Below are positions 1 to 64,000 of a DNA stretch of 64,000 bases, one piece after another. Within the stretch, counting starts at the first letter, position 1, and every line of letters starts with the position of its first letter. Both the position numbers and the translations under genes were made by a program. The notes under the pieces were generated by a model. It did not search any database, was not told where the DNA came from, and saw nothing but the letters and a program-made list of their open reading frames with translations. Source of the stretch: a virus. Taxonomy: Duplodnaviria > Heunggongvirae > Uroviricota > Caudoviricetes. Location of the stretch: IMG/VR virus record IMGVR_UViG_2565956708_000007, one strand, 5' to 3'.

Positions 1-23
1 TTGTTTTTCATAGTTGTTTGACA

Positions 24-40
24 ATTGCTCTAATAAATTA
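24..40 (+). promoter_or_regulatory. C1 repressor operator-like site upstream of coi/c1
   Basis: ATTGCTCTAATAAATTA, 16/17 to the P1 C1 operator consensus ATTGCTCTAATAAATTT; TTGACA at 18-23 immediately upstream. Confidence 0.75.
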
Positions 41-278
41 TAGTTTTGCCGCCGTTTCGTAATACGACTTTGGATTCACTATTTAATGTGTCTTCAGCGT
101 TGTAGAGCGGCTCAGAAGGAAATGAGCAAACAGGGAAACCTTATACAACGGCATTACAGCTATGCATTGCTCATCTTACACACAGCGCAATGTTGTTAGA
201 TTACCCCAGCATGGATCATGGGTGAAACAGTAGGTCAGAGCTTCAGGCTCTGTGTTGTCAATACAGTGAGGCATAATT

Positions 279-488
279 ATGGCTTTCATTCCACCAACCA
301 TCGACGACGTTAGACATTGCTCTAACGCTTTATCTGTAGACCCCGCCGAAACCGACGCTGCCCGCGCCATTGCTGAACACTACTCAAAGATATCCAATCA
401 GGAGTACCGCATCACCCAAGACGACCTGGATGATCTCACTGACACAATCGAATATCTCATGGCCACTAACCAGCCAGACTCACAATAA
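279..488 (+). CDS. coi: Coi, C1 inactivator (69 aa)
   Basis: 69-aa ORF directly upstream of c1, same strand, size and position match P1 coi; recognised from memory, not searched. Confidence 0.75.
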   Translation: MAFIPPTIDDVRHCSNALSVDPAETDAARAIAEHYSKISNQEYRITQDDLDDLTDTIEYLMATNQPDSQ

Positions 489-504
489 ATGCACTAATAA
501 ATCT
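488..504 (+). promoter_or_regulatory. C1 operator-like site between coi and c1
   Basis: AATGCACTAATAAATCT, 14/17 to operator consensus. Confidence 0.5.
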
Positions 505-598
505 ATTATTTTCGTTGAATCCTTCTATAATGGTGGCCAACAACTCCCAGTGTAATCCGCTGTGAGTTGTTGGCCATGTCAATTCTGGAGGAGGATCA

Positions 599-1450
599 AT
601 GATAAATTATGTCTACGGCGAACAACTGTACCAGGAGTTCGTCAGCTTCAGGGATCTCTTTCTAAAAAAAGCTGTTGCACGCGCCCAACACGTTGATGCC
701 GCCAGCGACGGTCGTCCTGTACGCCCGGTTGTCGTTCTGCCGTTCAAAGAAACTGACAGCATTCAGGCTGAAATTGATAAATGGACTTTAATGGCGCGGG
801 AACTGGAACAGTACCCAGACCTCAATATCCCAAAGACTATTTTATATCCAGTGCCTAACATCCTTCGCGGTGTGCGTAAGGTTACGACTTATCAGACAGA
901 AGCTGTGAACAGCGTCAACATGACCGCTGGCCGCATTATTCATCTGATTGATAAGGACATTCGCATCCAGAAAAGCGCGGGGATCAATGAGCACAGTGCG
1001 AAATACATAGAGAACCTGGAAGCAACAAAAGAGCTAATGAAGCAGTACCCGGAGGATGAAAAATTCCGTATGCGTGTACACGGCTTTAGCGAAACAATGC
1101 TGCGCGTCCACTACATTTCCAGTAGCCCTAACTACAATGATGGTAAATCAGTTAGTTACCATGTGCCGCTGTGTGGTGTGTTTATCTGCGATGAAACTCT
1201 CCGTGATGGAATCATCATCAACGGTGAATTCGAGAAAGCAAAATTTAGCCTTTATGACTCTATAGAACCGATCATCTGCGACCGCTGGCCGCAGGCAAAA
1301 ATATATCGCCTGGCAGATATTGAAAATGTAAAAAAACAAATTGCCATCACTCGCGAAGAGAAAAAGGTCAAATCAGCCGCATCAGTTACGCGCAGCCGTA
1401 ACACTAAGAAGGGGCAGCCAGTAAACGACAACCCCGAAAGCGCGCAATAG
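599..1450 (+). CDS. c1: C1 immunity repressor (283 aa)
   Basis: 283-aa ORF beginning MINYVYGEQLYQEF, recognised as P1 C1; flanked by operator sites and coi. Confidence 0.9.
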   Translation: MINYVYGEQLYQEFVSFRDLFLKKAVARAQHVDAASDGRPVRPVVVLPFKETDSIQAEIDKWTLMARELEQYPDLNIPKTILYPVPNILRGVRKVTTYQTEAVNSVNMTAGRIIHLIDKDIRIQKSAGINEHSAKYIENLEATKELMKQYPEDEKFRMRVHGFSETMLRVHYISSSPNYNDGKSVSYHVPLCGVFICDETLRDGIIINGEFEKAKFSLYDSIEPIICDRWPQAKIYRLADIENVKKQIAITREEKKVKSAASVTRSRNTKKGQPVNDNPESAQ

Positions 1451-1474
1451 TTTCTATCCGGCATGGTCAATGAG

Positions 1475-2959
1475 TTATTCATTAAGCCATGCCAGAGCTT
1501 CATCAACCTGCGCTTCGTCTTCGACGCTAAGCACTTCATCCTGGGGAACATAATCAGCCAGCATAGCGAAACAATATGTATCCCAATGGTCTGGTGAGTG
1601 CAGGTTGAGTTTTTTCTTCATATCCTCCTTACTCATCACCTTCCATTGACCTGCGGAGTTAATCCCTACAGGGATTTTCGACGCTTCCTCAATAGTTTCA
1701 TTACCCTTATCCAGTCTCATACGACCAGATTTTACGGCCTCTGCGGCTTGAACGTTGGCATAAGCACGCTTATCAAAGTACAGGCTCTTATCTTCACGGC
1801 TATGCATCTTTTTACCCCAGCGTATACGCTGTACGGTAATACCATAATACTCGTACATCAGATCCGCCGTTGCTTTACCCAGGCCATCGCCGTCTATCGC
1901 TATGGTGATATTTGGGAATCGCTCAGGATTACATTCTGCGAAAATTTTGGCGGCAAGCTGCGTTTCTGTAACGTCTGTGTATTCCAGCATTCGATAGTTG
2001 ATTACACGGCGTTTATTTCTCTGGCCGGACACCATCATGATATTGATAACGGACTTATCCCGTCCCGTACCACCAGCAACGTCCACACATGCAAGCCAGC
2101 CCCATCCTTTGGCAATCTTGACTTTCCGCCGCGTCGCACGTTCAACCTCATCACGTCCAAGAAGGAAGCCATCCTGTGATTTAGGGAATAGTCCGCGTAC
2201 TTTAATCATGTACATAGGGTTATCACGCCCGCCGTACTCCGCCAGCTTCATTTTGATAAATGCTGGCGTTACCAGCGGTGATTCCTCACTGTTAAGCGTG
2301 ATCGCCGTATAAACGCCATCAGGGTTACCAGGACGCTTGGCCAGTTTATGGTGAGTATCGTAGAAATAGCCGCTTGGGCGTGTAGGCTGTGACAGTAATA
2401 AGATGCGGTTATCCTGTCCGGTAAGAGCACCAGTGATGATACCGAAAGCTCTATCACTGACACCGGAGGCTTCATCGATAATATACAGAAGATGATCTGC
2501 GTGTTCACCGGCGAGAGCTTCTTCACTTCCCAGACGAAAGCCCTTCGGTACTACAGTCCATACACCTTTACCAGTAACCTCATAGAAAGCGGTTTCTGTC
2601 AGAACAAAATAATCAGCAAGCCATGGAAAACGGCTGGTGGCAGTAGCCCAGTTTATCTTGATGTACTTGAATATACCGGTCATTACCTGCTGAATTTTGT
2701 TCGCAACGATAATGGCGCGGGCACCGGGATACATGATTATGAACAACATGATCATGATAGAAGTCATGTCTGATTTCCCGGTACCGTGACCAGACGAAAC
2801 AGATGTCTTGCTACCCTGTTCCTGCACAGACTCAATAATCAGATCCTGCTGCCAGGTAGGTGTTTTGCCGAACAAAACATCAGCGGCCGCAATCCAGTCA
2901 TAACGATATAGCGCCACCAGCTCGCGCCAACGTGGATCCGTTACGCAACTTCTGGCCAT
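1475..2959 (-). CDS. pacB: Terminase large subunit PacB (494 aa)
   Basis: 494-aa ORF immediately downstream of pacA, convergent with c1; size and context as P1 pacB. Confidence 0.85.
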
Positions 2960-4152
2960 TAATCATCATCCCCGTATAGCTTGCGGGTAACTTCTTCGTC
3001 TTCCTCCTCGTCTTCGTCCAGGTCTTGTTCCAGCCATGGGTCGTTTGATACACCTTCAGTATCAACATCTCCATAACCGCCTGTATCAACAATATCGGCG
3101 ATTTCTTCCCTACGCTGCTCAATCCACAATGCGGCATCGGCGCGGCGGTTGGCGGCCCGTTCTCGCGCAACTTTGTCCAGATCTTCAAGAGAAGGGCCAC
3201 CGACGGCTGTTTGCCTTTCCTCATCATCGGTATTGGTCTTAGGAGCACGCAGATCGGCTTTGATTTGCTCCAGCATCAGGGGCGGTACTTTCCCTCCATG
3301 CGCCTCGATGAATTCAGCTGCCTCCAGCACTGACCAGTTGTTTTCACGCTTTCGTTCGTATGCCAGCTTAACAATGCCAGCTTGCCCCATAGACAAAGCG
3401 TGCTTTTCCGCCTCCCGGCTTTCTTTTCGATAGTTATTCCGGATGCTGTAAATGGTGTTGATCAGGCTGCTTATCTGCGCGGAACAGCTGTTTAGCATGC
3501 TCGCGATACGGTATTCAGGCGGAGTTCCTTCATCATCGTCTTTTTGCTGATCGCGCATTTCCTGAACCAAGCGAATACACGTATCCCTGGCGTTCTCCAG
3601 CATAAGGAGATGAGAGAGAGACTTTTCCAGAAGAGTGGTTTCCAGAACATCAGCCCCGGACCGACGCAACATAGCGCGCGCGGCCTTCCGCGCTTCAACG
3701 TTATCTATCAGGTAATCGCCAGCTTCGAATTCAAAGCGTTCACCATCATCATCCAGGGTGTCGCGTTCCAGGCGATCACGTAAGGTCCGGTGGGCGCGGG
3801 TGATCACGTCATGATCATCAGAACGATCATTTATGCGCTTATTCTGGCGCTTCGCGTTCTCGACTGCGGCACTGACAACAGCATTAACTCTTTGTTTTTC
3901 AGCCATTTCAGCCACAATGTGATCACCTGCACGTTGATCATTAGCGTGATCAATGATCATGCTTTTTAGTGGTTTTCTGACAGGCTTATTTGGCTTACGG
4001 CTGTCCGCTGTTCCGGTGTCTTCTTTGAATGCACGGAGATAACGACGTGCGGTGTTTGGGTTGAGATTAAACTCGGCGGCATATTGTGCGATGGTGTAAC
4101 CACCATCTCGCGCCAGGCGAGCAAAATTCTTCTTGTGATCGTCCCAGGTCAC
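2959..4152 (-). CDS. pacA: Terminase small subunit / pac-cleavage protein PacA (397 aa), GTG start
   Basis: 397-aa ORF containing the pac site; acidic C-terminal tail; GTG start preceded by AAGGAAG. Confidence 0.85.
3800..3960 (-). other. pac packaging site: 3 + 4 GATC-containing TGATCA/G hexamers flanking a ~90 bp cleavage region
   Basis: GATC at 3801, 3812, 3824 and at 3921, 3936, 3948, 3955 inside pacA; matches the described P1 pac architecture. Confidence 0.85.
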
Positions 4153-4196
4153 TTATGCTTCCTTTCGTATAAAACTCTTTTTGACGCGAGGGTAAC

Positions 4197-4215
4197 GAAA
4201 GTCACATGTCAAAAG
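4197..4215 (-). promoter_or_regulatory. Putative late (Lpa-dependent) promoter for pacAB
   Basis: minus-strand catgTGACTttcgtTACCCT, TGACT-N5-TANNNT motif shared with three other structural operons in this window. Confidence 0.4.
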
Positions 4216-4238
4216 GCCCGGAACGGGCAAGCAATCAA

Positions 4239-4691
4239 TCAGATACGTGCGGATGTGGCATTACCGTAATGACGGTGCTGACGGACCACCTTATTGAAAA
4301 GTTGACGCGCCATCACCCAAGGCTGGTGCTCCCGGCGTTCCTTTTCGTCCTGCGTCATATAGAGTTCGTTCTGGAGTTTTTCATCAAACCGGCGCGGAGC
4401 GCGGCTGCGGCGAAAGAATTCAGGATTCAGAGAGTGGATCTGAAATCTACGTGGGCGTGTACTGTCATCAATCAAAACAGACGAATACTTAGACACAGCG
4501 ATAGCCTTTAAGCGCAGATAAACATCGCGCTTATCGACATCCAGATGCGGGTATTCCTTTTCAAGAATTGCTGCGAGTTCTTTCGCTGATAGAAGAGATT
4601 TAGTGCGGATCATGTAATCCGCAATCTCGTACGATGTTATTCGTGAGTGATTTATTTCCATGAAGTGGCGTCCCTGCCAGTTAAGTAACAT
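4239..4691 (-). CDS. lpa: Late promoter activator Lpa (150 aa)
   Basis: 150-aa ORF upstream of pacA with a C1 operator-like site 70 bp upstream, as for P1 lpa. Confidence 0.75.
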   Translation of the reverse strand: MLLNWQGRHFMEINHSRITSYEIADYMIRTKSLLSAKELAAILEKEYPHLDVDKRDVYLRLKAIAVSKYSSVLIDDSTRPRRFQIHSLNPEFFRRSRAPRRFDEKLQNELYMTQDEKERREHQPWVMARQLFNKVVRQHRHYGNATSARI

Positions 4692-4761
4692 CCTGTCACC
4701 TACTGATTAGCCCATGTCAACTAATCAACGTCGAATATAATACCCTCGATTAAAGAAATAG

Positions 4762-4778
4762 CAATACATTAGAGCAAT
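4762..4778 (-). promoter_or_regulatory. C1 operator-like site upstream of lpa
   Basis: plus strand CAATACATTAGAGCAAT, 14/17 to reverse-complement consensus. Confidence 0.6.
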
Positions 4779-4779
4779 T

Positions 4780-5823
4780 TTATCTAACGCTCGACGAGTG
4801 ACTTGTGATAGCGCCGACTCCAAGCGCGTAATCAAAGAACAATCGTTGATGCATCGCCAGCCTACCGTGCGTCTTCTCCCAATTATCGCGGTCACGCTCA
4901 ATATCACGCTGGCATGACTGGCACAGAGGAATAGCATAAATGTCATGCGCGCATAATCGACTATGACGAACGATATAAGGCGTAATGTGAGCGCCAGCTC
5001 CCGCAGCTCCACAGCCACAGCATGGACGGGAAGCCACAAAGTCCATGTACTCGGGCAATTTTAGCGATTGAAGTTTTGGTATTTTGAAATGCGCCATATC
5101 TGGGTCGGAGTCAACATCCACAGGGCATACTTTTGCACGCATTGGCGCGGCGCGTTCTTCCATCATCTGAACATATGCTGTAGCGCGATCGTCATACGGG
5201 CGAATATCCGCCTCTTTCAGAGGTCCGCTATCCTGCGGAGTAGCCTTCATCTTATTTATTGATATGCGGCAGACTTCTTCCGGCATCAGGTGCATCATGT
5301 TGCGCATGAAAGCCCACCAGCACAGTTCCTGAATACTTAAATCATGGCCATCTGAAAGCCCCATTTCCTGACGGGCGACATCCAGTATCCAGTTAACGCG
5401 ATTATTATGCAGCGTTTCTTTCAGCTCATTAAAACCACGCATCCGGTAATGGTTATCGTGATGCCAGCACAACAACACCGCGCTCTTGTCTCGTTCAGCG
5501 TGGACAATATGGTTGTCACACCAACTACGATCTGCGGCCTGGCATTGACCCTCTTTCCTACGCAACCACGCCACCAGCGAGTCAATTCCACCAATACGGC
5601 GAAACAGTTCATCGCTGTTAAAAAACGGCTGCAACGCCTCATTTGTTGCCATGGTTTGCTCGGTAACAACGAGGCCGTCTTCCATGTGCTCGATTAACTC
5701 ACGCGGCACCGGCTCCATAATAAATTTACGGCCAGCCTCCACCAGCTTTCTGACCTCCTGATCCACTTTGAACGTGGCGAGGCCAAGCTCTTTCTGTACA
5801 AAGGGAGTAATTATGGCTTTCAC
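4780..5823 (-). CDS. Cys-rich hypothetical protein downstream of doc (347 aa), possibly P1 pdcB
   Basis: long ORF between doc and lpa; [12 protein letters not shown] and CxxC motifs; function unknown. Confidence 0.55.
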
Positions 5824-5850
5824 ATCACACCTTTAATCACTGATTGGGCT

Positions 5851-6030
5851 TTATCTGCTGCCCGGCATTCTCTGTTTAAGCACAACCATTTCCTGACGGC
5901 ATAACACAGCAATAGCGGTCCTGACTCCAATTTGCTTACCAACCAGGTATTGCTTTACCTTGCGGCGGCTCACGCCATCAAGAAGCATCTTTAACGCTTC
6001 ACGAGACAACTTGTTGTATTTACGTGCCAT
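5851..6030 (-). CDS. Small basic hypothetical protein downstream of doc, possibly P1 pdcA
   Basis: short ORF; start taken at an internal Met to avoid a 17-nt overlap with doc. Confidence 0.35.
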   Translation of the reverse strand: MARKYNKLSREALKMLLDGVSRRKVKQYLVGKQIGVRTAIAVLCRQEMVVLKQRMPGSR

Positions 6031-6034
6031 TAAT

Positions 6035-6415
6035 CTACTCCGCAGAACCATACAATCTACGTAACGTGTCGGCGACAGAAGATACAGATATCTCGCCAGT
6101 CGCAGCGCCTACAGTAAGGTCTGCCAGTTCAGGTGAATCAAATACCTGCACCCCGTTACGGCGTAGAAATAGCAGCGCACTGTTTAGCGCGGTACGCTTA
6201 TTGGCATCATTGAATATATGCCCTCTCGCTGTAGCCACCAGGTAGGTGGCGGAGACTTCGAAAAGGTCGGTGATCTCTTCGTAGGCAACTCTGGCCTGAA
6301 CTCTCCCGATAATGGCCTCTGCCCTACCCGGATCAGACATTCCCGGCAGGCCGCCGTAGCGGCTTATATTCGCATCATGAAGCGCAACAAGTTCTTCCGG
6401 TGATATATGTCTCAT
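6035..6415 (-). CDS. doc: Doc toxin (Fic-family kinase), 126 aa
   Basis: [22 protein letters not shown], recognised as P1 Doc; start overlaps phd stop. Confidence 0.9.
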
Positions 6416-6636
6416 TATCGGTTAACCATTTCCTTGTTGGTGGAGTCCAGGGTGTCAAACAGGGATGCAAATTCAGCATCCAGCGCCGCTTTTTTGTAGG
6501 CTTCGAAAGTAGCCTTGCTGACAATTACTGCTGGCTCACGGCCTCTGCGGGTGATTTCAACCTCTTCCCCGGCTTCAACATTGTTGAGCACTTCAGAAAG
6601 GTTGCCACGCGCGGTACGGAAGTTAATGGATTGCAT
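6415..6636 (-). CDS. phd: Phd antitoxin, 73 aa
   Basis: [39 protein letters not shown], recognised as P1 Phd; ORF track begins two codons earlier. Confidence 0.85.
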
Positions 6637-6708
6637 AAACACCTCGTGTACTCGTTATGTGTACACAATTATAAACTTCACAGGCATAAAGCACCAGCAC
6701 TTTGCAGC

Positions 6709-7098
6709 TTAAATAACCGGACAATCATCAAATTCCCCACTTCGGGCATCATTGATGACATGAGTGATCACACCAAAAACAGCATTACTGCCCGTGTATC
6801 CATCGTCATCTACTGGTAACGCCTCTTTCTTCCCGGTGCTTAAGTCCTCCAGGTGCTGGCGCGGATACTTCCTGTATCTCTTTATGCGATATTCACCCTC
6901 CATAGCGCACACAAGCAGAGAACCATCAACCGGAGTAAGCGAGGAATCAACCACCAGCAAAGCACCCTGCAATATTCCCTCACGGTGATGGCTATCAGCT
7001 GCCCGCATGAAGTAGGTTGCTGATGGATGTCTAATTATCTGCTGATCAAGAGAAATTCGGCTTTCAACATAATCCGCCGCAGGAGAAGGGAAGCCCAT
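6709..7098 (-). CDS. humD: HumD, UmuD-like S24 peptidase family protein (129 aa)
   Basis: 129-aa ORF with a LexA box upstream; recognised as P1 humD. Confidence 0.8.
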   Translation of the reverse strand: MGFPSPAADYVESRISLDQQIIRHPSATYFMRAADSHHREGILQGALLVVDSSLTPVDGSLLVCAMEGEYRIKRYRKYPRQHLEDLSTGKKEALPVDDDGYTGSNAVFGVITHVINDARSGEFDDCPVI

Positions 7099-7116
7099 AG
7101 CGTTTTACCTCAATGA

Positions 7117-7136
7117 TACTGTTTATTCATACAGTA
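7117..7136 (-). promoter_or_regulatory. LexA (SOS) box upstream of humD
   Basis: TACTGTTTATTCATACAGTA fits CTGT-N8-ACAG. Confidence 0.75.
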
Positions 7137-7221
7137 TACATTGAAAAGGCATAGTTTGTGAAAGCGGGGTTTGTAGGCGCGCCACGCTGGGGGCTAATCA
7201 CATTTCTCCCCCATCTTGCCG

Positions 7222-7473
7222 TTATTTTTTTGGTGCATCCTCGTTCTGATACACCGGATCGCTCCCTTTTGGCAACTGGAGGCTTAACTGCCGGTAGTGC
7301 CGTAGCCGTTCCATGAAATAGGCGCGCAGGTTTTCCGGTTGCTCACGGGCCACCTGCTCTGCAATCACAGGTATATTCAGCCGTTCTTTGTAAGCAACGC
7401 CGCTGGCGGCAAGGTCTACGTTCACCTTGTCTCGCTCTTCCTGGCTTTTAGCTGCTATATTTCGATCTGACAC
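7222..7473 (-). CDS. hot: Hot, homolog of DNA polymerase III theta subunit (83 aa)
   Basis: [42 protein letters not shown] resembles HolE theta. Confidence 0.8.
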
Positions 7474-7505
7474 AAGAAACCTCCAGGAGTTAGTGGATCA
7501 GGCAC

Positions 7506-7856
7506 ATGCACAATAACGTTCTCAATGTTAGCCGTTCAATTCAGACAATCAGAGACTGCACCAGTGTGGTGGCATCAATCCCATTGCGAAACAGCATAGA
7601 CGAACTGCAAATTCGTGTATTGAATCCGAATCAGGCTAATAAGCAATTGCGCTTTATTTTGACGCTGAAAAGTGAAACAGAGGGGATAAAGCACAGCGTA
7701 AAAGTGTTTTCTGAGGCCATTCTGCTTAATGGGAAGCTCCGGCATCTGGTAAGGCCAGAACGTCAATATCCTGACGTCCTGGCGCGTGAAAAAGACCTTC
7801 TTTCTGAAGTTCAGGATAGGGTGATCGATTTCGTCAAATGCTATCCCCTGCATTGA
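7506..7856 (+). CDS. Hypothetical protein (116 aa), coding status uncertain
   Basis: only plus-strand ORF in a minus-strand block; weak RBS. Confidence 0.25.
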   Translation: MHNNVLNVSRSIQTIRDCTSVVASIPLRNSIDELQIRVLNPNQANKQLRFILTLKSETEGIKHSVKVFSEAILLNGKLRHLVRPERQYPDVLAREKDLLSEVQDRVIDFVKCYPLH

Positions 7857-8125
7857 GGGCAGGTGTTCCCTTCCGCAAAGTAGGGAAAATTGCTATCAAG
7901 TTCATCACACCATCTGCGATGGTCGTAGCACCAAAACGCCTCCCACGGTGCACGGAAATACTTCATCCACCAGGACACTCGATCAGGTATATCTGCTGGT
8001 GGCAGTTCTTCTGGCAATAATTTGCCTGATAATTCCCTTTCCGCCCGCGACAGCATTTTTTTGAGGCTCGCGTTCTCTTTTTCAAGCTCATCTACGCGCA
8101 CCTGTAATTCAGCTTTCGTTGGCAT
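7841..8125 (-). CDS. Hypothetical protein with C-terminal CxxC zinc-ribbon-like motif
   Basis: ORF, start at internal Met MPTKAEL; coiled-coil N-terminus; ends ...NTCPQCRG. Confidence 0.4.
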   Translation of the reverse strand: MPTKAELQVRVDELEKENASLKKMLSRAERELSGKLLPEELPPADIPDRVSWWMKYFRAPWEAFWCYDHRRWCDELDSNFPYFAEGNTCPQCRG

Positions 8126-8789
8126 GGTCCACCTCATGCTTTTCAGCCACCAGCGGCAATAAAGCCCTGGCCATCTTATGAACCAATAGTGCATCAATAA
8201 TGCCAAGCGTATGCCCCGGCTTAATGTTTAATGCCGCCTCAAGGCGACACCTTTCCAGGCCACTTTTCTCGGCTTGTTTATGATGATCTGGTGTAATAAC
8301 GTCGCCCAAAACACGGCTAATTCTTTCTCGTAATTGCTGGGTGCCAGCACACTTGATCGCTGTATCGTGGAGACGGTTAACCAGTTCGCGATAAACATGC
8401 GGCTTAATTCGGATACGTTCACCGGTGACGCCCTTTCCTGGTGCTGGCACCGAACTATCCGGAATATCCGGATAGTTGCCAGCCTCGTAAGCTACCCGCA
8501 GCCAGTGCATGAATGTTTCAGTGGACACACAACCACAGTCCACATCGATTTTTCCGCGTTGCTGTTCCAGCCACTGCTCAAAATTCAATCTACACGTATT
8601 ACTTTCATGTTGCTCTTTTTGTCTCAAGGCCAGCACCTGTTGGGCCAGTTCCAGAACGATACCGGGTGACGCTAACCTCTCAAATTCCAATAAATAGTTT
8701 GCGTCAGGATGACAAGTAGCCTCGCCTGCAAAAAATACCAATTGCTGTAAGTATGCTGTCGTTAGAGTAGTCATTTCTTTTTGCGCCAT
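8109..8789 (-). CDS. Hypothetical protein (226 aa)
   Basis: ORF in operon context; no motif recognised. Confidence 0.5.
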   Translation of the reverse strand: MAQKEMTTLTTAYLQQLVFFAGEATCHPDANYLLEFERLASPGIVLELAQQVLALRQKEQHESNTCRLNFEQWLEQQRGKIDVDCGCVSTETFMHWLRVAYEAGNYPDIPDSSVPAPGKGVTGERIRIKPHVYRELVNRLHDTAIKCAGTQQLRERISRVLGDVITPDHHKQAEKSGLERCRLEAALNIKPGHTLGIIDALLVHKMARALLPLVAEKHEVDHANES

Positions 8790-9145
8790 TTCTTTTCACA
8801 TTCCTTAGTCCATTTTTCAATGTTCATTTTGGCAATATCAGTCATTCCATCACCTAAGAAATACTTTTTCCGGTACGTCTTGCACTTAAACCACACTACA
8901 ACAGCCACCAGCCAGAAAATAAAAGGCCATACGGCAATACCAACTCCAGCCGCGATAAAGCCCAATATCCATAAATGAAGCTCTCCAACTTCTGTTTCCG
9001 GCAATATTCTTAAAGAATTAAACAGCAGGCTGAACGAATGGTCGTATGCATTGGCAGTATAAGACATGCAATCCATATAATTAAAGTCATAGCCTGCGGC
9101 TGCCGCCCATAATGGGCGGTCAAGAAAATGTTTTAGTGTCATCAT
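8771..9145 (-). CDS. Small membrane protein (124 aa)
   Basis: hydrophobic stretch LWILGFIAAGVGIAVWPFIFWLVAVVVWF; basic C-terminus. Confidence 0.5.
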   Translation of the reverse strand: MMTLKHFLDRPLWAAAAGYDFNYMDCMSYTANAYDHSFSLLFNSLRILPETEVGELHLWILGFIAAGVGIAVWPFIFWLVAVVVWFKCKTYRKKYFLGDGMTDIAKMNIEKWTKECEKKWRKKK

Positions 9146-9151
9146 ATTAAT

Positions 9152-9445
9152 TTAAGGTTCAGACCAGTTATCTTCAATAGCAATGCTTAATCTTTGTAGC
9201 CATTCTGCTAATTTCAGCATTGCTTCTCTTTCGCTTAAACCACACGGAAAATCATCAAGCGATATTGTTGGCTTGAAGTTTCCCAAATTATCCATTTCAA
9301 CGGTCAGATTTTGCTCCAGAACGGTATTTCTTACGCGGCTATTGTGCCGAAGCAAATATACTGAACGTGATTTATTGGTTTTGTGGTCGAACGTATATTC
9401 GGTAAGTATCATCTGACTTCCGCCATGATTATTACCGCGCCACAT
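9152..9445 (-). CDS. Hypothetical protein (97 aa)
   Basis: ORF only. Confidence 0.4.
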   Translation of the reverse strand: MWRGNNHGGSQMILTEYTFDHKTNKSRSVYLLRHNSRVRNTVLEQNLTVEMDNLGNFKPTISLDDFPCGLSEREAMLKLAEWLQRLSIAIEDNWSEP

Positions 9446-9468
9446 AATTACTCCGTGTTAATTGAAAT

Positions 9469-9771
9469 TTAGCTATTAATCTTCACTTTTATCGCGAACA
9501 CCTTTACCGGTTTATCACCGAAGTGTGGATGTGTGATTGTTTTTATTTCATATCCGTTATACGGGACGTCAATTCTGCGACTGAAGTCTTCGCGCTTCGG
9601 ATATCCCTTTGTGATAATCAGGCGGTAATACTTACGGTTAACGAGGCGCTTATTCCAGTAGTCATTACACAGGCGATACTCTTCCGTTTTCTCCCCGCGA
9701 ATCATGGCATCGAAGTATTCACCTTTAACGGCAAGTTGCAGGTTAGCCATTACCTCACCTCCAGTCTCCAT
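9469..9771 (-). CDS. ASCH-like domain protein (100 aa)
   Basis: GEKTEEYR matches the ASCH GxKxxExR signature. Confidence 0.5.
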   Translation of the reverse strand: METGGEVMANLQLAVKGEYFDAMIRGEKTEEYRLCNDYWNKRLVNRKYYRLIITKGYPKREDFSRRIDVPYNGYEIKTITHPHFGDKPVKVFAIKVKINS

Positions 9772-10010
9772 ACCGCCTGACCAATCCGGCTGGCATGGGT
9801 ATCTTTGGATACTGTTCCGTCTTTAGCCAGCTCCATAAGAATTTTGCGCAAATCTGCCGAACGCCATTCTTCATCAGGAAATTCCTTCTCCATTGCCAAC
9901 CGCAGATTCCAGGTTGCCATCCTGAATGGATATTCCCCGCCGAGAGCTTTATCTTGCAGGGCAGCCCGGGAACGCATCACCTGCAAAACCTTCTCTTTTA
10001 CATCCATCAT
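9750..10010 (-). CDS. Hypothetical protein
   Basis: ORF; start trimmed to internal MMDVKEK so that it abuts the upstream gene stop. Confidence 0.4.
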   Translation of the reverse strand: MMDVKEKVLQVMRSRAALQDKALGGEYPFRMATWNLRLAMEKEFPDEEWRSADLRKILMELAKDGTVSKDTHASRIGQAVWRLEVR

Positions 10011-10900
10011 TTCGCCTCCTGCGGCGGTTCTGGTAGCGGCATCCAGAACAAGGCGTTCCCTAACCACGATAAAGTGCCGTCGCTCAACTCCACGTATTCC
10101 CCTTGTACCTGTCCTGCCATATACTCGCCGTGCTTTGAATAAATTAAAATCCAATCATCTTGAGGGGGCATTCGCTCACTACAGCTTATCCAACCATCCG
10201 GAGTTACCGGAACTTGTGGAATGGCTGTCTGCTCTCGAACGTCATTAGGCGCTATAGGTTCTGCTGCCAACTGACTGGCATATTTGTTAATGGTAACGAT
10301 AAGCTCTTGCTCAGCCTCATCCAGACAATCACCGATACCTCGCCTGTCACCGTCAAAATCATCGAAATCGGCACGAATCCTGGCAACCTTCAGGATTGCG
10401 GACAACACCTCACTAGGAATTGCCGGATAGTTGGTTGACGTTTCCGCGATTTCCCGAAAATTATTGGTTGACGAATTCTTGTTTTCCCGAAAGTTTCCGG
10501 ACTGAAGCATGGCGGCGCGGCAGGCGTTCCATATTTCGGCAGCAATATCGCGCTCGCTATCGGTTAATTTGTACGTTGAAACATAGCCAGAGAGCATTTC
10601 TACGTTTTCCGGAGTTGCTTCTTCAGGCACTACCGGTGCTGGAGGGGCGGCGTAAATGCCCTCTATCACTAAATGTTTGCGCTCAAAATCATCTGGCTCT
10701 CGATGATATACGTAACTCCAATCACCAAGGTTATCATTGCGCCTGCAACGGAAACCTATCGGCTCTGCTTCCAGCGATGCCAGAGCAATTCGTGCCAGTT
10801 CTTCCGCTTCTTCTGCTGGCAGTACAACGTTGCTACCAGGTCCGTATGTTTCGCGCCACTGCCTGATTGTCAGCAGTCGCTCTTTGGTAATAGTGATCAT
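10007..10900 (-). CDS. Hypothetical phage protein (297 aa) with N-terminal domain shared with 11775-12137
   Basis: N-terminus MITITKER...ELARIALASLEAEP...WNACRAAMLQ paralogous to the downstream 120-aa ORF; Trp-rich C-terminal domain. Confidence 0.55.
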   Translation of the reverse strand: MITITKERLLTIRQWRETYGPGSNVVLPAEEAEELARIALASLEAEPIGFRCRRNDNLGDWSYVYHREPDDFERKHLVIEGIYAAPPAPVVPEEATPENVEMLSGYVSTYKLTDSERDIAAEIWNACRAAMLQSGNFRENKNSSTNNFREIAETSTNYPAIPSEVLSAILKVARIRADFDDFDGDRRGIGDCLDEAEQELIVTINKYASQLAAEPIAPNDVREQTAIPQVPVTPDGWISCSERMPPQDDWILIYSKHGEYMAGQVQGEYVELSDGTLSWLGNALFWMPLPEPPQEAK

Positions 10901-11412
10901 GCCGCGTTTCCTTCTTTCTTATTAACAATTACACCGTCATATATTTCATTAAGGTGCCCTCTCAACTCCATGCGCCTTAATGCAGATAACATGTAATCGC
11001 ATTCAACCTGCTTATTTCCAGTAAATGGCTTATCGTCAGGATTACCCCAACAGCAATTACCCTTGGGCCACCCATGTACTTTCCGTACTCTTCCGTTAAC
11101 AACGTGAAGTAATCCCCAGCCAGGTGGTAAATCCTCAACTGAAATAATTCCCGGCTCACTAATAAAGAATCGCCAGTCGCCCATTCCAAGAGATGGATTT
11201 TTACGAAAACGCTTTTTTCTATCTGCCAACAAGTCAGCACGAGAACACTTCGCCTCTATCAGGCATGATGCTGAATTTCTGAATCCCATAGCATCTGGCT
11301 GTTCTCCGGTACTGGTTACAGCTATAAAGCGGTCATGAAAACAAACCTTGAACCCGTTGCGCTTAAGGAACTTATACGCAATCTGACAGAGTTCGCGGTG
11401 TGTTAACGCCAT
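10897..11412 (-). CDS. Hypothetical protein
   Basis: start taken at MALTHREL, preceded by AAGGAGAGTGATATGGC, the same initiation context as the gene at 12343. Confidence 0.5.
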   Translation of the reverse strand: MALTHRELCQIAYKFLKRNGFKVCFHDRFIAVTSTGEQPDAMGFRNSASCLIEAKCSRADLLADRKKRFRKNPSLGMGDWRFFISEPGIISVEDLPPGWGLLHVVNGRVRKVHGWPKGNCCWGNPDDKPFTGNKQVECDYMLSALRRMELRGHLNEIYDGVIVNKKEGNAA

Positions 11413-11413
11413 A

Positions 11414-11602
11414 TCACTCTCCTTTAGTGCGCAAGTGGTTTTTCCAGCGGTTTTGCGCCGCGCTGGGCTTTTTGCAAAAACCACAATCCATCATCCCGTA
11501 ATATTTCATCAACCCCATCCGTCGGTTGCTGAGTCTCACCCACTGCCAGACGCCAGGAGCGTTTCTACGAACTAACAGAATCTTTGCTTTACGGTTTTTC
11601 AT
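11414..11602 (-). CDS. Small basic Cys-containing protein (62 aa), uncertain
   Basis: ORF ending one nucleotide before the next start codon. Confidence 0.3.
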   Translation of the reverse strand: MKNRKAKILLVRRNAPGVWQWVRLSNRRMGLMKYYGMMDCGFCKKPSAAQNRWKNHLRTKGE

Positions 11603-11774
11603 CGCTTTGCTCTCCTGCGTCTCTTTGCTGCTCGTCGTGCCGCTGCAATACCGGTATGGCGGCGCTTTGGTGCCGGGATGATGTTGTCAGCCATCAGGAC
11701 ATGTGGCTTTGCAATTAGCGCAGAAGCCCAAAAACGAGTCGGGTACGGTAACAAGCCGAAAAATGCCACACGCA

Positions 11775-12137
11775 TTACTCACCTCCCTTACCCTGAAGCA
11801 TGGCAGCGCGGCAGGCGTTCCAGCCATCAACATAATCAAACGTATTGCTATCGTCTGGATCGATTTCATCCGGCACTACCGGCTCTGGTTGGATAGTGAC
11901 GTTGGCAAAGGCAGCACGCAAACCGGCCTTAATTTCCTCTACTTCATCAGCGCCTAGCGATGAATCTGACAATGCGTGATGGAATGCGTAAGCCATGTCG
12001 TCGTTTACTGCAACCGGTTCGGCTTCCAGTGATGCCAGCGCAATTCGTGCCAGTTCCATTTGTTCGCCACGGGTAAGCCCGTTATCAAGCGGATTTTTAA
12101 TGAATAATTCGATACGTTCTTTGGTAATAGTGGTCAT
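11775..12137 (-). CDS. Hypothetical protein (120 aa), paralog of the N-terminal domain of 10007-10900
   Basis: MTTITKERIELF...ELARIALASLEAEP...WNACRAAMLQ. Confidence 0.5.
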   Translation of the reverse strand: MTTITKERIELFIKNPLDNGLTRGEQMELARIALASLEAEPVAVNDDMAYAFHHALSDSSLGADEVEEIKAGLRAAFANVTIQPEPVVPDEIDPDDSNTFDYVDGWNACRAAMLQGKGGE

Positions 12138-12343
12138 TTGTTAATCCTCAAAACTTTATGCCCGGGCGCAAAAGCACGTGTTTTGTCTTTACTTATTCGC
12201 CACCCGTCTTTACGGGCCTCTTTTGCACAACCAGACCATGACGTACCGATATACTCACCGAAGTCTGGCACTGGATATACACCTTCCGTACACTGGCGGC
12301 AGTCACAATAGAGATGCATGGTGTAACTTGCAGCGATAGCCAT
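12134..12343 (-). CDS. Small Cys-rich protein (about 69 aa)
   Basis: start at MAIAASY with duplicated initiation context; CDCRQC and GC motifs. Confidence 0.4.
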   Translation of the reverse strand: MAIAASYTMHLYCDCRQCTEGVYPVPDFGEYIGTSWSGCAKEARKDGWRISKDKTRAFAPGHKVLRINK

Positions 12344-12344
12344 A

Positions 12345-12977
12345 TCACTCTCCTTTGATGCGAATGCCAGGGGCGCGTGGCACATTAACTTCCACGATGC
12401 GCACAGTTGGTTTGTACATCTCAATCGCAGTCAGCCAGTCAGCGCCAGTCATGCGCTTTTCTGCATCGCCATTAGTCCACTTAACCGGTACACCAATAGC
12501 CTTCATCGCGATTTCTATTTCCCCGGCAATGGCGCTTTTTCCGCAACCAGTAAAACCAGATACAACGACCAGAACTTCACCTTTGGCTGGTTTTATTTCC
12601 CGCTCCTCCAGTTCAGCAATGCGCTTACTCCCATCCGAGATAACACCTTCGTAATACTCACGCTGCTCGTTGAGTTTTGATTTTGTCTCCTCAAGCTCAA
12701 CTCTCAGCTTCCCAACCGTAAGCGCAATATCCTCGTTCTCCTGGTCGCGGGATTTGATGTATTGCTGGTTCCTTTCCCGTTCATCCAGTAGTGCCAGCAC
12801 GGTTTCTGGTCCGGCCAGAAATTTGAAGGCGTTGAGCGCATCAATATCCACACCGTAATCTTTAAGTTCCTGTTCACTTAACAAATCATCATCAGCTGGC
12901 AACATTAACAGGCGTTCCATTGCTGGAATTGCACGTTCCGCCGCCTCACGCAGTGCCTGGTAATTAATTTCGCTCAC
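12345..12977 (-). CDS. Ea22-like protein (210 aa)
   Basis: N-terminus MSEINYQALREAAE and coiled-coil middle resemble lambdoid Ead/Ea22 proteins. Confidence 0.55.
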   Translation of the reverse strand: MSEINYQALREAAERAIPAMERLLMLPADDDLLSEQELKDYGVDIDALNAFKFLAGPETVLALLDERERNQQYIKSRDQENEDIALTVGKLRVELEETKSKLNEQREYYEGVISDGSKRIAELEEREIKPAKGEVLVVVSGFTGCGKSAIAGEIEIAMKAIGVPVKWTNGDAEKRMTGADWLTAIEMYKPTVRIVEVNVPRAPGIRIKGE

Positions 12978-13708
12978 TGGTTGCCTCCTTTGCGAAGCTG
13001 GGCAGCAAAGTCAACTAACCACTCAGTCATTTCAACCTTCCCTACCAGGTCTGAACCAGGGTGCATACAGCAATCACTCTGCGCCGCTTTGAAATCCTTA
13101 TACTCATATTCTTGGGCCACCAGATTTTTTGCAGCTTCTATAGCAGCATCCACGCCCTGCGCCCGCACTTCAGCCAGGAAAGCATCGGTGGCTGGCATAT
13201 TTCCTGTTGCCTTCATGGCCTCCAAAATAACCAGAACGCCATCTCGCCCAACCACCTCAGCGATAACCTCGGTGTTGTCGCCAACAACATCGCAGAATGC
13301 CTGAACTGCCTTACGAGCCAGCTCATTCTCCACTGCCAGCGCCGTGCGATTACCCTCCAGCTCTGCAATGCGCTGTTTTGCGGCATCCAGTTCAATCGAC
13401 AATTTTTCCAACTGCTCTTGATGCTTCTTGTATTCCTGATATGCGTGCCAAGACTGACCTTTGCGCACACTATCAGTGATATCAGTAATCTGTTCTGGTG
13501 TTAGCGTGGTCAGTGGCTGTGATGGGAAAATAAGCACTTTCCCGGAATCCCAATCAAAACCAGCGTGAATTGACTGAACCTCAACTGAAGGTGTTGAACC
13601 AATGCTGCCAGGCGAATGAACAACGATTGTTACATCCATATCGCGACGATGGCTGTGGTTGTTGGACAAAATACGATTCACCAACTCAGAAAATTTGGAA
13701 AATTTCAT
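12974..13708 (-). CDS. Ea22-like protein paralog (244 aa)
   Basis: C-terminal ATDAFLAEVRAQG shared with 13992-14696. Confidence 0.5.
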   Translation of the reverse strand: MKFSKFSELVNRILSNNHSHRRDMDVTIVVHSPGSIGSTPSVEVQSIHAGFDWDSGKVLIFPSQPLTTLTPEQITDITDSVRKGQSWHAYQEYKKHQEQLEKLSIELDAAKQRIAELEGNRTALAVENELARKAVQAFCDVVGDNTEVIAEVVGRDGVLVILEAMKATGNMPATDAFLAEVRAQGVDAAIEAAKNLVAQEYEYKDFKAAQSDCCMHPGSDLVGKVEMTEWLVDFAAQLRKGGNQ

Positions 13709-14028
13709 GCTGATTCCCCTTTCTCTGCTCTCTCCTGTCGGAACATCACTATCATCAGGTCGCCTTTTGTCGCTATCCTGGCTGTTGTACCTGGTTCAAT
13801 GCGGCTAAGCTCAAATGCGTCATAGAACGCTTCTAATGCCTTCTGGCGTAGTTCCTGTTTGCGCCGTTTTTTCCACTGTTTTAGGAAAATGGAACCCAGC
13901 CATCGCCATGTGCGGGACATGATGTAAAGCCAACCGAGAAGTGCCAGACCGGTATTTAGGAGCGTATCGATCGTTATTGTCGTGTCGATATTCACTGGCT
14001 GCTTCCTTTGCGAATCTGTTCCGCCCAT
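13705..14028 (-). CDS. Small membrane protein (107 aa)
   Basis: hydrophobic N-terminal segment; basic region. Confidence 0.4.
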   Translation of the reverse strand: MGGTDSQRKQPVNIDTTITIDTLLNTGLALLGWLYIMSRTWRWLGSIFLKQWKKRRKQELRQKALEAFYDAFELSRIEPGTTARIATKGDLMIVMFRQERAEKGESA

Positions 14029-14696
14029 TCTTCAAGGGATTTCTCCGCATATTCACCAGACAGGCCATCAATCGGATGCGCTTCATTAGCCAACTCTTCT
14101 TTCGCTGACAAAATCATGCGTGTAACGTCGAAAACTTCACGCAAAGACTTATTGATAAATCCGTGATTGAACGCAGCAGCAAGACGGCTGGCGGTATAGT
14201 TAATCCCCTCGTTGCGTGCTTCCGCACGAATTTCAGCCAGAAAAGCATCGGTAGCTGGAGTTTCGCTGTGGTGCAGGGCATCGTTGATAATCATTGCAGC
14301 AACTCCGGCCTGCCCTGCATCCGTGACCGACACATGCTCAAGAGTTACGGCCATTGCGTGTTTCAGCCCGGCGTTCTCTGCCACCAGCGCCGCGAGCTTA
14401 GTCTCAAGCGGTGCTATTCGGCACATAGCATCAATATTTGTGTCCTCCAGGCGCTTAATTTCACCAAGTAGCTCCAGTGCAACCTTTGGGTTGAATGCGG
14501 CAACATAACGAGCGTTGTTCTCTGCGTTTTTCAGCCCATCAAAGCCGGTCCATTTGATAACATCTTCACATCGTTTATCACCGGGCGTATGCACAGCATA
14601 CGTACCTGTACCCGTCGAAATAAACGCGACCCATTCGCCCTGTGTTGCCTGTTTTGCTATCTCACGTAGTGCCTGATAGTTAATTTTGGTTGTCAT
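13992..14696 (-). CDS. Ea22-like protein paralog (234 aa)
   Basis: MTTKINYQALREIAKQ; ATDAFLAEIRAEA shared with neighbour. Confidence 0.55.
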   Translation of the reverse strand: MTTKINYQALREIAKQATQGEWVAFISTGTGTYAVHTPGDKRCEDVIKWTGFDGLKNAENNARYVAAFNPKVALELLGEIKRLEDTNIDAMCRIAPLETKLAALVAENAGLKHAMAVTLEHVSVTDAGQAGVAAMIINDALHHSETPATDAFLAEIRAEARNEGINYTASRLAAAFNHGFINKSLREVFDVTRMILSAKEELANEAHPIDGLSGEYAEKSLEEWAEQIRKGSSQ

Positions 14697-15571
14697 GCCA
14701 CCACCTCTTCGAATTTCAACTCCAATTGATCACCCCAGATTTCACATGACTCTGAACACGAGCCGGTATCGAATCGCCTGGTTTGCACCATCGCCTGATA
14801 CAAATTTCTGTAGTCGCTGTCGGCATACATTCTGGCAATCCCGTCAAGGCTCAGATGACCACGGTACATAACGTCTTTATTTGTCTTTCGGTGACCATCC
14901 CGGACGTGTTTACCTGTAACCAGTTCATTAAAAACCCGCATCAGACCAGGTTCGTCTTTACATGCAAGCCCCAGCTTTTGCGTTGACTTTTTGATGCAAA
15001 AAACACAGTTCCCTAGGTGCTCCGGGATTTGCAAATCAAAAGGTTGTTTTCGCCACCACCGGATAACATCCGACTTATCAAGATCTGACAGCTCTGCAAG
15101 ATACCGGACGCCCAGTTTCGGTTTCAGCCTGCGGTGTTCGTCCGCACGAATACCCAGCCATGTGATGTAATTCCCTCGCCCAAAATGGTCATCGCAATAT
15201 TTCGTGAAAGGGGTGAGTTTTAGCCTGTCAGTACAGAACGCGCCGCCGATGTATGGCGTACCGTACTTTTTAACCATGTCCATAAACGGTTTAAGCACCG
15301 GCATTCGCGTCTGAATATCCTTTGGTTCCCATTCCGTATAACCATTTGGCTGCCCAAGTTCTGGATTTATATCGACCTGCAACACCGTTAGCGGTACGTT
15401 CCAGAACTTCACAACCTCACGAATAAAGCGATACGTCAGAGGATGTTCACAGCCGGTATCCATAAAAATGAAATGGACGCTAGCGCCAGCTTTTCGCTTT
15501 GCTTCCATCAGATGAACGAGATAAGCCGATGTTCGTCCACCTGAAAAGCTGACAACTTGATGCATACTCAC
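14693..15571 (-). CDS. PAPS reductase-like (PP-loop ATP pyrophosphatase family) protein
   Basis: N-terminal SFSGGRTS PP-loop motif; 292 aa. Confidence 0.75.
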   Translation of the reverse strand: MSMHQVVSFSGGRTSAYLVHLMEAKRKAGASVHFIFMDTGCEHPLTYRFIREVVKFWNVPLTVLQVDINPELGQPNGYTEWEPKDIQTRMPVLKPFMDMVKKYGTPYIGGAFCTDRLKLTPFTKYCDDHFGRGNYITWLGIRADEHRRLKPKLGVRYLAELSDLDKSDVIRWWRKQPFDLQIPEHLGNCVFCIKKSTQKLGLACKDEPGLMRVFNELVTGKHVRDGHRKTNKDVMYRGHLSLDGIARMYADSDYRNLYQAMVQTRRFDTGSCSESCEIWGDQLELKFEEVVA

Positions 15572-15574
15572 GGT

Positions 15575-16153
15575 TTATTCCTGAATGCGCTTAAACTCGA
15601 TTACCCATACCCACGGGTTAGATAGCCAGTTCTCTTGCCCGTAAATACCGCGCCAGATATCACCGAAACCAACGCGATAAACAGCTTCCGGCGGTGTAAT
15701 CTTGTACGTCGCCGGAGATGCGCCTTCCGCTTTAGCATCTGCCTCGCTCATGTCATGCAGCCGTTCCACACGCACGTCGGTAATTTCCAGCAAAATACGC
15801 GAAGCCCAGCGCGGCATGTGAATTGATGGCGTCCACTTTTCTGATACTGGTTTATTACAAACCTCGACCGGAACCCGGTGCGTTTGTTCTGTCCAGGAGT
15901 TACGCACGCTTGCGCGATAAACCAGCGTTGCGACGTCCGTCGCTTTGCCATGTACCCGGTAGGTTTCGCGAACCCAAATACGATCGCCCGGTTGACCATA
16001 TGGACAATGCTTAGCAAGCAACTCTACGGCCACAGCCCGTCCATAGAATTTTTCTTCAACAATCCTGCGAGTCTGTGTTTTATTCCCACCAAGAATTGCC
16101 CGGACCATCTCATCGTTGAAAATCATGCCGCGCTCTTTCACTTCGTCTTTCAT
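15575..16153 (-). CDS. ASCH domain protein (likely start at MIFNDEMV near 16126)
   Basis: ILGGNKTQTRR matches ASCH GxKxxxxR signature; first gene after operator 16332-16348. Confidence 0.55.
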   Translation of the reverse strand: MKDEVKERGMIFNDEMVRAILGGNKTQTRRIVEEKFYGRAVAVELLAKHCPYGQPGDRIWVRETYRVHGKATDVATLVYRASVRNSWTEQTHRVPVEVCNKPVSEKWTPSIHMPRWASRILLEITDVRVERLHDMSEADAKAEGASPATYKITPPEAVYRVGFGDIWRGIYGQENWLSNPWVWVIEFKRIQE

Positions 16154-16331
16154 GCATCCCCCTTACCCATGTGCGACGATGCCGCCAAAAGTGATAGAGA
16201 ACAGCCAGAAATAGATCGCGGCCATAATGATTTTGAATGCCGTGTTCATATTTTCAGCTCCTGTGATTGATTGGATACATGCCGCGCCTTGCGGCATGTT
16301 TTTATTTTCACTTCCCCTGTCTTAAAAATCA

Positions 16332-16348
16332 AGATTTATTAGAGCAAT
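16332..16348 (-). promoter_or_regulatory. C1 operator-like site
   Basis: plus strand AGATTTATTAGAGCAAT, 16/17 to reverse-complement consensus. Confidence 0.7.
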
Positions 16349-16854
16349 TATTGTTGATGAAGAAGCGCATTTTCATACTCCCTGACCATGAATGTAAGTA
16401 CGCCGTGACTCCTGAACACACGCGCCACTTCAATCTTATCTTCCAGCGCGAACGCAATTTTACTTAGACCAATTTTCTTCAGGAGATCAATCTTTGCTGG
16501 ACCGTCATTTCTGTCATCGGTGGCAGGACGCATAGATAGCAAAGGCTCAGCCCCGTTTGTTACGTACTTCCGCAGCCAGGCTCGTGTTTTATCCCTTGCG
16601 ATCTCACAGCGCCCGGTTACAAACCAGACCGTGTAAACGTTAAATAACTGGCGCACCATATCAATAACTGGAGTTATGGGAGTATCAGTGTCACAGGCGA
16701 GATTAAACTCGTTCCAGTCCTTTGTTAATGCACCTTTACCTGGTGGCGGAAGCAAATGCAGTCTGTCTTCAGTTGCCTCTGATATTGTTCCATCAATATC
16801 AACTATGACGATATACGGACGTTCATGGTGTGCGTGTTGGTTGAAAATACTCAA
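16348..16854 (-). CDS. HAD-superfamily phosphatase-like protein (168 aa)
   Basis: VDIDGTISE motif I of HAD hydrolases; resembles polynucleotide 3'-phosphatase-type proteins. Confidence 0.5.
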   Translation of the reverse strand: MSIFNQHAHHERPYIVIVDIDGTISEATEDRLHLLPPPGKGALTKDWNEFNLACDTDTPITPVIDMVRQLFNVYTVWFVTGRCEIARDKTRAWLRKYVTNGAEPLLSMRPATDDRNDGPAKIDLLKKIGLSKIAFALEDKIEVARVFRSHGVLTFMVREYENALLHQQ

Positions 16855-16927
16855 ATGCCCTCCTCATTGGACGAAAAAAATGCTGGTGGGACGCACTCCA
16901 CCAGCATTAAAAGTGACACTGTAACTA

Positions 16928-18190
16928 TCAGCGGACGTAAATTGTGCCGCCGTTCTCTTTTTCCCATGCATCGCTACGTGCATAGCAAACATCGAGAAGT
17001 CTTCTTGCCGCTGTTTCCTCTAAACCCAATTCGACAACCAACTGCTCATGACGGCGGGTAACCACATCAAACAGGGTATGCAACCCTTTAGTTGCCAGAT
17101 CATCAATGAATTCCGGTTCGAACGGCAGCTCTGCATCTGCCAACATAACCTCTTGCGCCCACTCAACTCGACGGACCAATTCCGGGCGGCGGCTTTCCAT
17201 CTCTTTACAGATCAATTCATGGAAGAACTCTACCCAACCTTCCGGCTGGAACTCGCGGAAAATTGCCAACGGCTGGAAGTTTGGCATCAACCATTCGTTG
17301 ATTCGGATATCAATGGCATAGCCCATGTCGCAGCAGAACTGATAAGCAAAGTCCAGCTTAGAAACGATATAAGGACGCTCGTTATTGAACTCTTTAGGCG
17401 ATGAGATCCCATAAGCTAGGAGGCGCGGGAAGAAGGAGATTTGCCCTAACGTCGGATGAAGTTTGCTTGCAGGGAAACGGCGCTCAGTAATGCCATACAT
17501 TTCCTTCTTGAGCGTCGCAAATTTGGCATTCTCATTAACCAGCGCGGTAACCTCTGCTTTTTTATTAGCAAATGCCACGCGCGCTTCGCTTGCATCCTTA
17601 ATAGTTTTTTTGAGCTGTTGGTTAAGGTCGGCGACCTGCTTACGCAGTTCCTGTCGCTCGCTTTTAGCTTTGTTATAGCGTTTCTCAAGGTTAAAAGGAT
17701 CAAGTTTCATGATCTCTTTATATTGAGATTTTAGCGTTGAAATCTGTGAGTTCCGCAGTTCAACCATCGCGGTCATTTCATTGAGTTTTGTTTCCAGCTC
17801 AATGCTTATACGTTCGGCATTATCAGCACGCTGGTTGGCATCATGCGTCGCATCGTCGATCGCGTCCTGTTGCTGGCGTTTCAAATGTTCAATTTGCAGC
17901 TGAAGCTCTTCAATTTCTTTACCCTTCAGACCGAGATCCAACTGCATATTTTCAGCTGCATCTACCAGGGAGTTATGGCTATCAGCTTCTGCGTTATAAA
18001 CATCAATAAGCTGTGCGTGAAGCATCTCCGCTGACTGAACCGCATTATCAAAAAAACGTGCTGTGAGGTCATCACAACTAACGCGGCGTTGCGCGGCCCG
18101 GATGTTCTGGATAATGGCCGGGATACCGGCGTTCAGGACATCAGGGATAGATACATTTTCGATTGATTGGTTTTGTGCTGAAGTGCTCAT
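16928..18190 (-). CDS. Coiled-coil hypothetical protein (420 aa)
   Basis: long heptad-rich central region; no enzymatic motif recognised. Confidence 0.55.
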   Translation of the reverse strand: MSTSAQNQSIENVSIPDVLNAGIPAIIQNIRAAQRRVSCDDLTARFFDNAVQSAEMLHAQLIDVYNAEADSHNSLVDAAENMQLDLGLKGKEIEELQLQIEHLKRQQQDAIDDATHDANQRADNAERISIELETKLNEMTAMVELRNSQISTLKSQYKEIMKLDPFNLEKRYNKAKSERQELRKQVADLNQQLKKTIKDASEARVAFANKKAEVTALVNENAKFATLKKEMYGITERRFPASKLHPTLGQISFFPRLLAYGISSPKEFNNERPYIVSKLDFAYQFCCDMGYAIDIRINEWLMPNFQPLAIFREFQPEGWVEFFHELICKEMESRRPELVRRVEWAQEVMLADAELPFEPEFIDDLATKGLHTLFDVVTRRHEQLVVELGLEETAARRLLDVCYARSDAWEKENGGTIYVR

Positions 18191-18191
18191 T

Positions 18192-18410
18192 TCAAAGTTC
18201 CGTATTAGCTTGTGCTTCGGTCATTTTTCCTAAGTATGAAGGAGGAAGGACTACGCAATTTGTATCCAGTCCCTCACCTATGGCAGCCTGTAAAATTCTG
18301 GCTAAGGTGAGTCTCTTGTTGCGATACCTGGTGATGACATGCCTGATACCGCCGGTCGGCGTAACAAAGGCGATCAGCCAGTAGTGATATTTCCGTCGGA
18401 ATGGCCACAT
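18192..18410 (-). CDS. Small hypothetical protein (72 aa)
   Basis: ORF between coiled-coil gene and operator pair. Confidence 0.35.
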   Translation of the reverse strand: MWPFRRKYHYWLIAFVTPTGGIRHVITRYRNKRLTLARILQAAIGEGLDTNCVVLPPSYLGKMTEAQANTEL

Positions 18411-18424
18411 AGTGCACCTTATGA

Positions 18425-18441
18425 ATTGCTCTAATAAAAAA
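18425..18441 (+). promoter_or_regulatory. C1 operator-like site, left member of a divergent pair
   Basis: ATTGCTCTAATAAAAAA, 14/17. Confidence 0.55.
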
Positions 18442-18465
18442 CGTGATGAGTGTACATCACGTTTT
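18436..18465 (-). terminator. Palindromic hairpin with flanking T/A runs, likely bidirectional intrinsic terminator
   Basis: AACGTGATG-agtgta-CATCACGTT, followed by T6 on minus strand and T4 on plus strand. Confidence 0.5.
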
Positions 18466-18473
18466 AAAAATAT

Positions 18474-18490
18474 GGAATTATTAGAGCAAT
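18474..18490 (-). promoter_or_regulatory. C1 operator-like site, right member of a divergent pair
   Basis: plus strand GGAATTATTAGAGCAAT, 14/17. Confidence 0.55.
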
Positions 18491-18491
18491 A

Positions 18492-19193
18492 TTATTCTGA
18501 TTCTCGCTCAAAAAATGAGCTAATGAGGGGGAGCCAATCCTCTGACACTTCGCGAGGTCGCGGTTTGCCGTGGAAAAAGATTATTCGGCAGTCTTTTGGT
18601 AATGCCCCATTCCCCCTGGAGTAACGCGCGCTCGCATATTTTGAACCAGGTTCCACAACATCGGCCTTGTAACTTACAAACCATCCTGGATACAGATCCT
18701 GAAATGCTGGTGTATCATCGCCCATAACCTTCCGTAAGAACCCCTGATCACCCCAGCACTCAGTAGTGACACAACGAGAAATCCAACCTTCCGGATCTTG
18801 CCAGAATGAACTCCAGATATGCGCTTTAACACTATTTGGTATCCACAGGGCACCGCTGCCACGATATTGTGGATGGTAAAAATCCCTAAGCATGGTGAAG
18901 CTGGTTGGTGGATGCTCTAGGATTGGGCGTATATCACCGGCAATAACCGTGTCCAAATCCAGATAGAACAGATCATCGGTTATATCCGGTCGGAACAACT
19001 CGATTTTCGCCCACCAGCCACGGCACTTTTGCCACTGGTTGATCAATGGGACAACTTTGACGCCAGGTACATGTAAACGCTTCAGGTCTGTCAGGCAAAT
19101 AATTTCATAGCCTTTTGGCAGTTGATTAACCAGCCACTGCACATCGGAAGCGTTATAGTCACCACCAGAGCGAAAAACTAAAGCAATCTTCAT
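18492..19193 (-). CDS. Putative glycosyltransferase-like protein (DXD motif)
   Basis: FYLDLDTV DxD-type motif in a GT-A-like context; 233 aa; weak call. Confidence 0.4.
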
Positions 19194-31863: not shown

Positions 31864-32329
31864 ACTTGCCGGGTACGTCTCCGGCGAGGGCTTCCACCTC
31901 CGTATGCTTTTCGGCGCACCGCGCCCTGGCTGCAATTCGGTAACAGGGGATGCATAACCCTGGCTTCCAGCGTGATTAGCGCTTTCAGCATGACGGGATA
32001 TACCCGTAAATTCGTGGAACTGTACCCAAAGTGCTGTTAAGCACCGCTGTTACGCTGAAAAGAAGACGCAACAGGAAAGGACGCTGACCAACAGATGGCC
32101 CCTTCTCGTTCATCTGGTTAATCACACCAGCGCCCTTACCTGTTGTGCCTCCCCGTTCCCTAATACACAGACGGGGACACTCTGCGGTCGATTTTTTTGA
32201 CGGGGGACGACTCATACCCCGTGGCATCTGGTTTCTTAGGCCGCTACCATCATCAGATCATCGTTTGCATTTACTTTAATGGTCAGTTTCTAAACCGCCG
32301 CAAAGTCGCTAACCATGACGAAAACCCTG

Positions 32330-32355
32330 AAAAAAACGCCCACCCGAAGATGGGC
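32330..32355 (-). terminator. Intrinsic terminator-like hairpin plus U-run in the leader upstream of the tRNA genes
   Basis: minus strand GCCCA-tcttcggg-TGGGC followed by GTTTTTTT. Confidence 0.55.
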
Positions 32356-32518
32356 AAACTGGAAGCTCGTAACGCACTTCGGCGTTGCCACTTAGGCGCA
32401 TGGTCAACCTGGCAACTCGGTGGTTTGTCTGGGAGGACTAGGCCCAGCCATGCTTACCGCCGCGCCTGTCGCGGCTAACAGCTAAATCGCTCTATAAATC
32501 ACGATTCATTGAGGCGAT

Positions 32519-32546
32519 ATTACACTAATAAATTTATTAGAGCAAT
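32519..32546 (-). promoter_or_regulatory. Two overlapping, oppositely oriented C1 operator-like sites with embedded promoter for the tRNA-ban operon
   Basis: ATTACACTAATAAATTT (15/17) overlapping AAATTTATTAGAGCAAT (17/17 reverse complement); -35 TTGCTC and -10 TAATAT on minus strand. Confidence 0.75.
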
Positions 32547-34801
32547 ACACCCAAAACGTCATGAGCTACACCTCGAGTGTCCCCCTTACAAGACACAGAA
32601 CGTCTGGCAAAAAGAGGTTCCACTCTGAAGCCACTGTCATGATAAAGCTCTCTGATGTTTGGCGCGCCACTGTTAGTAATGAGAACCTTTGCACCTCGAC
32701 GATGAGCATCCGTCAACAGAGACACCAGGCGTTTTTGCTCTTCAAACTTAAAGTCATGACCGGAATAGTTCGTGAATCCCTCTGTATTTGGAAGCGGTTC
32801 ATACGGCGGATCGCAAAAGATGACATCTCCTTCTCCGGCAGCTTCAATCACCGCTGCAAAATCACCGCATACAAACTCAGACCGCCCTTCCGCACCGAGG
32901 AAGGCTTCCATCTCCTGTAATGGGAAATACGGAGTTTTATACTTCCCATAACCGACATTGAACTCACCGGCCTGGTTGTAACGCGTCAATCCGTTAAAAC
33001 AATGTCGGTTCAGGAACAAAAACGCCGCTGCGCGATGTAAATCATCATAGACTTGTTTGTTAAACGCATTCCGTACTGCCAGGTATCCTTCCTGTGTGTT
33101 GTAGTCCTGGAAGAAACGATGTGCCAGAGTGATAAGTGAATGCGCCTCGCGTTGCAGAGTCTTGTAAAAGTTAATCAGGTCAGCATTCACATCATTTAGC
33201 AGATTTTCCTGGTATCCGGCATTCATGAAGACAGCTCCGCCACCAACGAAAGGTTCAATCAGGCGCTTCCCTTCTGGCAAATAGCGAAAGATTTGTTCCA
33301 GAACACCAAATTTTCCACCAGCCCATTTGAATATGGACCGTTCGAATTCTGCCGCTGGTTTAACTTTTCGCTCTTTTGTTTCACTTCCTTCTTTCTGCCG
33401 ACATACGGCCTTAGTAATCCGATCGCCAATCCAGCGCATTACTGGTATTGCCATACTATTGCCGATCGCTTTGTAACGCGGTCCGTCAGCTGCAAGCATC
33501 GCGGCCTCTTCTTCGCTTAAATCTGGATAGTGATTGCGAAGATATGCCAGTTCATCTGAATTAACTTTTTTACGCTTTTCCGTCGGGATCAACGTATGCC
33601 CATCAGGAAAACCTTGCAGCCTTTCACATTCGACAGGGGTAAGACGGCGGACAGCTACTTCTGCGTTTCTTACTTCATAGCAAACAGCTGTTGGATTTTT
33701 AGCCATTAGAGATGGTGAAGTATTCTTAGTTGCAGCATGTTGTGTACCGCTCATACGCTCAGGAAAAGCCAATGTAACAAGATGCTCATGGCTTTCTTGC
33801 TCACGTGCCCGCAATGTACCATGCCCTTCTGACCAAAAACCTGCTCCTGTGCTGCTAAAAACGGCAAGGTCAGTGGCATCTTTAAAATCTCTTGCCTTTA
33901 CTGTCGATGCGGTTTCATCGTCAATATATTCCCCAAATGCTGCCATCCTGAAAGCGTTTACGGCTTTCGTCGATTTCATACCGGGTGGCATGTCAGCGTG
34001 TAGGCATGGATTTAGGCTTTCGCCACTGATTGCAGCGCCATTTGCAATAATGGCGGAAGCGATTTCCTTCTTTTTTCGGCTCGGCGCAATATTCCGGCGC
34101 ACGCCTTCGAACTCAAAAAGTACCGTTGCGGGATCGAGGTCTGTTCGAGCACTTGCGACAACAAACACGCGTCGGCGTCGTTGTGCCACTCCGAAGTATT
34201 GGGCATCAAGGATTCTCCAGGCCACCTTTCGCTGCGGTCCATAAATACAACCACACTGCGGCCACTTTGGAGCATGGCAACCGGTTTTGCCATCCCACCG
34301 CCAGAACGCGTTACTTTTTCCTGATTCAGGTCGATCACCTGGTTCAAATGGCGCATCTTCTCCAGCCAATCCGGCAAGGAAACATCCGAAGGCGTTATCT
34401 GCCGATGACAGGACTCCTGGGACATTTTCCCAGACGATAACTGTCGGTTTGAGAAATGACTCAGCCCGTTTGTCGTCAATTGCATTTGCAAGCTCCACAT
34501 ACTTTAAAGTTAGCGCGCCACGCTCATCATCAAGCCCACCACGTAATCCAGCGATACTGAATGCCTGACAAGGTGTTCCCCCGACGAGCACATCAGGGGA
34601 TTCGATTTCCCCAGCCAGGACTTTTTTGGCAAGTTTTGTCATGTCGCCAAGGTTGGCGACATGGGGCCAGCGGTGCGCAAGAACGGCAGATGGAAAAGGC
34701 TCGATTTCAGCAAACCACGCCGGACGCATACCCAACGGTTCCCAGGCAATACTCGCGGCTTCAATTCCACTGCAAACAGATCCATAGCACAGCTCTTTCA
34801 C
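32537..34801 (-). CDS. dmt: Dmt, bifunctional DNA methyltransferase (N-terminal C5-cytosine MTase fused to C-terminal Dam-like N6-adenine MTase)
   Basis: GGTPCQAFS (PCQ motif IV) and ENV motif N-terminally; DPPY motif C-terminally; 754 aa. Confidence 0.9.
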
Positions 34802-35703
34802 TGCTTAGCCTCTCCACCAAGGGCATTTACCAGAGCATCAACCAGGCACGAAATTTCACTGGTCAACAGGAAGAAATCTGCGTCCAGTCGCTGCGCTACA
34901 TCTTCACTATCAATATCAGAGTTCTGATCAAGCAATTCATCCGCAAATTTGACGCTGGTAAGGCTGAAGTTATGGTCCAGTGTAAATTTAATGCGGTTCT
35001 GCCAGTCGAGTGCCAACTTAGTGACGAGCTTGCCAGCTTCCAGGTGTGTGGAAATTTCATCGCTTCCCAAATCCTGCTTTTTCACTCGGGCAATACCGCC
35101 ATCCTCAAGCACTGCCTTAAGTTCTGCCGCATCCCCCATTTGAAATCCCTGTGGAGCACTACCATCACGTACCCAGTCGGTCAGCGTTAATTCAATGGGA
35201 TTTTCAACACTCAGGGGAACAACAGGAAGAGAACCCAGAGACTTACGCATAAGCGCGAGCATATCCTCTGCCTGCCGCGCGCTGGCATTGATATAGATAC
35301 GTTTAGTTGAACCGTCGTAGATCGCCTGGATAACAGAAAACTTTGAAAAAGCCCGTGGCAGAAGAGAATGCAGAACTTCGTCTTTCAGGGAGTCCTTCTC
35401 TGTTTTCTTCAGTTTACGCGCTTGTTCTTGCTCAAGTTTTTCAATTTTTTCTTGAATAGCTCGCTGGATAACCGGCGGGGGAAGAATTTTTGTTTCGCGC
35501 TTTGCTTCAACAAGGATAAAACCATTTCCATGCATAGCGATAACTTCGGAATTATCACCAAATGGAGATACAAAACCGAACTTGGCCATATCCTGACTAC
35601 CGCATGGCGTGAAAAGGATCATTTTCTTTTTATCTTCTAAGTCGGTCAGATCCGCCTCACGAGAAAGTTTATAAATAGTAATGTTTTTCCAGTGCTTAAA
35701 CAT
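34798..35703 (-). CDS. hrdC: HrdC, RdgC homolog (recombination-associated protein)
   Basis: strong resemblance to E. coli RdgC along the whole length ([11 protein letters not shown]..., [21 protein letters not shown]); start placed at MFKHWKN. Confidence 0.85.
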
Positions 35704-35980
35704 GTTGTAACCCTTGAATATCAACCACAGAAAGCTCGTCTTTGTAGAAAAAGGCCAGGTTGTGGCACCCCCTCGTTTGAGCGTATGAGCTGGGACCAAT
35801 TTCGTTCTTCCAGACAAATGGCTTCAAATCCGTACGGCGAAGCATAAAAACGCGATTTGTTCCGCTCTGATTCCCAATGAGGCAAAAGCCTTCTTTCACC
35901 TTGATAGCCTGCAAGTTGTCGAGTTCACCGCTGGTTACACGGCTATCGAACTCTTTGCGGCTTATTAGCTCCATCTGCAT
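35696..35980 (-). CDS. Small protein upstream of hrdC (possibly P1 uhr); start uncertain
   Basis: ORF between operator at 36052 and hrdC. Confidence 0.4.
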
Positions 35981-36051
35981 CTGACGACTCCAAACAAATG
36001 CCCATTGAAGGGCGATGGCTGAATGGTACCGAAAATACGACATAAAAAACA

Positions 36052-36068
36052 ATATTTATTAGAGCAAT
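36052..36068 (-). promoter_or_regulatory. C1 operator-like site for the uhr-hrdC-dmt operon
   Basis: plus strand ATATTTATTAGAGCAAT, 16/17. Confidence 0.7.
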
Positions 36069-36149
36069 TTTGCAATAGTTGAACTCCATGTAGACCACAA
36101 ACAACCTGAGTTAAAATAACGAAAATCAGAGCAAATAATTGGTGATAAC

Positions 36150-36434
36150 GTGGCAAGTATTGCAACAAAAGACAGCATTTGTTCGGGGCACGGAGGATTC
36201 CCATCCAGGCCTCCTGTAGAGAGTGAACCACTACTTAAAGTCAACGGAGTCGAAGTGTTAGTTGATGGTAAGCAATATGCACAGCATACCGATGGAAACA
36301 GTACGCACGGTGGGCAAGCTATATCAACCAGGGCATGGTTTACCGTCAATGGTAAAGGGATCGTATGCGTTGGTGACCCTGTTTCATGCGGATCTACCGT
36401 AGCGTCCGGAGACGGCCTGGTTCAGGTAAGTTAG
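36150..36434 (+). CDS. PAAR-repeat spike-tip protein, GTG start
   Basis: 94 aa; SGHGG, VCVGDPVSCGS and ASGDG segments typical of PAAR proteins. Confidence 0.55.
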   Translation: MASIATKDSICSGHGGFPSRPPVESEPLLKVNGVEVLVDGKQYAQHTDGNSTHGGQAISTRAWFTVNGKGIVCVGDPVSCGSTVASGDGLVQVS

Positions 36435-36442
36435 GAGATATC

Positions 36443-37231
36443 ATGCTGGAAAAAGACTACCAGTTATCCGCATATAAAAAATTGGCCGCCGCCGGTGGGA
36501 TGAAAACACCTGGTGCCATAACATCGGCACGAAACAGTGCTAACACAGCAAAACTGCTTGCAGAAGAATTGACCGGATTAATTCTGGATACAATTGTCTA
36601 TCCCGACACTATTACCAGCTATGTTTCAACGATCAGAACAACCACAACCGGCTTAACGAACATTGGAGAACTGGCAACTAAGCACGCGGACCTGTTGGCT
36701 GGTTATGCAGATCTGTCAATGCTGCTTCAACTCGATATTGGTTGGGATGTTTACTGCCGTGCTAATGAGCGAGAAGTATCAGAACTGCCGATCTCTATTG
36801 CCATTGGTGATGTGACTATTACTAAATCGCTTGAGGACGCTGTAAACGCGCTTAATACATCAAGTTTAGTCGCTGCTATGGGGGAGATTAACCAGACCCT
36901 TAACACTGGCTCAGGAAGCTCGTCAGGCTCTGGTTCAGGCGGCGGCACTGCCACTCCCCCACCAGCACTAACAGAAGAGCAAATTGAATCTCTGAAAGTA
37001 GCAACTGAACAGTTTGGGGTTGTATTCAACCAGACAACAGCGGCCACAACTGCGTTACAACAGCAGTATGAACGAGCGAATGAAAGCGCCAATGTAGCCA
37101 TAACTGCTTATAACCATGCTATCGGTACTGCGCTTGCGGAAGCATCAGCAAATAAGGCCAGCACAGCCAGCGCAGTTGCTGCTTTGGTTCCTGATTCTGT
37201 TCTTGATGAATTAAACAAAGCGGCACAGTAA
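36443..37231 (+). CDS. Hypothetical protein with Gly/Ser-rich linker
   Basis: ORF; SGSSSGSGSGGG linker. Confidence 0.5.
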   Translation: MLEKDYQLSAYKKLAAAGGMKTPGAITSARNSANTAKLLAEELTGLILDTIVYPDTITSYVSTIRTTTTGLTNIGELATKHADLLAGYADLSMLLQLDIGWDVYCRANEREVSELPISIAIGDVTITKSLEDAVNALNTSSLVAAMGEINQTLNTGSGSSSGSGSGGGTATPPPALTEEQIESLKVATEQFGVVFNQTTAATTALQQQYERANESANVAITAYNHAIGTALAEASANKASTASAVAALVPDSVLDELNKAAQ

Positions 37232-37270
37232 CAAAGGACTTCATTGATAATTTTTCTTCAGGAGGAAGAC

Positions 37271-37693
37271 ATGTCATTCTTTTCTACGTTAAAAACAGCT
37301 TTGTCTTTGAAGGAGAAACTTGCTGCTACTGGTGTTCTTGTTCTGATTTGCGCACTTGTTGGTGCTGGGTTTGCATGGGAACGTCATCAGCTAAAGCAAG
37401 CCATCGAGAAAATTGGCAGTCTTGATCAGGCTGTTAAGGAACGTGATAAGTCAATAATGGATCTTAACCAGACCATTGAGACGATGAACAAAGCAGAGCA
37501 ACATTTTCACAGCCAGGAAGTGAAAAATGAATCAGAACAAGCCAAATATGCTGACAGGCAAATGGAACGAAAAGCTGAAGTTCAGAAACAACTGGTTGCG
37601 GCGGGTAATGTTCGCCAGCGCATTCCTGCTGACACTCAGCGGTTGCTCCGGGAGTCGATCAGCGAATTTAACGCCGACGCCGACAAAGGTTAA
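37271..37693 (+). CDS. i-spanin-like protein (N-terminal TM anchor, periplasmic coiled coil)
   Basis: AGGAGG RBS; TM segment ATGVLVLICALVGAGFAW; coiled-coil remainder; overlapped by a lipoprotein ORF in another frame. Confidence 0.45.
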   Translation: MSFFSTLKTALSLKEKLAATGVLVLICALVGAGFAWERHQLKQAIEKIGSLDQAVKERDKSIMDLNQTIETMNKAEQHFHSQEVKNESEQAKYADRQMERKAEVQKQLVAAGNVRQRIPADTQRLLRESISEFNADADKG

Positions 37694-37859
37694 CCACCCT
37701 GCCTCCAAAAGTGCATTTATGTGCAGAATGCCAGAGTTTAGCAGTGAATATTTCGATGATCTGCCAGCGTATATCCTCGATACAGAAACGATGCTGATGG
37801 GGATTAACAGGAAGAATCGCAACGTTAATGATTACAACCGCGCTATCAGCGGTAACTAA
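37527..37859 (+). CDS. o-spanin-like outer-membrane lipoprotein, overlapping the preceding gene
   Basis: lipobox LLTLSGC; starts inside 37271-37693 in a different frame and extends beyond it. Confidence 0.45.
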   Translation: MNQNKPNMLTGKWNEKLKFRNNWLRRVMFASAFLLTLSGCSGSRSANLTPTPTKVNHPASKSAFMCRMPEFSSEYFDDLPAYILDTETMLMGINRKNRNVNDYNRAISGN

Positions 37860-37870
37860 AAGGGATTTTT

Positions 37871-38263
37871 ATGTCTGATAAAGTAACAGTAAAGCAAACT
37901 ATCAACAAAGCGACTTCAATCTACAAAATTGAGCACATCACTGTTGGCAAGCCAGGATCTGAACAATACCGTCATGCTTTCGAGCTTGCCGCTCAGCTTG
38001 GTTTAAAACACCCGGATTGCATTGAGCATGTATTTCCGACCTATGCTGATGAGCAATGTACTCATGTTCTTACCGAAGAGGATTTTTTCAGCACTGAAGA
38101 ACGAGAAGGCGTTGATCGCTGCATTGGTGTGATTTGCTCTTCAGTGAGTTATGAGTTATTCCCTAATGTCCATGAAAATGGTGGTATTGGATACCAATTC
38201 CTGTACGAAGGCGATGAGCTTAAATGTTATGAACATGGTCTTCTTATCGAAAGCGTAGAATAA
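37871..38263 (+). CDS. Hypothetical protein (130 aa)
   Basis: ORF upstream of origin. Confidence 0.5.
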   Translation: MSDKVTVKQTINKATSIYKIEHITVGKPGSEQYRHAFELAAQLGLKHPDCIEHVFPTYADEQCTHVLTEEDFFSTEEREGVDRCIGVICSSVSYELFPNVHENGGIGYQFLYEGDELKCYEHGLLIESVE

Positions 38264-38299
38264 TACCCTTCCTTCCAACCGGCTATGTTGGCCGGTTTA

Positions 38300-38400
38300 T
38301 TCAACTTATCCACAGCATAGATCCAATAAACAGATCCCAAAGAGAACCTAGGAAGATCCAAAGAAGATCCCGGATCGCTGTAAGCCGCGCCGTTCATGGC
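38300..38400 (+). other. Plasmid origin core: DnaA box and cluster of six GATC (Dam) sites
   Basis: TTATCCACA at 38306-38314; GATC at 38320, 38333, 38355, 38366, 38373, 38410, mostly within AGATCC heptamers. Confidence 0.75.
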
Positions 38401-38417
38401 CTGAAACGGGATCAACA

Positions 38418-38522
38418 TTGACTATACGCGATTTTATGTTGACTGTGTGCGATTTTATGTTGACTGCACGCGATTTATTGTTGACTATACGCGACAGAAA
38501 CGTTGACTGTACGCGATTTTAG
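38418..38522 (+). repeat. Five direct iterons upstream of repA (incC-type)
   Basis: TTGACTRYRCGCGATTTTATG units starting at 38418, 38439, 38460, 38481, 38503 (21-22 bp period). Confidence 0.85.
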
Positions 38523-38597
38523 AGCCTGAATATTCACAGCTGTTGATAACAGTCATCTAAATTAACGCCAGGCCGCGCCACACATGGAGAAACCACG

Positions 38598-39482
38598 ATG
38601 CCGGAAGAAAGTAAAGGCTTCCTTAGCGTTGAAGAAGTTGCAGGAAATACAGGAGAAATCCACAGCCTGAAGCCCAATAACAACAGCACTATACAACCTA
38701 TCGCTTTGTTGCGCTTAGGTGTGTTTGTGCCAACCTTAAAATCTACCAATGTGGCACTACGTCGCGGATCGTCAGTTACAACAAACACAACGAACGCAAC
38801 TGAAGAACTATCAAGCCTCAAAATTGTTGAGCAGGAAGGCTATGAGGGAATTGAAATTCATGGTCCACGCCTGGATATGGATACTGATTTTAAGGTGTGG
38901 GTGGGCATAACCTCCGCGTTGTTTGACTACGCACCTGATGATGACGGCATAATCACCCTGCCATTCTCCGAGTTTGCCGATCGATGCGGCTATCCACGTA
39001 AGCGCCTTTCAAAGGCGTTCCGTAAAAGTATTGATGACTCTCTGACACGCATTCAGCAGACAGTTGTCAAATTCCGCTTCCCGGCGGCAAAAGGTCATCT
39101 CAATAACATTAACGTCAACTTGTTGGCATATAGCAGCCTGAATACCGAGCTTGATGTTATCGAGATCCAGCCGCAGAAACAGCTATCTGAACTTTACTAT
39201 GTTGACTATAAGCGAATCCTGAAGCTGAAGATGCTGGATAAACTAGGGCGCAAAGAGACGGCCAAGGTACTGTATACATTCTTTGAGGCTCTACCCGCCA
39301 ACCCGGCACCTGTCAGCATTGAGCGCCTTAGAGCGAGGCTTAATCTCAAATCATCCGTTAGCGTGCAAAATAGCGTTATCAGAAAAGCCATGAAAGATTT
39401 GGAAGCTATTGAATATCTTAAATTTTCAGAGATAAAAAACGGCAGGAAAATCGGCTTCCAGATCCATAAGCGCAATCCATAA
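38598..39482 (+). CDS. repA: RepA plasmid replication initiator (P1/P7 family, divergent from P1 RepA)
   Basis: shares blocks with P1 RepA (PVALMRLGVFVP, GPRLDMDTDFK, FVIVHSRNP-like end) but differs in the N-terminus and in iteron sequence. Confidence 0.85.
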   Translation: MPEESKGFLSVEEVAGNTGEIHSLKPNNNSTIQPIALLRLGVFVPTLKSTNVALRRGSSVTTNTTNATEELSSLKIVEQEGYEGIEIHGPRLDMDTDFKVWVGITSALFDYAPDDDGIITLPFSEFADRCGYPRKRLSKAFRKSIDDSLTRIQQTVVKFRFPAAKGHLNNINVNLLAYSSLNTELDVIEIQPQKQLSELYYVDYKRILKLKMLDKLGRKETAKVLYTFFEALPANPAPVSIERLRARLNLKSSVSVQNSVIRKAMKDLEAIEYLKFSEIKNGRKIGFQIHKRNP

Positions 39483-39745
39483 TATTGACTATATGCGATA
39501 GCGAGAAGTTGACTATAGGCGACATTCGTTGACGCTGGTGGATTTTTGCTGGCGTCAATATTCTGCAAGTCGCTATTGAGATGGCTTTTAGGGGCATTTC
39601 ATCGCGTATAGTCAACGTTTCTCCCGACAATATCTTACATAGTCGATCTTTGGTGGAGTTAAATCGACTACAGTCAACTTTTGACTGTAGTCACATCGCG
39701 CATAGTCAACTATTCACATTAACCTTCGCGCATAGTCAACATTTG
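39483..39745 (+). repeat. incA-type iteron array downstream of repA, iterons in both orientations
   Basis: TTGACTATATGCGA, TTGACTATAGGCGA, TTGACTGTAGTCA direct; TCGCGTATAGTCAA, TCGCGCATAGTCAA (x2), GACTACAGTCAA inverted. Confidence 0.75.
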
Positions 39746-39774
39746 CGCGGTTCTCATCAAGCAGTGGTATTGAT

Positions 39775-40584
39775 ATGCAAGAAGAGAAACAACACTACCT
39801 CTACGTTCTGGTGCCAGAGAACGGAGATACTTTTAAAATCGGCATTTCATGTGGTCCATTGGCACGGTTTAAAGGGCTATAAGTGAGTCCCGATTTTGCG
39901 CTTTCACGGGTCTATCGTGGTACGCGTTTGGCAATAGTTAATCTTGAGCGGGCTTTACACGCAACCTTTTTCCCCTGGAATGCGCCGTGGGAGAAAAGCG
40001 CTGGTGGCGGGCATACTGAATGGTTTACACGAGAGTGTCTTGATAAGGTTTTGGCTCATATCGAATATCTAAATGATATGTGGGGAGGGATTCTCGAGCG
40101 CATTAAGTCGAATGATTTACTTCAGCGTCCAGTAGATGCTGCCCGCTCTTTCGAAAAAGAGCTGGATGTTACTTCTATCGTGACTTTCAAAGATGACGCA
40201 GGAATGAGGGACGTGGCTTATGTCTCCATATCTGGCTATGAACCGGACGCGATCCGCGCTCAATGTGAATTGCTGAAAGCAATGTTTATGCTTCGGACTA
40301 AATATTCCTGGGAGACAAGGCGGGTGTGCTTCCCTATGGAAGAGTTAACCGCCACCATTGATTCCCAGCTTTACCACGATAATCCAGAGAAGTTTTTTAG
40401 CCTTTTAGCCGGTAATGGGCTTAACTGTGTGTCCGGGCTGGGGCGAAGTAGAATCCAACATGCCTCGCTCTTCGGTCCCTTCTTTTACGATCGACACGGG
40501 TACTTTGAGGCTGAACTTCCGGCGCTTACGCGTGCTATAGATACTATCGATTTCGAACGATTATTCGCTGCTCTTAGCAAATAA
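39775..40584 (+). pseudogene. GIY-YIG / T5orf172-family protein gene interrupted by an in-frame TAA at 39880-39882
   Basis: ATG at 39775 encodes HYLYVLVPENGDTFKIGIS (GIY-YIG N-terminal motif); TAA in frame; same frame continues ...NLERALHATFF...GGHTEWF. Confidence 0.5.
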
Positions 40585-40591
40585 CACTGAT

Positions 40592-40612
40592 GCCCCTGAA
40601 CGGGGCTTTTTT
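40592..40612 (+). terminator. Intrinsic terminator
   Basis: GCCCC-tgaac-GGGGC followed by TTTTTT. Confidence 0.75.
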
Positions 40613-40705
40613 GTGCCCTCCTTGTAACTCTCAATCGTGCAAAATGAACCAAACATGCAGAGAATGCTATGTACAAGCATCTGTGCATACATTATTATTT
40701 TATGC

Positions 40706-40746
40706 AGCATTTTTAATTAAATTCAAAAATACAGCATAAAGGATGA
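40706..40746 (+). promoter_or_regulatory. Imperfect inverted repeat in parA promoter region, probable par operator
   Basis: TTTATGCAGCATTTTT ... AAAAATACAGCATAAA (14/16 complementary). Confidence 0.5.
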
Positions 40747-40752
40747 CTTTCG

Positions 40753-41949
40753 ATGAGTGATTCCAGCCAGCTTCACAAGGTTGCTCAAAGAGCAAACAGA
40801 ATGCTCAATGTTCTGACTGAACAAGTACAGTTGCAAAAGGATGAGCTACACGCGAACGAGTTTTACCAGGTCTATGCGAAAGCGGCACTGGCAAAATTGC
40901 CTCTACTGACTCGTGCGAACGTTGACTATGCCGTAAGTGAAATGGAAGAAAAGGGTTATGTTTTCGATAAACGCCCTGCTGGCTCTTCAATGAAATATGC
41001 GATGTCAATTCAGAACATCATTGACATATATGAACATCGCGGAGTGCCAAAATACCGGGATCGCTACAGCGAAGCGTATGTGATTTTCATCTCCAATCTT
41101 AAAGGCGGTGTGTCAAAAACTGTATCGACGGTTTCTCTGGCGCATGCAATGCGTGCTCATCCTCATCTTCTGATGGAAGATTTAAGGATTCTGGTTATTG
41201 ACCTTGATCCGCAATCTTCAGCAACGATGTTTTTAAGCCATAAACACTCTATTGGTATCGTAAACGCAACATCTGCACAGGCTATGTTGCAGAATGTAAG
41301 CCGTGAAGAGCTGTTAGAGGAGTTTATTGTTCCTTCTGTTGTACCTGGGGTTGACGTTATGCCTGCGTCGATTGACGATGCCTTTATTGCATCCGATTGG
41401 AGAGAGCTGTGCAATGAGCATCTACCGGGTCAGAACATCCATGCAGTCCTGAAAGAAAATGTGATTGATAAGCTGAAGAGCGATTATGACTTTATCCTCG
41501 TTGATAGTGGTCCTCACCTTGACGCCTTCCTGAAAAATGCTTTGGCCTCGGCCAATATACTGTTTACACCTCTGCCGCCTGCAACGGTTGATTTCCACTC
41601 ATCGCTTAAATACGTTGCCCGCCTTCCTGAGTTGGTGAAACTCATTTCGGATGAAGGCTGTGAGTGTCAGCTTGCAACTAACATTGGATTTATGTCCAAG
41701 TTGAGTAACAAGGCAGACCATAAGTATTGCCATAGCCTGGCTAAAGAAGTGTTCGGTGGGGATATGCTTGATGTTGTCCTCCCTCGCCTTGACGGTTTTG
41801 AACGCTGCGGCGAGTCTTTTGACACTGTTATTTCAGCTAACCCGGCAACGTATGTTGGTAGTGCTGATGCATTGAAGAACGCGCGAATTGCTGCGGAAGA
41901 TTTTGCTAAAGCAGTTTTTGACCGTATTGAATTTATCAGATCTAACTGA
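40753..41949 (+). CDS. parA: ParA partition ATPase (398 aa)
   Basis: MSDSSQLHKVAQRANRMLNV N-terminus recognised as P1 ParA; deviant Walker A KGGVSKT. Confidence 0.9.
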   Translation: MSDSSQLHKVAQRANRMLNVLTEQVQLQKDELHANEFYQVYAKAALAKLPLLTRANVDYAVSEMEEKGYVFDKRPAGSSMKYAMSIQNIIDIYEHRGVPKYRDRYSEAYVIFISNLKGGVSKTVSTVSLAHAMRAHPHLLMEDLRILVIDLDPQSSATMFLSHKHSIGIVNATSAQAMLQNVSREELLEEFIVPSVVPGVDVMPASIDDAFIASDWRELCNEHLPGQNIHAVLKENVIDKLKSDYDFILVDSGPHLDAFLKNALASANILFTPLPPATVDFHSSLKYVARLPELVKLISDEGCECQLATNIGFMSKLSNKADHKYCHSLAKEVFGGDMLDVVLPRLDGFERCGESFDTVISANPATYVGSADALKNARIAAEDFAKAVFDRIEFIRSN

Positions 41950-41965
41950 GGAGTAAGAAACCCCC

Positions 41966-42967
41966 ATGTCAAAGAAAAACAGACCAACAATTGGGCGAAC
42001 CCTTAATCCTTCAATATTAAGCGGATTTGATAGTTCTTCAGCCTCTGGCGATCGAGTCGAGCAGGTATTCAAGTTATCAACTGGTCGCCAGGCCACATTT
42101 ATTGAAGAGGTAATACCTCCGAACCAGGTAGAAAGCGATACCTTTGTTGATCAGCATAACAACGGGCGTGACCAGGCATCTCTTACGCCAAAATCATTAA
42201 AAAGTATCCGAAGCACTATTAAGCATCAGCAATTTTACCCTGCAATAGGTGTCAGACGGGCTACAGGGAAAATTGAAATTTTGGATGGTTCCCGGCGTCG
42301 AGCTTCTGCCATCTTAGAGAACGTAGGGTTGCGGGTTTTAGTCACGGACCAGGAGATCAGCGTTCAGGAAGCGCAAAATTTAGCGAAAGACGTTCAGACA
42401 GCATTGCAGCACAGCATTCGAGAAATAGGTCTGCGTTTGATGCGAATGAAAAATGATGGGATGAGTCAGAAGGATATTGCAGCCAAAGAAGGACTGTCTC
42501 AGGCGAAGGTCACGCGTGCTCTCCAGGCAGCGAGTGCTCCGGAAGAATTAGTCGCCCTTTTCCCTGTGCAGTCGGAATTAACCTTTTCGGACTACAAAAC
42601 GCTTTGTGCTGTTGGCGACGAAATGGGGAACAAGAATTTAGAGTTTGATCAGCTTATTCAAAACATATCCCCGGAAATAAACGACATCTTATCCATTGAA
42701 GAAATGGCCGAAGATGAAGTTAAAAATAAAATCCTGCGCTTGATAACAAAGGAAGCCTCACTACTCACGGATAAAGGTTCTAAAGATAAGTCCGTAGTTA
42801 CTGAATTATGGAAATTTGAGGACAAGGATCGCTTTGCAAGGAAGCGCGTGAAAGGCCGTGCATTTTCTTATGAGTTTAATCGACTTTCAAAAGAGCTACA
42901 GGAAGAACTCGACAGGATGATTGGGCATATCCTTAGAAAGAGCCTCGATAAAAAGCCGAAGCCTTAA
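41966..42967 (+). CDS. parB: ParB partition protein (333 aa)
   Basis: 333-aa ORF downstream of parA, followed by parS with ParB box motifs. Confidence 0.9.
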   Translation: MSKKNRPTIGRTLNPSILSGFDSSSASGDRVEQVFKLSTGRQATFIEEVIPPNQVESDTFVDQHNNGRDQASLTPKSLKSIRSTIKHQQFYPAIGVRRATGKIEILDGSRRRASAILENVGLRVLVTDQEISVQEAQNLAKDVQTALQHSIREIGLRLMRMKNDGMSQKDIAAKEGLSQAKVTRALQAASAPEELVALFPVQSELTFSDYKTLCAVGDEMGNKNLEFDQLIQNISPEINDILSIEEMAEDEVKNKILRLITKEASLLTDKGSKDKSVVTELWKFEDKDRFARKRVKGRAFSYEFNRLSKELQEELDRMIGHILRKSLDKKPKP

Positions 42968-42969
42968 AC

Positions 42970-43056
42970 TTTCGCCATTCAAATTTCACTGTTAACCTAC
43001 TGTTTTTAAAGTAAATCAATCTAAAATTTCAAGGTGAAATCGCCACGATTTCACCT
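42970..43056 (+). other. parS centromere (ParB box A heptamers and box B hexamers around an A/T-rich IHF-like core)
   Basis: TCGCCA-ttcaa-ATTTCAC ... GTGAAAT-CGCCAC-GATTTCACC. Confidence 0.85.
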
Positions 43057-43125
43057 TGGATTTTACCTTCCTCCCCTACTCCCGAAAAAAATAAAAAAAT
43101 TGCTTGTCACGAGAAAGTCAACAAG

Positions 43126-43141
43126 TGACTTTCAATAAAAT
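43126..43141 (+). promoter_or_regulatory. Putative late promoter (TGACT-N5-TAAAAT) inside an inverted repeat
   Basis: GAAAGTCA-acaag-TGACTTTC then caaTAAAAT. Confidence 0.45.
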
Positions 43142-43171
43142 CTCTTCCGAAAAGGGATTCACACAAGTGCC

Positions 43172-44899
43172 TTGTGTTTAAGGAAGAGTAAATTGAGTAA
43201 CTTACGCGAATACCAGAATCGTATTGCAGATATCGCAAAACGCTCTAAAGCTGTGCTTGGCTGGGCAAGCACTGCGCAGTTCGGTACTGATAACCAATTC
43301 ATTAAAGATGATGCCGCGCGTGCCGCATCTATCCTTGAAGCTGCACGTAAAGACCCGGTTTTTGCGGGTATCTCTGATAATGCCACCGCTCAAATCGCTA
43401 CAGCGTGGGCAAGTGCACTGGCTGACTACGCCGCAGCACATAAATCTATGCCGCGTCCGGAAATTCTGGCCTCCTGCCACCAGACGCTGGAAAACTGCCT
43501 GATTGAGTCCACCCGCAATAGCATGGATGCCACTAATAAAGCGATGCTGGAATCCGTCGCAGCAGAGATGATGAGCGTTTCTGACGGTGTTATGCGTCTG
43601 CCTTTATTCCTCGCGATGATCCTGCCTGTTCAGTTGGGGGCAGCTACCGCTGATGCGTGTACCTTCATTCCGGTTACGCGTGACCAGTCCGACATCTATG
43701 AAGTCTTTAACGTGGCAGGTTCCTCTTTTGGTTCTTATGCTGCTGGTGATGTTCTGGACATGCAATCCGTCGGTGTGTACAGCCAGTTACGCCGCCGCTA
43801 TGTGCTGGTGGCAAGCTCCGATGGCACCAGCAAAACCGCAACCTTCAAGATGGAAGACTTCGAAGGCCAGAATGTACCAATCCGAAAAGGTCGCACTAAT
43901 ATCTACGTTAACCGTATTAAGTCTGTTGTTGATAACGGTTCCGGCAGCCTACTTCACTCGTTTACTAATGCTGCTGGTGAGCAAATCACTGTTACCTGCT
44001 CTCTGAACTACAACATTGGTCAGATTGCCCTGTCGTTCTCCAAAGCGCCGGATAAAGGCACTGAGATCGCAATTGAGACGGAAATCAATATTGAAGCCGC
44101 TCCTGAGCTGATCCCGCTGATCAACCACGAAATGAAGAAATACACCCTGTTCCCAAGCCAGTTCGTTATCGCGGCTGAGCACACGGTACAGGCGGCGTAT
44201 GAAGCACAGCGTGAATTTGGTCTGGACCTGGGTTCCCTACAGTTCCGCACCCTGAAGGAATACCTGTCTCATGAACAGGATATGCTGCGTCTTCGCATCA
44301 TGATCTGGCGTACTCTTGCGAACGACACCTTTGACATCGCTCTGCCGGTTAACCAGTCCTTTGATGTATGGGCAACCATCATTCGTGGCAAATTCCAGAC
44401 TGTATATCGCGACATTATTGAGCGCGTTAAATCTTCTGGTGCGATGGGGATGTTTGCTGGTGCTGATGCAGCATCTTTCTTCAAACAGTTGCCGAAGGAT
44501 TTCTTCCAGCCAGCCGAAGACTATATCCAGACTCCGTATGTTCACTACATCGGTACCCTGTTCGGTAACGTGAAAGTGTACGAAGTACCTGCTGGTATTT
44601 GTAAGAACTTAACGACAGAGAACATTCAGTTCAGCTCGATGGATGTGCTGTGCTACGTCCGTGATGAAAATCCGGGTAAAGCAGGCTTCGTGACTGGTGA
44701 TGCTGTCCCGGCCATCCCGTTCCAGCATCCGACCACTCCGGCGCTGGTCAACCGTACCACGCTGTGGGGTTCGGCTATCAACGATATGCACCCACGCAAC
44801 GGCGCTGATTACTTCACTCGTGTAACGCTGACAATGGCCAAAAAAGGCGGGCTTAACTTCATTAGCGGCGACACGATTGATGCCGGTGACTCTGAGTAA
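43172..44899 (+). CDS. Putative major head protein (P1 gene 23-like); start may be TTG at 43193
   Basis: 575-aa ORF immediately after parS in the position of P1 gene 23; call by position. Confidence 0.55.
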   Translation: MCLRKSKLSNLREYQNRIADIAKRSKAVLGWASTAQFGTDNQFIKDDAARAASILEAARKDPVFAGISDNATAQIATAWASALADYAAAHKSMPRPEILASCHQTLENCLIESTRNSMDATNKAMLESVAAEMMSVSDGVMRLPLFLAMILPVQLGAATADACTFIPVTRDQSDIYEVFNVAGSSFGSYAAGDVLDMQSVGVYSQLRRRYVLVASSDGTSKTATFKMEDFEGQNVPIRKGRTNIYVNRIKSVVDNGSGSLLHSFTNAAGEQITVTCSLNYNIGQIALSFSKAPDKGTEIAIETEINIEAAPELIPLINHEMKKYTLFPSQFVIAAEHTVQAAYEAQREFGLDLGSLQFRTLKEYLSHEQDMLRLRIMIWRTLANDTFDIALPVNQSFDVWATIIRGKFQTVYRDIIERVKSSGAMGMFAGADAASFFKQLPKDFFQPAEDYIQTPYVHYIGTLFGNVKVYEVPAGICKNLTTENIQFSSMDVLCYVRDENPGKAGFVTGDAVPAIPFQHPTTPALVNRTTLWGSAINDMHPRNGADYFTRVTLTMAKKGGLNFISGDTIDAGDSE

Positions 44900-44959
44900 T
44901 CAGGGGAAGTTCTCCGTTTAACATAGCGCCCCCGTGCGGGGCGCATAACAGGGAAAGTT

Positions 44960-46549
44960 ATGTCTCAATATTCAATTCAACAGTCATTAGGTAATGCATC
45001 CGGCGTCGCGGTTAGCCCGATCAATGCCGATGCGACGTTATCTACCGGTGTTGCATTAAATAGCAGCTTATGGGCTGGTATTGGCGTATTTGCGCGTGGC
45101 AAGCCGTTTACTGTTCTTGCGGTTACTGAGTCCAATTACGAAGATGTTCTCGGCGAACCGCTGAAGCCGTCTTCCGGCTCACAGTTCGAACCAATTCGCC
45201 ATGTATACGAAGCTATTCAGCAAACGTCTGGTTATGTTGTTCGCGCTGTTCCGGATGATGCGAAGTTCCCGATTATTATGTTCGATGAATCAGGCGAACC
45301 GGCTTACAGTGCGTTGCCATACGGTTCTGAAATTGAACTTGATAGTGGCGAAGCCTTTGCTATCTACGTTGATGATGGTGATCCGTGTATTTCACCTACC
45401 CGTGAGTTAACCATCGAAACGGCAACAGCGGACAGCGCGGGTAATGAACGCTTCCTCTTAAAACTGACCCAGACGACTTCGCTCGGCGTGGTAACGACCC
45501 TGGAGACACACACTGTGTCTTTGGCGGAAGAAGCGAAAGATGACATGGGCCGCTTGTGTTATCTGCCTACGGCTCTGGAAGCCCGTTCTAAATATCTGCG
45601 CGCGGTTGTTAATGAAGAGCTGATTTCGACAGCGAAAGTAACAAACAAAAAATCGTTGGCGTTCACTGGCGGTACCAACGGCGATCAGTCGAAAATCTCA
45701 ACCGCTGCGTACCTGCGTGCGGTTAAAGTGCTGAATAATGCGCCGTACATGTACACCGCTGTTCTCGGCCTGGGTTGCTATGACAATGCGGCGATCACCG
45801 CGTTAGGTAATATCTGTTCTGATCGCCTGATTGATGGCTTCTTTGATGTCAAACCGACATTGACGTATACGGAAGCGCTCTCTGCTGTTGAAGATACCGG
45901 TTTACTTGGTACCGATTATGTAAGCTGTGCTGTCTATCACTTCCCGTTCTCCTGCAAAGACAAATGGACCCAATCCCGTGTGGTCTTCGGTCTGTCTGGC
46001 GCGGCGTATGCGGCGAAAGCTCGTGGCGTCAAGAAAAACTCTGATGTCGGCGGTTGGCATTACTCACCGGCTGGTGAAGAACGTGCCGTCATTGCTCGTG
46101 CGTCAATTCAACCGCTGTATCCGGAAGATACCCCGGACGAAGAAGCAATGGTCAAGGGCCGTCTCAATAAAGTATCTGTTGGCACCTCTGGCCAGATGAT
46201 CATCGACGATGCTTTAACTTGCTGCACGCAGGATAACTATCTGCACTTCCAGCACGTCCCATCCCTGATGAATGCAATCAGCCGTTTCTTTGTCCAGTTA
46301 GCCCGACAGATGAAGCATAGCCCGGACGGTATTACTGCGGCTGGCCTGACTAAAGGGATGACCAAACTTTTAGATCGCTTTGTCGCCTCCGGCGCTCTGG
46401 TGGCTCCTCGTGATCCTGATGCTGACGGTACAGAACCGTATGTGCTGAAAGTTACGCAGGCGGAATTCGATAAATGGGAAGTAGTCTGGGCCTGCTGCCC
46501 GACTGGCGTAGCCCGTCGTATCCAGGGCGTACCGCTGCTTATTAAGTAA
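44960..46549 (+). CDS. Tail sheath protein (P1 gene 22-like)
   Basis: 529 aa; C-terminal region with GGWHYSPAG and following pattern resembling contractile sheath proteins. Confidence 0.6.
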   Translation: MSQYSIQQSLGNASGVAVSPINADATLSTGVALNSSLWAGIGVFARGKPFTVLAVTESNYEDVLGEPLKPSSGSQFEPIRHVYEAIQQTSGYVVRAVPDDAKFPIIMFDESGEPAYSALPYGSEIELDSGEAFAIYVDDGDPCISPTRELTIETATADSAGNERFLLKLTQTTSLGVVTTLETHTVSLAEEAKDDMGRLCYLPTALEARSKYLRAVVNEELISTAKVTNKKSLAFTGGTNGDQSKISTAAYLRAVKVLNNAPYMYTAVLGLGCYDNAAITALGNICSDRLIDGFFDVKPTLTYTEALSAVEDTGLLGTDYVSCAVYHFPFSCKDKWTQSRVVFGLSGAAYAAKARGVKKNSDVGGWHYSPAGEERAVIARASIQPLYPEDTPDEEAMVKGRLNKVSVGTSGQMIIDDALTCCTQDNYLHFQHVPSLMNAISRFFVQLARQMKHSPDGITAAGLTKGMTKLLDRFVASGALVAPRDPDADGTEPYVLKVTQAEFDKWEVVWACCPTGVARRIQGVPLLIK

Positions 46550-46558
46550 GGGAATACA

Positions 46559-47374
46559 ATGAGCAAAAACTTTTTTCAATCCGGGGCATTTTTGGGGAAT
46601 GGACTGTCCCGTTTCGCTTTGAACTCTGATCCTGTGCAGCTGATGGAGTCTGCCCGAGCAAGCGCCGAACCGCCAACAGATCCGGTTATTAATAATAATC
46701 CGGAACCGGCGGCACAGACTAACGATAACGTTCCATCTGCCCCGGCTCCAGAGCAAATCCTGGAAGGGAAAGACGGTAAAGAATGGACCGTCGAACAGGC
46801 GCACCAGATGATTCTGGAAGCTGCAAATCGAAGTGCTATGCAGAATGCGTTGAGTGATGCGGCCGACGCCGTTTTCTCCTGGGCTGATAGCGGTGATCTG
46901 ACTTTCGACTCCCTTGATGGTTTCGTTCAGGCTATCGCTGGTATCTCTGATGACGACGACTCCGAAGTTACAGAAGAACAGGACGATGCCTATAACGAAG
47001 CATGGGCAAATGTTGCTGACTTCCTCGCAGCATGCGGTGTAGATGATGACCTGATCGAAGCACTGGCTGACGATGAAGACGACGACGCTGCTGCTGATGT
47101 TGGTGCCTCTATCGCTGGTTTAGATAGCGACGACCGTGACGAACTGGAAGCGGCGTTTGTTGTTGCTGGCACTTCTGATGAAATGCTGACTGAAGCATTT
47201 AAGAAGGTTGTTCGTAACGGTGAGATCAAACTCATCCGTAAACGCCTGCGTAAAAAACGTCTGACTGCGGCTCAAAAATCGGCGCTGAAAAAAGCGCGTC
47301 GAAAAGCCCAGACCGGCGCGGCAAAACTTGCCCGCAAAAAGTCAATGAAACTGCGCCGTAAGCGCCTTGGCTAA
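46559..47374 (+). CDS. Acidic protein with highly basic C-terminal tail (271 aa)
   Basis: D/E-rich body, KR-rich last 50 residues. Confidence 0.5.
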   Translation: MSKNFFQSGAFLGNGLSRFALNSDPVQLMESARASAEPPTDPVINNNPEPAAQTNDNVPSAPAPEQILEGKDGKEWTVEQAHQMILEAANRSAMQNALSDAADAVFSWADSGDLTFDSLDGFVQAIAGISDDDDSEVTEEQDDAYNEAWANVADFLAACGVDDDLIEALADDEDDDAAADVGASIAGLDSDDRDELEAAFVVAGTSDEMLTEAFKKVVRNGEIKLIRKRLRKKRLTAAQKSALKKARRKAQTGAAKLARKKSMKLRRKRLG

Positions 47375-47409
47375 AGGAGGGGGCCGGAGAACTCCGGCCT
47401 TTAACTTGA

Positions 47410-47991
47410 ATGGCTCCTATAGCTTATGGGGTTTACAGCCAGGCTGACGGTGTATCGCCATATCTGAAAGTTACTTTAACGAACTCTCAGTACCAGGTTA
47501 CCGGATATATCAGCCAGGGAGCGGCAATGAACATGGCCCAGAATTGGGAAGCGCCATTTACCGGTATGTCCATGGGATCTGTTTCTGGTGCTCTGGGTGG
47601 TTTTGTGCAAGTAGGTACTGAAACAACGTCTGTTGCCCGTTGGAATAGCTTAATGGTTTGGGAAGGGGGGACTCCGCCGACGTTCACGCTGCCCGTAACT
47701 TTCATTGCTTTGAACAATCCATTCATTGAAGTTTCAGGCGCTATCGCCGCGTTGACAGCCATGATTAGCCCGGAACTAAAAGCGGCCAATGTTGGTGGTC
47801 GAATCCCGGAGCGCGTGACGCTAAACATTGGTCGCCGGATCAACATCACCGATGTCGCCATCCAGGACTTAAGTTTTGATCTCGATGCGCCAAGGGACAG
47901 TAATGGATATTTCCTGAAAAACACCGTCAACCTCCAGTTGACCGGTTCTTCGATATATAACAGCTCCGATATTGTTCGGGCGTTCCAGTAA
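47410..47991 (+). CDS. Hypothetical virion protein (193 aa)
   Basis: ORF in head/tail operon. Confidence 0.5.
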   Translation: MAPIAYGVYSQADGVSPYLKVTLTNSQYQVTGYISQGAAMNMAQNWEAPFTGMSMGSVSGALGGFVQVGTETTSVARWNSLMVWEGGTPPTFTLPVTFIALNNPFIEVSGAIAALTAMISPELKAANVGGRIPERVTLNIGRRINITDVAIQDLSFDLDAPRDSNGYFLKNTVNLQLTGSSIYNSSDIVRAFQ

Positions 47992-48002
47992 AAGGATTTT
48001 AT

Positions 48003-48512
48003 ATGGGGCACAATAACACTAAGGGAAACCGTAAATTTATTAAGGGCCGCTATACTGCCAACGCGGCCAAAGGCGAACGACTGGTATCTTCTGAATTCCA
48101 GCTCACTTTTGCAGGCTATGAAGATATCAGCGTACTGGTTCGCACGTCGCAAATCCCTGAAATGACCCGCGAGGATGTGGAGGACTATGGCCCAAATGGT
48201 GTGAAGTTCAACCAGCACGGTCCAATCCGTAACTCCGGGGAAATCCAGGTCCAGTGCGTGGAGACTATCGAAGGCGATATTCTTCAGTTCATTAAAGATC
48301 GCATTGCGGCGAAGGACTATGTTGATATCACGATGGCTGCGACCCCTGAATCCAAATCTTCCGGGGTTAACGCTGTGACAAAAGCTGCTACAACAATTGA
48401 AATGTTGGACTGCAAAATCTACAGTGATGCAATCGACTTTAGTACCGAAGATGTGACTGCCGCTGTGCGCCCGTCACTTCGTATCGTCTACAACTGGATT
48501 GAGTGGGATTAA
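48003..48512 (+). CDS. Putative tail tube-like protein (169 aa)
   Basis: size and position after sheath; weak call. Confidence 0.4.
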   Translation: MGHNNTKGNRKFIKGRYTANAAKGERLVSSEFQLTFAGYEDISVLVRTSQIPEMTREDVEDYGPNGVKFNQHGPIRNSGEIQVQCVETIEGDILQFIKDRIAAKDYVDITMAATPESKSSGVNAVTKAATTIEMLDCKIYSDAIDFSTEDVTAAVRPSLRIVYNWIEWD

Positions 48513-48533
48513 GAGTCATCCCTTGTATTTTAA

Positions 48534-48556
48534 AGCTCCTTCGGGAGCTTTTTTTA
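48534..48556 (+). terminator. Intrinsic terminator
   Basis: AGCTCC-ttcg-GGAGCT followed by TTTTTTT. Confidence 0.8.
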
Positions 48557-48615
48557 TAACTATTTTATATAAACATGCATCGATAACATTGTCTGGAGTT
48601 TTATGTTAGATTATT

Positions 48616-48632
48616 AATGTTCTAATAAACTA
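48616..48632 (+). promoter_or_regulatory. Weak C1 operator-like site
   Basis: AATGTTCTAATAAACTA, 13/17. Confidence 0.3.
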
Positions 48633-48653
48633 CAATTATTGAGGTAGCTGTTT

Positions 48654-49280
48654 GTGCCTGTACTGTTAAAGGGGGACTCTAAAATGGCTGTGATTCCAAT
48701 GTCGTACTCCCCGGGTACTGTCGCTCGTCGATTTTCGATCCTGGACGGAGTTACCATCCAAGGTGTGCTTTACCAGGTTATATGGGATTCCAAAACCCCA
48801 TTTGCAGCTGTAATAGAGGCTGCGCCTTCTATTATCGATGGTGATATGCGCCATAAGGTTGTCGCTACTCTTGAACTTCAACGTCGCCCGCAGCTTGAAG
48901 GCGTACTGGTAAGGAAGTTCTGGGAGGATAGCGATGTTGCCCAGATTGAAGGTATCGTGGTTGATGGAACCGTCCGGGATGTCGGTTTAGCTACTTTTGT
49001 TTACGAAACCGTAGCCTCAAAAGCTGGTGTTGTTTTGCTCAGTGATAATGAGCAATACGAAGGTGGAAAAGCTCTTTGGCAACACATCGCCCGTCGCTCT
49101 TCCGAGCTAAAAGTGTTTATCCTTGACACCGATGCCGCTCAGTATTACCCGTTTGACGGCGAACGTGTTTGCTATGACGGGGTAAGTATTCCTGAATCCG
49201 AGATATGGAGTGAACACCCAGATCGAAGTAAGCATGGGGTTGTTCTGGTCGCTGAATCCATAATTGGAAATGCGGCATAG
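48654..49280 (+). CDS. Hypothetical protein (208 aa; likely start MAVIPMS)
   Basis: ORF. Confidence 0.45.
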   Translation: MPVLLKGDSKMAVIPMSYSPGTVARRFSILDGVTIQGVLYQVIWDSKTPFAAVIEAAPSIIDGDMRHKVVATLELQRRPQLEGVLVRKFWEDSDVAQIEGIVVDGTVRDVGLATFVYETVASKAGVVLLSDNEQYEGGKALWQHIARRSSELKVFILDTDAAQYYPFDGERVCYDGVSIPESEIWSEHPDRSKHGVVLVAESIIGNAA

Positions 49281-49462
49281 CAGTAAAAAATTCCTTGCTC
49301 CTTAAAAGGGGAGAGGGTTAATCTACGTATGCTAAGCATAGATATGGCCTCAGATTAATGTTAAGCGTCTTGCAGGACGCGTAATGTTATCTGGGGCTTT
49401 CTTCTATCTGCTTTTCGGGTAATGCCTGAAGCAGATAGCCTCAAGCACCCGCAACGATTGTA

Positions 49463-49789
49463 TCAATGTCTGGCTTTTTTTCTATAGAAATCACCTGGAA
49501 GGGTGAATATCCACATCAGAAGAAATGTTGCAGCAAACATGATCCCTAATGGCCAGACCGCGCCAAAGAAAATCCATTCTAAGATCTCCTCTGCTTGTTC
49601 TTTGCGGTCGATATCGACAAGCATTTTTCGGCTGATCATGTATACACAGAAGCCAATACAAACATATCCTGCAAAAGCGATCGCTAACTGTAAAAAATCA
49701 GATTGCATCTCCGACCTCAAACTGAAAACGCCAGGTGACTCCAGATTAGAGCAATCTATCACCCTCTGAATCCTGCCGGTATACCCCAT
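49463..49789 (-). CDS. Small membrane protein downstream of repL
   Basis: two hydrophobic segments. Confidence 0.4.
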   Translation of the reverse strand: MGYTGRIQRVIDCSNLESPGVFSLRSEMQSDFLQLAIAFAGYVCIGFCVYMISRKMLVDIDRKEQAEEILEWIFFGAVWPLGIMFAATFLLMWIFTLPGDFYRKKARH

Positions 49790-50604
49790 TGTTCGTTATC
49801 TTTATTTTTGGCTAAAACCGCATTAAGAGCTTCGTTTACCGTCATGCAATGCGGCAAATTATCGAAGTTTGATACCCCGCCAATATCAGGAGAACGCTTG
49901 TTCTTCAGGTAAGCATATTTCCGCGCTGCCGCCTCTACTTTCTGCTTGAACTCATGTTTTTGAGCGCGCTTTTTGGATAACCGCAGATTGTCAGCCTTTG
50001 CTTTTGCCTCAGCGATCCATGAAGTCAATTTTTTGAGTCTGCTCGTTCCGGCACCGCCGGAAACTGATCTTTTTGTTTTTTTAACTTGTGACTTCTTATT
50101 CTTTATTGCCACGTCATCCTGACAGGGGGAGGGGGTATCATTTTGACATGGGGGTGTGGATAAAAAATTAAATAAAGCCAATGTCTTAGCGAGAACAGCT
50201 TTAACCTTGGTTGCCGCTGAAGAGATCTTTAATTTGCTTTCAATCAGCGCATTTTTGGCTTGTTGTGCGAAGGCCAAAAAGGATGGCGTAAACCGGTACA
50301 GGTTAGCGCGACGTTCACGGTGATCGCCGATAACAATCTCTACAGACAGAATTCCTTTGTTTACAGCTTCACGGAATGCACGAACGACGGTTGATTGGCT
50401 ATAACCAGTTTCTGCCGCGATCAGGCGGTGAGGCTTGTGAATGAAGTATTCACTGGTTGTTGCCGCGAGATTTGCACATTGCGACAGGATATGCCCGGCG
50501 CTACGGGATAGACCGGAGTGTGTTACAAAGCAGGCCAATTCATAGCCAGAAAAAGTAAAATCGCTCATCGTTATACAGCTCAGGAAAGTGACTTTAGCCA
50601 GCAT
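49759..50604 (-). CDS. repL: RepL, lytic replication initiator (oriL expected within)
   Basis: MSDFTFSGYELACFVTHSGLSRSAG recognised as P1 RepL; downstream of kilA under an operator. Confidence 0.85.
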   Translation of the reverse strand: MLAKVTFLSCITMSDFTFSGYELACFVTHSGLSRSAGHILSQCANLAATTSEYFIHKPHRLIAAETGYSQSTVVRAFREAVNKGILSVEIVIGDHRERRANLYRFTPSFLAFAQQAKNALIESKLKISSAATKVKAVLAKTLALFNFLSTPPCQNDTPSPCQDDVAIKNKKSQVKKTKRSVSGGAGTSRLKKLTSWIAEAKAKADNLRLSKKRAQKHEFKQKVEAAARKYAYLKNKRSPDIGGVSNFDNLPHCMTVNEALNAVLAKNKDNEQWGIPAGFRG

Positions 50605-50633
50605 TACAATGCTGGTGGTTCTTACTACGTCTG

Positions 50634-51434
50634 TTAGCGCGTTGCCGCGACAGGTACCAGCACACCAGCATCAAGCAATCGCTTCATCAGCCACTGCTGA
50701 CCTTTGCCGGTTATACGAGTCGTGAAAGAAATCCTGCTTCCATTGCTTGTATCGATCACGGTTTCTTTAAGGGTGAAATACCCACGGGATATGTATTCTT
50801 GTTTGGGGACGTTCCTGCGTTCACCGGTTGCGATCAGAATTCCGTTATCACGCAACCAGGTGAAGAGATAGTTTTGGCCCAGGCCGAGCACTTTGGCATA
50901 GTTGCCGATTAGAACCCCGCTGGCGGTAGCAACGCGTTCGGCGAATTCGACTTTAGGTGCATCCATCAGCATTTTTTGCTCCAGCCGTTGCTTTTGCTCT
51001 GCCAGGTCAGCAGCCAAACGGAGAGCTTCTGGGAGGCTCTTCGGAATAGCAGGTTGTAATCTTCCGGCTCGATAGTCGATAAATGTCTGGTTTACCTTCA
51101 GCCGAAACGCGGGAGAAATCCAGCCTGCGTACTCCACTGCGAGCAATTCATGGGCAAAAGTGCCGCCGCCACGGCCTTCGAACGAAACTATGCAATTCTG
51201 CATAGTTTCTTTTTCAAGCTCTTCGATGAGCTGTTTGGCTGACAGCGTTCTTAGCCATTGAGCTGGCGCTTTATGGGCACCGAGTCCGCTCGCTCTGTGT
51301 AGAGCATTAAGGTTGTAACGGCCAGCGCGGTCGGTCGTAATTTCAACACCACAAATAACAGGCAGAGTGGTTGAAGGATCGACATTTTGATGAAGGTTTG
51401 ATATATTCATATCCGCATTGAATGTTTGTTGCAT
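50634..51434 (-). CDS. kilA: KilA (KilA-N domain with C-terminal ANT-type domain)
   Basis: 266 aa; C-terminal half paralogous to the Ant C-terminus. Confidence 0.85.
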   Translation of the reverse strand: MQQTFNADMNISNLHQNVDPSTTLPVICGVEITTDRAGRYNLNALHRASGLGAHKAPAQWLRTLSAKQLIEELEKETMQNCIVSFEGRGGGTFAHELLAVEYAGWISPAFRLKVNQTFIDYRAGRLQPAIPKSLPEALRLAADLAEQKQRLEQKMLMDAPKVEFAERVATASGVLIGNYAKVLGLGQNYLFTWLRDNGILIATGERRNVPKQEYISRGYFTLKETVIDTSNGSRISFTTRITGKGQQWLMKRLLDAGVLVPVAATR

Positions 51435-51493
51435 TTTTTCTCCAAATTTGCATCAACCTTCAATCACCAGCTCGAAATGGTGATTCTTTGCAC

Positions 51494-51510
51494 TTAGAAA
51501 ACGAAATTTA
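51494..51510 (-). promoter_or_regulatory. C1 operator-like site controlling kilA-repL
   Basis: plus strand AAATTTATTAGAGCAAA, 16/17. Confidence 0.75.
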
Positions 51511-51598
51511 TTAGAGCAAATTTTTCTAACTCGATCCAGATCGGGTTGGACGATCTGCTCAGAAACCTGCCAGTTTGCTGGCAGGTTTTTTTCTTTTG

Positions 51599-52636
51599 TT
51601 AACCTATTGCTACTGGTTTTAACAAACCAGCATCAAGTAGCTTGCGAGTTAACCACTGCTGGCCTTTACCCGTTAATTGGGGCGTCAGCCGTATCTGGTA
51701 GCCATTTTCATCATCCAGCACCACTTCTTTCACCGTGAAATACCCGGCGTTGATGTACTGTTGGCGCGGTACGTTTTTGCGCGCTCCAAAAGCCATGAGA
51801 ATGCCATTCTGGCGCAACCATGAGAAAAGGGCGTTTTGCTTAAGTCCAACGACCTTTGCAAAGTTCCCGATCAGGATTCCATTAGCCACTGATACCCGGT
51901 CGGCAAAATCGACTTTAGGGGCTGCGGCCACCAGCTGTTGTTCCAGCTGCATTTTCTGTTCTGCCAACTCGGCAGCCAGGCGTAGAGCTTCTGGTAATGT
52001 TTGGGGGATCGATGGGGCAGGGGAGTTTGCCTGCTGCAATTCTTCCAGTTTGTCGATCAGCGAACGGCGGACCGCTTTTGACTCGCGCGCGGCGACTCGC
52101 AGGGCTTGTTTGAAAGTCATGGTTATGACAAGCATTGATGTTTTGTTCATTTTTTCCACTACACTTTTTGTGTAGTGCTCACCATCAAGCTCATCGAGTA
52201 TTTTTTCGATGAATTTGTTGTTCCGAACCTCTGGTTCCCCACATAACTTACGCGCTTCATTGACCATCTTTAACAGTGTCAGGCTGTCGATTGTGTCTCC
52301 GGTGTTGGAGATAACATTCACTGCTGGTGATGGAGTAGCTGAAGCAACAGGTGCTGGTTTTTCAACATTCAAATTATTACCGGTCATTCTGCGCGCCTCC
52401 TTTCTCATTTCTGCTGCCACTGTTGCGTAACGTAGACGTCCTTGTTCAATCAAATAATCCCTGATCTCGGCTATCAGTAGCCTGTTGATCACAGCCTTAT
52501 CTGTTCGGGTATAAAAACGTCTGGTTATCATGAAATAGTTGGCAATTGCGCCGGGGATCTCCCGTGTCGGCATACAGGTTGTATGCAAAGCGATCGCTTC
52601 GGCTATTTCATTACGGGTGACGAGAGGTGTTTTCAT
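51599..52636 (-). CDS. ant1: Antirepressor Ant
   Basis: 345 aa, translationally coupled to icd; C-terminal ANT domain shared with KilA. Confidence 0.8.
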   Translation of the reverse strand: MKTPLVTRNEIAEAIALHTTCMPTREIPGAIANYFMITRRFYTRTDKAVINRLLIAEIRDYLIEQGRLRYATVAAEMRKEARRMTGNNLNVEKPAPVASATPSPAVNVISNTGDTIDSLTLLKMVNEARKLCGEPEVRNNKFIEKILDELDGEHYTKSVVEKMNKTSMLVITMTFKQALRVAARESKAVRRSLIDKLEELQQANSPAPSIPQTLPEALRLAAELAEQKMQLEQQLVAAAPKVDFADRVSVANGILIGNFAKVVGLKQNALFSWLRQNGILMAFGARKNVPRQQYINAGYFTVKEVVLDDENGYQIRLTPQLTGKGQQWLTRKLLDAGLLKPVAIG

Positions 52637-52854
52637 AAACCCCCCTGAACGTTGGCAGAGAAGGGGAGGCTCCAGTAACTAAGTGAATTGCGCGAGTCAG
52701 TTGAAAAACGGGCAGTAAAAATGCAGGGGCCATCAGGCAATTGAGAGCGTGCTTCGTCTTCAGTTGCTGCGATAACGAAGTGATAGTGGTGTTTTTTACA
52801 GGAATAGAAACGCCAGATGAATTCTGGGCGTGCGCAAGGATTGGCATTAACCAT
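52633..52854 (-). CDS. icd: Icd, cell-division inhibitor (73 aa)
   Basis: 73-aa ORF overlapping ant start; position between c4 region and ant. Confidence 0.75.
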   Translation of the reverse strand: MVNANPCARPEFIWRFYSCKKHHYHFVIAATEDEARSQLPDGPCIFTARFSTDSRNSLSYWSLPFSANVQGGL

Positions 52855-53009
52855 AGTTACGGCCTCACAATCAGGTTTAACAACCTGCTACCCGCTGCTA
52901 AACAGGTGGCAGGACGTGACGGGGTTAGCAGACTGGCGATTGTGAAACCAGCAGGCCGAAGCCTCCCCATCACGCCCCACCATAATTTGGGCGTAACGCG
53001 GTTTTACGG

Positions 53010-53120
53010 ACACAAAAATACCGCAATATCGGATATCTGCGGCTGTCCGCACAATCATTCAGGCTGCTAAACCCGGTCGCAGAATTTGCTACGACGGCGG
53101 AACTATAAGCCTGAACGATT
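53010..53120 (-). ncRNA. c4: c4 antisense repressor RNA region (boundaries approximate) with 3' terminator-like hairpin
   Basis: between operator 53169-53185 and icd; contains GGGUUUAGCAGCC complementary to a downstream leader element UCUGCUAACCCC and CGGCCU complementary to the icd RBS AGGCCG; hairpin plus U-run at 53010-53041. Confidence 0.45.
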
Positions 53121-53168
53121 AAAAGGTCAATATGATGCGAAAAGATAGCATTCGCGACTTAAAAATAC

Positions 53169-53185
53169 AAATCTATTAGAGCATT
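53169..53185 (-). promoter_or_regulatory. C1 operator-like site for the c4-icd-ant operon
   Basis: plus strand AAATCTATTAGAGCATT, 15/17. Confidence 0.7.
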
Positions 53186-53281
53186 ATCTGATTAGTAAAT
53201 GCACAACTGGATCTAATAACCTCTTTTTTTTAAAGGCGAAAATATGTACCCTAAATGAGTTATAAGGCAGGTGAGGTTATA

Positions 53282-53929
53282 ATGAGAAAACTATTACTAC
53301 CGTTATTATTTATGGCTGGGACTGTTAATGCAGCATCAAGCGTAAAGGAGATTTGTACCGATTATACGAAATACCTTGGGCACGTTTACGGCTTTGCTGT
53401 CAGTCAAGACGAATCCATGCGCAAGAAGTTACTGTCAGATATGAAACGCCTTAAACTTTCTGAAGCGATGGTGCAGCAAGAACTGTATAAAGTCGCAACC
53501 AACGAAAATGCTAAATATCAATATTCTCGCCTGTTAAATCCCGACGCAAACGAGATCAATCGAAGCTCTTTCGATTATATGGTAAAGGCATGCGAAACCG
53601 CTCCTGATTTTGCTATTCCTAGCTGGGGTGTGCTGGTGGCGAGCAATGCCGTTAATAAAGAAGACGTTGGAAGAAATGGCATTGATTCAATCAGAAACTC
53701 ACCGGGAATGCGCCATCAAAACGTTCAGGGTACGCTTGAAGAACGGGCCAGGGGGCCGGGTACAAACTCCCCAATGGGAAACCTCTCCCCGGAGGAATTG
53801 CAAGAGTATAACCAACGGATGGAGCAGTATGAGAAAGCTGCACGCGAAAAAATGGAACAACAAAAAAACGGATCTCTTAATACTTTCCAGCAAGGTTTAA
53901 AAGCGCTTAATTTACCCTATGAATGGTGA
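53282..53929 (+). CDS. Secreted protein with signal peptide, Sim-like (putative superinfection exclusion)
   Basis: signal peptide MRKLLLPLLFMAGTVNAAS; about 215 aa; shares GMR...VQGTLEERARG motif with Sit. Confidence 0.5.
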   Translation: MRKLLLPLLFMAGTVNAASSVKEICTDYTKYLGHVYGFAVSQDESMRKKLLSDMKRLKLSEAMVQQELYKVATNENAKYQYSRLLNPDANEINRSSFDYMVKACETAPDFAIPSWGVLVASNAVNKEDVGRNGIDSIRNSPGMRHQNVQGTLEERARGPGTNSPMGNLSPEELQEYNQRMEQYEKAAREKMEQQKNGSLNTFQQGLKALNLPYEW

Positions 53930-53980
53930 ATATATGGTGGTTAACTAATTAAAATATTAATATCCAAAGGAGATAAATTA

Positions 53981-54457
53981 ATGCGCATCAAACGATTTTT
54001 ACTAGTTATTGCTTTGCTTACTCCGTTTTCATCAATGGCAAATGTAAGCAAATGGTCAACCGGCGAGACTCACGGTGTTCGTTCTTATGCTGTTTCCAGC
54101 AAAGATAATTATACGCTTACATTTGAGTGCGATGTTGGATTTAATAATACGGATCCCAATCAAGTAGGAACACGACTACTCACTCTCATGAAAACAGAAC
54201 CTGGCGGTGAGTCATTTGAGGCTAAAAAAGAACAAATAACGCTGAAAGTTGGTGATGATGAATATCCTATCAGTTCTATCGGTTCCTCTGTGGGTGATAG
54301 TTACTGGTATGGTTTTTGGTCAGATACCCCTGATATGGAAGTTAAAACATTCGATGCATACGTAGACGGAAAAAAAATCGCAACATTTACGCTACGTAAG
54401 GCCGCAGAGCTTTTCAACGCGGCACCTGAAGATGGCTGCCTGAAGCGCGCAAAATGA
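53981..54457 (+). CDS. Secreted hypothetical protein with signal peptide (158 aa)
   Basis: MRIKRFLLVIALLTPFSSMA signal peptide. Confidence 0.5.
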   Translation: MRIKRFLLVIALLTPFSSMANVSKWSTGETHGVRSYAVSSKDNYTLTFECDVGFNNTDPNQVGTRLLTLMKTEPGGESFEAKKEQITLKVGDDEYPISSIGSSVGDSYWYGFWSDTPDMEVKTFDAYVDGKKIATFTLRKAAELFNAAPEDGCLKRAK

Positions 54458-54468
54458 CCTGTCACAAA

Positions 54469-54484
54469 TGACTACTCGTAGAAT
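54469..54484 (+). promoter_or_regulatory. Putative late promoter (TGACT-N5-TAGAAT) embedded in an 11-bp inverted repeat
   Basis: cacaaaTGACTactcgTAGAAT; IR CTCGTAGAATC / GATTCTACGAG 54475-54509. Confidence 0.45.
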
Positions 54485-54491
54485 CGGTTAA

Positions 54492-55082
<591 letters not shown>

Positions 55083-55092
55083 GGGGGCTGAT

Positions 55093-55704
55093 ATGGGGCT
55101 TAATGTTGCTTCAGTAAAGTCTTATGTATCTTCGGCATTAACGACGACATTATTTGGCTCCGGCGTTGGTGAGCGGGAAGTTGGTAAGCTGACGTCAATC
55201 ATCATGAACAAAATGCTGTTCGCGCAAGGATGGCAGTTCTCTGTCGAAGTTGATGGTCTGGAGGGGGCAGACTTCTTTGCTAAAGACATTACCTACCACG
55301 ATTACAGCATCGAATATGAAACGATTAAAATCGGCGGAGGGAATATCCTTCAGCCAACGGAGCGTTCGCCTGGGCAGATAACAATGATGGTCAGGGATAC
55401 CGTTGATGGCCTCGTTTTGGACTGGTTTAAGACGGCAAAAGGTCGGGTGATCAATCCGGACGGTACCGGGAATATACCGTCTAAATATTTGCTCAATGTG
55501 CGTATTTATCGGTTGCTGTCCTCCGGTTTAACCAAACTGGAAAATGAGATGACGGTATTCCCGGTCACTACCGGCGATGTCACCTATGCGCGGGATCAGG
55601 TTACGGAATTTAAGTCATTCCCAATGACCTTCGCATTGCACAGCACGTTTAACCAATCCTCAAGTTCTTTAGCTTCCCTTCTGGGCTTTAGTTTTTCTCT
55701 TTGA
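55093..55704 (+). CDS. Hypothetical tail-module protein (203 aa)
   Basis: ORF. Confidence 0.5.
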   Translation: MGLNVASVKSYVSSALTTTLFGSGVGEREVGKLTSIIMNKMLFAQGWQFSVEVDGLEGADFFAKDITYHDYSIEYETIKIGGGNILQPTERSPGQITMMVRDTVDGLVLDWFKTAKGRVINPDGTGNIPSKYLLNVRIYRLLSSGLTKLENEMTVFPVTTGDVTYARDQVTEFKSFPMTFALHSTFNQSSSSLASLLGFSFSL

Positions 55705-55718
55705 ATTAAGGAGCAAGG

Positions 55719-56600
55719 ATGCTTTTACCTCTTTTCCCGCTACCATCGCGGCCAACTGAATTGATCCAGTTCCGTCAGCCAAATATTGCTGATGCGATGC
55801 GTTTCAACTCGATAACACCGGAGGAACAAGAACAACAGACAACGGCGTATTTAAAAGCCTTGCTGGCTGAACCCGCGAAATATGATCCCCTGACATGGAC
55901 GGCGCAGGACCGGATTACCGCGTTATGGTGGATATTTACTGGCTCCCGTGAAACACCGGTCGAGACATTCACCTACACCTGTAAACATTGCGGTAAAGAG
56001 CATTATTACGATTGCGATATGAATGCTCTGGCTGAAGATATCCAGGTCCTGGAAGTGGAACCGTTCATTGACGATATTGAGGTGTCTGTAGAGGGCGTGC
56101 CTTATCAATGGCGTATCGTGCCGCTTGATGGTTGGGCAATGGAAATGCTGGAGATGCGCCGTGCAGCATTGCCACCTGAAGACGACGCGGAATTCAAAGA
56201 AGCGATCGTTGATTTGCGTTTTTGGGAATTCGCTTATCAGGGTGAACTTTATAACGATGTTAGCGGTACTCGTGAAGAGCAGGCTGAGCGTCGTTATGAA
56301 ACGATCAAACGGATGGCCATTGATACTGAATTTATGAAGCTGGCGGCACACATCCGGCTGGCTCATGAAAAGCTCGAACATGGTTTACCGTGCTACATCG
56401 ATAAAGGCGAAATGCGTCTTCGTCTCCCGCCGCACAAATGCCCAAACCAGGATACAAAGGAGTCCACAGAGGGTGCGTATACCCGTCTGTGGGTGCCCTT
56501 TCGGGCTACCGACTTCATTCCACAGGTGGGGATTGAAAAGCTATCAGACCTTAGTGTCCAACCTGGTTTTGTATGGGGGTATACCGATTCAGGACGCTGA
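55719..56600 (+). CDS. Hypothetical tail-module protein (293 aa)
   Basis: ORF. Confidence 0.5.
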   Translation: MLLPLFPLPSRPTELIQFRQPNIADAMRFNSITPEEQEQQTTAYLKALLAEPAKYDPLTWTAQDRITALWWIFTGSRETPVETFTYTCKHCGKEHYYDCDMNALAEDIQVLEVEPFIDDIEVSVEGVPYQWRIVPLDGWAMEMLEMRRAALPPEDDAEFKEAIVDLRFWEFAYQGELYNDVSGTREEQAERRYETIKRMAIDTEFMKLAAHIRLAHEKLEHGLPCYIDKGEMRLRLPPHKCPNQDTKESTEGAYTRLWVPFRATDFIPQVGIEKLSDLSVQPGFVWGYTDSGR

Positions 56601-56681
56601 AAGGCTCACTGAATCCTATGCGTTTTTCCTTTTGGAGAAACTGGAAGAAAAACTTAAACCGAAGCGGTAGGCGATAAGATC

Positions 56682-59600
56682 ATGGAAAGAAAAAACGCCA
56701 ACATTGACGATGTGATAAGGACGGTTGAAACCGCCAGCGCAAAAGAGCTGGAAGAGCTTGCAGGTATTCGGGAAGCCGTTGAAGATTTGAAAGGTGGGCG
56801 AGTTGCTACAGTTGATCCTGTCTCTCGCAGTGTGTCGGCATTAAATCGCACAATCGAAAATTCCCGGCCAGACTTTGTGGCCAATGCGCCATCAGTGGAC
56901 CCTATTGTTGAGGCAATGAAACGGCTTAATTTAGGGGACGTTTCTCGTGTAGTTCAGGAGGATGTTGCTCTACAGGAACCGCAGGCCAAATCAACTACGC
57001 GAAAGGGTAAAAAACGACGCAAGAAGGCTATAACAGAAGATGTAAAGGCGCAACGGACCGAAGCAGCCGAACACGCTCGCGAAATGTTCGGTCAAAAAGG
57101 CGGTGCGCAAAAAAGCCAAAACCAACGCGATGCGCGTGGTCGTTTTATTGGAAAGTCAGGGAGTAAGGCCGCAGCGGAAGATGCCCGTGCTGAACGTGCT
57201 GAAAAGGCCAGGCGCAAAGAGGATGATGAGCGTCTAAATGCTGAATCAGGTTTATTAAAAAAACTGTCAAAAGTAGCTGAAGGCATAGGTAACCCTTCAG
57301 AGACTCGTGCCGTCGATGCGTTAGGTTATGCCGTTGCTGGTCCATTGTGGGCAGCAGGGAAGGAGCTTGGCGGGATATCAAAAGAAGTTGGTGGATCGCT
57401 TAATGGTGCCAGAAAGTCTATTGCCGATGTGATTCGTGGCAATGACGATAACAGCCGTAGAAAAGGTTTTTTTAGGCGTAAATCGCAAAATAGTGCCGAT
57501 GTCGTTCAGGTTAACACCCAAAAACGGACGGTTCAGGAACTTCAGGAGCAGACCAGCGAAATTAAAGAGGGCAATGACAAGATTCTCCGCGCCCTTGATC
57601 AGATAGCCAAAAACACCGGGAAAAAGAAGGGCGGCTTGCTGTCCAAACTATTTAGCCTGTTAGGGAAGGGGGCCGGTGGCGTCGCGTCGTTGTTAATGGG
57701 GCGTGGCATGCTGAAAAAAGCTGGAGCACTCGCTTTTGGCGCTCTGGGGGCAAAGAAACTTGTAGGAATGCTACGCGGTGGTGGCAAGAAGACTCTCGCC
57801 CATGAAGGCGGAGATTTGGCTGCCCGGGCAGCAGGTAAACTTGGATTAAAGGCAGTTGGTAAAGGGGCGTTACGCGCAATTCCCCTAGTCGGCACAGTGG
57901 CTGGAGGTATTTATGATGCGGTAACCGGTTGGAATGATACAGAAGCGCAACGTCGAGCGTTTGGGCTTAAATCAGGACAAGATCCATCATTCCAGCAAAA
58001 AGCCGCTTATACGTTAGCCAATGTTCTTGATTTGGGGGGACTGGTATCTGGTATTAGCAGTGCTATTGGTGATGTTCTCAAATCACTTGGATTTGAGGAT
58101 ATCGGCAATATGTTGCAATCATTTTCGACGGAAAGTATTGCCCAGGCCATTGATAGCGGGGTTACCAACTTAGAAACATATATTTCTAACCTTGGCGACA
58201 CCATTTCTACCAAGTTCGATGATTACACAGCAAAGATTGGTGATGCTGTTTCAGCATGGTTTAGCGATACATCTAATAAGTTGCTTGAAAAGCTGGATGC
58301 CATAAAAGACTTCTTTACTGTCGATAACCTGAAACAGGTTTTCAGTGATGCAATTGATAGTGCAATTGACTTCATTAAGAACCCAGGGAAACACATTAAA
58401 GAGGCGGCTGGTAATATTTGGGATGGGGTTAAAAATTTACCCGGTAAAGCATTAGATGCAGCGGTTGATGCCGTTAAAAATACCCCTGCGGCAATGATTG
58501 TATCAAAAATACCCAATCCGATCGGCGAGGCTAATGCAAAAGAAATCACTCCAGAGTTAAAAGCTCCGGTTAATAGCCACCAGGAGACATCTGATTCTAA
58601 AACTGAATCCGATGCTAAACAGACTAATATTGCTACCCGCGTGATAAATGCGGCACTGGACACGGCGAAAGATAGCAATAAAACAGTTAAAGAAACTGCC
58701 AATCAGATTATCAATGCAAATGCCGTAGAAACGGGCAATAGCGCGGTGCGGAAAATTGATTCAGCTATTGGACAAAATAGCTCGTCATCATCGTCGCGTA
58801 ATACCACCGGCACTGGGAATGACATTCAGAAAGCTGCTGATACCTACAATAATGGCAACTTAGATGTAAAAGTCGGAAGCCTTGGCGCTGAAGGTAAGGC
58901 AAATCTCGATAAGTTAGCTCCGTATTTTGCTGAACTAGAGAATAAATATGGTCTTCCTGAAGGCACTCTTTACGCGATTGCTGCAACTGAATCTGGTGGT
59001 AATCCATACGCAAAATCCCAAACTGGTGCTCTAGGAATGTTTCAGTTCACGGGCATTGCTCGTGAAGAGACTGGCTTAGCTGAAGGTGAATCGTTTGATC
59101 CTGTGAAATCGGCAGAAGCTGCGGCTCTTCTCATGAGCAAGTATCTGAAGCAAGCCAATGGAGACTTAAACGAGGCCATCACTGCATATAACGCTGGGTT
59201 TGGCACTATTAATAAGTGGAAAAAAGGCACCGGTGACTTATCGAAGGAAAACCGTGAGTACGCGATCAAGGTCAATACTCATCGTGCTCGCTATTTAGGT
59301 GGTGAAATCTATACACCTGGGGCAGGAGCACAGGGTGGGGCGCAATATGGAGTGAGGGGACAACTGCCTGATAACGCCGTTATCGATCAGTCTACTGGTC
59401 TGGCGTTTACCCCTGGTGATAGCCCGTTTGAGAAAGGCGGTCTGGTAGACAAAATCGGCAATGCTGTTGGCGTTAACGATCTGGTCAACAAATTCATGAA
59501 TGGCCGGGGTATGCGTCGGGAAGTCGTTCAGGGAACGCTCGAAGAACGTGCACGAGGGAAGGGGACCGCAACAGCAGCTGGCAATGTGTATGTTGATACT

Positions 59601-60074
59601 CCGATGCCAGTTGAAGAGGCGCGTCCGGTGGCCAGCAACTCAAGTTACTTTGACCAACTCGGCGCACAAATGGGGATTGATGGACTATTCGATAAACTCC
59701 GCAACTCGCCGGGGATGCGGAAAAATAATGCGCTTGAACCAGCCTCCACGTCCCAGGTGACGACTGCCGCCAACGATTTGCAGCAACCAACCGGTCGTAT
59801 GCAGATAGACGGACAGGTTATTAGTGACCTTGGCGGCTCCGGTGCCAAGCCGACAATGCAGTTGGCTGATAATACCGTTTCACTTGATGGTGAAACGAAG
59901 CGGCTGTTTGCGCAGATGACCTCATTGCTTGCCAGGATTGAAGAGCACACCAAAGACTCGGCGAAAGGCCAGGGAACTGTCGTAAAGGTCAGCACGCCTC
60001 AGCCGGGCGTTATGCGCACGGTACCACTGTCAATTGATGATCCGTTGATGAATGACTACGCGAGAGTTGATTGA
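56682..60074 (+). CDS. sit: Sit-like protein: tape-measure-like protein with lytic transglycosylase (SLT) domain
   Basis: 1130 aa; Gly/Lys-rich repeats; SLT motifs ATESGGN, GALGMFQF, AYNAGFG near residues 750-830. Confidence 0.8.
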   Translation: MERKNANIDDVIRTVETASAKELEELAGIREAVEDLKGGRVATVDPVSRSVSALNRTIENSRPDFVANAPSVDPIVEAMKRLNLGDVSRVVQEDVALQEPQAKSTTRKGKKRRKKAITEDVKAQRTEAAEHAREMFGQKGGAQKSQNQRDARGRFIGKSGSKAAAEDARAERAEKARRKEDDERLNAESGLLKKLSKVAEGIGNPSETRAVDALGYAVAGPLWAAGKELGGISKEVGGSLNGARKSIADVIRGNDDNSRRKGFFRRKSQNSADVVQVNTQKRTVQELQEQTSEIKEGNDKILRALDQIAKNTGKKKGGLLSKLFSLLGKGAGGVASLLMGRGMLKKAGALAFGALGAKKLVGMLRGGGKKTLAHEGGDLAARAAGKLGLKAVGKGALRAIPLVGTVAGGIYDAVTGWNDTEAQRRAFGLKSGQDPSFQQKAAYTLANVLDLGGLVSGISSAIGDVLKSLGFEDIGNMLQSFSTESIAQAIDSGVTNLETYISNLGDTISTKFDDYTAKIGDAVSAWFSDTSNKLLEKLDAIKDFFTVDNLKQVFSDAIDSAIDFIKNPGKHIKEAAGNIWDGVKNLPGKALDAAVDAVKNTPAAMIVSKIPNPIGEANAKEITPELKAPVNSHQETSDSKTESDAKQTNIATRVINAALDTAKDSNKTVKETANQIINANAVETGNSAVRKIDSAIGQNSSSSSSRNTTGTGNDIQKAADTYNNGNLDVKVGSLGAEGKANLDKLAPYFAELENKYGLPEGTLYAIAATESGGNPYAKSQTGALGMFQFTGIAREETGLAEGESFDPVKSAEAAALLMSKYLKQANGDLNEAITAYNAGFGTINKWKKGTGDLSKENREYAIKVNTHRARYLGGEIYTPGAGAQGGAQYGVRGQLPDNAVIDQSTGLAFTPGDSPFEKGGLVDKIGNAVGVNDLVNKFMNGRGMRREVVQGTLEERARGKGTATAAGNVYVDTPMPVEEARPVASNSSYFDQLGAQMGIDGLFDKLRNSPGMRKNNALEPASTSQVTTAANDLQQPTGRMQIDGQVISDLGGSGAKPTMQLADNTVSLDGETKRLFAQMTSLLARIEEHTKDSAKGQGTVVKVSTPQPGVMRTVPLSIDDPLMNDYARVD

Positions 60075-60430
60075 TGGCCAACAATAACGAAATTGATCCT
60101 TTGCTGACGCTGGAGTTATCCGGCGTAAAAACGTATGAGTCCCAGGAGGAGGCCTGGGGCGCTCGTTTATATGAGTGGCTAAACACTTATCAGGGTGAGG
60201 TATACGGGGATCCGTCATGGGGCAATGTTTTACCGCAGTTTAAACACGAACCGACCAACTTGTCGCATGTTCAAATTGCGGTTGAGGCAATGCTGTTGCA
60301 AAAACTGACGGTAGATTTACCTGACATACCGATTTCTGGCTTGTCAGTAGCCGAGGGAGATGCTTTTGATAAGTTGAAAATATCCATTCGTATCAGGGAT
60401 ATAACTATCACACAGGACGTGGTGCTATGA
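60071..60430 (+). CDS. Hypothetical baseplate/tail protein (119 aa)
   Basis: ORF overlapping sit stop and next start. Confidence 0.5.
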   Translation: MMANNNEIDPLLTLELSGVKTYESQEEAWGARLYEWLNTYQGEVYGDPSWGNVLPQFKHEPTNLSHVQIAVEAMLLQKLTVDLPDIPISGLSVAEGDAFDKLKISIRIRDITITQDVVL

Positions 60431-61860
60431 GTAAAACAACACCGACTAAAGACAGTATTCGTGCAGAGTTTGAAGAGCTTGTCGAGAAAGATTCATTCTG
60501 GTCGAAGTTTGTCGGCTCTCAATTTGTCTCGATGCTGACATTGTTTATTACCCAGATTGTCTACAGGTGCTTTCAGTATGCCGATGCGGCGCTGGCTGAA
60601 GGCTTTATATCGACCGCGACGCGGCGTTCCTCTATCCTGGCAGCGGCAGAAACGAATAGTTACGTTGGTACCAAGCCAACACCGTCATCGGGGATGATTG
60701 AGATCACCGCCACAAGTGAAGATGCCCCAGCGGTAATTCCCAAAAACATGCCTTTAATATCTGACGACCAGTACCCTTACATGACTATGGATGTATGCAG
60801 GTTGGTTGACGGCACCGGTACGGTAGAAGTGGCACAGTTGGAAATCCAGGAGGTGACATATACCGTTACGGCTGCCAAAGAATTTCTGGAAGTCGTGTTA
60901 TCAAAGGCTCTCACTGCTGTCTGCTATAAGCTGGAAGTATTCGTGACGACCGATGGTAAGACCACGCAGTGGTCTTCCAGCACAATGTTCCGGTTAGCTG
61001 GTAGTAAAAGCCAGGTCTACGTTGAGTTTTATAAACCATCCGAACAGTTGGGTGTCCGATTCGGCGATGGGCTAATTGGGCAAATACCGCCAGAAGGCTC
61101 GACAATTACGCTTAAGGTATGGTGCACCAACGGCGATATAACCCTGGTTGCTGGCCAAAACCTGACTCCTGTTGATTCTGCGGCTAATTTAGCTAATTTG
61201 ATTTCAGTTAAGACAACGACACCTATAACCGCAGGTACCGATGCTGAAACAACGGAGATCACACGTAACCGTGCACAATATTACCTTGCCTATGATGATC
61301 AGGTCGTATGGGGCGGGGACTATACGTATTTTCTGGTGCGTAACATCCCGGGACTGTCCTGGGTAAAGGCATGGGGCGAAGGCCAGCAAGAGAAATTAGA
61401 TGGTGCTTATAATGTTCGGAATATCAATAAGATATTTATTTCAGGATGGCATCCAAACAAAAGCCAGTCAGAGCTTGAAGAAATGATCCTGGCCGCCTTT
61501 AAGAAGGTGCCGAATGAGTTGAACAAGAAATTCTCGTATAAAGAGGTCAGAAAACTACCCTTTAAGATCACCATCACTGGGCGGATATCGGCAAGCCTGA
61601 CCATTGAGAACGTGACTGATGAGCTGAAGTCGGCACTGGAAACAAAATTTGGGCGTGACTCAACTTTCTTTGATCCGAACCGTGTCGGCAAGTACATCCT
61701 AATCAAGAAAAAAGACGTTTGGGCATTTATCGAAACGCTGGGTTATTTCCGCGACTTTTATCTGGAATTTGTCGAGTGGAATGAGTCCAACGGCTTTTAC
61801 GATTTCGTTTATCTGGATACAGAAAACTCCACCTTTAATATTTCGTATGAGGAGGAGTGA
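60427..61860 (+). CDS. Hypothetical baseplate protein (477 aa)
   Basis: ORF in tail block. Confidence 0.5.
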   Translation: MSKTTPTKDSIRAEFEELVEKDSFWSKFVGSQFVSMLTLFITQIVYRCFQYADAALAEGFISTATRRSSILAAAETNSYVGTKPTPSSGMIEITATSEDAPAVIPKNMPLISDDQYPYMTMDVCRLVDGTGTVEVAQLEIQEVTYTVTAAKEFLEVVLSKALTAVCYKLEVFVTTDGKTTQWSSSTMFRLAGSKSQVYVEFYKPSEQLGVRFGDGLIGQIPPEGSTITLKVWCTNGDITLVAGQNLTPVDSAANLANLISVKTTTPITAGTDAETTEITRNRAQYYLAYDDQVVWGGDYTYFLVRNIPGLSWVKAWGEGQQEKLDGAYNVRNINKIFISGWHPNKSQSELEEMILAAFKKVPNELNKKFSYKEVRKLPFKITITGRISASLTIENVTDELKSALETKFGRDSTFFDPNRVGKYILIKKKDVWAFIETLGYFRDFYLEFVEWNESNGFYDFVYLDTENSTFNISYEEE

Positions 61861-62696
61861 TGCAGCGTTCCTGGTTTAATAACCGGCTTACATCAGCTAA
61901 GCAAAAGTCATTACTTTATAAATCATTGGCTGATTTGGTTCAGTCAATGATGGACACCTTTGTTGACCCATGGTTGGAGCGAATTACCAACCGGAAGTCT
62001 ATTTTCTCCATGAGCAAGGAGGATCTGGAGACTAGGACAAATGAACTTGGCCAGTTTTTTACTATCAGAACGTCGAATTCATCTTCCGTTCCGATGTTGT
62101 TACAACAGCGGTTTGATGAGATCCATTTTAAGGGTACTGAACGCCCTATAAACCAGACAATTTATCGCGAATTTAACGGTATATCGGTTTTATGGGATCC
62201 CATATATGCTCCGGTGGACTTTGAACGTCATCCCTATGGCACGGTCCTGATTCCAGAAAGCACACTGGAAACCACCGGCGGCACATTCGGCGAGATGTTT
62301 CTGACTTCCAGAGGAATGATCAGTATTCCCATAAACGACTTGGCCCGGACAATGGGTATTACTGGAACGATAGATCAGTCCGCAATTACAGAAGAAATTC
62401 TCAGAAAGTTTAATCAGTTCGTAAAGCCTCTACTGCCACTGCATATAGTGTTTGATGGGCTTACGCTCTATTTGTCGGTTGTTGTAAATGAACAGGCCGA
62501 CATGATCACTTTGAATGAGATTTCTGATACCGAAAAAGCATTCTGCTGGTTTGAAACTTCGGATACAACTTCGCTTACTGAAGTTACGTCGATTAACGCC
62601 CCGATCACTGCAACGCCGGGCGGCACTATTGTGAAAGCAACGCCTACGTTTGATCGCACCCGCGCAGATGATTTGCTGTTGGATAGCGATGCGTGA
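61857..62696 (+). CDS. Hypothetical baseplate/tail protein (279 aa)
   Basis: ORF; followed by a GC-rich hairpin 62702-62722. Confidence 0.5.
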   Translation: MMQRSWFNNRLTSAKQKSLLYKSLADLVQSMMDTFVDPWLERITNRKSIFSMSKEDLETRTNELGQFFTIRTSNSSSVPMLLQQRFDEIHFKGTERPINQTIYREFNGISVLWDPIYAPVDFERHPYGTVLIPESTLETTGGTFGEMFLTSRGMISIPINDLARTMGITGTIDQSAITEEILRKFNQFVKPLLPLHIVFDGLTLYLSVVVNEQADMITLNEISDTEKAFCWFETSDTTSLTEVTSINAPITATPGGTIVKATPTFDRTRADDLLLDSDA

Positions 62697-62774
62697 CAAT
62701 CACCCCGTCCGCAGGGCGGGGTGACAAGTTACTTATCTTACAATGAGGCTTCACAACATTGATTAGGGAAAATC

Positions 62775-63209
62775 ATGTCTGACGTCTCAACAAACCTCTA
62801 TAAGAGTCAGTTGTTGGACTATTACTATCAGCGGCGCGCTGAATCGTCCATTAACAAAGGCTCTCGATTTTTAATCAGCAAGGCCGTTTTCGGTACCAGT
62901 TCACTGGTTACTAAGAAAGGAGATGGCACTTATGAGATTGGAGAACTGCCAAAGGCTTTCGATCTGGCAGAACTGACCAGTCAATTTTGCACCATCAACC
63001 TCGTCCCAACCTACTCAGGCGGGATAATTACTGTCCGAATGGACCTTGATCAAAGTCAGTTGCAGGAAGGGAAAAACTACCCATTCAACACTCTGGTTGT
63101 TCTGGATAACGAGAATAAGCCAATCGCCATTATTTGTGTCCAAGAAGACTCGCTGTATGTGGGCAAAACATATACCGCAGTTATGGCCATAAACTCGACT
63201 ACAGCATAA
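62775..63209 (+). CDS. Tail-fibre-associated protein (P1 gene R-like)
   Basis: 144-aa ORF immediately upstream of the tail fibre gene. Confidence 0.5.
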   Translation: MSDVSTNLYKSQLLDYYYQRRAESSINKGSRFLISKAVFGTSSLVTKKGDGTYEIGELPKAFDLAELTSQFCTINLVPTYSGGIITVRMDLDQSQLQEGKNYPFNTLVVLDNENKPIAIICVQEDSLYVGKTYTAVMAINSTTA

Positions 63210-63220
63210 GGATATGCTTG

Positions 63221-64000
63221 ATGAATGACGTTACAGTTGTTACATCGGTTACTTACCCATCACCCGAGTCGTTGGCTCTGGTGGCTGATGTGCAATACCA
63301 CGAACCATATCTGTCAGCCGCTCTAAACCGAAAATTCAGGGGAATTGTTGACCCGGGATTTTATGCTGGTTTCTTGCCTAAGCCTGGCGGTGGAATGAAC
63401 CTGTTAATCACCTCAGTGGATGGAGATAAAACCGCTGGCGCGGCGTCAGTGGATATTGGTGAATTCTACCAGGTAACTATTCAGCATCGTAAGGATATCT
63501 CTCTTGCACTTAACGCAGGCAAGAAATATGCAATTGTGCTGAAGGGAAGATACCTTCTTGGAGAAGATACCTATCAGGTGAATACCGCGTCACATATTCA
63601 TGCAGCTGAATTTGTTGCCAGAACCTATACCGATTCATATCAGTTAGGTGATGGGGAACTGCTGGTTTGTACGGTGAATATCCCTGCTGGCGTATCTACC
63701 ATTACTCAAGAGATGATTGATACATCCGAGCGTATCAACCGCACGATCGGCATTGATATTTCAGACTCTGTAACCAGTACCAGAAGTGATGTTGCTGCGA
63801 GTTCGCTGGCAGTTAAAAAAGCCTACGATCTGGCGAAAAGCAAATATACGGCGCAGGATGCAAGCACAACGCAAAAGGGATTAGTTCAGCTCAGTAGTGC
63901 CACTAACAGTACGTCCGAAGTGCTGGCCGCCACACCGAAAGCTGTCAAGGCTGCATATGACCTGGCTAACGGGAAGTATACAGCCCAGGATGCAACCACG
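63221..64000 (+). CDS. Tail fibre protein, N-terminal part (P1 S-like); continues beyond window end
   Basis: open frame from ATG at 63221 to window end; repeated KKAYDLAKSKYTAQDA / ATPKAVKAAYDLANGKYTAQDA motifs typical of tail fibres. Confidence 0.7.
   Translation, partial: MNDVTVVTSVTYPSPESLALVADVQYHEPYLSAALNRKFRGIVDPGFYAGFLPKPGGGMNLLITSVDGDKTAGAASVDIGEFYQVTIQHRKDISLALNAGKKYAIVLKGRYLLGEDTYQVNTASHIHAAEFVARTYTDSYQLGDGELLVCTVNIPAGVSTITQEMIDTSERINRTIGIDISDSVTSTRSDVAASSLAVKKAYDLAKSKYTAQDASTTQKGLVQLSSATNSTSEVLAATPKAVKAAYDLANGKYTAQDATT

Follow-up and report, generated by a model that had tools for sequence, protein, structure and literature searches.

A P7-type immI control region in a P1-family phage-plasmid, with a possible IsrK-type unit upstream of its c4 RNA

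The immI operon and its relatives

The window, by which we mean the whole stretch of 64,000 nucleotides analysed here, carries on its minus strand an operon whose parts follow one another as in the phages P1 and P7. It contains two overlapping genes. The first is icd (52633-52854, minus strand, with its ATG at 52852-52854), which encodes 73 amino acids and whose product is 95% identical to Icd of P7. Its stop codon overlaps the start codon of the second gene in the tetranucleotide ATGA. This second gene, ant1 (51599-52636, minus strand), encodes an antirepressor of 345 amino acids, which is recognized by the Pfam ANT/KilAC domain (PF03374, E = 1.3e-30) and is called Ant1 in homologous records. 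Downstream of ant1 lies kilA, with KilA-N and ANT domains, followed by a reading frame of the size of repL, which gave no Pfam match and is assigned as repL from its size and position only. Just beyond this frame, Rfam finds a sok antitoxin RNA (49276-49450, minus strand; 94.7 bits against 59), which suggests that a hok/sok-type toxin-antitoxin cassette adjoins the lytic replicon. P1-family genomes carry tRNA genes, and Rfam detects three of them in the window, all on the minus strand (29637-29709, 31713-31785 and 31791-31863). On the other side of the operon, a divergent gene on the plus strand (53255-53929) encodes a protein of 224 amino acids with a signal-peptide-like N-terminus and a sub-threshold Pfam match only; this position is occupied by simA/simB in P1 and by a lipoprotein gene in P7.

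How is this operon controlled? At its head lies the operator Op51, also called Oc4, of the C1 repressor (AATGCTCTAATAGATTT, 53169-53185, minus strand), which occupies the same alignment columns as the 'monovalent C1-controlled operator Oc4' in the P1 record AF234172 and agrees with the C1 operator consensus at 15 of 17 positions. A preliminary description of this region had placed the operator at exactly these bases. When the 64-kb window was scanned with the P1 C1-operator consensus, up to 3 mismatches being allowed, 12 operator-like sites appeared against 0.34 expected from shuffled sequences. Sites of this kind are paired on opposite strands at two places, where they overlap (32519-32546) or are closely spaced (18425-18490), and these pairs look like bivalent operators. 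Position 13 of Op51 (53173 in the window) is G, which is A in P1, P7 and nearly all relatives; among about 96 related operators, G was found in two, namely that of the window and that of one relative (L022). This A13G change might weaken binding of C1 at the promoter P51a. In 28 of the 124 related sites tallied (L007, for example), the 110 nt that precede the a1b1 hairpin described below contain no C1 operator core, and the c4 operon of these 28 may be controlled differently.

Two promoters follow on the minus strand. P51a (P2c4; 53142-53171), whose -35 element (about 53165-53171) overlaps the operator and whose -10 element is TATCTT (53142-53147), is assigned as a putative promoter by its positional homology to P2c4 of P1. 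P51b (P1c4; 53102-53130), located downstream of the operator and homologous to P1c4 of P1, consists of TTGACC, a 17-nt spacer and TATAGT, and is predicted to be a strong sigma-70-type promoter: 10 of its 12 positions match, it was the sole sigma-70-like site in a scan of 52600-53300, and its hexamers are the same in 76 of the 124 sites tallied. Transcription from P51b is predicted to start near 53095.

Relatives of the region are abundant. By BLAST against phage records, Escherichia phage vB_EcoM-Ro157c2YLVW is 99.8% identical, P7 and RCS47 are 98.3-98.8% identical over the part that begins at the operator, and P1 is 95.2% identical. The surrounding 19 kb share 97-98.5% identity with phages of the P1 family. 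Among the plasmids of PLSDB, 578 match 52850-53110, 189 of them at 99% identity or more. The immI region of P7 (AF503408: Op(c4), c4, icd, ant1/2) has the same order of parts and is base-for-base the same from P51b through the start of icd, all six recognition elements included (a' and b' in c4, and a1, b1, a2 and b2 outside it). Between 53183 and 52830, 354 bases in total, only two mismatches to P7 are found, both upstream of P51b: one is the operator change mentioned above, the other lies between operator and promoter. The DNA upstream of the operator is P1-like, not P7-like. P1 itself (AF234172: Oc4/Op51, P51a, P51b, a1, b1, c4, a2, b2, icd, ant) shares the architecture at 93.5% identity, and every immI feature annotated in P1 maps cleanly onto the window in a three-way alignment of P1, P7 and the window. 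In this alignment, the window differs from P1 in a1, b1, b', a', a2 and b2 and at a few scattered positions. The P1 alleles are UUGACAG for a and GUUAGUG for b, whereas those of the window are UUAGCAG and GAUUGUG, and c4 has changed correspondingly.

The difference in these alleles is the known basis of P1/P7 heteroimmunity (PMC6906374). Since both alleles of the window equal those of P7, homoimmunity at immI is expected with P7, and heteroimmunity with P1. We hold with high confidence that the minus strand of 52855-53185 forms the control segment at the front of an immI operon (c4-icd-ant1/2), that this operon belongs to a P1-family phage-plasmid, and that its c4 recognition elements are of the P7 allele. 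The same architecture of C1 operator, c4 region and icd-ant had been seen in the preliminary description, and it is borne out by Rfam matches to the C4 and c4-a1b1 families as well as by the mapping of the P1 and P7 annotations. An immI switch with the P7 allele is already known and belongs to a textbook phage immunity system. As the region is the same as that of P7 and of hundreds of sequenced P1-like plasmids, its identification adds no new biology. The practical value is one of annotation: the boundaries of c4 and the six recognition elements are fixed, and immunity of the P7 type is predicted.

The c4 RNA and its recognition elements

Where in this region is c4 encoded? Alignment to the misc_RNA features c4 of P1 (AF234172) and P7 (AF503408) puts the mature antisense RNA, 77 nt long and with a tRNA-like fold, at 52905-52981 on the minus strand, and Rfam finds C4 (RF01695) at 52902-52987 on the same strand with 69.6 bits against a gathering score of 45. 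The fold has a minimum free energy of -44.9 kcal/mol (z = -5.7), and its unpaired internal segments are two and nothing else: a 9-nt loop that bears b' and a 7-nt joint that is a'. The element b' (UCACAAUC, 52938-52945, minus strand) belongs to the loop of the second internal hairpin, and a' (CUGCUAA, 52925-52931, minus strand) is the single-stranded joint, lying within UCUGCUAACCCC (52921-52932). Downstream of c4 and on the same strand come their targets as annotated in P1. The target of a' is a2 (UUAGCAG, 52895-52901), and b' pairs with b2 (GAUUGUGA, 52865-52872), which abuts and overlaps GAGG, the Shine-Dalgarno sequence of icd (52863-52866). Within the window itself, a' and b' can form 15 of 15 base pairs with a2 and b2. 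A prediction of the duplex between whole c4 and the leader returned full-length duplexes only, the method ignoring intramolecular structure.

A second set of sites lies upstream of c4, again on the minus strand. Here Rfam recognizes the c4-a1b1 motif (RF03163, 53056-53108) with 55.5 bits, the gathering score being 46.7 (E = 2.7e-11). It folds into a first hairpin (53076-53095) and a second one (53060-53075) with a1 in its loop; GGGTTTAGCAGCC lies at 53062-53074. Through alignment with the P1 annotation, a1 (UUAGCAG, 53064-53070) is complementary to a', and b1 (GAUUGUG, 53050-53056; annotated as 53049-53056) to b'.

The preliminary description had divided the roles in a different manner. According to it, c4 would be a short RNA lying between the operator and a terminator-like hairpin at 53011-53042, and would act through GGGUUUAGCAGCC and CGGCCU on UCUGCUAACCCC and the ribosome-binding site of icd. 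A hairpin followed by a U-run could indeed end a short RNA there, and the complementarity of the two segments is real. All the sequence elements invoked are also present on the minus strand, with offsets of one base at most: GGGTTTAGCAGCC exists, at 53062-53074 instead of 53063-53075, and the hairpin with its U-run is both real and conserved, at 53011-53042 instead of 53010-53041. Nevertheless, Rfam and the experimentally based annotations of P1 and P7 put c4 downstream of the hairpin, at 52905-52981, so the alignment to P1 and P7 c4 that had been named as a check moved c4 away from the place proposed. It follows from this position that UCUGCUAACCCC, taken before as a target in the leader, carries a' of c4 itself, and that GGGUUUAGCAGCC, taken before as the antisense element, carries a1, the target upstream of c4. 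It is also 52905-52981 that has the strongly stable tRNA-like fold, the upstream segment matches the target family c4-a1b1, and CGGCCU, which does occur in the minus-strand RNA (52953-52958), is missing from the upstream RNA and sits inside c4. A c4 extending from the operator to the hairpin is thus hardly tenable. What was observed has been confirmed and its interpretation is partly supported, with the roles of the parts swapped; the b element, that is b' UCACAAUC with b2 GAUUGUGA, had been missed.

CGGCCU deserves a few more words. It makes up the loop and the 3' arm of a UUCG-capped hairpin of c4, and both this hexamer and its complement AGGCCG (52860-52865) are invariant in 52 of 52 distinct sequences. 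This 6-nt match is outside the annotated a/b pairing and is not counted into the mechanism.

The pairing of c4 with its two sets of sites can be judged from relatives. IMG/VR was searched with a 21-mer, loci being seeded on the first a1b1 hairpin, and more than 120 loci were obtained; the comparative set of 122 immI regions consists of IMG/VR P1-family loci, the window and reference phages, and contains 52 distinct sequences. The preliminary description had proposed an antisense RNA that pairs with sites at the icd ribosome-binding site, and this part of it holds for a' and b' against a2 and b2: over 15 pairs and 52 distinct sequences, all of the 780 cells (100%) are standard-paired. Double changes are seen in eight pairs and one-sided changes in none, so that the compensatory-mutation check foreseen at the outset shows the paired elements to be conserved and compensated. 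Sliding the partners by 1-3 columns lowers the paired fraction to 27-49%. By element, a2 keeps 7 of 7 pairs in the 52 sequences, and b2 keeps 8 of 8, of which 6 have changed on both sides.

The upstream sites behave in the same way. Between a1/b1 and a'/b', 14 pairs are kept in every sequence and the same 8 pairs are compensated: a1 keeps 7 of 7 pairs with a' throughout the 52 sequences, and 2 of these show double changes; b1 keeps 7 pairs with b', again in all 52, and 6 of these show double changes, the eighth position annotated for b1 being C.U in every sequence. As a1 and b1 co-vary with a' and b' just as strictly as a2 and b2 do, this pairing is under selection. The complementarity also exceeds chance by far: TTAGCAG-N(5-35)-GATTGTG, taken as a composite motif, is present three times in the 64 kb where 0.00 copies are expected, and the three copies are a1-b1 and a2-b2 in the sense direction and a'/b' inverted within c4.

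Among the IMG/VR P1-family loci (L006-L125, aligned to 52830-53120 of the window), the a element has two alleles, UUAGCAG and UUGACAG, and the b element has six, namely GAUUGUG, GUUAGUG, ACUUACG, ACGAAUG, GUACAUG and ACUUGUG. Eleven of the 12 possible combinations are seen, and the P7-type combination of the window is the commonest one (34 of 122 loci). Whatever the combination, the alleles always match three ways: site 1 equals site 2, and both equal the complement of c4. This suggests that the a and b elements reassort, creating many immunity types beyond those of P1 and P7.

The hairpin ahead of c4 and the isrK family

What is the hairpin that lies between b1 and c4? On the minus strand, CCGCAGAUAUCCGAUAUUGCGG (CCGCA...UGCGG) followed by UAUUUUUGUG forms a terminator-like structure at 53011-53042, whose fold has -8.9 kcal/mol and a z-score of -2.0. 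It is not annotated in the P1 or P7 records. A simple consensus scan for terminators did not flag it either, because its loop exceeds the scanner's limit. The base of its stem is invariant in the 52 distinct sequences, with no compensatory changes. Just before the hairpin, GGACA (53043-53048) can pair with UGUCC after the U-run (53008-53013) to make a longer stem enclosing the terminator; this pairing is conserved, likewise without compensatory changes.

An answer may come from the Rfam family isrK (RF01394). With permissive thresholds, it matches 53014-53095 with 43.7 bits, which is below the gathering score of 50 (E = 5.6e-8); among relatives, P1 scores 35.1 and D6 46.5. The full-length isrK model, two hairpins plus a terminator, is aligned to 53014-53095 so that the hairpin falls on the terminator of the model, and position 1 of the model coincides with the start predicted from the -10 hexamer of P51b (about 53095). 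The window thus has the architecture of the IsrK type, in which a C4-type RNA and an antirepressor gene directly follow two 5' hairpins and a terminator-like hairpin.

This arrangement is found elsewhere as well. The lambdoid phages mEp460 and Stx2a_WGPS2 have an isrK match of 67 bits with C4 (83.6 bits) 24 nt behind it; in mEp460, GUGGAAA and UCACCAAAG of isrK are complementary to a' and b' of C4 and recur just before a downstream GAGG-N-AUG. As to the annotation of these phages, a 383-aa CDS of mEp460 (NC_019716 gp41, 477-1628 of locus L126) spans the matches to isrK (837-913) and C4 (938-1025), as does gp13 of Stx2a_WGPS2 (L127); gp41 is annotated as 'transcriptional regulator', and a note adds that it resembles a putative antirepressor. 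Probably, the AUG after the b2-like site and GAGG is the likelier start, and the annotated N-terminus is spurious.

A scan of species-representative genomes with the isrK/a1b1 hairpin pattern gave 32 loci; they belong to Kluyvera, Vibrio, Pseudomonas, Endozoicomonas, Yersinia, Dickeya and others, and Salmonella is not among them. A C4 gene lies 8-77 nt downstream in all 32, isrK is above its cut-off in 30, and a' is complementary to sites on either side of C4 in 32 of 32. Thus isrK and c4-a1b1 are two families for one and the same unit, of which the terminator is a conserved part, and we infer that the hairpin and a1/b1 form one conserved unit homologous to the IsrK small RNA. In four enterobacterial loci (L128, L134, L141 and L157), an EFASI RNA (RF02957, 107-115 bits) is located at a distance of 1.3-2.3 kb from isrK and C4.

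Could the hairpin with its U-run have no function of its own and be kept merely through the high similarity of P1-family immI regions? The columns of the alignment are on average 93% identical, no variation is seen in the stem, and the fold z-score of only -2.0 would fit such a structure. On the other side, a terminator hairpin with a U-run ends the unit at the same place in 28 of the 32 isrK-C4 loci, which are far more distant (those of Vibrio, Pseudomonas, Endozoicomonas, Yersinia and others), and the terminator belongs to the isrK covariance model itself. We regard a functionless hairpin as quite improbable.

If it has a function, what is it? In Gifsy-1 of Salmonella, the short IsrK ends at a partly read-through terminator, read-through gives a long mRNA, and the short IsrK acts in trans to switch on translation of the antirepressor operon that lies downstream (PMC4825925). 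By analogy, an IsrK-type RNA of about 82 nt might sequester a' and b' of c4, either in trans or, in the read-through transcript, in cis, and so relieve the repression of icd and ant; this activity would add to the main model of immI. That a1/b1 compete with a2/b2 for c4 is an older proposal of the original c4 work, recorded in the supplement of Weinberg et al. 2010 (PMC2864571). In favor of it are the covariation of a1/b1 with a'/b', as strict as that of the downstream sites, the match of the unit to isrK from the predicted P51b start, the activation in trans by Gifsy-1 IsrK, and the loops of mEp460 isrK, whose complements of a' and b' are repeated before a downstream ribosome-binding site. 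It is to be noted, however, that the P1 and P7 records contain no short RNA at this place and that none was found in the literature searched. The isrK score is below the Rfam threshold and the hairpin is weak; moreover, both promoters are upstream of a1/b1, and no regulation of the ratio of decoy to c4 is evident. Such a decoy against c4 seems to us quite possible, though short of probable.

Another function would be attenuation as in phage P4, where pairing of c4 with nascent a1/b1 would alter termination at 53011-53042. This would autoregulate c4 and tighten the shut-off of icd and ant. IsrK is a structural homologue of SeqA of P4, and the CI RNA pairs upstream and downstream of itself to cause premature termination (PMC4825925); in the window, a1/b1 lie immediately 5' of the hairpin, and the spacing between b1 and the hairpin is conserved. 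Against this stand the observation that constitutive STnc1160 did not lower the effect of IsrK (PMC4825925), the lack of covariation for an alternative structure between b1 and the terminator stem, and the known mechanism of P1, which acts at the icd ribosome-binding site. A c4-responsive attenuator is therefore a weaker alternative than the decoy, and on the whole unlikely.

The predicted switch and known two-RNA systems

How might these parts work together? In P1 and P7, c4 is processed by RNase P, and expression of ant depends on translation of icd. The arrangement of the parts in 52855-53185, their sequences and folds and their covariation were established above; the mechanism is drawn entirely from homology to these two phages. 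C1 at Op51 would shut off P51a, and P51b would supply the c4 precursor, as known from the work on P1 and P7. The transcript would contain, in order, the a1/b1 hairpins, the weak terminator-like hairpin, c4, a2 and b2, icd and ant1. From this precursor, c4 would be cut out, its 5' end being made by RNase P, and would accumulate in the lysogen. Its a' and b' would then pair with a2 and b2 so that translation of icd is blocked, and the antirepressor would stay off because expression of ant depends on translation of icd. Descriptions of this mechanism are given in PMC8198154 and in the supplement of PMC2864571.

A fraction of the transcripts probably ends at the hairpin, giving an RNA of about 82 nt (from around 53095 to 53012-53014) that carries a1 and b1. 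Since an IsrK-type unit stands directly upstream of the C4 gene in 32 loci of other species, a short RNA with a1/b1 is plausible here, but this RNA would not be c4. Our proposal, which we put forward tentatively, is that a1/b1 are more than a passive copy of the target sites and constitute, with the hairpin, an IsrK-type small RNA, freed by partial termination, which titrates c4 to switch on the antirepressor.

Why does this matter? Recognition of a1/b1 plus the hairpin as a conserved IsrK-type unit ahead of the C4 gene weighs more than the re-identification of immI, and it gives the a1/b1 sites a concrete and testable role. It also joins two literatures, between which no mutual citation was found in the literature searched: PMC4825925 compares IsrK with SeqA and CI of P4, and P1 c4 is not mentioned there. 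Only two points go beyond the annotated record, namely the connection of IsrK with a1b1 and the combinatorial nature of the a/b alleles, and both concern the family, not the window in particular. If the proposal is true, IsrK/STnc1160 of Gifsy-1 and a1b1/c4 of P1 would be the same two-RNA module, and the nearly free assortment of two a and six b alleles would generate many specificities of immunity.

Gifsy-1 is the first system to be compared. There, the locus of IsrK (RF01394) and STnc1160 has, next to its promoter, an RNA that forms two hairpins and a leaky intrinsic terminator, and this RNA precedes both a stable RNA made by processing and an operon for an antirepressor; by analogy, we infer that STnc1160 would be the equivalent of C4. 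In comparison with isrK, the window has a longer terminator loop, a weaker U-run and a score below threshold. The second comparison is with the CI RNA of P4, flanked by seqA and seqC, and the CA RNA of N15, each of which is a processed small RNA between two copies of its own target sites. The CI RNA controls the anti-immunity genes of P4 (PMC4825925), and the CA RNA is cited in PMC10732415. The mechanism described for P4 and N15 is premature termination of transcription, whereas P1 and P7 act by a translational block at the ribosome-binding site of icd.

Follow-up and report, generated by a model that had tools for sequence, protein, structure and literature searches.

The Sim protein of phage P1 was reportedly described by Kliem & Dreiseikelmann in 1989 and by Maillou & Dreiseikelmann in 1990 as a processed periplasmic protein that blocks P1 after adsorption, and in phage T4 the Sp protein inhibits the tail lysozyme. 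According to Devlin et al. 1982, as cited in PMC10695390, P1 Sim (SimC) is a superinfection-exclusion protein; the simA gene is not essential to P1 (PMC10695390). Other phages, too, have envelope exclusion proteins that act on the tape measure or on ejection proteins, namely, TP-J34 Ltp, HK97 gp15, and P22 SieA (PMC10883804, PMC3952083). Several tape-measure proteins carry muralytic domains, including P1 Sit, T5 Pb2, and TM4 Tmp (PMC9024508, PMC1796659), and Sit has been reported both as a virion protein, by mass spectrometry, and as the tape measure (PMC9024508). The sim slot is one of eight hyper-variable regions in P1-like phage-plasmids, and the sim region of other P1-like phages houses other exported proteins, e.g., SimB/SimC or the lipoprotein and DUF5384 protein of P7 (PMC9603915).

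Between 52.6 and 60.5 kb, the window (the whole stretch of 64,000 nucleotides analyzed here) shares 99.6% identity with the P1-like phage vB_EcoM-Ro157c2YLVW and, one slot excepted, 97–99% with P1 and P7. Genes are ordered from ant/icd/c4 (− strand) through this variable slot to the late operon pmgC-tub-pmgB-sit-pmgA-bplA (+ strand). The slot contains simA-simB-simC in P1 and the genes for a lipoprotein and a DUF5384 protein in P7; in the window, it contains genes for two putative secreted proteins annotated as hypothetical, one of 215 aa (53282–53929, + strand) and one of 158 aa (53981–54457, + strand, phrog_3429). The location of the SimA family between c4/icd/ant and pmgC-tub-pmgB-sit is the same in the window, in Ro157c2, in P1, and in eight diverse loci. 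Alignment to the annotated P1 record delimits a common upstream control region (53169–53217, + strand), in which the equivalent of a C1 operator, AAATCTATTAGAGCATT (53169–53185), is the counterpart of Op51 and lies directly upstream of the gene for the 215-aa protein. The PsimA promoter, itself a prediction in P1, is matched in the window with its −10 element TCTAAT kept and its −35 element altered, and our own scan of the + strand of this upstream region found no strong sigma-70 site.

The 215-aa protein matches the phrog_3933 profile over residues 1–215 (E=1e-136), and 28 homologues were found, several of which were named "simA domain protein" by their source. Members of this SimA family occur in elements of the P1 type from E. 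coli, Salmonella, Klebsiella, and Cronobacter. It also includes P1 SimA (P1_gp043, "putative superimmunity accessory function"), which resembles the window protein in its promoter-proximal position beside c4/Op51, its signal peptide, and its first ~45 residues, these being identical or near-identical to residues 1–~45 of the 215-aa protein; the upstream DNA, Op51 included, is common to both. Unlike the window protein, P1 SimA has only 52 aa; the Sit-like motif and the C-terminal helix described below are absent from it, as is the greater part of the helical domain, because in P1 simB-simC stand in for the rest of the 215-aa gene together with its 158-aa neighbor. The homology with P1 ends at codon ~46 of the 215-aa gene, where simB starts (window 53255–53420; P1 locus L002, 2155–2313). 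Since the match of P1 simA stops there and gives way to simB, the 52-aa simA of P1 is a truncated remnant and the 215-aa protein is full-length SimA.

A Sec signal peptide, MRKLLLPLLFMAGTVNA (53282–53332, + strand), was read from the sequence, with cleavage placed after VNA and before ASS, and the NA-ASS junction is invariant across SimA homologues. The product had been called secreted in the preliminary description, and the canonical n-h-c signal ending in VNA before A, along with two invariant cysteines, agrees with this assignment on the basis of the letters alone. Three further parts follow on the + strand, namely, a helical N-terminal domain (residues 18–125; 53333–53656) with invariant Cys25 and Cys104, a putative flexible linker containing the Sit-like linear motif (residues 129–171; 53666–53794), and a long C-terminal helix that forms a lineage-variable module (residues 170–208; 53789–53905). 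In an AlphaFold2 model built on a 17-sequence alignment, residues 20–125 of the N-domain reached pLDDT values >90, the linker containing the motif (residues 130–168) was modeled with low confidence, with pLDDT <50 over residues 143–165, and the long C-terminal helix came after it. SimA is thus predicted to be exported by Sec to the periplasm, its helical domain being disulfide-capable, its linker flexible, and its C-terminal module variable. The low pLDDT of the motif regions could, however, stem from the shallow alignments used for modeling (17 SimA and 10 Sit sequences) and not from disorder.

No significant fold or family match emerged for the N-domain. Foldseek returned no match to its fold in the PDB with E<=0.001, and neither NCBIfam nor PADLOC gave a hit for SimA. 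The Pfam PTP-like phytase profile PF14566 scored 26.6 bits against residues 24–109 (53351–53608), for a gathering cut-off of 27, and the same domain is stored as a precomputed assignment for many SimA homologues; the match is probably spurious, as it spans only positions 46–132 of the 158 in the profile, leaves the catalytic part uncovered, and has no fold support, and the phytase assignment was rejected. Comparison with SimB and PmgB revealed no homology, and none was found with proteins of the TP-J34 Ltp, HK97 gp15, and P22 SieA type, for which PADLOC likewise had no hit. Kinship with SimC was also rejected (hhalign probability of 0.08, no BLAST similarity), such that the label "Sim-like" used at first holds for slot position and SimA family membership but not for relatedness to SimC. 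The 215-aa SimA shares with P1 SimC its genomic slot and, as predicted, its export, and a proposed envelope-level block of P1-type phages; however, the two are unrelated in sequence, SimC lacks the Sit-like segment, and the exclusion phenotype of P1 maps to SimC.

Several frameshifted or truncated SimA alleles exist. Six database variants have 205 aa (P0002, P0004, P0005, P0007, P0008, and P0017); in the five that were aligned (all except P0005), separate junctions lead into one and the same alternative frame (window 53610–53900, + strand). These variants represent either repeated pseudogenisation or assembly errors.

The central observation concerns a peptide that SimA shares with Sit, the tail tape-measure protein of 1130 aa with an SLT lytic transglycosylase domain (56682–60074, + strand). 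In the secreted protein, the motif first placed at 53690–53765 is IRNSPGMRHQNVQGTLEERARGPGT (residues 137–161; 53690–53764), and the two Sit copies were found within a few bases of where they had been located, GRGMRREVVQGTLEERARGKGT at residues 941–962 (~59502–59567) and LRNSPGMRKNNALE at residues 1006–1019 (59697–59738). Pairwise alignment by BLASTP with composition adjustment yielded 23 identities over 47 positions between SimA 122–168 and Sit 927–969 (E=5e-9), with a second match between SimA 134–181 and Sit 1003–1041 (E=0.004). The Smith-Waterman score of 101 stands 11 sd above 2000 composition-preserving shuffles (mean 40, sd 5.5, max 67), none of which reached it, and the PHROG profiles of the SimA and Sit families cross-hit over precisely this stretch (E=1e-7 and 4e-6). 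The longest exact peptide common to both proteins is the 11-mer VQGTLEERARG. The shared segment proved longer than first noted, extending over ~45 residues (SimA ~129–171) and onward through G-x-G-T-x-x-x-x-G-N-[LV]-S-P, and the motif consensus reads [F/I]-x-N-[SA]-[PR]-G-M-R-[HQ]-Q-x-V-[QE]-G-[TS]-L-x-x-R-A-R-G-x-G-T. Within SimA, the core N-S-P-G-M-R-H-Q corresponds to residues 139–146 and the extension VQGTLEERARGPGT to residues 148–161.

At the DNA level, the two genes are only 53% identical over 43 aligned codons, with a 22/24-nt core as the sole local match, and different codons are used at 12 of the 19 residues that are identical in SimA and Sit. This low identity, combined with the differing codons, indicates that protein-level selection keeps the peptide in both genes. 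Recent DNA transfer, gene conversion, and a DNA-level element were rejected on the same grounds, i.e., a match limited to the 22/24-nt core, an identity of 53%, and a majority of differing codons. The homology of the segment is real and, as judged from codon divergence, selected at the protein level. The earlier suggestion of a shared module thus stands, with protein-level selection in both genes and a location in predicted flexible regions of both proteins.

The Sit encoded in the window, at 96% identity with its P1 counterpart, resembles it in carrying an SLT domain at residues 748–857 (58923–59252, + strand; PF01464, E=9e-27), which has a confident AlphaFold2 fold; its gene comes after pmgB. 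Past this domain lies a conserved island (residues 899–972; 59376–59597, + strand) with motif copy 1 inside (residues 929–972; 59466–59597, + strand), followed by motif copy 2, AQMGIDGLFDKLRNSPGMRKNNALE (residues 995–1019; 59664–59738, + strand). Among nine Sit proteins that are 50–57% identical overall, conservation over residues 901–960 amounts to 0.78–0.87, above most of the SLT domain, and G-M-R, G, R-A, and G-x-G are invariant in the motif. Copy 2 resides within a ~45-residue insertion (residues ~973–1030; 59598–59770) confined to the E. coli P1/P7 lineage and absent from the Sit proteins of Salmonella, Klebsiella, and Cronobacter; it comes in two alleles, RNSPGMRK and INARGMRS, and is the product of a partial tandem duplication. 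The Sit AlphaFold2 model, built on a 10-sequence alignment, has low confidence past residue ~875, motif included, and the monomer models are also of low confidence where the motif might dock on the SLT domain or on the SimA N-domain. Sit, with its C-terminus, is not resolved in the P1 cryo-EM maps (PMC12810830), and the supplement of PMC9024508 contains no peptide-level mass-spectrometry evidence of Sit processing. Searches of the literature found no description of a GMR island after the SLT domain with a lineage-specific partial duplication, nor any published description of the motif shared by SimA and Sit. Separately, the Sit proteins P0036 and P0046 of the E. coli lineage are mosaics that join a Salmonella-type SLT domain to an E. 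coli-type C-terminal module, the two being joined immediately ahead of PDNAVIDQSTG, where the conserved island starts (~59370, residue ~897).

An exhaustive HMMER search of 1.84 billion representative proteins with a 50-column motif profile returned ten hits, all Sit-like or SimA-like except for one repeat protein judged spurious, and a word-indexed search recovered Sit and SimA fragments only. Among these 1.84 billion representatives, the motif was thus found only in two P1-type families, Sit and SimA. No Sit-like segment was detected in SimB, SimC, Upf50.5/50.0 of P7, or the 158-aa neighbor. In PLSDB, 267 plasmids have a SimA match, and in 84 of them the match spans at least 80% of the protein; the remainder includes some with a 163-aa form, and most have the P1-type remnant only. 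Of 69 IMG/VR loci, ~24 encode SimA with 215 aa, 13 encode it with 163 aa, and 24 have the remnant, which places an intact allele in ~37 of the 69; the scan of genome contigs yielded four loci only. Many P1-like elements, including P1 and P7, do without an intact SimA, indicating that the protein is dispensable.

SimA homologues all have N139 and R144, and nearly all have G142, M143, and Q146, with conservation of 0.72 in the motif core versus 0.28–0.33 downstream. A subset of homologues carries the extension V-[QE]-G-[TS]-L-x-x-R-A-R-G-x-G; several lineages lack it and keep the 8–10 residue core alone, and past G-M-R-[HQ]-Q such homologues have unrelated, cysteine-containing C-terminal modules. 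A distant homologue with an N-domain only ~40% identical retains NAPGMRHQAVKGSMAERARGDGT. The common natural allele of 163 aa stops 2–5 residues past the motif, which indicates that the N-domain and the motif together form a maintained unit.

The motif is conserved in both families; covariation of cognate pairs was not borne out statistically. In nine loci, the motif identity of cognate versus non-cognate SimA/Sit pairs did not differ significantly in a permutation test, the core being matched in ~50% of permutations and the whole motif in 8 of 24. Several lineage-specific resemblances nonetheless point suggestively to covariation. The SimA core LNARGMRT occurs with the Sit copy-2 allele INARGMRS in two of two cases and xPGMRH with xPGMRK in 33 of 36 (Fisher p ~0.014), an association between linked loci of related genomes that may reflect linkage only. 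EERARG is present in E. coli Sit alone, as in its SimA, other Sit proteins having AERAYG, and the SimA protein P0028 carries AERAYGKGTSTAMGN, which is nearly the Salmonella/Klebsiella Sit version. GSMA[ED]RA is found in the distant SimA P0040, whose contigs are too short to reach its cognate Sit, and in the distant Sit P0039, whose slot contains no SimA.

In nearly all lineages examined, a YfjT-family gene (PF27224, precomputed hits) lies downstream of the SimA-like gene, and SimA-like genes with their 158-aa or YfjT-type neighbors look like a conserved pair. Slot contents vary, as seen in two E. coli P1-like plasmids (L015, 8001–10258; L020, 7980–10641) that differ from the window. Their SimA has either 163 aa, stopping right after the motif, or 212 aa, with a cysteine-containing C-terminal module, and is followed by a YfjT-like gene and a gene for an SH3-domain protein of ~350–390 aa, L020 also encoding a small membrane protein. 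The gene for P0040 (176 aa; L017, 1–913) adjoins a homologue of a PAAR-like spike-tip protein and not c4/icd, which indicates that the SimA family is not bound to a single slot; this neighbor is UpfC-like, a homologue of window 36150–36434.

What the shared peptide does can be approached from the exclusion proteins introduced above. Ltp, gp15, and SieA are thought to interfere with ejected, conduit-building proteins; SimA would similarly be a candidate envelope protein, and Sit, which has a wall-cutting domain, is likewise expected to be an ejected protein of the conduit type. However, no sequence copy of the target has been reported in Ltp, gp15, or SieA, which are membrane proteins or lipoproteins, whereas SimA carries a copy of the Sit peptide. 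The possession of the target's own peptide would imply competition or mimicry rather than simple binding. The motif is short, selected, present in two proteins only, and predicted to lie in flexible, probably disordered segments, where short linear binding motifs are commonly located; these features plausibly identify it as such a motif, and the peptide common to SimA and Sit is probably a shared, selected binding motif.

Under the mechanism we propose, Sit would leave the tail tip and enter the periplasm during infection, as expected from analogous phages, and the periplasm would be the sole place where the two proteins meet. The motifs of SimA and Sit would bind one common partner, and SimA made by a resident prophage would occupy the partner of incoming Sit. 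This partner may be a host envelope or periplasmic factor needed by Sit, or else the distal tail lumen, the hub, or a Sit oligomer of the incoming virion, and its occupation would hinder wall penetration or DNA entry of superinfecting P1-like phages. Such mimicry is plausibly the most economical functional reading of the shared motif, and it fits both the history of the slot as a site for exported exclusion-type cargo and the precedent of exclusion proteins directed at the tape measure or at ejection proteins (PMC10883804, PMC3952083). That SimA in fact excludes superinfecting P1-like phages by mimicking a tape-measure motif has, in our estimate, somewhat less than an even chance. We are more hesitant about the decoy reading, in which SimA-family proteins might act as periplasmic decoys that display the Sit motif and compete with, or co-assemble onto, ejected Sit, and we put it forward only tentatively.

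Other accounts of the shared segment draw on the same observations. The motif could let both proteins dock on the same housekeeping factor of the host periplasm, for instance a chaperone, a protease, or a cell-wall enzyme, with SimA serving a role other than exclusion, e.g., envelope modification or lysogen fitness together with its YfjT-like neighbor. A flexible linear peptide in both proteins would suit such docking, as would the lack of significant cognate covariation and the pairing of SimA with a second secreted protein whose family also occurs in cryptic prophages. A core kept in E. coli, Salmonella, Klebsiella, and Cronobacter elements alike is also what a conserved host partner predicts, and a precedent exists in the HK97 tape measure, which needs a periplasmic chaperone according to Cumby et al. 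2015, as cited in PMC10883804. A general docking motif would, however, be expected in host or other phage proteins, whereas the exhaustive search recovered it from P1-type Sit and SimA only, and functions directed by one phage against another typically reside in places such as a variable sim slot next to the immunity region (PMC9603915); we consider host-factor docking unlikely. Mimicry could also take a plug or dominant-negative form and operate on the virion itself, if the motif serves to attach Sit to itself or to the hub or tube lumen of the tail (gp6, Tub, PmgG), in which case periplasmic SimA would bind incoming Sit, or the tail tip once it has opened, and plug the channel without competing for any host factor. 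The motif belongs to the C-terminal part of Sit, which myophage analogy and a low-resolution central baseplate density (PMC12810830) would place near the hub, and the resemblances in EERARG, GSMA[ED]RA (P0040/P0039), and the copy-2 alleles fit a phage-encoded, co-evolving partner. Because the Sit C-terminus is not resolved in the cryo-EM maps (PMC12810830), such a contact is nevertheless hypothetical; P0040 and P0039 may come from different phages, and the permutation test was negative. We consider this plugging of the tail improbable as well.

Explanations that leave the segment functionless in SimA fare worse. It could be a relic left by an ancient recombination or partial duplication involving sit and the gene in the sim slot, preserved in a tolerant linker. 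The two genes are only 3–6 kb apart in a mosaic region, breakpoints cluster at or just past the motif (after GMR[HQ]Q and before PS, after RARGPG and before VAP, and within EERA-SS, between A and S), and frameshifted or truncated alleles are on record. A neutral copy would decay, however, whereas the core is near-invariant among proteins with N-domains only 40–65% identical and diverged synonymous sites, and alleles intact at 215 or 163 aa are frequent (84 of 267 plasmids at >=80% coverage in PLSDB; ~37 of 69 loci in IMG/VR), so that we regard a relic as quite unlikely. As for chance, compositional bias, or a conserved DNA-level element, the segment is indeed rich in G, R, and E, but no shuffle of 2000 reached the observed score (67 at most, against 101), the BLAST match withstood composition adjustment, the family profiles cross-hit, and most identical residues are differently encoded in DNA that is 53% identical. 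The shuffles, the profile cross-hits, and the codon divergence together refute such an origin, whose probability we deem negligible.

Should mimicry prove to be the correct reading, SimA acting as a decoy would constitute the first exclusion system based on mimicry of a tape-measure motif, and it would point to a periplasmic or tail-tip contact that P1 needs for envelope crossing. The passage of DNA across the periplasm and the inner membrane in a contractile-tailed phage such as P1 is poorly understood, as is the role of the tape-measure region that follows the SLT domain. The shared 45-residue peptide offers an experimental handle, as a bait for the partner of Sit, and SimA is testable as a motif-dependent exclusion factor. 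The comparison also clarifies the annotation of P1, in which simA is a gene remnant, and shows that the sim slot of P1-like phage-plasmids swaps alternative exported cassettes.
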